From: Mycolicibacterium smegmatis | Lineage (GTDB): Bacteria; Actinomycetota; Actinomycetes; Mycobacteriales; Mycobacteriaceae | Length of the DNA stretch: 32,000 nt | Direction: 5' to 3' | Assembly (NCBI RefSeq): GCF_001457595.1 | Contig: NZ_LN831039.1 | Location: 2,340,001 to 2,372,000, forward strand | In this document: piece by piece, positions 1 through 32,000 of the stretch | Numbering within the stretch: position 1 is the first letter of the stretch | Layout of the letters: each line of letters starts with the position of its first letter | The notes under the pieces: generated by a model | What the model was told of the DNA's origin: nothing | The model's input: the letters and a program-made list of their open reading frames with translations, nothing else | Databases searched by the model: none | Program-made: the position numbers and the translations under genes

Positions 1-1
1 C

Positions 2-322
2 ACCCAGATCTGGAATCACCGCCACCCGCTGCCCGCGCACGGCTTCGAGCCCGAACATCCGTGGCTGCTACGCTTTTTCGACCGCATCAGCTGGTATCCC
101 GTCTCGGCGGAAGAACTGCTGGACCTGCGTGCCGACATGGCGGCGGGCCGCGGCCACGTCGACATCACCGACGGGGTGTTCGCGCTCGCCGAGCACGACG
201 CGTTCCTCGCCGAGAACGCCGACGACATCGCCGCGACGCGCGCGACAATGGAAGCCGCGCGCGCCGAGGAACGTCAACGCTGGTCGGACGCAGGAGAATT
301 CGCACGAAAGGAATCCGCGTGA
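2..322 (+). CDS. C-terminal fragment (106 aa) of a urea carboxylase / 5-oxoprolinase-type carboxyltransferase (AHS2/KipA-like) protein; 5' end lies outside the window
   Basis: Frame 2 is open from the window edge: TQIWNHRHPLPAHGFEPEHPWLLRFFDRISWYPVSAEELLDLRADMAAGRGHVDITDGVFALAEHDAFLAENADDIAATRATMEAARAEERQRW... The PWLLRFFD..YPVS.EELL..R and FLAEN...I blocks match what I remember of the carboxyltransferase part of bacterial urea carboxylases. The TGA stop at 320-322 overlaps GTG 319 of the next gene (GTGA coupling). Confidence 0.5.
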   Translation, partial: TQIWNHRHPLPAHGFEPEHPWLLRFFDRISWYPVSAEELLDLRADMAAGRGHVDITDGVFALAEHDAFLAENADDIAATRATMEAARAEERQRWSDAGEFARKESA

Positions 323-1989
323 CGGGCAAGATCGACGAGATCTACCGCAGGATCGAGCAGAGCGGCCGGTCCGAGGTGTTCATCCACCTGCGGCCGCAGG
401 ACCAGGTGGAGGCCGACCACGCGTCCGCCACGAGTGGCCCGCTGGCCGGTCTGGTGCTCGCGGTCAAGGACAACGTCGACGTCGCCGGACTGCCCACCAC
501 CGCGGCCTGTCCGGGATACAGCTTCGTGCCCGACACCGACGCCCCCGTCGTGGCCGTCCTGAAGGCCGCGGGCGCTGTCGTCATCGGCAAGACCAACCTC
601 GACCAGTTCGCCACCGGCCTCGTCGGAACCCGCAGCCCCTACGGCCCGGTACGCAACGCCCAACGTCCCGAATACATCTCGGGCGGTTCGAGTTCCGGGT
701 CGGCCGTTGCGGTCGCACTCGGCTTCGCCGACATCGCGATCGGCACCGACACCGCAGGCTCCGGGCGTGTGCCCGCCGGACTGCAGGGCATCGTCGGTAT
801 CAAGCCGACCCTCGGCGTGGTCCCGAACACCGGTGTGGTGCCCGCGTGCGCGAGCTATGACTGCGTGACGATCTTCGCCGCCGACCTGCCGACCGCACAG
901 GCCGCGATGGGTGTCATGGCCACCGCCGAACCGCACCGCGCGTGGCCCGCCGATCTCATGTTGGCCGCGCCGCCTGCGCCCAGGGTCGCGGTGCCCGCGC
1001 AGGTGCCCGAACTCGACGTGGCGTGGCAGGCTGCGTTCACCGAGGCGGTGCAGCGCGCGCAGGCCGCCGGGTTCGAAACCGTGCCCATCGACATGACGCC
1101 GTTCTTCGCCGCGGCGGACCTGCTGTACAACGGGGCACTCGTGGCCGAACGATGGGACGCCGTCGGCGAATTCATCGAAAGCGCCGGGCCGGGCGCCGGG
1201 CTGGACCCGACCGTGTCGGCGATCATCAGCGCCGCGGGCAGGCACTCGGCCGCCGACCTGCTGCGCGACCGTCGCCGCGTCGAGCACCTCCGCGACGAGG
1301 CGTTCGCAGCCCTCGCGGGATGCGATGCGCTGTTGGTGCCCACCGCGCCCGAGCATCCGCGTATTGCCGACGTCGCCGCCGACCCGATCGGGGTGAACGC
1401 GCGCATGGGGCGGTTCACCAATTTCTGCAACCTGTTCGACATGTGTGCCATCGCGATCCCGGCGGGCACCACCTCCGACGGCGCGCAGTTCGGCATCACG
1501 CTGCTGGCGCCGGCGTTCGGTGATGCCGTCGTCGCCGATCTCGCGGCGCGTTTCCTCGCTGTGCCCGCCGCGGCGTCGTGGGCTGAGGCCGCCACGGAGG
1601 TCACCGAGATCGCCGTGTTCGGAGCGCATCTGCGTGGGCAACCGCTGGAGCACGAGCTCACCGGACGCGGTGCGCGCTGGGGCGGGCCGGTGGTCACCGC
1701 GCCGCACTACCGGCTGTTCGCCCTCGACACCGAGCCCCCCAAACCGGGCCTGGTGCGCGTCGACAGCGACGGATCCGCGATCGAGGGGGAGCGGTGGGTG
1801 CTCTCACCCGCGGCACTCGGTGAGTTCCTCGCCGAACTGCCCGCCCCGATGCTGCTCGGCAAGGTCGAGTTGAGCGACGGCCGTTGGGTGACGGGTTTCG
1901 GCTGCGACCATGCCGCGCCTGCACACGGCCGCGACATCACGGAGTTCGGCGGGTGGCTCCGGGCCCAGTCGGCCCTTTCGGCTCGATAG
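319..1989 (+). CDS. Allophanate hydrolase (amidase-signature domain plus AtzF-type C-terminal domain), 556 aa
   Basis: Amidase signature: VKDNVDVAGLPTTAACP (catalytic Lys context) and GGSSSGSAVAVALGF. The C-terminal block IAVFGAHLRGQPLEHELT...APHYRLFAL is typical of the allophanate hydrolase C-domain. ORF 61..1989 is trimmed to GTG 319, which overlaps the upstream stop. The stretch before it is Arg-rich and not protein-like. Confidence 0.9.
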   Translation: MTGKIDEIYRRIEQSGRSEVFIHLRPQDQVEADHASATSGPLAGLVLAVKDNVDVAGLPTTAACPGYSFVPDTDAPVVAVLKAAGAVVIGKTNLDQFATGLVGTRSPYGPVRNAQRPEYISGGSSSGSAVAVALGFADIAIGTDTAGSGRVPAGLQGIVGIKPTLGVVPNTGVVPACASYDCVTIFAADLPTAQAAMGVMATAEPHRAWPADLMLAAPPAPRVAVPAQVPELDVAWQAAFTEAVQRAQAAGFETVPIDMTPFFAAADLLYNGALVAERWDAVGEFIESAGPGAGLDPTVSAIISAAGRHSAADLLRDRRRVEHLRDEAFAALAGCDALLVPTAPEHPRIADVAADPIGVNARMGRFTNFCNLFDMCAIAIPAGTTSDGAQFGITLLAPAFGDAVVADLAARFLAVPAAASWAEAATEVTEIAVFGAHLRGQPLEHELTGRGARWGGPVVTAPHYRLFALDTEPPKPGLVRVDSDGSAIEGERWVLSPAALGEFLAELPAPMLLGKVELSDGRWVTGFGCDHAAPAHGRDITEFGGWLRAQSALSAR

Positions 1990-2929
1990 GCTCTATAGCC
2001 TCTATAGGCTCCGCGAGTGTGAACTGGCTGCGAGAATCCGGCTGATTTTTCGCAGAGGTTTCACGCTCGCGGTTGCCGTGCGTGGCCTTGCGCGTCGCCA
2101 GCACGGAACCGGACAGGATCAGCACCAGACCGGCGATGTTGTACGCCGTGAGCGGCTCACCCAGCACGATCACGCCCGCCGCCAGGGCGACCGCGGGGTT
2201 GACGTAGGTGAACACCAGCGCGCGGGCCGCGCCCACCTCGCGGATGAGCGCGAAGAACACGATGAAGGCCAGCGCCGTGCACACCACGGCGAGTGCGGCC
2301 AGCGCCGCCAGAACGCGCGTCGACGGCATCGCGTCGGGCCAGGTGAGCGCGGCCGGGGTGGTGTAGATCAGCGCCGCGACGGTCAGGCACGCCGCGGTCA
2401 TCGGCAGGCTGGGAACCTCACCGAGGAAGCGCGCCGCCACCAGCGGAGCGATCGCGTAACACGTTGCGACCAGCAGCACTTCGAGAACGGGCCACACGTG
2501 ACCGCCCGCCAGGCCCGGGCCGGCGAGCACCGCGACACCCGACAGGCCCACGAACAGCCCGGCGACGCGCTTGACACCCAGTCGCTCACCGCCCGTGATC
2601 CGGTCGAGCACCGCGGCGATGATCGGGGCGGCCGCGATCAGGAGTCCGGTCATGGAACTCGTCAGGTGCCGTTCGGCGTCCGTCAGAAGCGCCCACGCCG
2701 CGATGATCTCGAAGAACGCGAACACCAGCACGGGTTTCCAGTGGCGTAGCACCGGGGCCCACGCCGCGCGGGACATCGCCAGCGGCAACAACACCAGGGC
2801 ACCGACCGCCGTGCGGGCGAGCACCAGCACGGGCACCGAGACGCCCTCGACCGCGACCTTGATCAGCAGGTAGGGGATGCCCCAGATGACGCTCATCGCA
2901 CCGAACAGCACCCACCCCCGCACGCTCAC
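1937..2929 (-). CDS. EamA/DMT-family membrane transporter (330 aa)
   Basis: Very hydrophobic, with about 10 predicted helices in two halves. The N-terminus VLFGAMSVIWGIPYLLIKVAV and the second half LLVATCYAIAPLVA...LALIREVGAARALVFTYVNPAVALAAGVIVLGE fit a duplicated EamA domain. The start is GTG 2929 (GTG 2923 also possible). The 3' end overlaps the allophanate hydrolase 3' end by 53 nt. Confidence 0.85.
   Translation of the reverse strand: MSVRGWVLFGAMSVIWGIPYLLIKVAVEGVSVPVLVLARTAVGALVLLPLAMSRAAWAPVLRHWKPVLVFAFFEIIAAWALLTDAERHLTSSMTGLLIAAAPIIAAVLDRITGGERLGVKRVAGLFVGLSGVAVLAGPGLAGGHVWPVLEVLLVATCYAIAPLVAARFLGEVPSLPMTAACLTVAALIYTTPAALTWPDAMPSTRVLAALAALAVVCTALAFIVFFALIREVGAARALVFTYVNPAVALAAGVIVLGEPLTAYNIAGLVLILSGSVLATRKATHGNRERETSAKNQPDSRSQFTLAEPIEAIEPIEPKGPTGPGATRRTP
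1983..2009. repeat. Three tandem 9-nt units (TCGATAGGC / TCTATAGCC / TCTATAGGC) at the convergent overlap of two genes
   Basis: Read directly from the sequence. The units can form AGGCT-CTAT-AGCCT and AGCCT-CTAT-AGGCT mini-hairpins. On the minus strand they encode the EPIEAIEPIE tail of the EamA protein. Confidence 0.6.
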
Positions 2930-2980
2930 CTGTCCACCGTACGAGGGTCGTCAATCAGGTTTACCGGCGAACCCGGCCGG

Positions 2981-4123
2981 CTACGGCCTGGTGAGCTCGG
3001 CGTACCGGCTGACGTGCGCGGCGGTCGAACCGTACTCGTACTGCAGCGCGGTGAGCCGCTTGAAGTAGTGGCCGATCGCGAGTTCCTCGGTCATACCCAT
3101 GCCGCCGTGCAGCTGCACCGCGTTCTGGCCGACGAAGCGCGCGGCCCGGCCCACCGTGGCCTTGGCAGCCGAGACGGCCTTGGCGCGCGTGACCGCATCG
3201 GAGTCGAGGTTGAGCACCGCGAGGTACATCGCGGCCGACGCCTGTTCGACCTCCATGTGCATGTCGACCATGCGGTGCTGCAGGGCCTGGAAGCTGCCGA
3301 TCGGCTGGCCGAACTGCTGGCGCTGCTTGCAGTACTCGACGGTGTCGGCGAGCACCTTGCGCATGCCGCCGACGGCTTCGGCGCACACCGCGGCGGCGCC
3401 TTCGTCGCGCGCGAGTTCCAGCGACGGCCCGGCCTGCCCCTCGGGCCCCAGCAACGCCGACGCGGGCAGTCGCAGCCCGTCGAACTCCAGATCCGAGGCC
3501 CTGCGGTCGTCGACCGTGCGGTAGTGGTGCGCGGTGAATCCGCTTCCCGCCGAGGCGGTCTCGACGAGGAACAGGGATATCCCGTCCTTGTCGGTCGTGT
3601 CGCCGGAGGTCCGCGCGGTCACCAGCAGATGCGTCGCGAACAGCGCGTTGACCACGACGATCTTCGAGCCGTCGAGCACCCACTCGTCACCGTCGCGGCG
3701 CGCCGTGGTCTCGACGCTGTACCAGTTGTCCCCGGACGTCGGTTCGGTCGCGGCCACCGCAACGACGGCCGCTCCACCGACGAGGTCCTCCAGCACGTTC
3801 TGCGCGGCATCACCGCCCGCGCGCTGCAGCAGGCCGCCCGCGACGACGACGGTGTCGACGAAGGGTTCGATGACCAGCGCGTGGCCCAGCGCCTCGGCGA
3901 TCACCATCGCCTCGACCGCACCGCCACCGATTCCGCCGGACTCCTCGGGCAGCGTCGCCCCCAGAATGCCCAGCTCTTCGGCGAATCCACGCCAGATGTC
4001 GGGTTGCCAGCCCTCGCCGAGTTTGGCCGCGGCCCGGCTGGTCTGCAGGTCGTAACGGCTCGACAGGAACTTGGTGAGCCCGTCGCGCAGCAGTTCCTGT
4101 TCCTTGGTCAGGTTGAAGTCCAT
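2981..4123 (-). CDS. Acyl-CoA dehydrogenase family protein, non-canonical (beta-like) subunit, 380 aa
   Basis: MDFNLTKEQELLRDGL..., ACAD middle domain (GDEWVLDGSKIVV) and C-terminal helical domain (QRQQFGQPIGSFQALQHRMVDM...). The C-terminus reads LQYEYGSTAAHVSRY instead of the canonical YEGTxEIQ. ORF 2981..4246 is trimmed to ATG 4123. Confidence 0.85.
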   Translation of the reverse strand: MDFNLTKEQELLRDGLTKFLSSRYDLQTSRAAAKLGEGWQPDIWRGFAEELGILGATLPEESGGIGGGAVEAMVIAEALGHALVIEPFVDTVVVAGGLLQRAGGDAAQNVLEDLVGGAAVVAVAATEPTSGDNWYSVETTARRDGDEWVLDGSKIVVVNALFATHLLVTARTSGDTTDKDGISLFLVETASAGSGFTAHHYRTVDDRRASDLEFDGLRLPASALLGPEGQAGPSLELARDEGAAAVCAEAVGGMRKVLADTVEYCKQRQQFGQPIGSFQALQHRMVDMHMEVEQASAAMYLAVLNLDSDAVTRAKAVSAAKATVGRAARFVGQNAVQLHGGMGMTEELAIGHYFKRLTALQYEYGSTAAHVSRYAELTRP

Positions 4124-4134
4124 CAGTGTTCCCG

Positions 4135-5367
4135 TCAGAGTCCGAGGGCCGCTTTGGCGAGGATGTTCCGCTGAATCTCGTTGCTGCCGGCGTAGATCGA
4201 CCCGGCGCGGTCGTTGAAGTAGCGCAGCGGTGCGACGGCCTGCCACGGTTCACCGCTGACATAACCGTCGGCGGGCGGCTCGAACTCGGCGACCGGACCA
4301 CCCGGACGCGTCGCGTGCGGCTGGTAGGCGCGGCCGCGTGGACCGGCGGCCTCCATCGACAGCTCGGTGAGAATCTGGCTCAGCTCGGTGCTGAGCACCT
4401 TGAGCATCGACGACGCGGTGCCGGGATTGCGGCCCTCGGCGACCGCCGCGAGCACCTGGTACTCCAGGATCTCCAGGACGTCGGTGCGGATGCGGGCGTC
4501 GGCGAGCTTGCGGCTGAACGCCGGATCGTCGATCAGCCGCCCCCCGGACGGGCCCGGCTGCCGCGCGGCCACGGTCGCGATCTCCTCGCCGAGCACCTGC
4601 AGCGCGGGTGAGGATGCGCCGCCGCCGCGTTCGAACTCCAGCAGGTACTTGGCGACGGTCCAGCCGTCGTCGATGGCGCCGATGACGTTCTTCTTCGGCA
4701 CCCGCACCTCGTCGAAGAACACCTGGTTCTGCACCTCTTCACCCGAGGTCATCACCAGGGGGCGGATCTGGATACCGGGCGAGGTCATGTCGATCAACAC
4801 GAACGTGATGCCCTGCTGCTTCTTGGCACCGCGGGTGGTGCGCACGAGCGCGAACATCCAGTTCGCTTCCTGCGCATGCGTGGTCCAGATCTTGCTGCCG
4901 GTGCAGACCAGGTCGTCTCCGTCGGAGACCGCGCTCATCGACAGCGCCGCGAGGTCCGAACCGGCCTCGGGTTCGGAGTAGCCCTGGCAGAAGAACACCT
5001 CGCCGGTCAGGATGCGGGGGAGGAAGTAGGACTTCTGCTCCTCGGTGCCGAACTTGATGATGGCGTGCGCCACCATGCGGATGCCCATCGGGGACAGCGC
5101 CGGTGCGCCGGCGAGCGTGGACTCGCGGCTGAAGATGTAGTGCTGCGTCAGGCTCCAGTCGCAGCCGCCGTGCTCGACCGGCCACGCCGGGGCCGCCCAT
5201 CCGCGTTCGTGCAGGATGCGCTGCCATTCCATGCTCGCTTCGTGCTCGGAGTACACGCTCGTCTGGAGCCGTCCCGCCTCGCGGAGGTCGGGTGTCAGTT
5301 TCTCCGCGAGGAAGCCGCGCACCTCGTCGCGGAACTCCTGGTCGGTTTTCGACCATTTCAGGTCCAT
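4135..5367 (-). CDS. Acyl-CoA dehydrogenase family protein (alpha-like subunit), 410 aa
   Basis: MDLKWSKTDQEFRDEVRGFL..., FCQGYSEPEAGSDLAAL, LVCTGSKIWTTHAQ. The C-terminus SIYAGSNEIQRNILAKAALGL has Ala where the MCAD-type catalytic Glu sits. It lies 11 nt upstream of the second ACAD on the same strand. Confidence 0.9.
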   Translation of the reverse strand: MDLKWSKTDQEFRDEVRGFLAEKLTPDLREAGRLQTSVYSEHEASMEWQRILHERGWAAPAWPVEHGGCDWSLTQHYIFSRESTLAGAPALSPMGIRMVAHAIIKFGTEEQKSYFLPRILTGEVFFCQGYSEPEAGSDLAALSMSAVSDGDDLVCTGSKIWTTHAQEANWMFALVRTTRGAKKQQGITFVLIDMTSPGIQIRPLVMTSGEEVQNQVFFDEVRVPKKNVIGAIDDGWTVAKYLLEFERGGGASSPALQVLGEEIATVAARQPGPSGGRLIDDPAFSRKLADARIRTDVLEILEYQVLAAVAEGRNPGTASSMLKVLSTELSQILTELSMEAAGPRGRAYQPHATRPGGPVAEFEPPADGYVSGEPWQAVAPLRYFNDRAGSIYAGSNEIQRNILAKAALGL

Positions 5368-5539
5368 GCCTGCCCCTGTCTGCCGATGTAGCCTCCACAG
5401 AGTAAACCTAGTTAGTCAAGTGACGTGGACCACCCCGAGATGTTCACGGCAGCCGAGCCGGTGGTTGGTAACCCGTGGCGATGTCGGGCACTATCGACAC
5501 GTGGAGCGGCGACAGAGCGACGAGCAACCCCGATCGCCC

Positions 5540-5902
5540 ATGGAGCTGCTGCAGCAGATGCCCGCGCTCGTGGTGCTCGAGCGGTTTCCGGTGCCGGTGC
5601 TCGCGATCGCCGAGGACGGTTCGATCCTGTTCGCCAACAGCGCGTTTGCCGAGATGGTGGGACGCAGCACCGACGACGTGAAGGCCCTGCCGTTCGCCGA
5701 GATCTTCCACTCGCTGCCCGCCGACGATTCGGCGGTGTCCGTGATGCGCGCCCATGCCGACCTGGTCGTCGAACTCAAGCACGACGACGGCTCGATCGTG
5801 CGGGCGCTGATGAGCAAGTCGGCGCTTCTGCGCGGCGACGATCCGGTCGCGCTCGCGTGCTTCCAGGACCTCACCGAGAAGCTGTGGACCGAGGAACTCT
5901 GA
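5540..5902 (+). CDS. Small stand-alone PAS-domain protein (about 120 aa); start uncertain
   Basis: VLERFPVPVLAIAEDGSILFANSAFAEMVGRSTDDVKALPFAEIF...DGSIVRALMSKSALL is a typical PAS core with no output domain. The in-frame stretch upstream of ATG 5540 is Arg/Ser/Cys-rich and runs antisense into the ACAD gene, so it was trimmed. GTG 5501 and ATG 5558 are alternative starts. No clear SD. Confidence 0.6.
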   Translation: MELLQQMPALVVLERFPVPVLAIAEDGSILFANSAFAEMVGRSTDDVKALPFAEIFHSLPADDSAVSVMRAHADLVVELKHDDGSIVRALMSKSALLRGDDPVALACFQDLTEKLWTEEL

Positions 5903-5919
5903 ATTCTCAGAAAGACCAC

Positions 5920-5956
5920 TTGACCCTCACGCGGCGTGAGGCGCCAGCCTTGTCAC
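5920..5956 (+). promoter_or_regulatory. MerR-type promoter/operator. Candidate -35 TTGACC (5920-5925), 19-nt spacer holding the palindrome CCTCACG-cgg-CGTGAGG (5925-5941), candidate -10 CAGCCT (5945-5950), then ATG 6 nt downstream (leaderless-like)
   Basis: Read directly. A dyad inside an over-long 19-nt spacer is the hallmark of MerR/TipA-type autoregulated promoters. A -10 element 6 nt before the start codon fits a leaderless mycobacterial mRNA. The -10 matches TANNNT only at A2 and T6. Confidence 0.45.
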
Positions 5957-6748
5957 ATGACGCAGGAGTTGCCGGTGGAGGAACTCACGGTCGGTGAGGT
6001 CGCCAAGCGATTTCGCATCACGGTGCGCACCCTTCACCACTACGACGAGATCGGGTTGCTGAGCCCCAGCCGGCGTGTGACCTCGGGTTACCGGGTCTAC
6101 ACGCCGGCCGACCTGACACGGCTGTCGCAGATCATCGTGTACCGCCGGCTCGAGTTCTCGCTCGACGAGATCGCGAGCCTGCTCGACGAGGGTGATGCGG
6201 TCAGCCACCTGCTCCGTCAGCGAGAACGCGTCATGGCACGCCTCGGCGAGATGAAGGACCTCGTCGCGGCCATCGATCAGGCATTGGAGAAGGCGATGAC
6301 CAACACCCCCATGACCGACGACGACATGCGTGAACTGTTCGGCGAGGGCTTCGACGACTACCAGGCCGAGGCCGAGCGCAAGTTCGGTGACACGGCCGAG
6401 TGGAAGGAATCCCAGCGGCGGACGAAGTCCTACAGCAAGGGGCAGTGGATCCAGCTCAAGGACGAGGGGGAAGCGGTGGAGAAGGCCCTGGCGGACGCCT
6501 TCCGAGGTGGGCTCGCACCCGACTCCGAAGTGGCCATGGACGCCGCCGAACAGCACCGGCTGCACGTGAACCGCTGGTTCTACGACTGCCCGCCCGATTT
6601 TCACCGCAAGCTGGGCGACATGTACGTCAGCGACCCGGCGTACGTCGCACGGTACGACGAATCCTTCGGGCTTCCCGGACTTGCCGCGTTCTGTCGCGAC
6701 GCCATCCATGCGAACGCCGACCGTGCGGGCGGCGATGTGACCGGCTAA
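5957..6748 (+). CDS. MerR-family transcriptional regulator with a TipAS-like C-terminal effector domain (263 aa)
   Basis: N-terminal HTH LTVGEVAKRFRITVRTLHHYDEIGLLSPSRRVTSGYRVYTPADLTRLSQIIVYRRLEFSLDEI. C-terminal HRLHVNRWFYDCPPDFHRKLGDMYVSDPAYVARYD...AAFCRDAI resembles TipAS/Mta-type antibiotic-recognition domains. Confidence 0.85.
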   Translation: MTQELPVEELTVGEVAKRFRITVRTLHHYDEIGLLSPSRRVTSGYRVYTPADLTRLSQIIVYRRLEFSLDEIASLLDEGDAVSHLLRQRERVMARLGEMKDLVAAIDQALEKAMTNTPMTDDDMRELFGEGFDDYQAEAERKFGDTAEWKESQRRTKSYSKGQWIQLKDEGEAVEKALADAFRGGLAPDSEVAMDAAEQHRLHVNRWFYDCPPDFHRKLGDMYVSDPAYVARYDESFGLPGLAAFCRDAIHANADRAGGDVTG

Positions 6749-7398
6749 TCGGTGCCGGGGGAGCGCCGCATGGATTCGCGTGCGAGGAACTCGCGGAAGT
6801 AGTCGAGGGATGCGGGCTCGACCAGGGCCGGCAGCAGCAGGTCCCAGGTGCGGACGAGGCGTTCGCGAAGATCCGTGCCGGACGTGCCTGCACGGGTCAG
6901 CGCCTCGGCGCCGAGCAGCGCCGACAGGACCACGTCGGCCACGGCCCCGGGATCCAGACCTTCACGCAGGTCACCTTCAGCAGCGGCGCGGTGTAGCTGT
7001 GCCGAGATCGCATCGAGCCAGCTCGCATACACGCGTGCGGTCGTGTCGTTGATACCCGCGAAGGTCTGCAAGAGGTGAAGGCCGATGTCGGCGACCCGGT
7101 CGGTGCGGGTGAAGTCGCACACCACGAACAGTCCGTGGATGAGGTTCTCCAGCGCCGGGGACGACGTTTCGGTGATGTTCTGGAAGGCCGCGAGCATGCT
7201 TGCCCCACTTTCGGCGATGATGGCCTCGGCGAGGGCCTCCTTGGAGTCGAAGTGGTAGTACAGCGCACCCTTGGTCATGTCGGCGCGCTCGATGATCTCG
7301 CCCAATCCGGTTGCCGGATAGCCGATTTCAGCGAAAAGGTCGACGGCGGCGGTGATGATCTTGCGTCGGGTGACACCGGCGCGGGCTTGACGTGCCAC
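6745..7398 (-). CDS. TetR-family regulator, ScbR/ArpA-like (autoregulator-receptor-like) subtype, 217 aa
   Basis: MARQARAGVTRRKIITAAVDLFAEIGYPATGLGEIIERADMTKGALYYHFDSKEALAEAII aligns by eye almost residue-for-residue with the N-terminus I remember for ScbR (MAKQDRAIRTRQTILDAAAQVFEKQGY...ITEIL..AGVTKGALYFHFQSKEELA). GTG start 7398 lies 6 nt after the upstream TetR stop. Confidence 0.9.
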   Translation of the reverse strand: MARQARAGVTRRKIITAAVDLFAEIGYPATGLGEIIERADMTKGALYYHFDSKEALAEAIIAESGASMLAAFQNITETSSPALENLIHGLFVVCDFTRTDRVADIGLHLLQTFAGINDTTARVYASWLDAISAQLHRAAAEGDLREGLDPGAVADVVLSALLGAEALTRAGTSGTDLRERLVRTWDLLLPALVEPASLDYFREFLARESMRRSPGTD

Positions 7399-7404
7399 GA
7401 GCGG

Positions 7405-8106
7405 TCACGCCGATCCGGCGCGCGTGTGCGCCGGTGGTTCGGGATGCAGCGGGACGGCCTTGCGCGCCGTCAACGTGGTGCGGCGGCGGATGAACTGCCG
7501 CAGGTAGCCCAGCCGGTCGGGGTTGGCGATGCCCGGCAGTACGAGCTGCCAGCTGCGCTCCAGGTCCTGCAGGAACCGTTGTGGATCCTCCAGTTCGCTG
7601 GTCTGGCGGACGCCCAGGTACAGCGACACCAGCAGCCGGGCCACGACGTCCGGGTCGCTGTCTGGGGTGAGATCACCCTCGGAGACGGCGCGGCGGCCGA
7701 TCGCGGAGAAGCGCGCGACCCAGTCCGTGACAACCTTCGCGCCGAGGTTCTCGGTGCGTCCGATCGATTCGATCAGGTTGAGCCCGGCACGCGTCATCGG
7801 GTCGCTGACGTCGTCGACCGCGAGTTGGTAGCTGATGTCGATGAGGGTCTCGAGGCCGGACAGATTGCGCGCGGCGACGTCCTCGGTGGTGTCGCGGGCC
7901 TGCGCGGCGTGGTACTCGACGATTGCGCAGGCCAGCGCGTGCTTGGAGCGGAAATGGAAGTACAGCGCCCCCTTGGTCACCTGGGCGTCGGCGAGGATGT
8001 CATCGAGGCTTACCAGGCTGTACGGGGTGCGCGCGAACTGCCGCGACGCGGCCTGCAGGATCTGGAGCCGGGTGAGGTCTGCTCGGCGGTCGAGCTGCTC
8101 AGTCAC
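7405..8106 (-). CDS. TetR-family regulator, paralogue of the adjacent one (ScbR/ArpA-like subtype), about 233 aa
   Basis: VTEQLDRRADLTRLQILQAASRQFARTPYSLVSLDDILADAQVTKGALYFHFRSKHALACAIV. The start is taken as GTG 8106 (GAGG 7 nt upstream, N-terminus matches family length). GTG 8109 and ATG 8136 are alternatives. The rest of ORF 7405..8289 is low-GC and not protein-like. Confidence 0.8.
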   Translation of the reverse strand: MTEQLDRRADLTRLQILQAASRQFARTPYSLVSLDDILADAQVTKGALYFHFRSKHALACAIVEYHAAQARDTTEDVAARNLSGLETLIDISYQLAVDDVSDPMTRAGLNLIESIGRTENLGAKVVTDWVARFSAIGRRAVSEGDLTPDSDPDVVARLLVSLYLGVRQTSELEDPQRFLQDLERSWQLVLPGIANPDRLGYLRQFIRRRTTLTARKAVPLHPEPPAHTRAGSA

Positions 8107-8344
8107 CACACAACCTCGGAATCTGCAGGATCGCATCGTCGGGCGTACGTCTTCTGGCAAACGCGCGTACGTCAATTGTTCCATCAGGAAATTCCCATAC
8201 CGAGGCGGCGCTGACCGTGTCTTGATGTCGGTTCTCCGATCCGCCGCGATTCGCGAATACTTGAAGTCACCAGTAGGCGTGCGGATCATTCTATCGGTAT
8301 GTATTCTGCTTTATGTGATAACTCCGGGTTCGCCGTTGGTGGAC

Positions 8345-8660
8345 CCTGCAGCGTTGGATCGCGCCCCCGCTGCAGGCCCCGCGACGTACCGTGCGCCATC
8401 GCTTTCCGCGGTGGTGCGGGGCTATCCTGAATGTGTTGCCATGGCCTGCACCGGCAATCCCCCTCGAATCCCGGTGCAGGTCATGGTGACCTCGCATACT
8501 CGGTACCCACTAGGTGTCCTCGCTGCGTCCGATGCACACCGCGCCACGTGCGGACAACGCCCGTTGTCCAGCTCAGGACGGTCGACTCGGCCCGTGGTGG
8601 CGGCGGCGCACACACGCTGAGGGTCGAGGCGCGGCGGTCCATCGGCTCGACTCAGTTTTG
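8345..8660. other. Structured non-coding region (candidate 5' leader or sRNA; strand not established)
   Basis: Strong local hairpins: 8345-8376 (9-bp stem CCTGCAGCG/CGCTGCAGG, loop rich in C); 8445-8480 (10-bp stem CCTGCACCGG/CCGGTGCAGG, 16-nt loop CAATCCCCCTCGAATC); 8552-8569 (GGACAAC-gccc-GTTGTCC); 8619-8653 (GAG-gg-TCGAG...CTCGA-CTC) followed by AGTTTTG, 16 nt before ATG 8676. No convincing ORF. Confidence 0.25.
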
Positions 8661-8675
8661 AGGTACCAATAAACG

Positions 8676-9503
8676 ATGTGGGACGACGAACTCGATGTCG
8701 TTTGCTGTGGATCCGGTTCCGGGGCGTTTGCCGCGGCGATCGCAGCGGCCGACGCCGACCTTGACGTAGAGGTCGCCTGCCGGCCCGTTACCCCGCAGGG
8801 AACTTCCGGGTCGCCATGGCTCGGCCGCGGCATCGAAGATTCCGAGACCAGGGAGTATCTCGACGAACTCGTGGCGGACCAGGATCCGTCTTCGCGCGAC
8901 TCCGAGCACGCCGACATCGAGATCCGTGCCATGAGGCAGCTGTCGCCCGCGGCGCCGAGGACGCCTGTCGAGACCTTTCACGGCGCCCAGTTGCGGGACT
9001 GGGCCGGGCAGTGTCTGCGGTCGCCGTACGGCCTGCTGTATACCCGCCTCACCGAGCGCGGGGGCGTCCCGATGGAGACCGAGGCCGGCGAGATCATCGA
9101 GGCGAACGTGCTGGGGTCCATCGACCTCCCGGCGGGGGCCGGTGCCGCAGCGGCGGTCGACGGGTGGATGCGGATGCAGCTCCGTGAGCGCGACATCCCG
9201 AGCGACGACGACGCCGCGCTGGAACGGATCGTGTTCGAGGAGGGCGAGATCGTCGGTGTGGCGCTCGCGACAGCCGACGGTCCGCGCACCGTACGGGTGC
9301 GGCACGGCATCGCAGTGTCCACCGAGGTGCCCGCCGCCGGCCGACGGCGTATGGAGACCGCCCAGACGCTGCGGGTGGCGCTCGTGGGGCGAAGCGCCAG
9401 CAGGTTCAGCAGGGTGGAGTTGCTGACGATCCCGTCCGCTGGTCATCCCGACGATCTCGCGCAGGGCAACGGGGCGCCGCACTCACATGCGAGGCGCAGC
9501 TGA
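8676..9503 (+). CDS. Hypothetical protein with an N-terminal Rossmann-like dinucleotide-binding motif (275 aa)
   Basis: MWDDELDVVCCGSGSGAFAAAIAAADADLDVEV is a beta-alpha-beta GxGxxG/A-like start, as in FAD-dependent oxidoreductases. Codon third positions are GC-rich as in neighbouring genes. I recognise no further motifs. The 3' end overlaps the convergent GGDEF-EAL gene by 21 nt. Confidence 0.6.
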   Translation: MWDDELDVVCCGSGSGAFAAAIAAADADLDVEVACRPVTPQGTSGSPWLGRGIEDSETREYLDELVADQDPSSRDSEHADIEIRAMRQLSPAAPRTPVETFHGAQLRDWAGQCLRSPYGLLYTRLTERGGVPMETEAGEIIEANVLGSIDLPAGAGAAAAVDGWMRMQLRERDIPSDDDAALERIVFEEGEIVGVALATADGPRTVRVRHGIAVSTEVPAAGRRRMETAQTLRVALVGRSASRFSRVELLTIPSAGHPDDLAQGNGAPHSHARRS

Positions 9504-11333
9504 GAAGTGCACCGGCACACGGCCTTTGGCAAGAAGGGTCTGCATCTCACTGCCCAGGATGGGTTTGGACAGCAGGAACCCCTGCGCGCGGTAACACCCG
9601 TGGCGCAGCAGGGTGAGCGCGGCGCGCTCGGTCTCCACGCCCTCGGCCACCAGTTGTAGTCCGAAGGCCCCCGCCAGCGCGATCACGGCCCGCACGATCG
9701 GAAGGTCGCCCGGGTTGGAGCCCAGTTCGGCCACGAAGCTGCGGTCGATCTTCAGCGTGTCCACCGGCAGTGATTTCAGCAGCGACAACACGCTGTAACC
9801 GGTGCCGAAATCGTCGATGGCCACCTGGACGCCGACGTTGTGCAGACCCGTCAGCGTGGTGCGGGTGGTCTCGATGTCCTGCACCACAACGCTTTCGGTG
9901 ATCTCCAGACACACCGACCCGCGCGGCAGACCGAACTCTTTCATGATGCCCGCCACCGACTCGACGAATCCGTCGGTCACGAGCTGGACCGGTGAGACGT
10001 TGATCCGCAAGACGATGTTGCGGCCCACGCCGTTGGCCCGCCACCGGGAGAACTCGGCGCATGCCGTGCGCAGCACCCACCGGCCCAGTTCCCCTGCGAG
10101 GTTGATCGATTCGGCCACGCCGATGAACGAGTCGGGCGACAGCAGGCCGCGGGTGGGATGCTCCCAGCGGACCAGCGCTTCTGCCGCCAGCACCTCACCG
10201 GTGCGCATGTCGATTTCCGGCAGGTAGTGCAGCACCAGTGCGCCGCCTTCGATCACGCTCTGCAGGTGCAGTTCGATGTCGTTGCGGAAGTCGATCTCCA
10301 TGGCCATCGCGTCGGAGAAGACCGCGACGCGGTTGCCGCCGGAACCCTTGGCCGTCAATACCGCGTGGTCGGCCCGGTTGAGCACGTCGGACGTTGAATC
10401 CTTACCCGGAATGCCTTGTGCGATACCGATGCTCACGGTTCGAGTGAGCATCTCACCGTCGACGGTGACGCGTTCGCGCAGCACCGACTGCAGCCGGTAG
10501 GCCAGCGCGGTGGCCTCATCCAGCGACATGGGATCGTCGGGGACGACGACGAACTCGTCGCCGCCGAGGCGCGCTATCAGCTTCGGAGCGTCGTCACCGC
10601 GTTGCAGTCGCTGCGCGAGGATGCTGATGAACGCGTCACCCGCGGTGTGACCCAGGTAGTCGTTGATCGCCTTCAGCCGGTCCAGGTCGAAGAACATCAC
10701 CGCGACCGGACCGGGTTGTCCCGGAGCGAGTCTCGCTTCCAGGTGCGCCATCAGGGCGCGACGGTTGTACAGGCCGGTCAGGTGATCGTGGTCGGCCAGG
10801 TAACGCAGGCGTTCCTCGGCCTCGATCCGGGCCTGCACCTGCGCGAACAACGACGCGATCGCCTTGAGCGCGTTGAGTTCTGCGGGCAGCCACTCGCGGT
10901 CGCCGAACTTGACGAAGCCCAGCACACCGGTCGTGACGTCGCCGCTGAGCAGCGGGACGCACGCCATCGACGTGGCGGGGATGTGCCGGCCTGCCACGTC
11001 GATGGTGCGCTGATAGTCGTCGTAGAGCGGTTCGGGCCGGAACACCGCGGGTTCCTTGAGGTGTTCGGCCATGGCGAACACCGGGTCGGCATCGGCGAAG
11101 TGGACGACGGCGATCGGGTCGGTGGCGGCGTCGACCGGACGCGGCGGCCACTCGGCGACGAGCCTCGTGGCGTGGGCGCGGTGGTCGTTGTGGCGCAGGA
11201 AGCTCACATCGACATCGAAGAACGACACCAGTTCGGCGAGCACCTGCTGGCTGACCGACACCGAGGTGGCCGCCTCGACTGCCATGAGCTGAGTGGCGAC
11301 GGACGTGACCAGCACGTCCAGGCTCTCGGACAC
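9483..11333 (-). CDS. dcpA: Bifunctional c-di-GMP enzyme, GAF-GGDEF-EAL architecture (616 aa)
   Basis: GGDEF domain: DHLTGLYNRRAL...FFDLDRLKAINDYLGHTAGD...ARLGGDEFVVV. EAL domain: AAEALVRWEH...NVSP...LEITES...IDDFGTGYS..LK.LPVDTLKIDRSF...AEGVET...GC...QGF. About 190 aa of GAF-like N-terminus. The start is set at GTG 11333, which has GGAGG 7 nt upstream and lies after the upstream gene's TAA. ORF 9483..11618 would otherwise overlap that gene by 256 nt. The size matches the ~615-aa M. smegmatis DcpA / Rv1354c family as I recall it. Confidence 0.9.
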   Translation of the reverse strand: MSESLDVLVTSVATQLMAVEAATSVSVSQQVLAELVSFFDVDVSFLRHNDHRAHATRLVAEWPPRPVDAATDPIAVVHFADADPVFAMAEHLKEPAVFRPEPLYDDYQRTIDVAGRHIPATSMACVPLLSGDVTTGVLGFVKFGDREWLPAELNALKAIASLFAQVQARIEAEERLRYLADHDHLTGLYNRRALMAHLEARLAPGQPGPVAVMFFDLDRLKAINDYLGHTAGDAFISILAQRLQRGDDAPKLIARLGGDEFVVVPDDPMSLDEATALAYRLQSVLRERVTVDGEMLTRTVSIGIAQGIPGKDSTSDVLNRADHAVLTAKGSGGNRVAVFSDAMAMEIDFRNDIELHLQSVIEGGALVLHYLPEIDMRTGEVLAAEALVRWEHPTRGLLSPDSFIGVAESINLAGELGRWVLRTACAEFSRWRANGVGRNIVLRINVSPVQLVTDGFVESVAGIMKEFGLPRGSVCLEITESVVVQDIETTRTTLTGLHNVGVQVAIDDFGTGYSVLSLLKSLPVDTLKIDRSFVAELGSNPGDLPIVRAVIALAGAFGLQLVAEGVETERAALTLLRHGCYRAQGFLLSKPILGSEMQTLLAKGRVPVHFSAAPRM

Positions 11334-11362
11334 CGGATCACCTCCACTTGAGCTCAGCCCTG

Positions 11363-13534
11363 TTACGACGTCCTGACCCCCTGGAGGGCTCGGCGCCGGC
11401 TCCGTATCGACGGGCGTGGCGCGAAGAAGAATCTGAGCACCAACGCCTGCGATTCGTCGCGATCGGTCGTCGTCACCTGGCGAAAAGCGTACTGCAGGTC
11501 CCGCAGTCTCATCGCGTGGCCCGCCGAGAGTTCCTGCAGTTCGCCGTCGTTGTGTGCGTACAGGAACACCGGCGACACCGGCTGCACAGAGACACCGTGC
11601 TGCTGCGCGGCGACCCACACGGCTTCGACCGCGCTGCCCGCCTGTGCGTAGTCGGTGAGCCTGCGACCCCGGATGGAGACGACCGCGAGCGCCGAGCTGG
11701 ACGTCACGCGCTCGTAGGTGTCGTCACCCAGTGCCGATCCGCTGCCCCAATCGGCGAGCTTGTCCATCACCTCGGGGCGACGCAGGATGTCGAGGACCAC
11801 GATGTCGGTCTCGTCGAGACCGAGCGTGGTGATGTCGATCCCGGTGTCGGGGTCGGGGTCTCCTGGCCAGCGCAGCTCCGAGATCATCTGGCGGTGCAGC
11901 GTGGGCGTCAAATACCGGATGCGATCGGTTTCGGCGAGAATCCTTGCCGCGGAGTCCATTTCGGAACGATCGCTCAGTACCGTCAGGCGGGCGCCTTCGC
12001 GCTGTGCCGCGGTGTGTAGTGCCTGCAAGACGTCGGCCGGGATAGGTTCGGCGTCGCCGCGCAACCGGTTGGTCTCGCGCTGCAGCATGGGCTCGTAGAG
12101 TGCGGCCGACTCGGGATCCGAGCCGGGGGTCAACGGCAGTGTCGCGAACAGCGGCGTGCCCTCGTCGCCGCGGGACCACTCGACGCGAGTCCTCAGCCCG
12201 TGCGCGGCGGCCGCGACGCGGGCGTTGAAGGCGGCCGCGCCGAGCGCCACGGCGCTGCCGCGGTAGCCGACATCCATCGCCGAGGTGTATTGCGTCAGCA
12301 GCCGCAGGCTGACCCGGTCACGGTCGACCTTGATGTCCCAGGGCTGGACGTTGCCGCCCGAGGGGGCGCGAGAGGTGGCGTGCGCGATGATGCCGGGCAC
12401 GTCGGCGGGGGCGGCCTGCGATTGTTCGTGCAGCACCGGCGCGGGCCGCGGCGGTGTGTCGAGTGGGTCGTCGATGCCGTCGAGTGTGCTGCCGATGTCG
12501 ATGCGCACCCGGCCCGACGCCAACGGTTCGCCGAGGCCGATGCGCCGGACGGCGTCGGCGACGACGGTCGCGCCGAGGACGACCTCGGACGCCAGTTGCG
12601 GCCAGGTGGTGAGGGTCTTGCCGACCTCGACGAGGGACGCGGCCATCCGGGCGGACAACTGGGGGGCGTCGAGGATGCGCAGGACATGGGGCACCTTGTC
12701 CTTGCTCGACAGACCCGCCAGCCGCGCCGCGTCGATGTCACCGACCAGGCCGTGCAGGATGGGACGACCGGGATCGAGGTCGAAGCGTTCCACGTCGAGC
12801 AGGCCGCGGTCGGAGGTGGCCATCAGCACCGGAAGCTTGCGCGCCCGCGCAGCCTCGCGGACGAGCACTTTCGCGTCGAGAGAGTCGCATTCCTCGACGA
12901 CGACGTCCAGACCGTCGAGGAACTCACCGAGTGATTCCGGTTGCGCACCGCCGAGATCGACCCGCACGCGCAGGTACGGATCGATCTCGGCGATCCTGCG
13001 TGCGGCGACCACCGCCTTGTTGACCCCGAGATCGAACACCGTGCCCGGTACCCGATTCAGGTTAGGCAGCTCGATCTCGTCGAAATCGGTCAGCCGCAAC
13101 TCTCCGCACAGCCCCTCGACCGCGAGGTTGTGGGCGATCGCGTGGCCCACGCTCAGGCCGATCACCCCGATCCGCAGATCTGACAGACGCTGCTGCTCGT
13201 CGGCGCTGATGAGGTTGCGGTTGCGGTCGAGCCGCAGCCGGTGGAACGCGCGCGGGCCGACCAGGTGCACCACACAGCGCCGCCACGGGTAGTACGCCCA
13301 GGTCGTCGGTTCGGCGAGCAGGTCCGGTTCCACCGCCGGAACCAGGCTGCGCAGGGCTTCCTGTTGTTGTCGACAGTCGTCGATCACCGTGATCCGGGCG
13401 TCGGCACGCAGCTGCGCGAGCGCGTCGCGTCCGGCGTCGGTGTCCGGGTCGATGATGACGGCAGTACAGGCGGAGTCGTCGTCAGCGGGAGAGCCGGTGG
13501 GAGAGAGGTTGAATCGGTGGTCGTCTGAGATCAT
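11363..13534 (-). CDS. moeY: Rv1355c (MoeY)-family protein: ThiF/E1-like adenylation domain fused to nitroreductase-like (SagB/McbC-type) domains, 723 aa
   Basis: E1-like core: RIGVIGLSVGHAIAHNLAVEG...LRLTDFDEIELPNLNRVPGTVFDLGVNKAVVAARRIAEIDPYLRV...VVVEECDSLDAK. C-terminal half: HATSRAPSGGNVQPWDI... and a second related segment ...AVWVAAQQHGVSVQPVSPVF, typical of FMN nitroreductase-fold domains. ATG 13534 overlaps the upstream stop (ATGA). Confidence 0.85.
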   Translation of the reverse strand: MISDDHRFNLSPTGSPADDDSACTAVIIDPDTDAGRDALAQLRADARITVIDDCRQQQEALRSLVPAVEPDLLAEPTTWAYYPWRRCVVHLVGPRAFHRLRLDRNRNLISADEQQRLSDLRIGVIGLSVGHAIAHNLAVEGLCGELRLTDFDEIELPNLNRVPGTVFDLGVNKAVVAARRIAEIDPYLRVRVDLGGAQPESLGEFLDGLDVVVEECDSLDAKVLVREAARARKLPVLMATSDRGLLDVERFDLDPGRPILHGLVGDIDAARLAGLSSKDKVPHVLRILDAPQLSARMAASLVEVGKTLTTWPQLASEVVLGATVVADAVRRIGLGEPLASGRVRIDIGSTLDGIDDPLDTPPRPAPVLHEQSQAAPADVPGIIAHATSRAPSGGNVQPWDIKVDRDRVSLRLLTQYTSAMDVGYRGSAVALGAAAFNARVAAAAHGLRTRVEWSRGDEGTPLFATLPLTPGSDPESAALYEPMLQRETNRLRGDAEPIPADVLQALHTAAQREGARLTVLSDRSEMDSAARILAETDRIRYLTPTLHRQMISELRWPGDPDPDTGIDITTLGLDETDIVVLDILRRPEVMDKLADWGSGSALGDDTYERVTSSSALAVVSIRGRRLTDYAQAGSAVEAVWVAAQQHGVSVQPVSPVFLYAHNDGELQELSAGHAMRLRDLQYAFRQVTTTDRDESQALVLRFFFAPRPSIRSRRRALQGVRTS

Positions 13535-14313
13535 TGCCCCGCCGCAGTAGTGGAATCGGTGTCGTCGGCCACGCCAAGCCGGGGTGTGATCCGCTGCGAC
13601 TCGGCGAAGTAGGCCGAAAGCTGCTTCGGATCAGCGTGATTGGCAAATGTACTCCGATCCCACCACATCATCTTGGTCTGGTACCGCGCATCGGGGTACG
13701 GCGTCGCCGGGATCTTGGTGGCGAGCACGCCTCCGGAGGACAACCACCGCTTGAGGACGTAGGCTGCCGCCGTGGCCATCGCGAACTGAATGTTGAGCAA
13801 CGTCATGGAATGTAGCGGCATCCTCGCCAGCGTGTCGGTGAGCGCACGGCTCTGCTCCGGGTCGTCGCTGACCCAGGCGGTCTTCATCTCGACCACACCG
13901 AACGGGATGCGGTCGCTCACCATTTTGCGGACGGCGTCGAGGCCGGGTTGACCACTCCATTCGACAATCGCATGGCTTTCGTCGGCGTTTCGGTACGGTC
14001 CCTTCGCCCGCAGGCCGCCGACAACCCGACCGGCGTCATTGATCCCCGCGCAGAACAATGCGGTGTCGGTACCGGTGCGCAAGGCCTGCATATCGAGCGC
14101 GCACTCGACGCCGTGTTTCCGGTAGTTGCGCTCGGCGCCCCGGACGTATTCGTGCCACAGTTCCCGTTCGGCTCCCGGGTCGGCGACCACGATGGTGCAT
14201 TCGCTGGTGGGGTCCCACCAACTGTGGCTCTTGGCAAGCGAGAGGTCCGAGTGGTCGGAGGCTTCGAGTCCAGCAAGGGTCATGTCGGTGTCCATTTCTA
14301 CGGTCGGCCGCAC
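13531..14313 (-). CDS. Conserved hypothetical protein (Rv1356c-like position), up to 260 aa; start uncertain
   Basis: Long ORF with GC-rich third positions, first gene of the operon. Candidate starts are GTG 14313 (GGGAGG immediately adjacent), ATG 14295 and ATG 14283. The pattern ...ALFCAGINDAGRVVGGLRAKGP...GVVEMKTAWVSDD... weakly resembles GNAT/LuxI-fold acyltransferases. Confidence 0.7.
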   Translation of the reverse strand: MRPTVEMDTDMTLAGLEASDHSDLSLAKSHSWWDPTSECTIVVADPGAERELWHEYVRGAERNYRKHGVECALDMQALRTGTDTALFCAGINDAGRVVGGLRAKGPYRNADESHAIVEWSGQPGLDAVRKMVSDRIPFGVVEMKTAWVSDDPEQSRALTDTLARMPLHSMTLLNIQFAMATAAAYVLKRWLSSGGVLATKIPATPYPDARYQTKMMWWDRSTFANHADPKQLSAYFAESQRITPRLGVADDTDSTTAAGQ

Positions 14314-14433
14314 CTCCCGCGTGGTACGGCTAAATCGGGCTTACGTTGCGTCGGGACGCGAATACGCGACATGAGTATCGCGCCGCTTGCCACTCAAATT
14401 CCAGCGAGCCGAGAAAGATCGTGAACCGGGGTA

Positions 14434-14612
14434 TGCAATTTAGTTCGTCATACCGCACTTACTCGCCAGTAGCTGCAAATTTGGCAAATTCGTTCGCAAT
14501 GGAAAAAAGGTGTTTGAACCGCTGAAAGGTGGGTATAGCAAATATCTTTATTGACGCGCTCGTGAATCGTGTACGCACGCGCAAGTTTGATCAGATTTGC
14601 CGTCAGGGCAAT
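14434..14612. promoter_or_regulatory. AT-rich island in the divergent promoter region, with seven GCAAT/GCAAAT motifs
   Basis: GCAA(A)T at 14435, 14475, 14484, 14496, 14538 and 14608, plus ATTTGC at 14595. The perfect palindrome CAAATTTG lies at 14476-14483. A rough count expects fewer than one occurrence by chance in about 180 nt. The island sits between the minus-strand operon start (14313) and purU (14778). Confidence 0.35.
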
Positions 14613-14777
14613 CGTTCGGACTTGTGCGGTGTTCACATGGGCGAACGCCGAACATCGGACGAGCGGCCTCCCGGGCCTGTTCCCGGGGCCCCGCATCGAG
14701 GCCTCGGGGCACGGATCGAGGGCTCGGATGGGGCCGGTGTCGCGGCCGGGAAACCGGCCGGTGACAATCTCCTGGTG

Positions 14778-15668
14778 ATGGCGCAGGAGTATCCGAAGGC
14801 GAACGCTCTACCGGCTCAGGACGTGGGCCGGTTGTTGCTGCGTTGTGCTGATCGCCCCGGACTGGTGGCGGCGATCAGTGGCTTCCTGACCGCCGCGGGC
14901 GCCAACATCGTGTCGCTGGATCAGCACTCCACCGAGCAGGCCGGCGGCACGTTCATCCAGCGCACGATCTTCCATCTGCCCGGGCTCACCGCGGTGCGCG
15001 ACGAACTCGAACGGTCTTTCCGTGAGCAGGTGGCGGGTCCGTTCGAGATGGACTTCACCCTGACCGAGGCGGCCAAACCCAAGCGGGTGGCCCTCATGGC
15101 GTCGCGCGAGGACCACTGCCTTCTGGACCTCCTGTGGCGCAACCGGCGCGGCGAACTGCCCATGTCGGTGGTGATGGTGATCGCCAACCATCCCGATCTG
15201 GCCGAGCAGGTGCGCGCGTTCGGGGTGCCGTTCATCTACGTCCCGGCGACCAAGGAGAACCGCGCGGAAGCCGAGCAGCGCCTGCTCGAGTTGTTGCGCG
15301 GCAACGTCGATCTCGTGGTGCTGGCGCGTTACATGCAAATCCTCACCCCGGAGTTCCTCGACGCCGTCGGCTGCCCGCTGATCAACATCCACCACTCGTT
15401 CCTGCCTGCGTTCATCGGTGCGGCGCCGTACCGGCGCGCCAAGGAGCGCGGCGTCAAACTGGTCGGCGCGACAGCGCATTACGTGACCGAGGATCTCGAC
15501 GAGGGGCCCATCATCGAGCAGGATGTGGTCCGCGTGGATCACCGGCACACCGTCGAGGATCTCGTTCGCCTCGGCGCCGACGTGGAACGGCTGGTGTTGT
15601 CGCGAGCGGTCCTGTGGCACTGTGAAGACCGCGTGATCCGGTTCGGCAATCAGACCGTGGTCTTCTGA
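14778..15668 (+). CDS. purU: Formyltetrahydrofolate deformylase (296 aa)
   Basis: N-terminal ACT domain GRLLLRCADRPGLVAAISGFLTAAGANIVSLDQHS...GTFIQRTIFHLPGL. Formyltransferase core LVVLARYMQILTPEFL......INIHHSFLPAFIGAAPY.RA.ERGVKLVGATAHYVTEDLDEGPII.Q. Start ATG 14778 (GTG 14775 or ATG 14637 possible, but the 14637-14777 stretch has only about 70% GC3). Confidence 0.9.
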   Translation: MAQEYPKANALPAQDVGRLLLRCADRPGLVAAISGFLTAAGANIVSLDQHSTEQAGGTFIQRTIFHLPGLTAVRDELERSFREQVAGPFEMDFTLTEAAKPKRVALMASREDHCLLDLLWRNRRGELPMSVVMVIANHPDLAEQVRAFGVPFIYVPATKENRAEAEQRLLELLRGNVDLVVLARYMQILTPEFLDAVGCPLINIHHSFLPAFIGAAPYRRAKERGVKLVGATAHYVTEDLDEGPIIEQDVVRVDHRHTVEDLVRLGADVERLVLSRAVLWHCEDRVIRFGNQTVVF

Positions 15669-15683
15669 CCACGTCCGAGAGGA

Positions 15684-16142
15684 GTGACGGTGAAAGTCTT
15701 CGACAATCTTGACGCGCTGGCCGCGGCGGCGGGTACCGAGCTGGGCCCGACCGACTGGCTCGAGGTCACCCAGGACCGGGTGAACCTCTTCGCCGACGCC
15801 ACCGAGGACCACCAGTGGATCCACGTCGATCCGGAGAAGGCCAAGACCGGTCCGTTCGGCGGCACCATCGCGCACGGCCTGCTCACGCTGTCGCTGCTGC
15901 CGCACTTCACGCACCAGCTCTACCGCGTCGACAACATCACCATGGCGATCAACTACGGCTACAACAAGGTTCGGTTCATCACGCCGGTGCGGGTGGGAGC
16001 CAAGGTGCGCGCGCGGGCGCAGATCTCCGATGTGGCCAAGCTCGACGGCGCGGTTCAGGCGACCATGACGGTGACCGTCGAGATCGACGGCTCGGAGAAG
16101 CCGGCCGCGGTCGCCGAGTCGATCATCCGCTTCATCGGCTGA
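15684..16142 (+). CDS. MaoC-like (R)-specific enoyl-CoA hydratase / hot-dog dehydratase (about 150 aa)
   Basis: LGPTDWLEVTQDRVNLFADATEDHQWIHVDPEKAKTGPFGGTIAHGLLTLSL is the MaoC dehydratase signature. The GAGAGGAG SD fits GTG 15690 slightly better than GTG 15684. Confidence 0.85.
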   Translation: MTVKVFDNLDALAAAAGTELGPTDWLEVTQDRVNLFADATEDHQWIHVDPEKAKTGPFGGTIAHGLLTLSLLPHFTHQLYRVDNITMAINYGYNKVRFITPVRVGAKVRARAQISDVAKLDGAVQATMTVTVEIDGSEKPAAVAESIIRFIG

Positions 16143-16154
16143 CGTTCCGATACA

Positions 16155-16191
16155 AATCCGGTGGCCACGGCAATGCCGCGGCCGCCGGATT
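16155..16191 (+). terminator. Strong hairpin downstream of the MaoC gene (candidate intrinsic terminator)
   Basis: AATCCGGTGGCC (16155-16166) pairs with GGCCGCCGGATT (16180-16191): 12 bp including one G-U. An inner CGGC-aat-GCCG extension is followed by CGCGTGTTT. The T-tract is weak, as is common in mycobacteria. Confidence 0.5.
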
Positions 16192-16210
16192 CGCGTGTTT
16201 CCGGCAAACA

Positions 16211-16260
16211 TTGACAACTGTCAGATTTCGTTGACGTTCGTCAGTCAGCGCTGTTAGTGT
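16211..16260 (+). promoter_or_regulatory. Candidate promoter of the monooxygenase operon with two related 12-bp palindromes
   Basis: TGACA-ac-TGTCA (16212-16223) and TGACG-tt-CGTCA (16232-16243), centres 20 bp apart, both within TTGAC(A/G)NN(T/C)GTCAG. The second overlaps a -35-like TTGACG (16231-16236). An 18-nt spacer leads to the -10-like TAGTGT (16255-16260). AGAGGAG SD at 16273-16279, ATG at 16284. Confidence 0.4.
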
Positions 16261-16283
16261 GCTGCATCACACAGAGGAGCGCC

Positions 16284-17648
16284 ATGACACCAGCGTTGCC
16301 GCGAACAGCGATCATCGGAGCAGGCATCAGCGGCCTGACCGCGGGCAAGATGCTCAAGGACTACCGGGTCCCGTACACCACCTTCGAGACCTCGGACCGG
16401 ATCGGCGGCAACTGGGCGTTCGGCAACCCCAACGGTCACAGCAGCGCGTACCGCTCACTGCACATCGATACCAGCAAGCATCGGTTGTCGTTCAAGGACT
16501 TCCCGATGCCCGAGCACTATCCGTCGTTCCCGCACCACACCCAGATCAAGGAGTACCTCGACGCCTACGCCGACGCGTTCGGACTGCTCGACCACATCGA
16601 GTTCGGCAACGGCGTCGTGCACGCCGAACGGGGAGCCCACGGCGGCTGGGTGATCGAGGACCAGGCCAGTGCCCGCCGGGACTTCGACCTGCTGGTGGTC
16701 GCCAACGGGCACCACTGGGATCCCCGGATGCCGGACTTCCCTGGCGAATTCACCGGCGAGCAGATCCACTCGCACCACTACATCGACCCGAGGACCCCAC
16801 TGGATCTCACGGGAAAGCGCATCCTCGTCGTGGGCATCGGCAACAGCGCCGCCGACATCACCGTCGAACTCTCGTCGCGCACACTGCAGAACCAGGTCAC
16901 CCTGTCGACCCGGTCCAGCGCGTGGATCGTGCCGAAATACCTTGCCGGCCAACCGGGGGACAAGTTCTTCCGCACCACGCCGTACCTGCCGCTGTCGTGG
17001 CAGCGCAAGGCCGTCCAGATGATCGCGCCGATGCTCGGCACCGACCCGACGGCGTATGGGCTGCCGGCGCCGAACCACAAGCTGTTCGAGGCACACCCGA
17101 CCCAGTCGGTGGAACTGCCGCTGCGACTCGGCTCGGGCGACGTCACCCCGAAACCCAACGTGGCACGCCTGTCCGGCGACACCGTGCTGTTCGAGGACGG
17201 CACCAGCGACGTCTTCGACGTCATCATCTACGCGACCGGCTACAACATCACGTTCCCGTTCTTCGATCGGGATTTCATCAGCGCACCCGACAACCAGATC
17301 CGGCTCTACAAGCGCATGTTCAAGCCGGGCATCGACGATCTGGTGTTCATCGGGTTCGCCCAGGCCATCCCCACGCTGTTCCCGTTCGTGGAATGCCAGT
17401 CCCGCCTGCTCGCGGCCTACGCCGTGGGGCGCTATGCGCTGCCGTCGACCGACGAGATGGAACGCGTCATCGACGCCGATCAGCGGTTGCACGCCGGACA
17501 CTGCACCGACCGTCCCCGGCACACCCAGCAGGTCGACTACTTCTACTACGAACACGACATCCGGGCCCGCGAAATGCCCGCCGGGGCGAAGCGCGCCGAA
17601 CGCCGCGCCGCGGGCACGCGTACGGCGATCGTCGGGAGCGTGGCATGA
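16284..17648 (+). CDS. Class B flavin-containing monooxygenase (FMO / type II BVMO-like), 454 aa
   Basis: FAD GxGxxG: IIGAGISGLTAGK. FMO-identifying motif FxGxxxHxxxY: FTGEQIHSHHY. NADPH site: VVGIGNSAADI. ATGY motif: IIYATGYNITFPFF. ORF 16257 is trimmed to ATG 16284 (SD-supported). Confidence 0.9.
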   Translation: MTPALPRTAIIGAGISGLTAGKMLKDYRVPYTTFETSDRIGGNWAFGNPNGHSSAYRSLHIDTSKHRLSFKDFPMPEHYPSFPHHTQIKEYLDAYADAFGLLDHIEFGNGVVHAERGAHGGWVIEDQASARRDFDLLVVANGHHWDPRMPDFPGEFTGEQIHSHHYIDPRTPLDLTGKRILVVGIGNSAADITVELSSRTLQNQVTLSTRSSAWIVPKYLAGQPGDKFFRTTPYLPLSWQRKAVQMIAPMLGTDPTAYGLPAPNHKLFEAHPTQSVELPLRLGSGDVTPKPNVARLSGDTVLFEDGTSDVFDVIIYATGYNITFPFFDRDFISAPDNQIRLYKRMFKPGIDDLVFIGFAQAIPTLFPFVECQSRLLAAYAVGRYALPSTDEMERVIDADQRLHAGHCTDRPRHTQQVDYFYYEHDIRAREMPAGAKRAERRAAGTRTAIVGSVA

Positions 17649-18541
17649 CCTACACCGAGTTCACGTTCCATTCCGGCGGGCAGCGCTGCAGCGCCTGGCA
17701 TTTCCCGGCGGGCAGTGGTGGTTCAGGCAATCCGGTCGTCGTCATGGCCCACGGTTTCGGCGGCACCAAGGATTCCGGCCTGCAGCCGTTCGCCGAGCGG
17801 TTCAGCGCGGCAGGCCTCGACGCGGTGGCGTTCGACTACCGGGGCTTCGGCGCCTCCGAAGGTGAACCCCGGCAGAGCATCTCGGTGGAACGCCAGCTCG
17901 CCGACTACGACGCGGCGATCCGTGCGGCGCAGGCCATGCCCGGTGTGGACCCGCGCAAGGTGGTGCTGTGGGGCTCGTCGTTCTCGGGCAGCCACGTTCT
18001 ACGGGCCGCCGCGCGCAACACCGACGTGGCGGCCGTGATCGCCATGACCCCACTGACCAGCGGGCTGGCGGCCAGCCGTGCCGCCGTGACCCAGCGCGAC
18101 GTCGCCACGGCACTGCGCTGGACGCTCAAAGGGGTGAAGAGCCGCGTCGCGGCGGCCGTGGGTGGCGCGCCGACCATGATGCCGCTGACCGCCAAACCGG
18201 GGGAGCCCGGAGCGCTCGCGCTCGACGGCGCCTACGAGAGTTACCTCTCCATCGCCGGACCTACGTGGCGCAACGAGGTCGACGCGGGTGTGGGCATGGA
18301 GTTGGCGCGCGTCCGCACGGCCGCGGCCGCCAAGGCCCTCAAATGTCCGGTGCTGGTGCAGATCGCGGACTTCGACCGCTTCGTCCCGGCCGACTCCGTC
18401 GCCAAGACCGCCGTGCAGGCCCGCGCCCAGGTGCACCACTACGCGTGTGACCACTTCGACGTGTGGCCCGGCCACGACTGGTTCGACACCGCGGTCACCG
18501 ATCAGATCGCGTTCCTGCGCCGCACGCTGTCCCTGCGCTGA
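17645..18541 (+). CDS. Alpha/beta-fold hydrolase (esterase/lipase-like), 298 aa
   Basis: VVVMAHGFGGTKD (oxyanion region HG), nucleophile-elbow-like LWGSSFSGSH, C-terminal ...HHYACDHFDV (His). ATG 17645 overlaps the monooxygenase stop (ATGA). It appears in the ORF track only as the tail of the artefactual 16259..18541 ORF. Confidence 0.85.
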   Translation: MTYTEFTFHSGGQRCSAWHFPAGSGGSGNPVVVMAHGFGGTKDSGLQPFAERFSAAGLDAVAFDYRGFGASEGEPRQSISVERQLADYDAAIRAAQAMPGVDPRKVVLWGSSFSGSHVLRAAARNTDVAAVIAMTPLTSGLAASRAAVTQRDVATALRWTLKGVKSRVAAAVGGAPTMMPLTAKPGEPGALALDGAYESYLSIAGPTWRNEVDAGVGMELARVRTAAAAKALKCPVLVQIADFDRFVPADSVAKTAVQARAQVHHYACDHFDVWPGHDWFDTAVTDQIAFLRRTLSLR

Positions 18542-18551
18542 ATTCTTCTGC

Positions 18552-18611
18552 GCGAGCAGACGTGAAACTGCGCGAAATCCCGCGTTTTCGCGCAGTTATG
18601 TGTCTGCTCGC
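18552..18611. terminator. 60-nt compound hairpin between convergent genes (candidate bidirectional terminator)
   Basis: The outer stem GCGAGCAGAC (18552-18561) pairs with GTCTGCTCGC (18602-18611). The inner stem AACTGCGCGAAA pairs with TTTCGCGCAGTT across an 8-nt loop. It fills nearly all of the 74-nt gap between the hydrolase stop (18541) and the SDR stop (18616). Confidence 0.55.
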
Positions 18612-18615
18612 GGTA

Positions 18616-19437
18616 TCAGAACTGCGTCGAACCCAGGTCGACAGCCACCCGGCTCGCGGTGACGAAGCGCGATTCGTCGCTCGCCAGCCACACGGCGGCG
18701 TCGGCGATGTCCTCGGGTTCGGCGATGTAGTCCGGCAGGAACGGCGTGACCATCTGCATCAGGCCCGGATTGGTGTCGTTGGCGCGCGTGAGGGCGGCCA
18801 GCATGTCGCCGGTACCCATCGGGGTGTTGACGGCACCTGGATGCAGGCTGTTGACCCGGATCCGGTGCTTGCCCAGCTCGGCGGCGAACGCGCGGGCCAT
18901 GCCTGCGACAGCATGCTTGCTCGCGGTGTAGTGCACCATGAACGGCTGCATCTTGATGCCCGCCGCGGAGCTGATCAGGATGATCGAACCGCCGCGGCCC
19001 CCGTCGATGATGTGTTGGGCGCCGGCCATCACGGTGTTCCAGGTGCCGGTGACGTTGATGTCCATGACGTCGCGGAACGACTCGGGCGTGGTCTCGTTCC
19101 ACGGTTCCGGGACGGTGATACCCGCGTTGGCGACGATGACGTCGAGCCTGCCGAACTCGGCGACACCCTTGCCGACGACGTCGCGCAGTGCCTCCAGGTC
19201 GCGAGTGTCGGCCCTGGCGGCCAGGATTCGCCGACCCGTGGCCTCGACCAGGCGGGTGGTCTCGGCGAGATCCTCCGGCGTCGCCGAATCGTAGGGCACG
19301 CTGGGTGGCAAAGGCCCGGCGATGTCGACCGCGATGATGTCGGCGCCCTCCTTGGCCATGCGGACCGCATGCGCGCGGCCCTGACCGCGGGCGGCCCCGG
19401 TGATGAACGCGACCCGTCCGGTCAGCCGCTCGGCCAT
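18616..19437 (-). CDS. Short-chain dehydrogenase/reductase of the mycofactocin-coupled (carveol dehydrogenase-like) subfamily, 273 aa
   Basis: GRVAFITGAARGQGRAHAVRMAKEGADIIAVDI...PYDSATPEDLAETTRLVE is the distinctive N-terminus and insertion I associate with the mycofactocin-dependent SDR subfamily. Also ANAGI and YTASKHA (YxxxK). AGAGGAG SD upstream. Confidence 0.85.
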   Translation of the reverse strand: MAERLTGRVAFITGAARGQGRAHAVRMAKEGADIIAVDIAGPLPPSVPYDSATPEDLAETTRLVEATGRRILAARADTRDLEALRDVVGKGVAEFGRLDVIVANAGITVPEPWNETTPESFRDVMDINVTGTWNTVMAGAQHIIDGGRGGSIILISSAAGIKMQPFMVHYTASKHAVAGMARAFAAELGKHRIRVNSLHPGAVNTPMGTGDMLAALTRANDTNPGLMQMVTPFLPDYIAEPEDIADAAVWLASDESRFVTASRVAVDLGSTQF

Positions 19438-19479
19438 CGGATCTCCTCTGTGTCGGTGGGGTTGTCGTCGGCTTCGATG

Positions 19480-20697
19480 TCAGAGTTGACGCTGCGCGGC
19501 CTTCACCAGGCCGCCGCCGATGATCAGGCGCTGAATCTCGCTCGTGCCCTCGTACAGGCGCAGCAACCGGACCTCACGATAAATGCGTTCGACCGGAACT
19601 TCGCGCATATACCCTGTACCGCCGTGGATCTGGACGGCGAGATCGGCGACGGTGCCTGCCATTTCGGTGCAGTACAGCTTCGCCGCCGACGGGGCGATGC
19701 GCCGGTCCTCACCGGTCACCCACTTCTGCGCGGCGTCGCGCACCAGTGCGCGGCCCGCCATGACGCCGGTCTGCTGGTCGGCGATCATGGCCTGCACCAA
19801 CTGGAAATTGCCGATCGGCTGGCCGCCCTGCGTCGCGGTGGCGGCATAGGCGACCGATTCGTCGAGCGCGCGTTGCGCGGTGCCGACGGCGAGTGCGGCG
19901 ATGTGGACGCGGCCACGGGCCAGTGACGTCATCGCGGCGCGGTAGCCGACGTCCTCGCTGCCGCCGACGAGTGCCGCTGCCGGGACGCGGACGTCGGTGA
20001 AGTTGACGTCTGCGGTCCACGCGCCTTCCTGGCCCATCTTGGCGTCCTTGGGCCCGACTTCCACGCCGGGAGTGTCGGCGGGCACCAGGAACACCGCGAT
20101 ACCGGCGCCATCGGCGTCGGCCGGGCGGGTGCGGGCGAACACGACGAACAGCCCGGCCGTCGGTGCGTTGGTGATGAAACGCTTCTGGCCGTTGATCACC
20201 CAATCCGAACCGTCACGAACGGCCTTGGTGCGCAAGCCCGCCGGATTGGAACCCGCACCGGGTTCGGTGAGTGCGAAAGAGGCCACGACCTCGCCCGACG
20301 CGATGCCCTCGAGCCACTGCTGCTTCTGCTCGTCGGTGCCGAATCCGACCAGCACCTGACCGGCGATTCCGTTGTTGGTGCCGAACATCGACCGTAGTGC
20401 CAGTGACGTGTAGCCGAATTCCATTGCCAGTTCGACATCCTGGGCCAGGTTGAGGCCCAGACCGCCCCACTGCTGGGGGATCGCGTAGCCGAACAGGCCC
20501 ATGTTCTTGGCCTGCTCGCGGATGTCGTCGGGCACCTTGTCGGTGGCGAGGATCTCGTTCTCCCGGGGCACCACGGCATTTCGGATGAAGCTGCGGGCCT
20601 GCGCCAGGATCTCCTCGAAATCCTCGTCGCCCACTTCGGCTGCGGACTGGCCGTCGGTCACCGTTCCGGTCACAAAGACTCCTTTGCCTCTTGCCAT
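19480..20697 (-). CDS. Acyl-CoA dehydrogenase (canonical), 405 aa
   Basis: [29 protein letters not shown]-terminal [17 protein letters not shown] with the canonical catalytic Glu context. ORF 19480..20757 is trimmed to ATG 20697. Confidence 0.9.
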
Positions 20698-20710
20698 AGG
20701 GGTAGCGAGT

Positions 20711-20740
20711 TCCAGATATCGTATATGAAATATGATCGAG
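20711..20740. promoter_or_regulatory. AT-rich core of the divergent promoter region between the ACAD and FabG-like genes
   Basis: TCCAGATATCGTATATGAAATATGATCGAG stands out in a GC-rich background. It holds TANNNT-like hexamers on both strands (TATGAT on plus, TACGAT on minus) and an imperfect dyad TCGTATAT-gaa-ATATGATCGA. No binding protein can be assigned from sequence. Confidence 0.3.
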
Positions 20741-20784
20741 CCCGGGCGGTGCCCCAAGCGTCGACGAAGAGGACAGGTGATCGA

Positions 20785-21525
20785 GTGTCATTGCTGACCG
20801 GACAGACTGCGGTGGTCACGGGCGGAGCCCAGGGGCTCGGTCTCGCCATCGCGAAGCGCTTCATCTCCGAAGGCGCCCGCGTGGTGCTGGGCGACCTCAA
20901 CTCCGAGGCCACCGAGGCCGCGGTGGAGGAGCTCGGCGGATCCGAGGTGGCCGCGGCCGTGCGCTGCGACGTGACGTCGTCGGCCGACGTCGACGCTTTG
21001 GTGCAAGCCGCGGTCGAGCGGTTCGGCGGTCTGGACATCATGGTCAACAACGCGGGCATCACACGTGATGCGACATTGCGCAAGATGACCGAGGAGCAGT
21101 TCGACCAGGTCATCGCGGTCCATCTGAAGGGCACGTGGAACGGCACCAAGGCGGCCGCGGCGATCATGCGGGAGAACAAGCGCGGCGCGATCGTGAACAT
21201 GTCCTCGATCTCCGGCAAGGTCGGACTGATCGGACAGACCAACTACTCGGCGGCCAAGGCCGGCATCGTCGGCATGACCAAGGCCGCGGCCAAGGAACTC
21301 GCGTACCTCGGGGTGCGGGTGAACGCGATCCAGCCCGGGCTCATCCGTTCGGCCATGACCGAGGCCATGCCGCAACGCATCTGGGACGAGAAGCTCGCCG
21401 AGATCCCGATGGGGCGTGCCGGTGAACCCGACGAGGTGGCCAAGGTGGCGCTGTTCCTCGCGAGCGATCTGTCGTCGTACATGACCGGCACCGTGCTCGA
21501 GGTCACCGGCGGTCGGCACGTATGA
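20785..21525 (+). CDS. SDR, FabG-like 3-oxoacyl / 3-hydroxyacyl-CoA oxidoreductase (246 aa)
   Basis: [51 protein letters not shown]. Start GTG 20785 after a purine-rich GAAGAGGACAGG. Confidence 0.85.
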
Positions 21526-22745
21526 GCATGCGCGACGCCGTCATCTGTGAACCCGTCCGGACCCCGATCGGCCGTTACGGCGGCATGTTCCGGTCTCTCA
21601 CCGCGGTCGACCTCGGGGTGACCGCGCTGAAAGGTCTTCTGGAGCGCACCGGTATCGCAGCCGATCAGGTGGAAGACGTCATCCTCGGGCACTGCTACCC
21701 CAACAGCGAGGCGCCCGCGATCGGCCGCGTCGTCGCACTCGACGCCGGCTTGCCGATCACGGTGCCCGGTATGCAGGTCGACCGCCGGTGCGGTTCCGGT
21801 CTGCAGGCCGTCATCCAGGCGTGCCTGCAGGTGCGCAGCGGCGATCACGATCTCGTGGTCGCAGGCGGGGCCGAGAGCATGAGCAACGTCGCGTTCTACT
21901 CCACCGACATGCGGTGGGGCGGAGCACGTACGGGTGTGCAGATCCACGACGGCCTCGCACGCGGACGGACCACCGCGGGCGGCAAGTTCCATCCGGTGCC
22001 CGGCGGCATGCTCGAAACCGCCGAGAACCTGCGCCGCGAGTACCACATCAGCCGTACCGAGCAGGACGAACTCGCGGTGCGTTCGCATCAGCGCGCGGTC
22101 GCCGCGCAGTCCGAGGGCGTGCTGGCCGAGGAGATCATCCCCGTCCCCGTGCGCACTCGCGACGGCGAAGAGACCATCAGCGTCGACGAGCATCCGCGCG
22201 CCGACACCACGGTCGAGGCTCTCGCCAAGCTCAAACCGGTTCTGCTCAAGCAGGATCCGGAGGCGACGGTGACCGCGGGTAATTCCAGCGGCCAGAACGA
22301 CGCGGCCTCGATGTGCATCGTCACCACCCCGGAGAAGGCCGCCGAACTGGGGCTCAAGCCGCTGGTGCGGTTGGTGTCATGGGGTTCGGCCGGTGTGGCG
22401 CCCGACCTCATGGGCATCGGGCCGGTCCCGGCCACCGAGGTGGCGCTGGCCAAGGCCGGCCTGACTCTGGCTGATATCGATCTGATCGAACTCAACGAGG
22501 CGTTCGCCGCGCAGGCGCTCGCAGTGATGCGCGAGTGGAAGTTCGGCGAGGCCGACCACGAGCGCACCAATGTCCGCGGTTCGGGTATCTCGCTGGGCCA
22601 CCCGGTGGGAGCGACCGGCGGCCGGATGCTCGCGACGCTCGCGCGTGAACTCCACCGGCGCGAGGCCCGTTACGGGCTGGAGACCATGTGCATCGGTGGC
22701 GGTCAGGGTCTGGCCGCCGTGTTCGAACGGGTGCAAGAGGGATAG
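21522..22745 (+). CDS. Acetyl-CoA acetyltransferase / 3-ketoacyl-CoA thiolase (407 aa)
   Basis: Active-site Cys context [35 protein letters not shown]-terminal [15 protein letters not shown] 21522 overlaps the FabG-like stop (ATGA). Confidence 0.92.
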
Positions 22746-22752
22746 GGCGACG

Positions 22753-23946
22753 ATGACCAAACTGGCCCAGACACTGGGGCTCACCGAATTCCAGACCGAG
22801 ATCATCTCGACGGTGCGGCAGCTCGTCGACAAGGAGATCATCCCGGCCGCACAGGAACTCGAACATTCCGACACCTACCCGCAGGCCATCGTCGACCAGA
22901 TGAAACAGATGGGCCTGTTCGGGTTGATGATCCCCGAGGAGTACGGCGGCCTCGGCGAATCGCTGCTCACCTACGCGCTGTGCGTGGAGGAACTCGCACG
23001 CGGCTGGATGAGCGTGTCGGGCGTGATCAACACGCACTTCATCGTCGCGTACATGATCCGCCAGCACGGCACCGACGAACAGAAGCGGAAGTTCCTGCCG
23101 CGCATGGCCACCGGCGAGACGCGCGGCGCGTTCTCGATGTCGGAGCCCGAACTGGGTTCGGATGTCGCGGCGATCCGCACCCGCGCCCGCAACAACGACG
23201 ACGGCACGTACACCATCGACGGCCAGAAGATGTGGCTGACCAACGGCGGCAGTTCCACCCTGGTGGCCGCCCTGGTGCGCACCGACGAGGGTGCCGACAA
23301 ACCACACCGCAACCTCACGGCGTTCCTCATAGAGAAGCCCGAGGGCTTCGGCGAAGTGCTGCCGGGCCTGACCATCCCGGGCAAGCTCGACAAGCTCGGC
23401 TACAAGGGCATCGACACCACCGAGCTCATCTTCGACGGCTACCGCGCTGATGCCGCCGACATTCTCGGCGGCACGCCCGGGCAGGGCTTCTTCCAGATGA
23501 TGGACGGCGTCGAGGTGGGCCGGGTCAACGTCTCGGCGCGCGCGTGCGGTGTCGGGCTGCGGGCGTTCGAACTCGCGGTGCGCTACGCGCAGCAGCGCGA
23601 GACCTTCGGCAAGCCGATCGCCGAGCACCAGGCCGTGGCGTTCCAACTGGCCGAGATGGCCACCAAGGTGGAGGCCGCCCATCTGATGATGGTCAACGCC
23701 GCACGGCTCAAGGACTCGGGTGAGCGCAACGACGTCGCGGCCGGCATGGCGAAATACCTTGCCAGCGAGTTCTGTTCGGAGGTCACGCAGCAGGCCTTCC
23801 GGATCCACGGCGGTTACGGCTACTCCAAGGAGTACGAGATCGAACGGTTGATGCGGGATGCGCCGTTCCTGCTCATCGGCGAGGGGACCAGTGAGATCCA
23901 GAAGAACATCATCAGCAAGCGGCTGCTCGCGGACTACAAGGTCTGA
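22753..23946 (+). CDS. Acyl-CoA dehydrogenase (canonical), 397 aa
   Basis: MTKLAQTLGLTEFQ..., FSMSEPELGSDVAAI, YTIDGQKMWLTNG, QRETFGKPIAEHQAVAFQLAEM, IGEGTSEIQKNII. ORF 22570 is trimmed to ATG 22753, 7 nt after the thiolase stop. Confidence 0.9.
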   Translation: MTKLAQTLGLTEFQTEIISTVRQLVDKEIIPAAQELEHSDTYPQAIVDQMKQMGLFGLMIPEEYGGLGESLLTYALCVEELARGWMSVSGVINTHFIVAYMIRQHGTDEQKRKFLPRMATGETRGAFSMSEPELGSDVAAIRTRARNNDDGTYTIDGQKMWLTNGGSSTLVAALVRTDEGADKPHRNLTAFLIEKPEGFGEVLPGLTIPGKLDKLGYKGIDTTELIFDGYRADAADILGGTPGQGFFQMMDGVEVGRVNVSARACGVGLRAFELAVRYAQQRETFGKPIAEHQAVAFQLAEMATKVEAAHLMMVNAARLKDSGERNDVAAGMAKYLASEFCSEVTQQAFRIHGGYGYSKEYEIERLMRDAPFLLIGEGTSEIQKNIISKRLLADYKV

Positions 23947-23949
23947 GCC

Positions 23950-24618
23950 GTGACCGTCCCGGATTTCGCCGCGCGCCCGCAACTCGCCGAGGACGTGGCG
24001 CGACTCATCCGCCGGCGGATCTTCGACGGCACGTACCCGGCGGGCAAGTACATTCGGCTCGACCAGCTCGCGGCCGAACTGGGCATCAGCGTCACGCCGG
24101 TGCGCGAGGCGCTGTTCGGGCTGCGCACCGAGGGACTGCTGGCACAGCAGCCCCGGCGCGGCTTCATCGTGTTGCCGGTGACGCGACGCGACATCGACGA
24201 CGTGGCCGGGGTGCAGGCGCACATCGGCGGACAGTTGGCCGCACGCGCGGCCGGGCAGATCACCGATGCCCAGCTCGAGGAGCTCGGCCGGATCCAGGAC
24301 GAGCTGGAGCAGGCCTACGCGCGCGACGACCACGAGGCGGCGGTGCGTCTCAACCACGCGTTCCACCGCGGGGTCAACCGCGCTGCCGAGTCACCCAAGC
24401 TCGCGCAGCTGATGTCCCAGATCACCCGCTACGCACTGGAATCGGTGTATCCGACGGTGGAGGGCTGGCCCGAACAGTCCACGCACGACCACCGCCGGAT
24501 CCTCGATGCGCTCGGCAGACACGACGGTGAACTCGCGCGCGCCGCCATGGCCGATCACCTGTGTGCGGCCTCCAAACCCCTGATCGACCATCTAGCCCGG
24601 CTCGGTGTCCTGGAGTAA
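23950..24618 (+). CDS. GntR-family regulator, FadR/FCD subfamily (222 aa)
   Basis: Winged HTH: IRLDQLAAELGISVTPVREALFGLRTEGLLAQQPRRGFIV. All-helical C-terminal FCD-like domain: FHRGVNRAA...HRRILDAL..HD...A...M..HL. GTG start lies 3 nt after the ACAD stop, so it is embedded in the catabolic operon. Confidence 0.85.
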   Translation: MTVPDFAARPQLAEDVARLIRRRIFDGTYPAGKYIRLDQLAAELGISVTPVREALFGLRTEGLLAQQPRRGFIVLPVTRRDIDDVAGVQAHIGGQLAARAAGQITDAQLEELGRIQDELEQAYARDDHEAAVRLNHAFHRGVNRAAESPKLAQLMSQITRYALESVYPTVEGWPEQSTHDHRRILDALGRHDGELARAAMADHLCAASKPLIDHLARLGVLE

Positions 24619-24662
24619 GGGCCCGCGGGTGTGACACTTCCTCGCCAGAGAAAAGGTGAACC

Positions 24663-25850
24663 ATGCCAGGTGTTCTCGACGGAATACGGGTACTGGACTA
24701 CGGCCGGTTCATCGCGGCGCCATGGTGCAGCGCGATCCTGGCCGACATGGGCGCCGACGTGCTGCGCGTGGAGAAGCGCGAAGGCGGCGAGGACCGGTGG
24801 GTCCAGGGCGTCACCGAAGGCGGTGAAGGCGGCACGTTCCTGCAGTGCAACCGCAACAAGCGTTCCCTGACACTGGATTCGACCACCGAGGCGGGCGCGG
24901 AGATCACGCGGCGTCTGGTCGAGCGCGCCGACGTCGTCATCGTCAACATGCCTGCCGCGGGCATGCGCGCCAGTGGCCTGGACTACCACACGCTCAAGGC
25001 CGTCAAGCCCGATATCATCCTCGCCAGCGCGACGGCCTACGGCGAGGGTGGGCCCTACAGCGACCGCATCGGTTTCGACGGTGCCGGACAGATGATGTCG
25101 GGTGCGGTGTACCGCCAGGGCCTGCCCGATCAGCCGATCCGAACCGTGGTGCCCTACGCCGACTTCGGCACCGCGCTGACGCTGACGATCGGTGTCATGA
25201 TGGCGCTCTACCACCGTGACCGTACCGGCGAAGGGCAGCATGTGGAGGGCGCACTGCTGCCGACGGCGCTGATGCTGTCGAATGCGTTCCTGATCGAGCG
25301 GGAACTGCTGCGGATCGACAAACCCCGCATGGGCAACAAGGGTGCCTCGGTCGCACCGTGCGACCTGTACCGCACGGCCAACGGCGAGTGGGTGCTGCTG
25401 CAGGTCGCCGGCCAACCCATGTTCAAGCGCTGGTGCCGCCTGGTGGGCCGCGAGGAACTCTTCGACGATCCGCGCTTCGCCGACGACGATCTGCGGTGGC
25501 AGAACGGTGACGTGCTCAACGACATCATGGCGAGGTGGTGCGCCGACAAGACCAAGGCGCAGGTGCTGGAGCTGCTGGAGAAGGCGAAAATGCCCTCCGC
25601 GCCGCTGTATTCGACGCAGGATGTGCTCGACGATCCGCATATCGCGGCCATGGGGTATCTGCAGCGCGTGCCGTTCCCCGGTGCGCCGCGGGATGTGCCG
25701 ATCGTCGACACCCCGTTCCGCATGTCGGCGACACCCGGCAGCATCCGCCGCCGCGCACCGCTGCTCGGCGAGCACACCGACGAGGTGCTCGCCGAGATCG
25801 GCTACAGCGCAGCCGAGATCGAGCGGCTGCGTGCCGACGCCATCATCTGA
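24663..25850 (+). CDS. Family III CoA-transferase (CaiB/BaiF/Frc-like), 395 aa
   Basis: LDGIRVLDYGRFIAAPWCSAILADMGADVLRVEKREGGEDR...NRNKRSLTLD... is the classic N-terminus of the family. Length is also typical. Confidence 0.9.
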   Translation: MPGVLDGIRVLDYGRFIAAPWCSAILADMGADVLRVEKREGGEDRWVQGVTEGGEGGTFLQCNRNKRSLTLDSTTEAGAEITRRLVERADVVIVNMPAAGMRASGLDYHTLKAVKPDIILASATAYGEGGPYSDRIGFDGAGQMMSGAVYRQGLPDQPIRTVVPYADFGTALTLTIGVMMALYHRDRTGEGQHVEGALLPTALMLSNAFLIERELLRIDKPRMGNKGASVAPCDLYRTANGEWVLLQVAGQPMFKRWCRLVGREELFDDPRFADDDLRWQNGDVLNDIMARWCADKTKAQVLELLEKAKMPSAPLYSTQDVLDDPHIAAMGYLQRVPFPGAPRDVPIVDTPFRMSATPGSIRRRAPLLGEHTDEVLAEIGYSAAEIERLRADAII

Positions 25851-25865
25851 TCAGGCGCGTGTGGA

Positions 25866-26705
25866 TCAGCGCAGGGCCTGTGCGCCGATGACGGACAGCA
25901 ACTGCAGTTTCTCGCGGCTCTCGCTACCCGGGACGGCGGTGTACACGAGCAGGAGGTGGGACTGCTCGGGATCGAGCAGGGTCTGGCAGTGCAATTCCAG
26001 CGTGCCCAGCTCGGGATGGACGAAATGCTTCACCTCGCGGGGACGCAGGCCGATCTCGTGGTCGTCCCAGACCCGCCGGAATTCGTCGCTCTCGGACAGC
26101 AGCAGATCTGCGTAGTGCGCGGCGCGGGACCCGGCACCACGCAACGCCACCAGGGCACGCAGGTTCGACACGAACATCCGTGTCAGGAAGTCGTGCTCTT
26201 CGGGGGCATAGAGACGGCGCGTGGCCTCGTCGGTGAACCACCGGTAGCCGATGCTGCGAGCCGGACCCGTGTGAACGGTCAGGTCACCGGTCAGTGCCAC
26301 CGACAGGGGCGTCTGCCGCAGAGTCTCGCCGAGTTCGGTGACGATCTCCGCGGGCGTGTCGTCGAGACGGTCGAAGATCCGTAACATCCCGGGGCTGATG
26401 TGTTCGCTGTCGGTGCCACGGGCGGGTGGTGAGCATCCGGCCAGCCGGAACAGATGATCGCGCTCGTCGAGGGAAAGATGCAGTCCCTGCGCCATGGACG
26501 CGATCATCTGCTCCGACGGCTTGGGGCCGTGCCCGCGCTCCAGGCGTGAGTAGTAGTCGGTCGACATGTGGCACAGGGCGGCAACTTCTTCGCGACGTAG
26601 GCCGTTGGTCCTGCGACGTCGACCGCGTGGCAGACCGACGTCCTCGGGCTGCAACGACTCTCTGCGGTGCCGGAGGAATTCTGCGAGACCGGTCCGATCT
26701 ATCAC
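25866..26705 (-). CDS. XRE-family HTH regulator with an MmyB-like C-terminal ligand-binding domain (279 aa)
   Basis: LAEFLRHRRESLQPEDVGLP...RRRTNGLRREEVAALCHMSTDYYSRLERG....PSEQMIASMAQGLHLSLDERDHLFRLAG, followed by a PAS-like C-terminal domain. Strong AAGGAGG SD 8 nt before GTG 26705. Confidence 0.8.
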   Translation of the reverse strand: MIDRTGLAEFLRHRRESLQPEDVGLPRGRRRRTNGLRREEVAALCHMSTDYYSRLERGHGPKPSEQMIASMAQGLHLSLDERDHLFRLAGCSPPARGTDSEHISPGMLRIFDRLDDTPAEIVTELGETLRQTPLSVALTGDLTVHTGPARSIGYRWFTDEATRRLYAPEEHDFLTRMFVSNLRALVALRGAGSRAAHYADLLLSESDEFRRVWDDHEIGLRPREVKHFVHPELGTLELHCQTLLDPEQSHLLLVYTAVPGSESREKLQLLSVIGAQALR

Positions 26706-26761
26706 CGTGTGGACCTCCTTACGAGACCCTTTCTACCGCCCGGGCCCCCGCCTATCCACAG

Positions 26762-26812
26762 ACTGCCGATCCACCCTTCGCGAGTTTCCTGTGATCGGCA
26801 GTCAGTGGATCG
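26762..26812. promoter_or_regulatory. Inverted repeats in the MmyB-like/SDR divergent intergenic region (candidate operator or RNA switch)
   Basis: The perfect 10-bp arms ACTGCCGATC (26762-26771) and GATCGGCAGT (26793-26802) are separated by 21 nt. The first arm region CGATCCAC (26768-26775) is also complementary to GTGGATCG (26805-12), giving mutually exclusive pairings. I roughly estimate well below 0.05 chance occurrences in a 173-nt gap. Confidence 0.4.
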
Positions 26813-26878
26813 CCGGGCACTGAATCATTCGCCGGCCATGCACGAGGGTGGAGACAGTGAGACCACCGAGGAGCACAC

Positions 26879-27823
26879 ATGCCACGTAAACCCATCGACG
26901 TCACGCTTCCTGATCTGTCCGGCAGACGCGCCGTGGTCACCGGTGCCAGCGACGGCATCGGACTCGGGATCGCCGCGCGGCTCGCCGCGGCGGGCGCTGA
27001 CGTGATCCTGCCCGTACGCAACGAGACCAAGGGAAAGGCGGCCATCGCGGCTGTCCGTCAGACGAACGCCGCGGCGAAAGTGTCGCTGCGTGAGCTCGAC
27101 CTGTCGTCCCTGGCCTCCGTTGCGGCCCTCGGCAAGAGCCTTCTCGAGGAGGCACAGCCCATCCATCTGCTCATCAACAACGCCGGTGTCATGACGCCGC
27201 CCGAGCGGCGGACGACCACCGACGGGTTCGAGTCGCAGTTCGGCACCAACCACCTCGGCCACTTCGCCCTCGTGGCGCATCTGCTGCCCCTGCTGCGTGC
27301 CGGTGGAGCGCGGGTGACCTCACAGGTCAGCGTCGCGGCGAATCAGCACGCCATCAACTGGGACGATTTGAACTGGGAGCGTTCGTACGACGGCGCAAAG
27401 GCGTACAGCCAGTCGAAGATCGCGTTCGGGCTCTTCGGCCTGGAACTGGACCGGCGCAGTCACGCCCACGGGTGGGGCATCACGAGCAATCTGTCCCATC
27501 CGGGTCTGGCGCCGACCAACCTGCTTGCGGCCCGCCCGGACACCGGACGCGCACAGGACGACTGGAAACTGCGCCTGATCCGTACGCTGTCGTCGCGTGG
27601 CATCCTTTTCGGGACCGTGCACACCGCGCAGCTGCCTGCCCTCTACGCCGCGGCCTCGCCCCATGCGAAGCGCGGTGGGTTCTACGGGCCGCGTGGTCCC
27701 GGACATCTCGGTGGTCCGCCGGGAGAACAGAGGCTCTACTCGCGGCTCCGTAACAACGATGAGGCTCAACGTATCTGGGAGATCTCGGAGAAGTTGACGG
27801 ACATGTCGTTCCCCACGGCATGA
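26879..27823 (+). CDS. SDR-family oxidoreductase (retinol dehydrogenase / WW-domain oxidoreductase-like), 314 aa
   Basis: [33 protein letters not shown] (YxxxK), [19 protein letters not shown] 5 nt before ATG 26879. Confidence 0.88.
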
Positions 27824-27826
27824 ATT

Positions 27827-29329
27827 TCATCGTTCGCCCCTCTCCGCCAGCATGGCGCGAAGACCGTTGTTGTCGACCTTCCCGGTGGCCCCGATCGGCA
27901 CGGCGGCCTCGTCGTCGAGCAGCGCCCACACCGACGGCAACTTGAAGGAGCTCAGGACCTCACGGGCCGCGGCGCACAGGTCCCGCGCCGACATGCCGTC
28001 GGTGACCACGACCGCGCCGACGCGGTTGCGCTGATGGTCCGGCACGTTGACGACGTATGCGGCGCGCACTCCGGCGATACCGCGCAGTGCGCGTTGCACC
28101 TCGCCGGGATAGACGGTCGCGCCGCTGACCTTGAACATGTCGTCGGATCTGCCGTGGTAGAAGAGGAACCCGTCGCTGTCCAAGCGCCCGAGATCGCCGG
28201 TGGGGTAGTACCCGTCACGCGTGAACACCTCTTCGCGACCGCGTCGGCAGATACCGCGCAGGATGTGCGGACCGCGGATCTGGATCTCACCGACCTCGTC
28301 GACCCGAAGCGGTGTCCCGGTGGTGGTGTCGACGATGCGGACGTCCATACCGTCGAACGGCCGGCCGCAACTGCCCCACGCCGAACGCGGCATATCGGCG
28401 TCGGCGGGGTATCCGCAATAAGGCCCGAACGATTCGGTCATCCCGAACAGCGACGCCCGCGCGCCGGGTTGTGCGCGCAACTCGTGTGGCAGCAGCGCCT
28501 CCAGGCTGCCCGGCCGCAGCGCCGACAAATCGGTGCTGCTCGCGTGGCGGGCGAGCGCCTCGGCCTGATCCGGCCAGCCGCGGAACAACGTGACCCGTTC
28601 ACGGTGCAGCAGGTCCAAGGTGGACTGCGGTGACGGTATCGGTTCGGTCACCAATGTCGCGCCCGCCACCAGCGCCGTCACGATACCGGCGCCGAAACCG
28701 CCCACCCAGAAGAACGGCATCGGCAGATAGAGGCGGGTGTCGGCGGTGACACACCGCGCGGCCAGGCCGGAAGCCACGGCGCGCACGGCGTTTCCATGTG
28801 AATGGATAACGCCTTTCGGTGGTCCGCTGCTGCCGGAGGTGAACAGGATGACCATCGGATCACTCGGCCGCACCCTGGCGGCGAGGGCATCGGCCCATGC
28901 GGGCTCACCGGTCATTGTCAACGCCTGCTCTGCGGTCCACACCCGTCTCAGCGCGGGCAGCCGTTCAGGCACCACGGGGTAGCCGCGCCCGCGGAACTCG
29001 TCGACCGTGATCAGGAATTGCACCGAGGCTGTGCGCAGTTGGGCCTCGAGTTCGGTGGGTGTCAGCATGGTGCTCAACGGCACCAGGATGGCGCCGATGC
29101 GTGTCACTGCGAGCGCCGTGAGCACCCAGTCGGTGCCGTTCGGCATGAGCAGTCCCACCCGGGAGCCTTTGCCGACACCCGCGGCGACCAACCCGGACGC
29201 CATCGCACGGGTCTTCTCGTCCAGGTCGCGATAGGCGATCCGTTCCTTCGGATCGACCACCATCGGCTTGTCCGGTGCGTGTGCGGCGTGGTGACGGATG
29301 AGCGCGCCGACCGTGAGATGTTCAGTCAT
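27827..29329 (-). CDS. AMP-dependent synthetase/ligase (FadD-like acyl-CoA synthetase), 500 aa
   Basis: P-loop ILFTSGSSGPPKGVIHSH, FGMTESFGP, YYPTGDLGRLDSDGFLFYHGRSDDMFKVSGATVYPGEV, terminal GKVD Lys motif. ATG 29329 lies inside the end of the upstream gene (8-nt overlap ATGACTGA). GTG 29341 is an alternative. Confidence 0.88.
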   Translation of the reverse strand: MTEHLTVGALIRHHAAHAPDKPMVVDPKERIAYRDLDEKTRAMASGLVAAGVGKGSRVGLLMPNGTDWVLTALAVTRIGAILVPLSTMLTPTELEAQLRTASVQFLITVDEFRGRGYPVVPERLPALRRVWTAEQALTMTGEPAWADALAARVRPSDPMVILFTSGSSGPPKGVIHSHGNAVRAVASGLAARCVTADTRLYLPMPFFWVGGFGAGIVTALVAGATLVTEPIPSPQSTLDLLHRERVTLFRGWPDQAEALARHASSTDLSALRPGSLEALLPHELRAQPGARASLFGMTESFGPYCGYPADADMPRSAWGSCGRPFDGMDVRIVDTTTGTPLRVDEVGEIQIRGPHILRGICRRGREEVFTRDGYYPTGDLGRLDSDGFLFYHGRSDDMFKVSGATVYPGEVQRALRGIAGVRAAYVVNVPDHQRNRVGAVVVTDGMSARDLCAAAREVLSSFKLPSVWALLDDEAAVPIGATGKVDNNGLRAMLAERGER

Positions 29330-30362
29330 CGAACAACTCACGCAGGGCGGCGACGTCGATCTTGCCGCTGGATTTCACCGGCAGTTCGTCGGAGTGGATC
29401 ACCGCGAAGCGGCGCGGCACCTTGTACGACGACAGTTGGGCGCGCAACGCAGCGCACACGGCGGCTTCGTCGAACGCCGCGGGATCCGCTGTCGCGACCA
29501 CCGCGGCCACCACCTGTCCGCGCTCTTGATCGGGTAGGCCGACAACCTGAACCGTGACGTCACGCATGTCACGGCCCTCGAGCACATGCTGCAGCGCCTT
29601 CTGCACCTCATCAGGTGTGACGTTGGCGCCCGCGGTCTTGATCATGGCGCCGGCCCGGCCGAGGAAGTAGAAGTATCCGTCGTCGTCGACACGCACCAGA
29701 TCCCCGGTGTGAAACCAGCCGTCGGTGTCGAAGCACTCCTCACGACTGCGCCCGTAGTACCCCTGCATGAGATACGGTCCGCGGATACACAATTCACCGG
29801 AATCCAGGACCTTCGTCTCGAATCCGGGTGCGGGGCGGCCGAATGATCCGCGGCGGTGTTCGGGTTGGTCGGTGTCGTCGGGGTCCAGCAGTACGACGCT
29901 GCCGGACTCGGTCGAACCGAGCATGTTGTGACGCAGATCCGGATCGCCGGCCGCCGGAATCTCGAATACGACGTGCCGCAGACACGGCGCGTCCGCGCGG
30001 ACCCGCGAGATCTGCCCCACGTAGTCGTGACTGCGGAACGACCTCGCCGACAACATGATCGAGACGTCGCTGTCGAGTAACTGGACCCGCAACTCCGCTT
30101 CGGTGAGGAACGTCGAGAACGGCACCACCACTGCGCCGACGCGGGCCACGGCCAACATGGCGACGACGAAATCAGCGCCGTTGGGGTACAGGACCCCGAC
30201 GTGGGTGCCTTTGCCCGCGCCCAGCGCGATCAACGCGTCGGCGAGCCGCGCGGACCGATGTTCGGCGTCTGCGTAGGTGAGTCGCTCGTCGTCGCACACC
30301 AGCAGTGTGTGGTCTCCGCGGTCGCGAAGACCCTCGAGGAGTTCGACCAGGGTCTCAGCCAC
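29322..30362 (-). CDS. Truncated adenylate-forming-enzyme paralogue lacking the P-loop (A3) to A4 region, about 346 aa; possibly a pseudoenzyme or an in-frame deletion remnant
   Basis: It has the N-terminal subdomain start (LTYADAEHRSARLADALIALGAGKGTHVGVLYPNGADFVVAMLAVARVGAVVVPFSTF). It then jumps directly to the A5-like MLGSTESG, followed by WFHTGDLVRVDDDGYFYFLGRAGAMIKTAGANVTPDEV and SGKID. No (T/S)SG(T/S)xGxPKG motif occurs anywhere. It is about 150 aa shorter than both neighbours. GTG 30362 overlaps the upstream stop (GTGGCTGA); GTG 30380 is an alternative. Confidence 0.7.
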   Translation of the reverse strand: MAETLVELLEGLRDRGDHTLLVCDDERLTYADAEHRSARLADALIALGAGKGTHVGVLYPNGADFVVAMLAVARVGAVVVPFSTFLTEAELRVQLLDSDVSIMLSARSFRSHDYVGQISRVRADAPCLRHVVFEIPAAGDPDLRHNMLGSTESGSVVLLDPDDTDQPEHRRGSFGRPAPGFETKVLDSGELCIRGPYLMQGYYGRSREECFDTDGWFHTGDLVRVDDDGYFYFLGRAGAMIKTAGANVTPDEVQKALQHVLEGRDMRDVTVQVVGLPDQERGQVVAAVVATADPAAFDEAAVCAALRAQLSSYKVPRRFAVIHSDELPVKSSGKIDVAALRELFDD

Positions 30363-31809
30363 CGGATTCGAGATGGTCACGGACCGCGCGCAGGTCGGCC
30401 TTGCCGGAGGGGGTGCGGGGGATCGCGTCGACGATCGTGATCCGGGTGGGGATCTCGTAGCGCGCCAGCCGGCCCTGCAGATACCCGGCAAGTTCGTCCG
30501 GGGTGGCCGGTCCGCGCAATTCCACCATGGCCACCGGTGTTTCGCCCAGACGCTCGTCGGCCACGCCGATCACCGACGCGCCGAGGACGGCCGGATGACT
30601 CTCCAGCGCCGCGCGGACGTCGTCCGGCATGACCTTGAACCCGCCACGGATGATCGCCTGATCGGCGCGCCCCAGGACCCAGAGGAACCCGTCGGCATCG
30701 ATCCGCGCGAGGTCGGTGGTGCGCATCCATGGTGATCCCGGACCCATCTGCGCGGGAATCACCTCCAGCAGGCCCGGTTCGTCCGGACCGAGTGGTGCGC
30801 CGTTCTCGTCGACCACCCGCAGTTGCGCACCGGGGTTGGCCCGTCCGACACTGCCGCGCTTGTCCTTCCAGTACTTCCCGTGGTCGGGCAGGGTCCAGCC
30901 GGCGACACCGCCGCCGAATTCGGTGGCCGCATACGACGTCAGCACCGGGATGCCGAACTTCTCGGTGAACGCGTCGGCGTCGTCGGCCGACAACGGCGCG
31001 GTTCCCGAGGTCACGACCCGCACACCGGCGAGATCCTCACGGGTGAGGTCGGAATGCAGCACCGTGCGCAGGGCCGCGGGCACCAGGGACACCGCGCGCG
31101 GTCGGTGCTCGCGCACGGCTGCCGCCCACCGCTGCAGCTCGAACTTGGGCAGCAGGACGAAGGGTCTGGCCTCGGCGATGCACAGCAGCACCCGGAAGAC
31201 CCCGCCCACGTGCACCAGCGGTGAGTTCACGATCGCGACGCCGCGGCGCAACTCGGTTGGTGCGGGGCACTTCTCGGGCTCGCGGCCCATGACGCTGCGG
31301 GCCAGCATGTCGTAGGTGAGGTCGACCCGCTTGGGCGGGCCGGTGGTGCCGCTGGTGAGCATCCACACCGCCACCCCCGGCCCGCCCGCGTCCGTCGCTG
31401 GGGACTCGGCGGCCGTCACCACGGGTTCGGTGTCGAGACCGGCGATGGCGACCCGCGTGGTCCGGGGGCTGTGCGCAGGCATCAGATGGGCGAGGTCCTC
31501 GGCCAAGCCCACCACGACCGGCAACGCCAGCGCCTCGAGGTCGGCGCGGGTCCGGTCGTCCCCGCGTGCGGGGTTGATGACGACGACGGTGCCGCCCGCG
31601 GCCAGCACCCCCAGCAGCGCCGCGACGTGAACCGGGTGGTTGCGCAGCATGATGCCGACTCGCGCCGGTCCGGTGATCTTCTCGATGTGCCCGGCCAGTG
31701 CCGCGATCTGGCCCCAGCACGACCACTGGCCGTCGAACTGGATCGCGCCGGCGTCCGGATCGAGATCGAGCACATCGGCGATGCGCTGTGAAAGCGGGTG
31801 GGCCATCAC
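30355..31809 (-). CDS. AMP-dependent synthetase/ligase (FadD-like), 484 aa
   Basis: P-loop WMLTSGTTGPPKRV, SYAATEFGG, MRTTDLARIDADGFLWVLGRADQAIIRGGFKVMPDDV, SGKADLR. The start GTG 31809 or ATG 31806 overlaps the stop (TGA 31806-31808) of the upstream gene. Confidence 0.88.
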   Translation of the reverse strand: MMAHPLSQRIADVLDLDPDAGAIQFDGQWSCWGQIAALAGHIEKITGPARVGIMLRNHPVHVAALLGVLAAGGTVVVINPARGDDRTRADLEALALPVVVGLAEDLAHLMPAHSPRTTRVAIAGLDTEPVVTAAESPATDAGGPGVAVWMLTSGTTGPPKRVDLTYDMLARSVMGREPEKCPAPTELRRGVAIVNSPLVHVGGVFRVLLCIAEARPFVLLPKFELQRWAAAVREHRPRAVSLVPAALRTVLHSDLTREDLAGVRVVTSGTAPLSADDADAFTEKFGIPVLTSYAATEFGGGVAGWTLPDHGKYWKDKRGSVGRANPGAQLRVVDENGAPLGPDEPGLLEVIPAQMGPGSPWMRTTDLARIDADGFLWVLGRADQAIIRGGFKVMPDDVRAALESHPAVLGASVIGVADERLGETPVAMVELRGPATPDELAGYLQGRLARYEIPTRITIVDAIPRTPSGKADLRAVRDHLESGG

Positions 31810-32000
31810 CTGATCCGCGGAGGTGTCTTGGGGACGGGACGGTCGGCCAGTTCGGCCTTCGCGATCGGGTTGCCCAGGCGCGTGTAGATCAGGCCCTGGT
31901 CCATCGCGGCCCGGTAGGGCCGGTCCAGCGATTCCCAGATCGCCCTCACCGTGCCCTGTGTGGCGGTCGGGGGTTTGGTCGCGATGGTCGACGCGATCTG
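31806..32000 (-). CDS. C-terminal 64 aa of an upstream gene, probably an enoyl-CoA hydratase/isomerase (crotonase)-family protein; 5' part lies outside the window
   Basis: My own translation of the minus strand from the window edge: QIASTIATKPPTATQGTVRAIWESLDRPYRAAMDQGLIYTRLGNPIAKAELADRPVPKTPPRIR*. The IA.KPP.A.QGT.RA.WE...........GL pattern resembles the C-terminal helices of mycobacterial EchA proteins. It is not in the ORF track because it has no start in the window. Confidence 0.45.
   Translation of the reverse strand, partial: QIASTIATKPPTATQGTVRAIWESLDRPYRAAMDQGLIYTRLGNPIAKAELADRPVPKTPPRIR

What the first reader, a model, noticed from the sequence alone, without database searches (positions are those of the whole stretch)
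9483..14313. Three-gene operon coupling an orphan protein and an E1-like/nitroreductase fusion to the GAF-GGDEF-EAL c-di-GMP enzyme
Seen in the sequence: the three genes share a strand. The first two overlap by ATGA (13531-13534). The third starts 29 nt after the second gene's stop, with its own GGAGG. The only long upstream region (464 nt, AT-rich) precedes the first gene.

Established: the last gene belongs to the bifunctional diguanylate cyclase/phosphodiesterase family studied as M. smegmatis DcpA and M. tuberculosis Rv1354c. As far as I recall, M. tuberculosis keeps the same order Rv1356c-Rv1355c(moeY)-Rv1354c. The 'molybdopterin' name of MoeY comes only from its ThiF-like domain.

Inference: conservation of this trio across distant mycobacteria would argue for one functional module. 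In it, the orphan and the adenylating/FMN-dependent enzyme would make or modify a small molecule or peptide. That product would be read by the GAF domain, or would covalently modify the cyclase. A loose analogy is the E1-like Cap2 proteins that prime cyclic-nucleotide synthases in CBASS. No such link has been described for mycobacterial c-di-GMP signalling to my knowledge.
Basis: partly seen in the sequence, partly recalled or inferred. Interest (0 to 1): 0.75.

Follow-up and report, generated by a model that had tools for sequence, protein, structure and literature searches.

The report
Tryptazolone genes joined to c-di-GMP enzyme
This is the already described Mycobacterium smegmatis operon in which two enzymes that make a small tryptophan-derived lipid (N-acyl tryptazolone) are transcribed with the cell's only c-di-GMP-making enzyme. 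I found the pairing conserved across many actinobacteria, so the idea that the lipid is that enzyme's unknown signal can now be tested directly.

Summary
Three co-oriented minus-strand genes show an ATGA overlap, a 29-nt gap with GGAGG, and a long low-GC region upstream.

The window is M. smegmatis, and the genes are MSMEG_2199, MSMEG_2198 and MSMEG_2196.
- The "orphan" is TrzA, an N-acyl-tryptophan synthase with a GNAT fold.
- The "E1-like/nitroreductase fusion" is TrzS, an ATP-dependent cyclase fused to a flavin oxidase.
- Together they make N-acyl tryptazolones. Kleetz et al. (JBC 2025) showed this with this very protein.
- Co-transcription with dcpA, plus an internal dcpA promoter, is published (Bharati 2013; Li 2017).
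- Kleetz et al. already remark that the locus sits next to c-di-GMP genes.

My addition is the breadth of the link. A GAF-GGDEF-EAL gene lies in the trzS cluster in 75 of 80 species genomes, and in 51 of 53 informative metagenome lineages. This holds through at least six gene arrangements and in Rhodococcus, Jiangella and Acidimicrobiales.

Cap2-like covalent priming is not supported. That the GAF domain senses a Trz-pathway metabolite is plausible (about 0.3-0.4) but untested.

Verdict: known parts and a known operon; the functional coupling is open and testable.

The parts
13531..14283 (-). trzA (MSMEG_2199 equivalent): N-acyl-L-tryptophan synthase, GNAT fold, 250 aa.
   Evidence: No Pfam or NCBIfam hit. 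The AF2 model has pLDDT 82.5. Foldseek places it in the GNAT fold, with matches to FeeM N-acyl amino acid synthase 2g0b, the CoA-dependent AHL synthases BjaI/MesI, and the NcdE acyltransferase. The start codon is conserved in 12 species. Function comes from Kleetz 2025. About 20 of 150 TrzS representatives carry this domain fused to TrzS.
13531..13534 (-). ATGA overlap between the trzA stop and the trzS start (translational coupling)
   Evidence: Read directly from the sequence. The same 4-nt overlaps occur in the Jiangella, R. opacus and L092 loci.
11363..13534 (-). trzS (MSMEG_2198 equivalent), 723 aa. ThiF-like ATP-dependent cyclase (aa 103-240, DNA 12815-13228) fused to an Acg-like flavin-dependent oxidase (aa 385-669, DNA 11528-12382).
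   Evidence: NF005901 at 1057 bits; ThiF 1.4e-23; Acg-family FMN oxidoreductase 1.5e-34. D217, R540 and Q651, the residues targeted by Kleetz 2025 on TrzS_Msmeg, are present. The protein is identical to that of M. smegmatis assemblies.
11334..11362 (-). 29-nt trzS-dcpA spacer with GGAGG (11341-11345)
   Evidence: No terminator-like site lies in or near it.
11478..11491 (-). Internal dcpA promoter inside the 3' end of trzS: -10 TACGCT (11486-11491) and TSS A at about 11478, giving a 145-nt leader
   Evidence: Li 2017 places the TSS at 2277142, 145 nt upstream of MSMEG_2196, confirmed by 5'-RACE. It was mapped onto the window. TA(C/T)NNT is kept in 26 of 81 trzS genes. Where the Tyr codon is present, the next codon ends in T in 26 of 27 cases, although it encodes A, D, S, N or T. 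Background T3 is 0.097.
9483..11333 (-). dcpA / msdgc-1 (MSMEG_2196 equivalent), 616 aa: GAF (aa 26-165, DNA 10839-11258), GGDEF (aa 180-335, 10329-10796), EAL (aa 357-591, 9561-10265)
   Evidence: Pfam EAL 5e-66, GGDEF 5e-34, GAF 8e-08. The GGDEF motif at aa 257 and the EAL motif at aa 385 are intact. The GAF AF2 model has pLDDT 88.
14284..14774 (.). Divergent purU-trzA control region (491 nt, low GC). Conserved blocks: ATTTGCCAAATTTGCA (14474-14489), GCTCGCTGGAAT (14398-14409), GATACT as candidate -10 (14374-14379), and the CGCGTATTCGCG palindrome (14357-14368).
   Evidence: Alignment of 12 species; GC profile. There is no Rfam match and no consensus sigma-70 site. The promoter assignment is inferred, not mapped.

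Best explanation
The locus is the trzA-trzS-dcpA operon of Mycolicibacterium smegmatis.

Shown elsewhere, with identity confirmed here:
- TrzA N-acylates L-tryptophan using a short or medium-chain acyl-CoA.
- The ThiF-like half of TrzS uses ATP to cyclise the product to an oxazolone. Its flavin half then desaturates it with O2, giving N-acyl tryptazolones (C6-C8 in M. smegmatis).
- DcpA is the bifunctional enzyme that makes and degrades c-di-GMP, and it is the only one in this species.
- All three genes are read as one transcript. dcpA also has its own promoter inside trzS.

Shown here: trzS and a GAF-GGDEF-EAL gene stay together across Actinomycetota, through several rearrangements.

Inferred: the pair forms one signalling module of the synthase-plus-receptor type, like RpfF/RpfR. 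A Trz-pathway metabolite, either N-acyl-tryptophan or the tryptazolone, would be sensed by the DcpA GAF domain. Sensing would shift the balance between c-di-GMP synthesis and hydrolysis.
For: Identity:
- NF005901 at 1057 bits.
- D217, R540 and Q651 are present.
- The protein is identical to M. smegmatis TrzS.

Biochemistry: PMC12856293.

Operon:
- Li 2017 lists 'MSMEG_2199-MSMEG_2198-MSMEG_2196 confirmed' and 'MSMEG_2196 alternative'.
- The same paper cites Bharati 2013 for polycistronic and monocistronic transcripts.

Linkage:
- In 80 species-level genomes, 73 have the GAF-GGDEF-EAL gene within 221 nt of trzS and 2 more within 3.5 kb. This holds across at least 6 gene arrangements.
- The other flanking genes are much less conserved.
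- The pairing is also found in R. opacus, Jiangella, an Acidimicrobiales MAG and two unnamed high-GC assemblies, that is 5 of 5 checked.
- In metagenome contigs, 51 of 53 informative lineages have it.
- L023, L038 and L050 keep trzS-dcpA even without trzA.

Other support:
- The partner always keeps an alignable GAF domain.
- The GAF ligand is unknown in the literature I found.
- TrzA's fold resembles FeeM and CoA-dependent AHL synthases.
- N-acyl-Trp accumulates mainly in culture supernatants (abstract).
Against: - No binding or activity data link the two.
- Purified MSDGC-1 and Rv1354c are active in vitro without added ligand, so a ligand can only modulate activity.
- The GAF model matches only generic GAF domains, which gives no clue to the ligand.
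- Five of 80 genomes and 2 of 53 metagenome lineages have trzS without the gene.
- M. lepromatosis keeps intact trzA and trzS, while dcpA is cut down to its GAF part.
- None of 150 TrzS representatives is fused to GAF, GGDEF or EAL.
- Tryptazolones were not detected in M. tuberculosis.
- dcpA has its own promoter, so expression can be uncoupled.
- I could not test whether DcpA-type genes occur without trzS.
Confidence: 0.4

Rival explanations
1. Co-expression only. The tryptazolone pathway and DcpA are kept in one operon because both are needed under the same condition, such as starvation or stationary phase. There is no direct molecular contact: the GAF domain senses something else.
For: One transcript is documented, and an independent dcpA promoter also exists. 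DcpA is active without ligand in vitro. M. lepromatosis keeps trzAS but not a full dcpA. No fusion proteins join the two.
Against: Co-expression alone rarely holds a gene pair together across orders and classes, and through inversions that put the genes on opposite strands and so break co-transcription. Examples are L042, L051, L065, L107, L136 and L143.
Confidence: 0.3
2. The coupling runs the other way or through protein contact. DcpA, or c-di-GMP itself, controls TrzS or TrzA activity, as RpfR binds and restrains the DSF synthase RpfF.
For: trzS-dcpA adjacency is tighter than trzA-trzS adjacency in some genomes: L023, L038 and L050, plus the 12 loci where trzA has moved. The RpfR-RpfF precedent is PMC6361424.
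Against: TrzS and TrzA show no recognisable c-di-GMP-binding motif or extra domain. TrzAS work when expressed without their cognate DcpA in R. jostii and in vitro.
Confidence: 0.12
3. Synteny without functional meaning: an ancestral arrangement that simply has not been broken up.
For: Most sampled genomes are related (Mycobacteriales), and shared ancestry inflates the counts.
Against: Neighbours such as purU, maoC, the FMO and the TetR genes are lost in most loci, while the pair persists. It persists in Jiangella and Acidimicrobiales, where every other neighbour differs. It also survives at least 6 rearrangements.
Confidence: 0.05
4. Cap2-like priming. The E1-like domain of TrzS would adenylate DcpA and attach it covalently to a target, or otherwise modify it, to activate it.
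For: TrzS belongs to the ThiF/E1 superfamily. It gives weak hits (at most 32 bits) to PADLOC Cap2 'E1-E2' models.
Against: - The hits cover only the Rossmann adenylation core (aa 100-240), and there is no E2 part.
- The DcpA C-terminus varies in length and sequence, with no conserved terminal Gly or Ala.
- DcpA is not a CD-NTase.
- The domain's substrate is known to be N-acyl-tryptophan. The D217A variant abolishes cyclisation.
Confidence: 0.02

Closest known systems
TrzA/TrzS N-acyl tryptazolone pathway (Rv1356c/Rv1355c; M. smegmatis and R. jostii RHA1 homologues), Kleetz et al. J Biol Chem 2025, PMC12856293
   Same: It is the same system. The window's TrzS is identical to the M. smegmatis protein and carries D217, R540 and Q651. 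TrzA lies upstream with an ATGA overlap.
   Different: Nothing differs in the two biosynthetic genes. The paper treats dcpA only as a neighbour, in one Discussion sentence about M. tuberculosis. It does not survey the linkage.
DcpA / MSDGC-1 (MSMEG_2196) and Rv1354c (MtbDGC), bifunctional GAF-GGDEF-EAL enzymes
   Same: Same gene. The architecture and the intact GGDEF and EAL motifs match. The published operon and internal TSS map onto the window.
   Different: The window's protein has one extra residue in a GAF loop (aa 112-113, 'DV' versus 'E') compared with three other M. smegmatis assemblies.
OxzAB (Pseudoalteromonas rubra) and TyzACB (Rv2336-2338c) oxazolone pathways
   Same: The chemistry is the same: a GNAT-type N-acyl amino acid synthase, a ThiF-like cyclase, and a flavin oxidase of the nitroreductase superfamily.
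   Different: They use a different amino acid (Tyr or Phe) and different chain lengths. The OxzB-like class (35-40% identity) lacked a GAF-GGDEF-EAL neighbour in 4 of 4 loci checked. One of these had a GGDEF-only gene nearby, and one had response regulators and histidine kinases.
RpfF-RpfR (BDSF/DSF) signal-synthase and receptor pair of Burkholderia and Cronobacter (PMC6361424, PMC4698668)
   Same: A gene for a lipid-like signal synthase lies next to a sensor-GGDEF-EAL protein, and the pair is conserved across species. This is the model for how the trz-dcpA module might work.
   Different: It uses a PAS sensor rather than GAF, and fatty-acid rather than oxazolone chemistry. Ligand binding is proven for RpfR and untested here. 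There is no homology between the synthases.
CBASS Cap2 (E1-E2) priming of CD-NTases
   Same: Only the ThiF/E1 adenylation fold, and the fact that the neighbour makes a cyclic nucleotide.
   Different: There is no E2 domain, no CD-NTase, no conserved target C-terminus and no Cap3. The substrate of the E1-like domain is a small molecule.

Membership tests
TrzS / Rv1355c family (NCBIfam NF005901) | Full-length match above the curated cut-off | tested here: met
   1057 bits against a cut-off of 476, covering aa 17-721
TrzS / Rv1355c family (NCBIfam NF005901) | ThiF-like adenylation domain with the catalytic Asp (D217), fused to an FMN oxidase domain with R540 and Q651 | tested here: met
   ThiF at aa 103-240 and Acg-like FDO at aa 385-669. 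D217, R540 and Q651 are present. D217, R226 and other residues are invariant in 43 diverse homologues.
TrzS / Rv1355c family (NCBIfam NF005901) | Adjacent or fused N-acyl amino acid synthase gene (trzA/oxzA type) | tested here: met
   ATGA overlap with trzA. trzA lies within the flanks in 72 of 80 genomes. About 20 of 150 representatives are fused.
TrzS / Rv1355c family (NCBIfam NF005901) | Makes N-acyl tryptazolone from N-acyl-Trp with ATP and O2 | not testable with these tools
   Published for the M. smegmatis enzyme
TrzA / N-acyl amino acid synthase (GNAT, FeeM-like) | GNAT acyltransferase fold | tested here: met
   AF2 pLDDT 82.5. Foldseek prob 1.0 to FeeM 2g0b, BjaI 5w8a, NcdE 9nik and many GNATs, but TM-scores are only 0.4-0.6.
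TrzA / N-acyl amino acid synthase (GNAT, FeeM-like) | Sequence match to a curated acyltransferase family (e.g. Pfam FeeM PF21926) | tested here: not met
   No Pfam or NCBIfam hit even at E<=10. The profile against PDB sequences gave nothing meaningful. The family is sequence-divergent, and membership rests on fold, synteny and the published assay.
DcpA / Rv1354c bifunctional diguanylate cyclase-phosphodiesterase | GAF-GGDEF-EAL architecture with intact GGDEF and EAL motifs | tested here: met
DcpA / Rv1354c bifunctional diguanylate cyclase-phosphodiesterase | Both activities present; identity of the GAF ligand | not testable with these tools
   The activities are published. The ligand is unknown.
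CBASS Cap2-type E1-E2 priming system | E2 domain fused to the E1 | tested here: not met
   PADLOC E1-E2 models align only to the E1 core, at 32 bits or less. Pfam shows no E2/UBC domain.
CBASS Cap2-type E1-E2 priming system | Target is a CD-NTase with a conserved C-terminal residue for conjugation | tested here: not met
   The partner is a GGDEF-EAL protein with no PADLOC hit. The C-termini of 73 orthologues vary in length and sequence.
Signal-synthase plus sensor-GGDEF-EAL receptor pair (RpfF/RpfR type) | Synthase and receptor genes adjacent, with the pair conserved across taxa | tested here: met
   75 of 80 genomes, 5 of 5 distant Actinomycetota and 51 of 53 metagenome lineages
Signal-synthase plus sensor-GGDEF-EAL receptor pair (RpfF/RpfR type) | The receptor's sensor domain binds the synthase's product, which changes c-di-GMP turnover | not testable with these tools
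   The fold search of the GAF model was uninformative

The most novel reading that the evidence does not exclude
N-acyl-tryptophan or N-acyl tryptazolone is the long-sought ligand of the DcpA/Rv1354c GAF domain. trzAS-dcpA would then be a self-produced-signal to c-di-GMP circuit. It would be an actinobacterial counterpart of RpfF/RpfR and the first small-molecule, possibly cell-to-cell, input known for mycobacterial c-di-GMP signalling. It would also give oxazolones a physiological role.
Probability: 0.3. Interest if true: 0.8.

Novelty: already known. Interest (0 to 1): 0.45.

Why it matters
Two open questions meet at this locus.
- What signal controls the only c-di-GMP synthase of M. smegmatis and M. 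tuberculosis? Its GAF ligand has stayed unknown since the enzymes were described in 2010.
- What are bacterial N-acyl oxazolones for? Kleetz et al. call this the major unresolved question.

The near-universal pairing of trzS with a GAF-GGDEF-EAL gene across Actinomycetota turns a one-sentence remark in the literature into a concrete hypothesis. It can be tested cheaply by binding assays with compounds that have already been synthesised. If the link is only co-expression, the locus is an ordinary, fully annotated operon.

Tried and rejected
- **Known RNA elements and signals:** an Rfam scan of 8400-15000 found nothing credible. The sigma-70 and terminator scans did no better than shuffled sequence.
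- **TrzA by sequence:** Pfam, NCBIfam and a profile against PDB sequences all failed. Only the structure prediction placed it, in the GNAT fold.
- **GAF ligand by fold:** the best matches are generic GAF domains from a sigma-54 regulator, PtsP and phytochromes. This is not informative.
- **Fusion evidence for the trzS-dcpA link:** none of the 150 best TrzS representatives contains GAF, GGDEF or EAL. The long proteins are TrzA-TrzS fusions.
- **254-aa ORF in L055:** I tested it as a divergent TrzA, and it is unrelated.
- **GAF-profile search of the large protein collection:** it returned mostly gene fragments under 350 aa. It therefore could not be used for a reverse census.
- **Cap2 analogy:** rejected.
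- **Wasted search:** one literature search used terms that were too general and returned nothing useful.

Full report
**1. Observation**

The region holds three minus-strand ORFs with coding-type composition (GC3 0.80-0.86).
- Gene 1 ends and gene 2 begins in an ATGA overlap at 13531-13534.
- Gene 2 stops at 11363-11365. Gene 3 starts with GTG at 11333. The gap is 29 nt, with GGAGG at 11341-11345.
- Gene 2 is a ThiF domain plus a nitroreductase/Acg-like domain. It matches NCBIfam NF005901 'Rv1355c family protein' at 1057 bits against a cut-off of 476.
- Gene 3 is GAF-GGDEF-EAL with intact GGDEF and EAL motifs.
- Gene 1 has no Pfam or NCBIfam hit.

The upstream neighbour is divergent purU (ACT plus formyltransferase).

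I make two corrections. First, the conserved start of gene 1 is the ATG at 14283 (250 aa), not the GTG at 14313. Second, the intergenic region is therefore 491 nt. It is 58% GC overall, with a core of 38-52% GC.

**2. Identity of the locus**

The TrzS protein is identical to that of Mycolicibacterium smegmatis assemblies, for example CP102342.1. In the mc2155 numbering of Li et al. 2017:
- gene 3 is MSMEG_2196 (dcpA / msdgc-1);
- gene 2 is MSMEG_2198 and gene 1 is MSMEG_2199;
- purU is MSMEG_2200;
- the convergent 275-aa ORF at 8676-9503 is MSMEG_2197.

**3. What the first two genes do is published**

Kleetz et al. (J Biol Chem 2025, PMC12856293) showed the following.
- Rv1356c, named TrzA, N-acylates L-tryptophan with short acyl-CoAs.
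- Rv1355c, named TrzS, carries out ATP-dependent cyclisation (ThiF-like half) and then O2-dependent desaturation (flavin half). The product is an N-acyl tryptazolone.
- The M. smegmatis genes gave C3-C8 products in R. jostii. C6-C8 species were detected in wild-type M. smegmatis.
- The D217A and R540A variants were deficient in the cyclase and desaturase activities respectively. Q651 was also targeted.

All three residues are present at those positions in the window's protein. The 2023 paper from the same group had already called Rv1356c an oxzA homologue.

My own checks agree. The AF2 model of gene 1 (pLDDT 82.5) has a GNAT fold. Its matches include the N-acyl amino acid synthase FeeM and the CoA-dependent acyl-homoserine-lactone synthases BjaI and MesI. 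About 20 of the 150 best TrzS representatives are natural TrzA-TrzS fusions. So gene 1 is not an orphan, and the 'E1-like' domain is a small-molecule cyclase.

**4. The operon is also published**

Li et al. 2017 list 'MSMEG_2199-MSMEG_2198-MSMEG_2196' as a confirmed operon and 'MSMEG_2196' as an alternative sub-operon. They cite Bharati et al. 2013 for both polycistronic and monocistronic dcpA transcripts.

Their 5'-RACE-verified TSS lies 145 nt upstream of dcpA. It maps to A at about 11478, inside the 3' end of trzS, behind a TACGCT -10 hexamer at 11486-11491.

I found this hexamer kept as TA(C/T)NNT in 26 of 81 trzS genes.
- Where the Tyr codon is present, the next codon ends in T in 26 of 27 cases.
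- That codon encodes A, D, S, N or T, so the protein sequence is not what is conserved.
- T at third positions is 9.7% in these genes.

This suggests selection on the DNA. The sequences are related, so the nominal P-value overstates the case.

Martini et al. 2019 list a further TSS 456 nt upstream of dcpA, at about 11789. No terminator-like site separates the genes.

**5.

*Reference genomes.* I anchored on TrzS in one genome per species and scored the 80 best loci.
- 73 have a GAF-GGDEF-EAL gene within 221 nt of trzS.
- 2 more have it within 3.5 kb.
- 5 lack it.

The arrangements vary.
- 53 loci are trzA-trzS-dcpA. Four of these have 1.5-2.7 kb inserted between trzA and trzS.
- 12 loci are trzS-dcpA with trzA downstream on the other strand.
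- 3 loci have dcpA inverted between trzA and trzS.
- 3 loci are P450-trzS-dcpA with no trzA within 10 kb.
- Single variants include L059 and L060.

The other neighbours (purU, maoC, FMO, TetR) are retained in far fewer loci.

*Outside Mycobacteriaceae.* The pair recurs in two Rhodococcus species (L073, L078) and in R. opacus M213. In Jiangella sp. the three genes have 4-nt overlaps and are followed by a BldD-like regulator. In an Acidimicrobiales MAG, a TrzA-TrzS fusion lies directly upstream of GAF-GGDEF-EAL. It also recurs in two unnamed high-GC assemblies.

*Metagenomes.* A scan anchored on the Jiangella-type protein gave 80 loci in 61 lineages at 90% identity or more. Eight were too short downstream to judge. 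Of the other 53:
- 44 have the gene directly downstream on the same strand;
- 3 have it convergent;
- 4 have it upstream;
- 2 have only a weaker GGDEF gene nearby.

*Slow-growing mycobacteria.* M. avium paratuberculosis has trzS-dcpA, with a frameshift in dcpA, and trzA beyond a methyltransferase and a P450. M. lepromatosis has LuxR, an EAL-only gene, trzA and trzS, then a dcpA cut down to its GAF part.

*The more distant OxzB-like class.* At 35-40% identity to TrzS, none of 4 loci has a GAF-GGDEF-EAL neighbour. One (Paenibacillus) has a GGDEF-only gene next door. One is flanked by response regulators and histidine kinases.

The link is therefore a property of the TrzS subfamily across Actinomycetota. 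It is much broader than 'a few close relatives'.

**6. How it may work**

The biosynthetic steps and the operon are shown. The link between them is inferred.

The best-supported reading is a synthase-plus-receptor module. The DcpA GAF domain would sense N-acyl-tryptophan or the tryptazolone, and would tune the balance of cyclase and phosphodiesterase activity. The model is the conserved RpfF/RpfR pair, in which a PAS-GGDEF-EAL protein binds the neighbouring synthase's fatty-acid signal.

In favour:
- The pairing is persistent.
- The partner always keeps an alignable GAF domain.
- The GAF ligand is unknown.
- DcpA is the only GGDEF/EAL enzyme in M. smegmatis.
- TrzA's fold is close to signal synthases.
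- N-acyl-tryptophans accumulate outside the cell.

Against:
- There are no binding data.
- DcpA and Rv1354c are active without added ligand.
- The GAF model (pLDDT 88) matches only generic GAF domains.
- Some lineages have trzS without dcpA.
- M. lepromatosis keeps trzAS without a full dcpA.
- dcpA has its own promoter.
- No fusion proteins join the two.

I put direct sensing at about 0.3-0.4. Co-expression without contact is about 0.3. Control in the reverse direction, or through a TrzS-DcpA contact, is about 0.1. Neutral synteny is about 0.05.

**7. The Cap2 analogy**

TrzS gives only weak hits (32 bits or less) to PADLOC Cap2 'E1-E2' models. They are confined to the adenylation core (aa 100-240), with no E2 part. 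DcpA has no defence-system hit. The C-termini of 73 DcpA orthologues vary in length and sequence, with no conserved terminal residue. The E1-like domain already has a known small-molecule substrate. Covalent priming is not supported (about 0.02).

**8. Verdict**

The sequence observation is correct. The components, their chemistry, the co-transcription and the adjacency to c-di-GMP genes are all already in the literature. As stated, the finding is known rather than new.

What this analysis adds:
- a quantitative demonstration that the trzS-dcpA pairing is nearly universal in the TrzS subfamily and survives rearrangement;
- nucleotide-level conservation of the internal dcpA promoter;
- a set of conserved motifs in the upstream control region.

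The functional coupling remains an open hypothesis that can be tested directly, and that keeps the interest moderate.

Noticed in passing
window 8676-9503 (+): A convergent 275-aa ORF (MSMEG_2197 equivalent) overlaps the 3' end of dcpA by 21 nt. It belongs to no family, with only a faint FAD-type GxGxxG motif at its N-terminus. A 30-50% identical copy sits in the same position in most Mycolicibacterium loci. Li 2017 give it a 361-nt leader.
   Followed up: partly
window 14357-14489: The purU-trzA intergenic region has blocks conserved across 12 species: ATTTGCCAAATTTGCA (14474-14489), GCTCGCTGGAAT (14398-14409), GATACT (14374-14379) and the palindrome CGCGTATTCGCG (14357-14368). They look like a promoter plus a regulator site. 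No TSS for trzA was found in the tables I could read.
   Followed up: partly
window about 10996-11001 (DcpA aa 112-113): The window's DcpA has 616 aa. Three other M. smegmatis assemblies, and the mc2155 annotation, have 615 aa. The difference is 'DV' versus 'E' in a low-confidence loop of the GAF domain (pLDDT about 60). TrzS is identical in all of them.
   Followed up: partly
L023, L038, L050, L041, L055, L058 (upstream of trzS); L043 (downstream); L093 10555-11925: A cytochrome P450 gene recurs in trz clusters. It often takes the place of trzA directly upstream of trzS. This suggests a variant pathway or a further modification of the product.
   Followed up: partly
P0125, P0127, P0129, P0132, P0136 and others; L088 3701-6550; L089 7001-10060: About 20 of the 150 best TrzS representatives are single polypeptides with a TrzA domain fused to TrzS. 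One (P0243) has it at the C-terminus.
   Followed up: yes
L086 11577-12074; L089 12165-12944; L094 2685-3593; L092 3874-5997: Further c-di-GMP genes gather around the cluster: a BldD-like regulator after dcpA in Jiangella, EAL-only genes in L089 and M. lepromatosis (as Rv1357c in M. tuberculosis), and a PAS-GGDEF-EAL gene upstream in L092.
   Followed up: no
L094 4818-8735 (M. lepromatosis): In this reduced genome, trzA and trzS are intact ORFs. dcpA retains only aa 1-203, the GAF part. Either dcpA is decaying or a stand-alone GAF protein has been kept.
   Followed up: partly
L055 7899-9533; L084 6516-7334; L090 6046-6926 and 10050-13243; L038 14036-15034: Other signalling genes lie next to TrzS-like genes that lack dcpA or are distant. 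They include a HAMP-adenylate cyclase (L055), a GGDEF-only gene (Paenibacillus), and two response regulators plus two histidine kinases (L090). A cNMP-binding GNAT follows dcpA in L038.
   Followed up: no
window 5936-8289: Downstream of the operon lie a MerR/TipAS-type regulator (5936-6748, +) and two tandem TetR genes (6745-7398 and 7405-8289, -). A TetR gene keeps this position in about half of the related loci.
   Followed up: no
window about 11789 (-) and 11883-11911 (-): Martini 2019 list another TSS inside trzS, 456 nt upstream of dcpA. The consensus scan gives a TTGACG-17-GATGAT site nearby, but it does not coincide with that TSS.
   Followed up: no

What the first reader, a model, noticed from the sequence alone, without database searches (positions are those of the whole stretch)
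11363..13534. E1-like adenylation domain fused to tandem nitroreductase-fold domains: RiPP-like 'C plus B protein' logic without a YcaO
Residues of about 110-260 carry the ThiF/MoeB nucleotide-binding core (GVIGLSVGH..., DFDEIELPNLNRV, GVNKAVVAARR). The C-terminal ~340 aa contain two nitroreductase-like segments (SRAPSGGNVQPW... and ...HGVSVQPVSPVF). In thiazole/oxazole-modified microcin pathways, an E1-like docking protein and an FMN dehydrogenase (SagB/McbC type) act with a YcaO cyclodehydratase. Here the first two are fused, and no YcaO or obvious precursor gene is in the window. That suggests a different, uncharacterised chemistry, such as adenylation followed by FMN-dependent oxidation of a carboxylate or peptide C-terminus.
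Basis: partly seen in the sequence, partly recalled or inferred. Interest (0 to 1): 0.6.

Follow-up and report, generated by a model that had tools for sequence, protein, structure and literature searches.

The report
Known tryptazolone synthase gene trzS
This gene is Mycobacterium smegmatis trzS, an enzyme already purified and characterised in 2025: with the acyltransferase gene next to it, it turns tryptophan into small N-acyl oxazolone ("tryptazolone") molecules, so it is a correct observation of a known thing and not a new peptide-antibiotic pathway.

Summary
The 723-aa ORF at 11363-13534 (minus strand) has a ThiF/E1-like ATP-binding domain (Pfam ThiF, residues 103-240). This is followed by an Acg-type single-chain nitroreductase-fold FMN domain (about 379-705).

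It is not uncharacterised. It scores 1057 bits against the NCBIfam equivalog "Rv1355c family protein" (cut-off 476). Kleetz et al. (J Biol Chem 2025, PMC12856293) showed that Rv1355c/TrzS, with the upstream acyltransferase Rv1356c/TrzA, makes N-acyl tryptazolones:
- TrzA N-acylates L-tryptophan.
- The ThiF domain does an ATP-dependent cyclisation to the oxazolone.
- The FMN domain then does an O2-dependent desaturation.

The enzyme they purified was the M. smegmatis one. Their four cloning primers match this window exactly at both ends of both genes. Their three mutagenic primers match except for the designed codon changes, and residues 217, 540 and 651 here are D, R and Q.

The complete genome has no YcaO gene and the ORF has no TOMM-type family hits, so the RiPP framing fails.

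One question remains open. The downstream GAF-GGDEF-EAL c-di-GMP gene is clustered with trzS in 16 of 16 sampled genomes of the order that carry both.

The parts
13531..14295 (-). trzA: tryptophan N-acyltransferase (GNAT / N-acyl amino acid synthase fold), 254 aa from the ATG used in the published construct. The open frame also allows a GTG start at 14313.
   Evidence: The published M. smegmatis trzA primers match exactly at 14274-14295 and 13531-13548. There is no Pfam or NCBIfam hit. The AF2 model (pLDDT 86.8) has FeeM (2G0B) as best PDB match, followed by other GNATs and the CoA-dependent AHL synthase BjaI. A homologue lies directly upstream of trzS in 17 of 19 orthologous loci.
11363..13534 (-). 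trzS: tryptazolone synthase, 723 aa (the finding). Its ATG overlaps the trzA stop codon by 4 nt (ATGA).
   Evidence: NCBIfam NF005901 'Rv1355c family protein' scores 1057 bits against a cut-off of 476, covering residues 17-721. The published trzS primers match exactly at 13511-13534 and 11363-11386.
13235..13474 (-). TrzS residues about 21-100: a small, confidently modelled alpha/beta N-terminal domain of unknown role, with W79, W84 and R85 invariant.
   Evidence: pLDDT is 84-95 over these blocks and the invariant columns are. The protein atlas look-up gave only sub-threshold leads.
12500..13234 (-). TrzS residues about 101-345: ThiF/E1-like ATP-dependent cyclase domain.
   Evidence: Pfam ThiF covers 103-240. 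There are PDB sequence hits to TcdA, ThiF, MoeB and UBA1 and Foldseek hits to AclA 9EGB, PaaA, ThiF, MoeB and TcdA. The ATP-site residues are invariant.
12884..12886 (-). Codon for Asp217 (GAC), the conserved ThiF adenylation-motif aspartate. The published D217A variant lacks cyclase activity.
   Evidence: The mutagenic primer matches 12872-12899 with one mismatch, GAC to GCC. D217 is invariant in 19/19 orthologues. Biochemistry is from PMC12856293.
12401..12499 (-). TrzS residues about 346-378: low-confidence interdomain linker.
   Evidence: pLDDT is below 50 for residues 347-374. The paper also describes a poorly defined linker.
11420..12400 (-). TrzS residues about 379-705: Acg-type flavin-dependent oxidase (single-chain pseudo-dimeric nitroreductase fold), the desaturase.
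   Evidence: NCBIfam NF047509 'Acg family FMN-binding oxidoreductase' covers 385-669. Foldseek hits 2YMV. The purified protein contains FMN.
11915..11917 (-). Codon for Arg540 (CGG). The published R540A variant loses most of its FMN and accumulates the cyclised, saturated intermediate.
   Evidence: The mutagenic primer matches 11903-11930 with two mismatches, CGG to GCG. R540 is invariant in 19/19 orthologues.
11582..11584 (-). Codon for Gln651 (CAG). The published Q651A variant has low FMN content and reduced product.
   Evidence: The mutagenic primer matches 11570-11597 with two mismatches, CAG to GCG. Q651 is Q in 14, H in 4 and R in 1 of 19 orthologues.
9483..11333 (-). Context gene: GAF-GGDEF-EAL c-di-GMP synthase/phosphodiesterase (Rv1354c / MSMEG_2196 type). 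Its probable GTG start is 29 nt after the trzS stop and follows a GGAGG.
   Evidence: Pfam finds GAF, GGDEF and EAL. Literature reports MSMEG_2199-2196 transcribed as a polycistronic mRNA as well as from an internal promoter (PMC5741613). It is clustered with trzS in 16/16 sampled genomes that carry both.

Best explanation
The ORF is trzS of Mycobacterium smegmatis (orthologue of M. tuberculosis Rv1355c, formerly 'MoeY'). It is the second enzyme of the two-gene trzAS pathway for N-acyl tryptazolones. TrzA (13531-14295) transfers a short or medium acyl chain from acyl-CoA to the amino group of L-tryptophan. The ThiF-like domain of TrzS uses ATP/Mg2+ to activate the carboxylate so that the amide oxygen closes the 5(4H)-oxazolone ring. 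The C-terminal Acg-type FMN domain then desaturates the C-alpha/C-beta bond with O2, in that obligate order. The reaction steps are shown experimentally in the literature for this very protein. That the window carries this gene is shown here. The adenylate intermediate itself is inferred from the ThiF family mechanism. The physiological role of the product is unknown.
For: (1) The NCBIfam equivalog 'Rv1355c family protein' scores 1057 bits over residues 17-721, against a cut-off of 476. (2) Kleetz et al. 2025 (PMC12856293) identify Rv1356c as TrzA and Rv1355c as TrzS. Purified TrzS from M. smegmatis is yellow with an FMN spectrum and needs ATP. D217A abolishes cyclisation. R540A accumulates the cyclised saturated intermediate. 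Tryptazolones were detected in wild-type M. smegmatis. (3) All seven gene-specific primers of that paper's Table S2 match the window uniquely. Four are exact at the gene ends and three differ only at the designed codon. Residues 217, 540 and 651 are D, R and Q. (4) The genome is one 6,983,267-bp contig, the size expected for M. smegmatis (my knowledge). (5) The AF2 model matches ThiF-like enzymes and the Acg homologue 2YMV, the same homologues the paper reports. The TrzA model matches FeeM and BjaI, the homologues reported for TyzA. (6) trzA-trzS synteny holds in 17/19 orthologous loci across four families of the order. ATP-site and FMN-domain residues are invariant.
Against: Nothing contradicts it. 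Caveats follow. The strain may not be mc2-155 itself, and I did not compare the full gene with a named record. The acyl-chain spectrum in vivo (C6-C8 in M. smegmatis, C3-C8 when expressed in Rhodococcus) and the biological role are not settled in the literature. The adenylate intermediate has not been trapped.
Confidence: 0.97

Rival explanations
1. One reading: a RiPP/TOMM-like module in which an E1-like docking or adenylating domain and a SagB/McbC-type dehydrogenase act on a peptide or on the C-terminus of a neighbouring protein, without a YcaO.
For: The ThiF-like and nitroreductase superfamilies are the same as those of TOMM C and B proteins. PaaA (a RiPP-modifying ThiF-like enzyme) is among the structural matches.
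Against: No YcaO gene is found in the complete genome (the control genomes ring). No SagB, TOMM or cyclodehydratase models are among the 20 NCBIfam hits at E <= 0.1. The flavin domain is Acg/FDO type, with 2YMV as best match. The conserved partner is a FeeM-like N-acyltransferase, not a precursor peptide. The substrate was shown to be N-acyl-tryptophan.
Confidence: 0.01
2. The legacy annotation ('MoeY'): a MoeB/ThiF-type adenylyltransferase or sulfurylase that activates a MoaD/ThiS-like sulfur carrier for molybdopterin or thiamin synthesis.
For: There are weak sub-threshold matches to MoeB, ThiF and MoeZ models (33-58 bits against cut-offs of 150-650) and a shared fold.
Against: All MoeB and ThiF models are far below their cut-offs. 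There is no CxxC zinc motif in the protein and no rhodanese domain. No MoaD/ThiS-like gene is adjacent. A separate ThiF-family gene exists elsewhere in the genome (L002). The demonstrated activity is oxazolone formation. The 2023 paper states the same misannotation for the paralogue Rv2338c 'MoeW'.
Confidence: 0.01

Closest known systems
TrzS of M. smegmatis and M. tuberculosis (Rv1355c), with TrzA (Rv1356c); Kleetz et al., J Biol Chem 2025, PMC12856293
   Same: It is the same gene. The primers match exactly, the numbering of D217, R540 and Q651 is the same, the upstream trzA is the same, and the downstream c-di-GMP gene is the same.
   Different: Nothing detectable.
OxzB/OxzA of Pseudoalteromonas rubra (de Rond, Asay and Moore; bioRxiv 10.1101/2020.06.11.147165), the first oxazolone synthetase
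   Same: A ThiF-nitroreductase di-domain enzyme paired with an N-acyltransferase. It does ATP-dependent cyclisation plus oxidation of an N-acyl aromatic amino acid to an oxazolone.
   Different: OxzAB uses tyrosine and phenylalanine with longer acyl chains. It falls in a different similarity-network subcluster (subcluster 2 against 1 for the ThiF domain; FDO-A8 against A4) and is proteobacterial.
TyzA/TyzB/TyzC of M. tuberculosis (tyz cluster; TyzB = Rv2338c, formerly 'MoeW'), PMC10404671
   Same: The three activities are the same: acyltransferase, ThiF-like cyclase and FDO desaturase.
   Different: The cyclase and oxidase are separate proteins, the product is N-acyl tyrazolone, and the reaction order is not obligate. 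No tyz-like paralogue was found in this genome with P0001 or P0003 as query.
TOMM / microcin B17 synthetase (McbB E1-like, McbC FMN dehydrogenase, McbD YcaO)
   Same: The superfamilies of two components are shared, and so is the overall logic of making a heterocycle and then oxidising it with FMN.
   Different: TOMM cyclodehydration is done by YcaO on a ribosomal peptide, and the E1-like subunit is a non-catalytic docking protein. Here the ThiF-like domain is itself the ATP-using cyclase, the substrate is a small molecule, no YcaO exists in the genome, and the flavin domain is Acg type rather than SagB type.
Acg family FMN proteins (M. smegmatis MSMEG_5246, PDB 2YMV; Mtb Rv2032, Rv3127, Rv3131)
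   Same: The C-terminal half has the same single-chain pseudo-dimeric nitroreductase fold.
   Different: Those are stand-alone FDO-B proteins not linked to oxazolone synthesis. The TrzS domain belongs to FDO-A4.
TcdA (tRNA t6A cyclodehydratase)
   Same: It is the best PDB sequence match for the ThiF domain (E 2.4e-08). It is also a ThiF-like enzyme that cyclises an activated amino-acid carboxylate rather than transferring it.
   Different: Its substrate is tRNA-borne threonylcarbamoyladenosine, and it has no fused oxidase.

Membership tests
TrzS / Rv1355c family (ThiF-FDO tryptazolone synthase) | Full-length match to the curated equivalog model above its cut-off | tested here: met
   NF005901 scores 1057.2 bits against a cut-off of 476, with residues 17-721 aligned to profile positions 5-718 of 722.
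TrzS / Rv1355c family (ThiF-FDO tryptazolone synthase) | Domain order: ThiF-like cyclase, linker, Acg-type FMN oxidase in one chain | tested here: met
   Pfam and NCBIfam domain hits. The AF2 model has a low-confidence linker at 347-374. Foldseek matches ThiF-like enzymes and 2YMV.
TrzS / Rv1355c family (ThiF-FDO tryptazolone synthase) | Catalytic residues shown by mutagenesis: Asp217 (cyclase), Arg540 and Gln651 (FMN site) | tested here: met
   Residues 217, 540 and 651 are D, R and Q. D217 and R540 are invariant and Q651 is Q in 14/19 orthologues.
TrzS / Rv1355c family (ThiF-FDO tryptazolone synthase) | Operon with an upstream TrzA-type N-acyltransferase | tested here: met
   There is a 4-nt ATGA overlap with the upstream ORF. 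The trzA primers match exactly. The model has a FeeM/BjaI-like fold.
TrzS / Rv1355c family (ThiF-FDO tryptazolone synthase) | Identity with the experimentally characterised M. smegmatis gene | tested here: met
   Seven published primers match uniquely. Four are exact and three differ only at the designed codon. Full-length identity to a named record could not be checked with these tools.
TrzS / Rv1355c family (ThiF-FDO tryptazolone synthase) | ATP- and O2-dependent conversion of N-acyl-Trp to N-acyl tryptazolone; bound FMN | not testable with these tools
   Taken from PMC12856293.
TOMM / thiazole-oxazole-modified microcin synthetase | YcaO cyclodehydratase in the cluster or genome | tested here: not met
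   PF02624 has 0 matches in the complete (100%) own genome, while 5 of the control genomes ring.
TOMM / thiazole-oxazole-modified microcin synthetase | SagB/McbC-type dehydrogenase and TOMM E1-like docking domain by family model | tested here: not met
   None of the 20 NCBIfam hits at E <= 0.1 is a SagB, TOMM or cyclodehydratase model. The flavin half hits the Acg family instead. No McbB or McbC chains appear among the listed Foldseek matches.
TOMM / thiazole-oxazole-modified microcin synthetase | Ribosomal precursor peptide substrate | tested here: not met
   The conserved partner gene is an N-acyltransferase. The published substrate is N-acyl-tryptophan. I did not run a dedicated small-ORF search.
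MoeB/ThiF sulfur-carrier adenylyltransferases ('MoeY' annotation) | Match to MoeB, ThiF or MoeZ equivalog models above cut-off | tested here: not met
   The best is ThiF PRK08644 at 57.9 bits against a cut-off of 159. MoeB models score 40-51 bits against cut-offs of 266-450.
MoeB/ThiF sulfur-carrier adenylyltransferases ('MoeY' annotation) | Zinc-binding CxxC pairs and/or a rhodanese domain; an adjacent MoaD/ThiS-like carrier | tested here: not met
   There is no CxxC in the 723 aa, and the five Cys residues are at positions 23, 54, 87, 143 and 216. There is no rhodanese hit. The neighbours are trzA and the GGDEF-EAL gene.

The most novel reading that the evidence does not exclude
The tryptazolone pathway may be functionally coupled to c-di-GMP signalling. 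In this reading trzA-trzS and the GAF-GGDEF-EAL gene form one conserved module, and N-acyl-tryptophan or the tryptazolone is the (auto)inducer sensed by the GAF domain of the c-di-GMP enzyme, or the reverse regulatory link holds. Support: the gap between the genes is 29 nt. The literature reports a polycistronic MSMEG_2199-2196 transcript. Among 150 other sampled genomes of the order, 16 carry both a full-length TrzS and a full-length DcpA-type orthologue. In all 16 the two lie within 6 kb on the same contig, and in 14 the c-di-GMP gene follows trzS with a gap of 500 nt or less. The 2025 paper only remarks on the adjacency in M. tuberculosis. No binding or regulatory evidence exists.
Probability: 0.12. 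Interest if true: 0.6.

Novelty: already known. Interest (0 to 1): 0.1.

Why it matters
For the scan, this is a true positive for the sequence reading: the architecture was read correctly and the guessed chemistry was nearly right. It carries no novelty, because the enzyme class (oxazolone synthetase), the family (Rv1355c/TrzS) and this very protein are published. It does correct two tempting misreadings, RiPP/TOMM and the legacy 'MoeY' molybdopterin annotation. The only open biology is the unknown role of tryptazolones and their conserved genomic link to the GAF-GGDEF-EAL enzyme, reported to be the only GGDEF/EAL c-di-GMP enzyme of M. smegmatis.

Tried and rejected
- TOMM/RiPP reading: rejected. 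There is no YcaO in the complete genome, no TOMM-type family hits, and the substrate is a known small molecule.
- MoeB/ThiF sulfurylase reading: rejected. All scores are below cut-off, and there is no CxxC motif, no rhodanese domain and no carrier gene.
- A second oxazolone (tyz-like) cluster in the same genome: not found with P0001 or P0003 as query. The only other hit is an unrelated ThiF-family gene at E 6e-6.
- Role of the N-terminal 21-100 domain: the protein-atlas look-up gave only scores of 0.88 or lower (YjjI-like, hypothetical). These are below the level at which hits mean anything, so the result is uninformative.
- Literature on the best structural match, AclA (9EGB): nothing relevant in the held library.
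- Promoter/terminator scan of 9300-14800: no more sites than in shuffles. One promoter-like site inside trzS at 11911-11883 is not distinguishable from chance.
- I did not use the large protein-database searches (search for homologous proteins, representatives). The primer identities had already settled the question.
Full report
**What is there**

The window is high-GC (about 67%). A single 723-codon ORF occupies exactly 11363-13534 on the minus strand.

Pfam places a ThiF domain at residues 103-240 (E 1.4e-23) and gives a weak Nitroreductase match. NCBIfam places the 'Acg family FMN-binding oxidoreductase' model over residues 385-669. The whole protein (residues 17-721) scores 1057 bits against the equivalog NF005901 'Rv1355c family protein', whose cut-off is 476.

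**Neighbours**

- Upstream is a 254/260-aa ORF (13531-14295, or 14313 with a GTG start). It is on the same strand and its stop overlaps the trzS ATG by 4 nt (ATGA). It has no Pfam or NCBIfam hit.
- Downstream is a GAF-GGDEF-EAL protein. Its probable GTG start is at 11333, 29 nt after the stop of the finding and preceded by GGAGG.

**What it is**

A literature search for Rv1355c led to two papers from one group.

- PMC10404671 (2023) showed that the M. tuberculosis tyz cluster (TyzA acyltransferase, TyzB ThiF-like, TyzC nitroreductase-superfamily flavin-dependent oxidase) makes N-acyl tyrazolones. It predicted Rv1355c-Rv1356c to be a second oxazolone cluster.
- PMC12856293 (2025) established that Rv1356c is TrzA and Rv1355c is TrzS. 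TrzA N-acylates L-tryptophan from acyl-CoA. [quoted passage not shown]

The enzyme they could purify was the M. smegmatis one. It was yellow with an FMN spectrum. D217A lost all product. R540A had little FMN and accumulated the cyclised saturated intermediate. Q651A had reduced activity. Tryptazolones (C6-C8) were detected in wild-type M. smegmatis.

The class itself, a ThiF-nitroreductase di-domain 'oxazolone synthetase' paired with an N-acyltransferase, was first described for OxzAB of Pseudoalteromonas rubra.

**Identity with the published gene**

In this ORF, residues 217, 540 and 651 are D, R and Q. I then took the gene-specific parts of the primers in Table S2 of PMC12856293 and searched the window.

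| Primer | Match in window | Mismatches |
|---|---|---|
| trzS forward | 13511-13534 | 0 |
| trzS reverse | 11363-11386 | 0 |
| trzA forward | 14274-14295 | 0 |
| trzA reverse | 13531-13548 | 0 |
| D217A mutagenic | 12872-12899 | 1 (GAC to GCC) |
| Q651A mutagenic | 11570-11597 | 2 (CAG to GCG) |
| R540A mutagenic | 11903-11930 | 2 (CGG to GCG) |

Every match is unique, none is expected by chance, and the mismatches are only the designed codon changes. The own genome is a single contig of 6,983,267 bp, the size expected for M. smegmatis (my own knowledge). A proteomics paper lists MSMEG_2198 as 'ThiF family protein', next to the c-di-GMP gene MSMEG_2196. I conclude that the finding is the M. 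smegmatis trzS gene itself.

**Independent checks of anatomy**

I aligned 19 full-length orthologues taken from genomes of the same order.

- The ATP-site residues are invariant. These are R101/R104/R106 in the N-terminal arginine motif, the shortened glycine loop G126-L-S128-V129-G130-H131, D150/D152, N158-L-N160-R161, K173 and E214-E-C-D217-S.
- In the flavin half, A390-P-S-G-G-N395-x-Q397-P-W399, R425, R486, R490, D537-R538-x-R540, H547 and E553 are invariant.

An AlphaFold2 model built on this alignment has mean pLDDT 82, with a disordered linker at 347-374. Its best PDB matches are:
- AclA (9EGB), PaaA, ThiF, MoeB and TcdA for the first half;
- the M. smegmatis Acg homologue 2YMV for the second half.

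These include the homologues named in the paper (ThiF 1ZFN and Acg 2YMV). The 'two nitroreductase-like segments' are the two halves of this single-chain pseudo-dimeric fold.

The model of the upstream protein (pLDDT 86.8) has the N-acyl amino acid synthase FeeM (2G0B) as best match, and the CoA-dependent AHL synthase BjaI among the top matches alongside other GNATs. The 2023 paper reports FeeM and BjaI as the closest structural homologues of TyzA.

One thing the paper does not discuss: residues about 21-100 form a confidently modelled small alpha/beta domain (pLDDT 84-95) with invariant W79, W84 and R85. I could not assign it a role.

The RiPP/TOMM framing fails its defining tests.
- There is no YcaO in the complete genome, while the positive controls ring.
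- No SagB, TOMM or cyclodehydratase model appears among the NCBIfam hits.
- The conserved partner is an acyltransferase, not a precursor peptide.

The legacy 'MoeY' (MoeB-like) annotation also fails. All MoeB, ThiF and MoeZ models are far below their cut-offs, there is no CxxC zinc motif, and there is no rhodanese domain.

Its refutation criteria (degenerate sites, sulfurylase activity) are not met. Hence the verdict is 'partly supported'.

**Distribution and context**

- In 150 other sampled genomes of the order, 20 have a match to TrzS at E <= 1e-20. Of these, 18 have full-length matches, giving 19 loci in four families.
- A TrzA homologue lies directly upstream in 17 of the 19 loci.
- In the two exceptions (G012 and G089, same genus), trzA lies 5-6 kb away in the same neighbourhood. 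There trzS is flanked by a cytochrome P450 and/or methyltransferases and a TetR gene.
- Full-length orthologues of the GAF-GGDEF-EAL protein (E <= 1e-160) occur in 18 sampled genomes.
- Sixteen of those also carry a full-length TrzS. In all 16 the two genes are on the same contig within 6 kb. In 14 the c-di-GMP gene follows trzS with a gap of 500 nt or less.
- Two genomes (G098, G130) have the c-di-GMP orthologue without TrzS. Two (G004, G085) have TrzS without it.

These genomes are related, so the counts are not independent events. The sample also included one unpublished genome (G007), which enters only the overall GGDEF-EAL tally, and no claim here rests on it.

Literature adds three points. 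MSMEG_2196 is transcribed both as part of a polycistronic MSMEG_2199-2196 mRNA and from its own promoter (PMC5741613 citing Bharati et al. 2013). It is reported to be the only GGDEF/EAL enzyme of M. smegmatis (PMC12632254); my genome search finds this strong GGDEF match plus one weak second match. The 2025 paper notes the adjacency only for M. tuberculosis, as a hint of a signalling role.

**Verdict**

The feature is already known, down to the individual protein. Interest is low (0.1). The one reading with some novelty left is a functional coupling between tryptazolone synthesis and the co-transcribed GAF-GGDEF-EAL enzyme. It is untested, and I rate it at about 0.12.

Noticed in passing
window 9483-14313; loci L004-L024; trzA-trzS and the GAF-GGDEF-EAL c-di-GMP gene form a conserved three-gene block. 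Sixteen of 16 sampled genomes of the order with both a full-length TrzS and a DcpA-type orthologue keep them within 6 kb. In 14 the c-di-GMP gene follows trzS with a gap of 500 nt or less. In the window the gap is 29 nt.
   Followed up: partly
L007:3604-4971 (-), L007:765-1445 (-); L008:746-1432 (+), L008:3642-4517 (-); L027, L029: In two same-genus genomes (G012, G089) the TrzS orthologue (55-57% identity) is not next to trzA. In G012 it sits directly after a cytochrome P450 with a SAM methyltransferase downstream. In G089 it sits next to a TetR gene and a methyltransferase. trzA and the c-di-GMP gene lie 3-6 kb away. These may be clusters for decorated oxazolones.
   Followed up: partly
window 13235-13474 (TrzS residues 21-100): This is a confidently modelled small alpha/beta N-terminal domain with invariant W79, W84 and R85. 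The published description treats the termini as low confidence. Its role is unknown.
   Followed up: partly
L025 (G134:C7), L026 (G124:C42), L022 (G116), L023 (G145): Additional matches cover only the N-terminal domain plus the ThiF half of TrzS (40-57% identity over about residues 23-399). Some have in-frame TGA codons. They may be split (Tyz-like) or decayed versions of the synthase.
   Followed up: no
window 6745-7398 and 7405-8289 (-); 5936-6748 (+): There are two adjacent TetR-family regulator genes sharing the TetR_C_45 C-terminal domain, and a MerR/TipAS-type regulator, a few kb downstream of the trzAS-c-di-GMP block.
   Followed up: no
window 14314-14777: This 464-nt divergent intergenic region between trzA and the purU-like gene (ACT + Formyl_trans_N) has a markedly AT-rich stretch around 14430-14620. 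It is presumably the promoter region for the MSMEG_2199-2196 transcript.
   Followed up: no
G000:C1:2905612-2906079 (outside the window): A second, weak GGDEF match (42 bits) exists in the genome besides the strong one in the window. This is consistent with the literature statement that only one bifunctional GGDEF-EAL enzyme is present.
   Followed up: no
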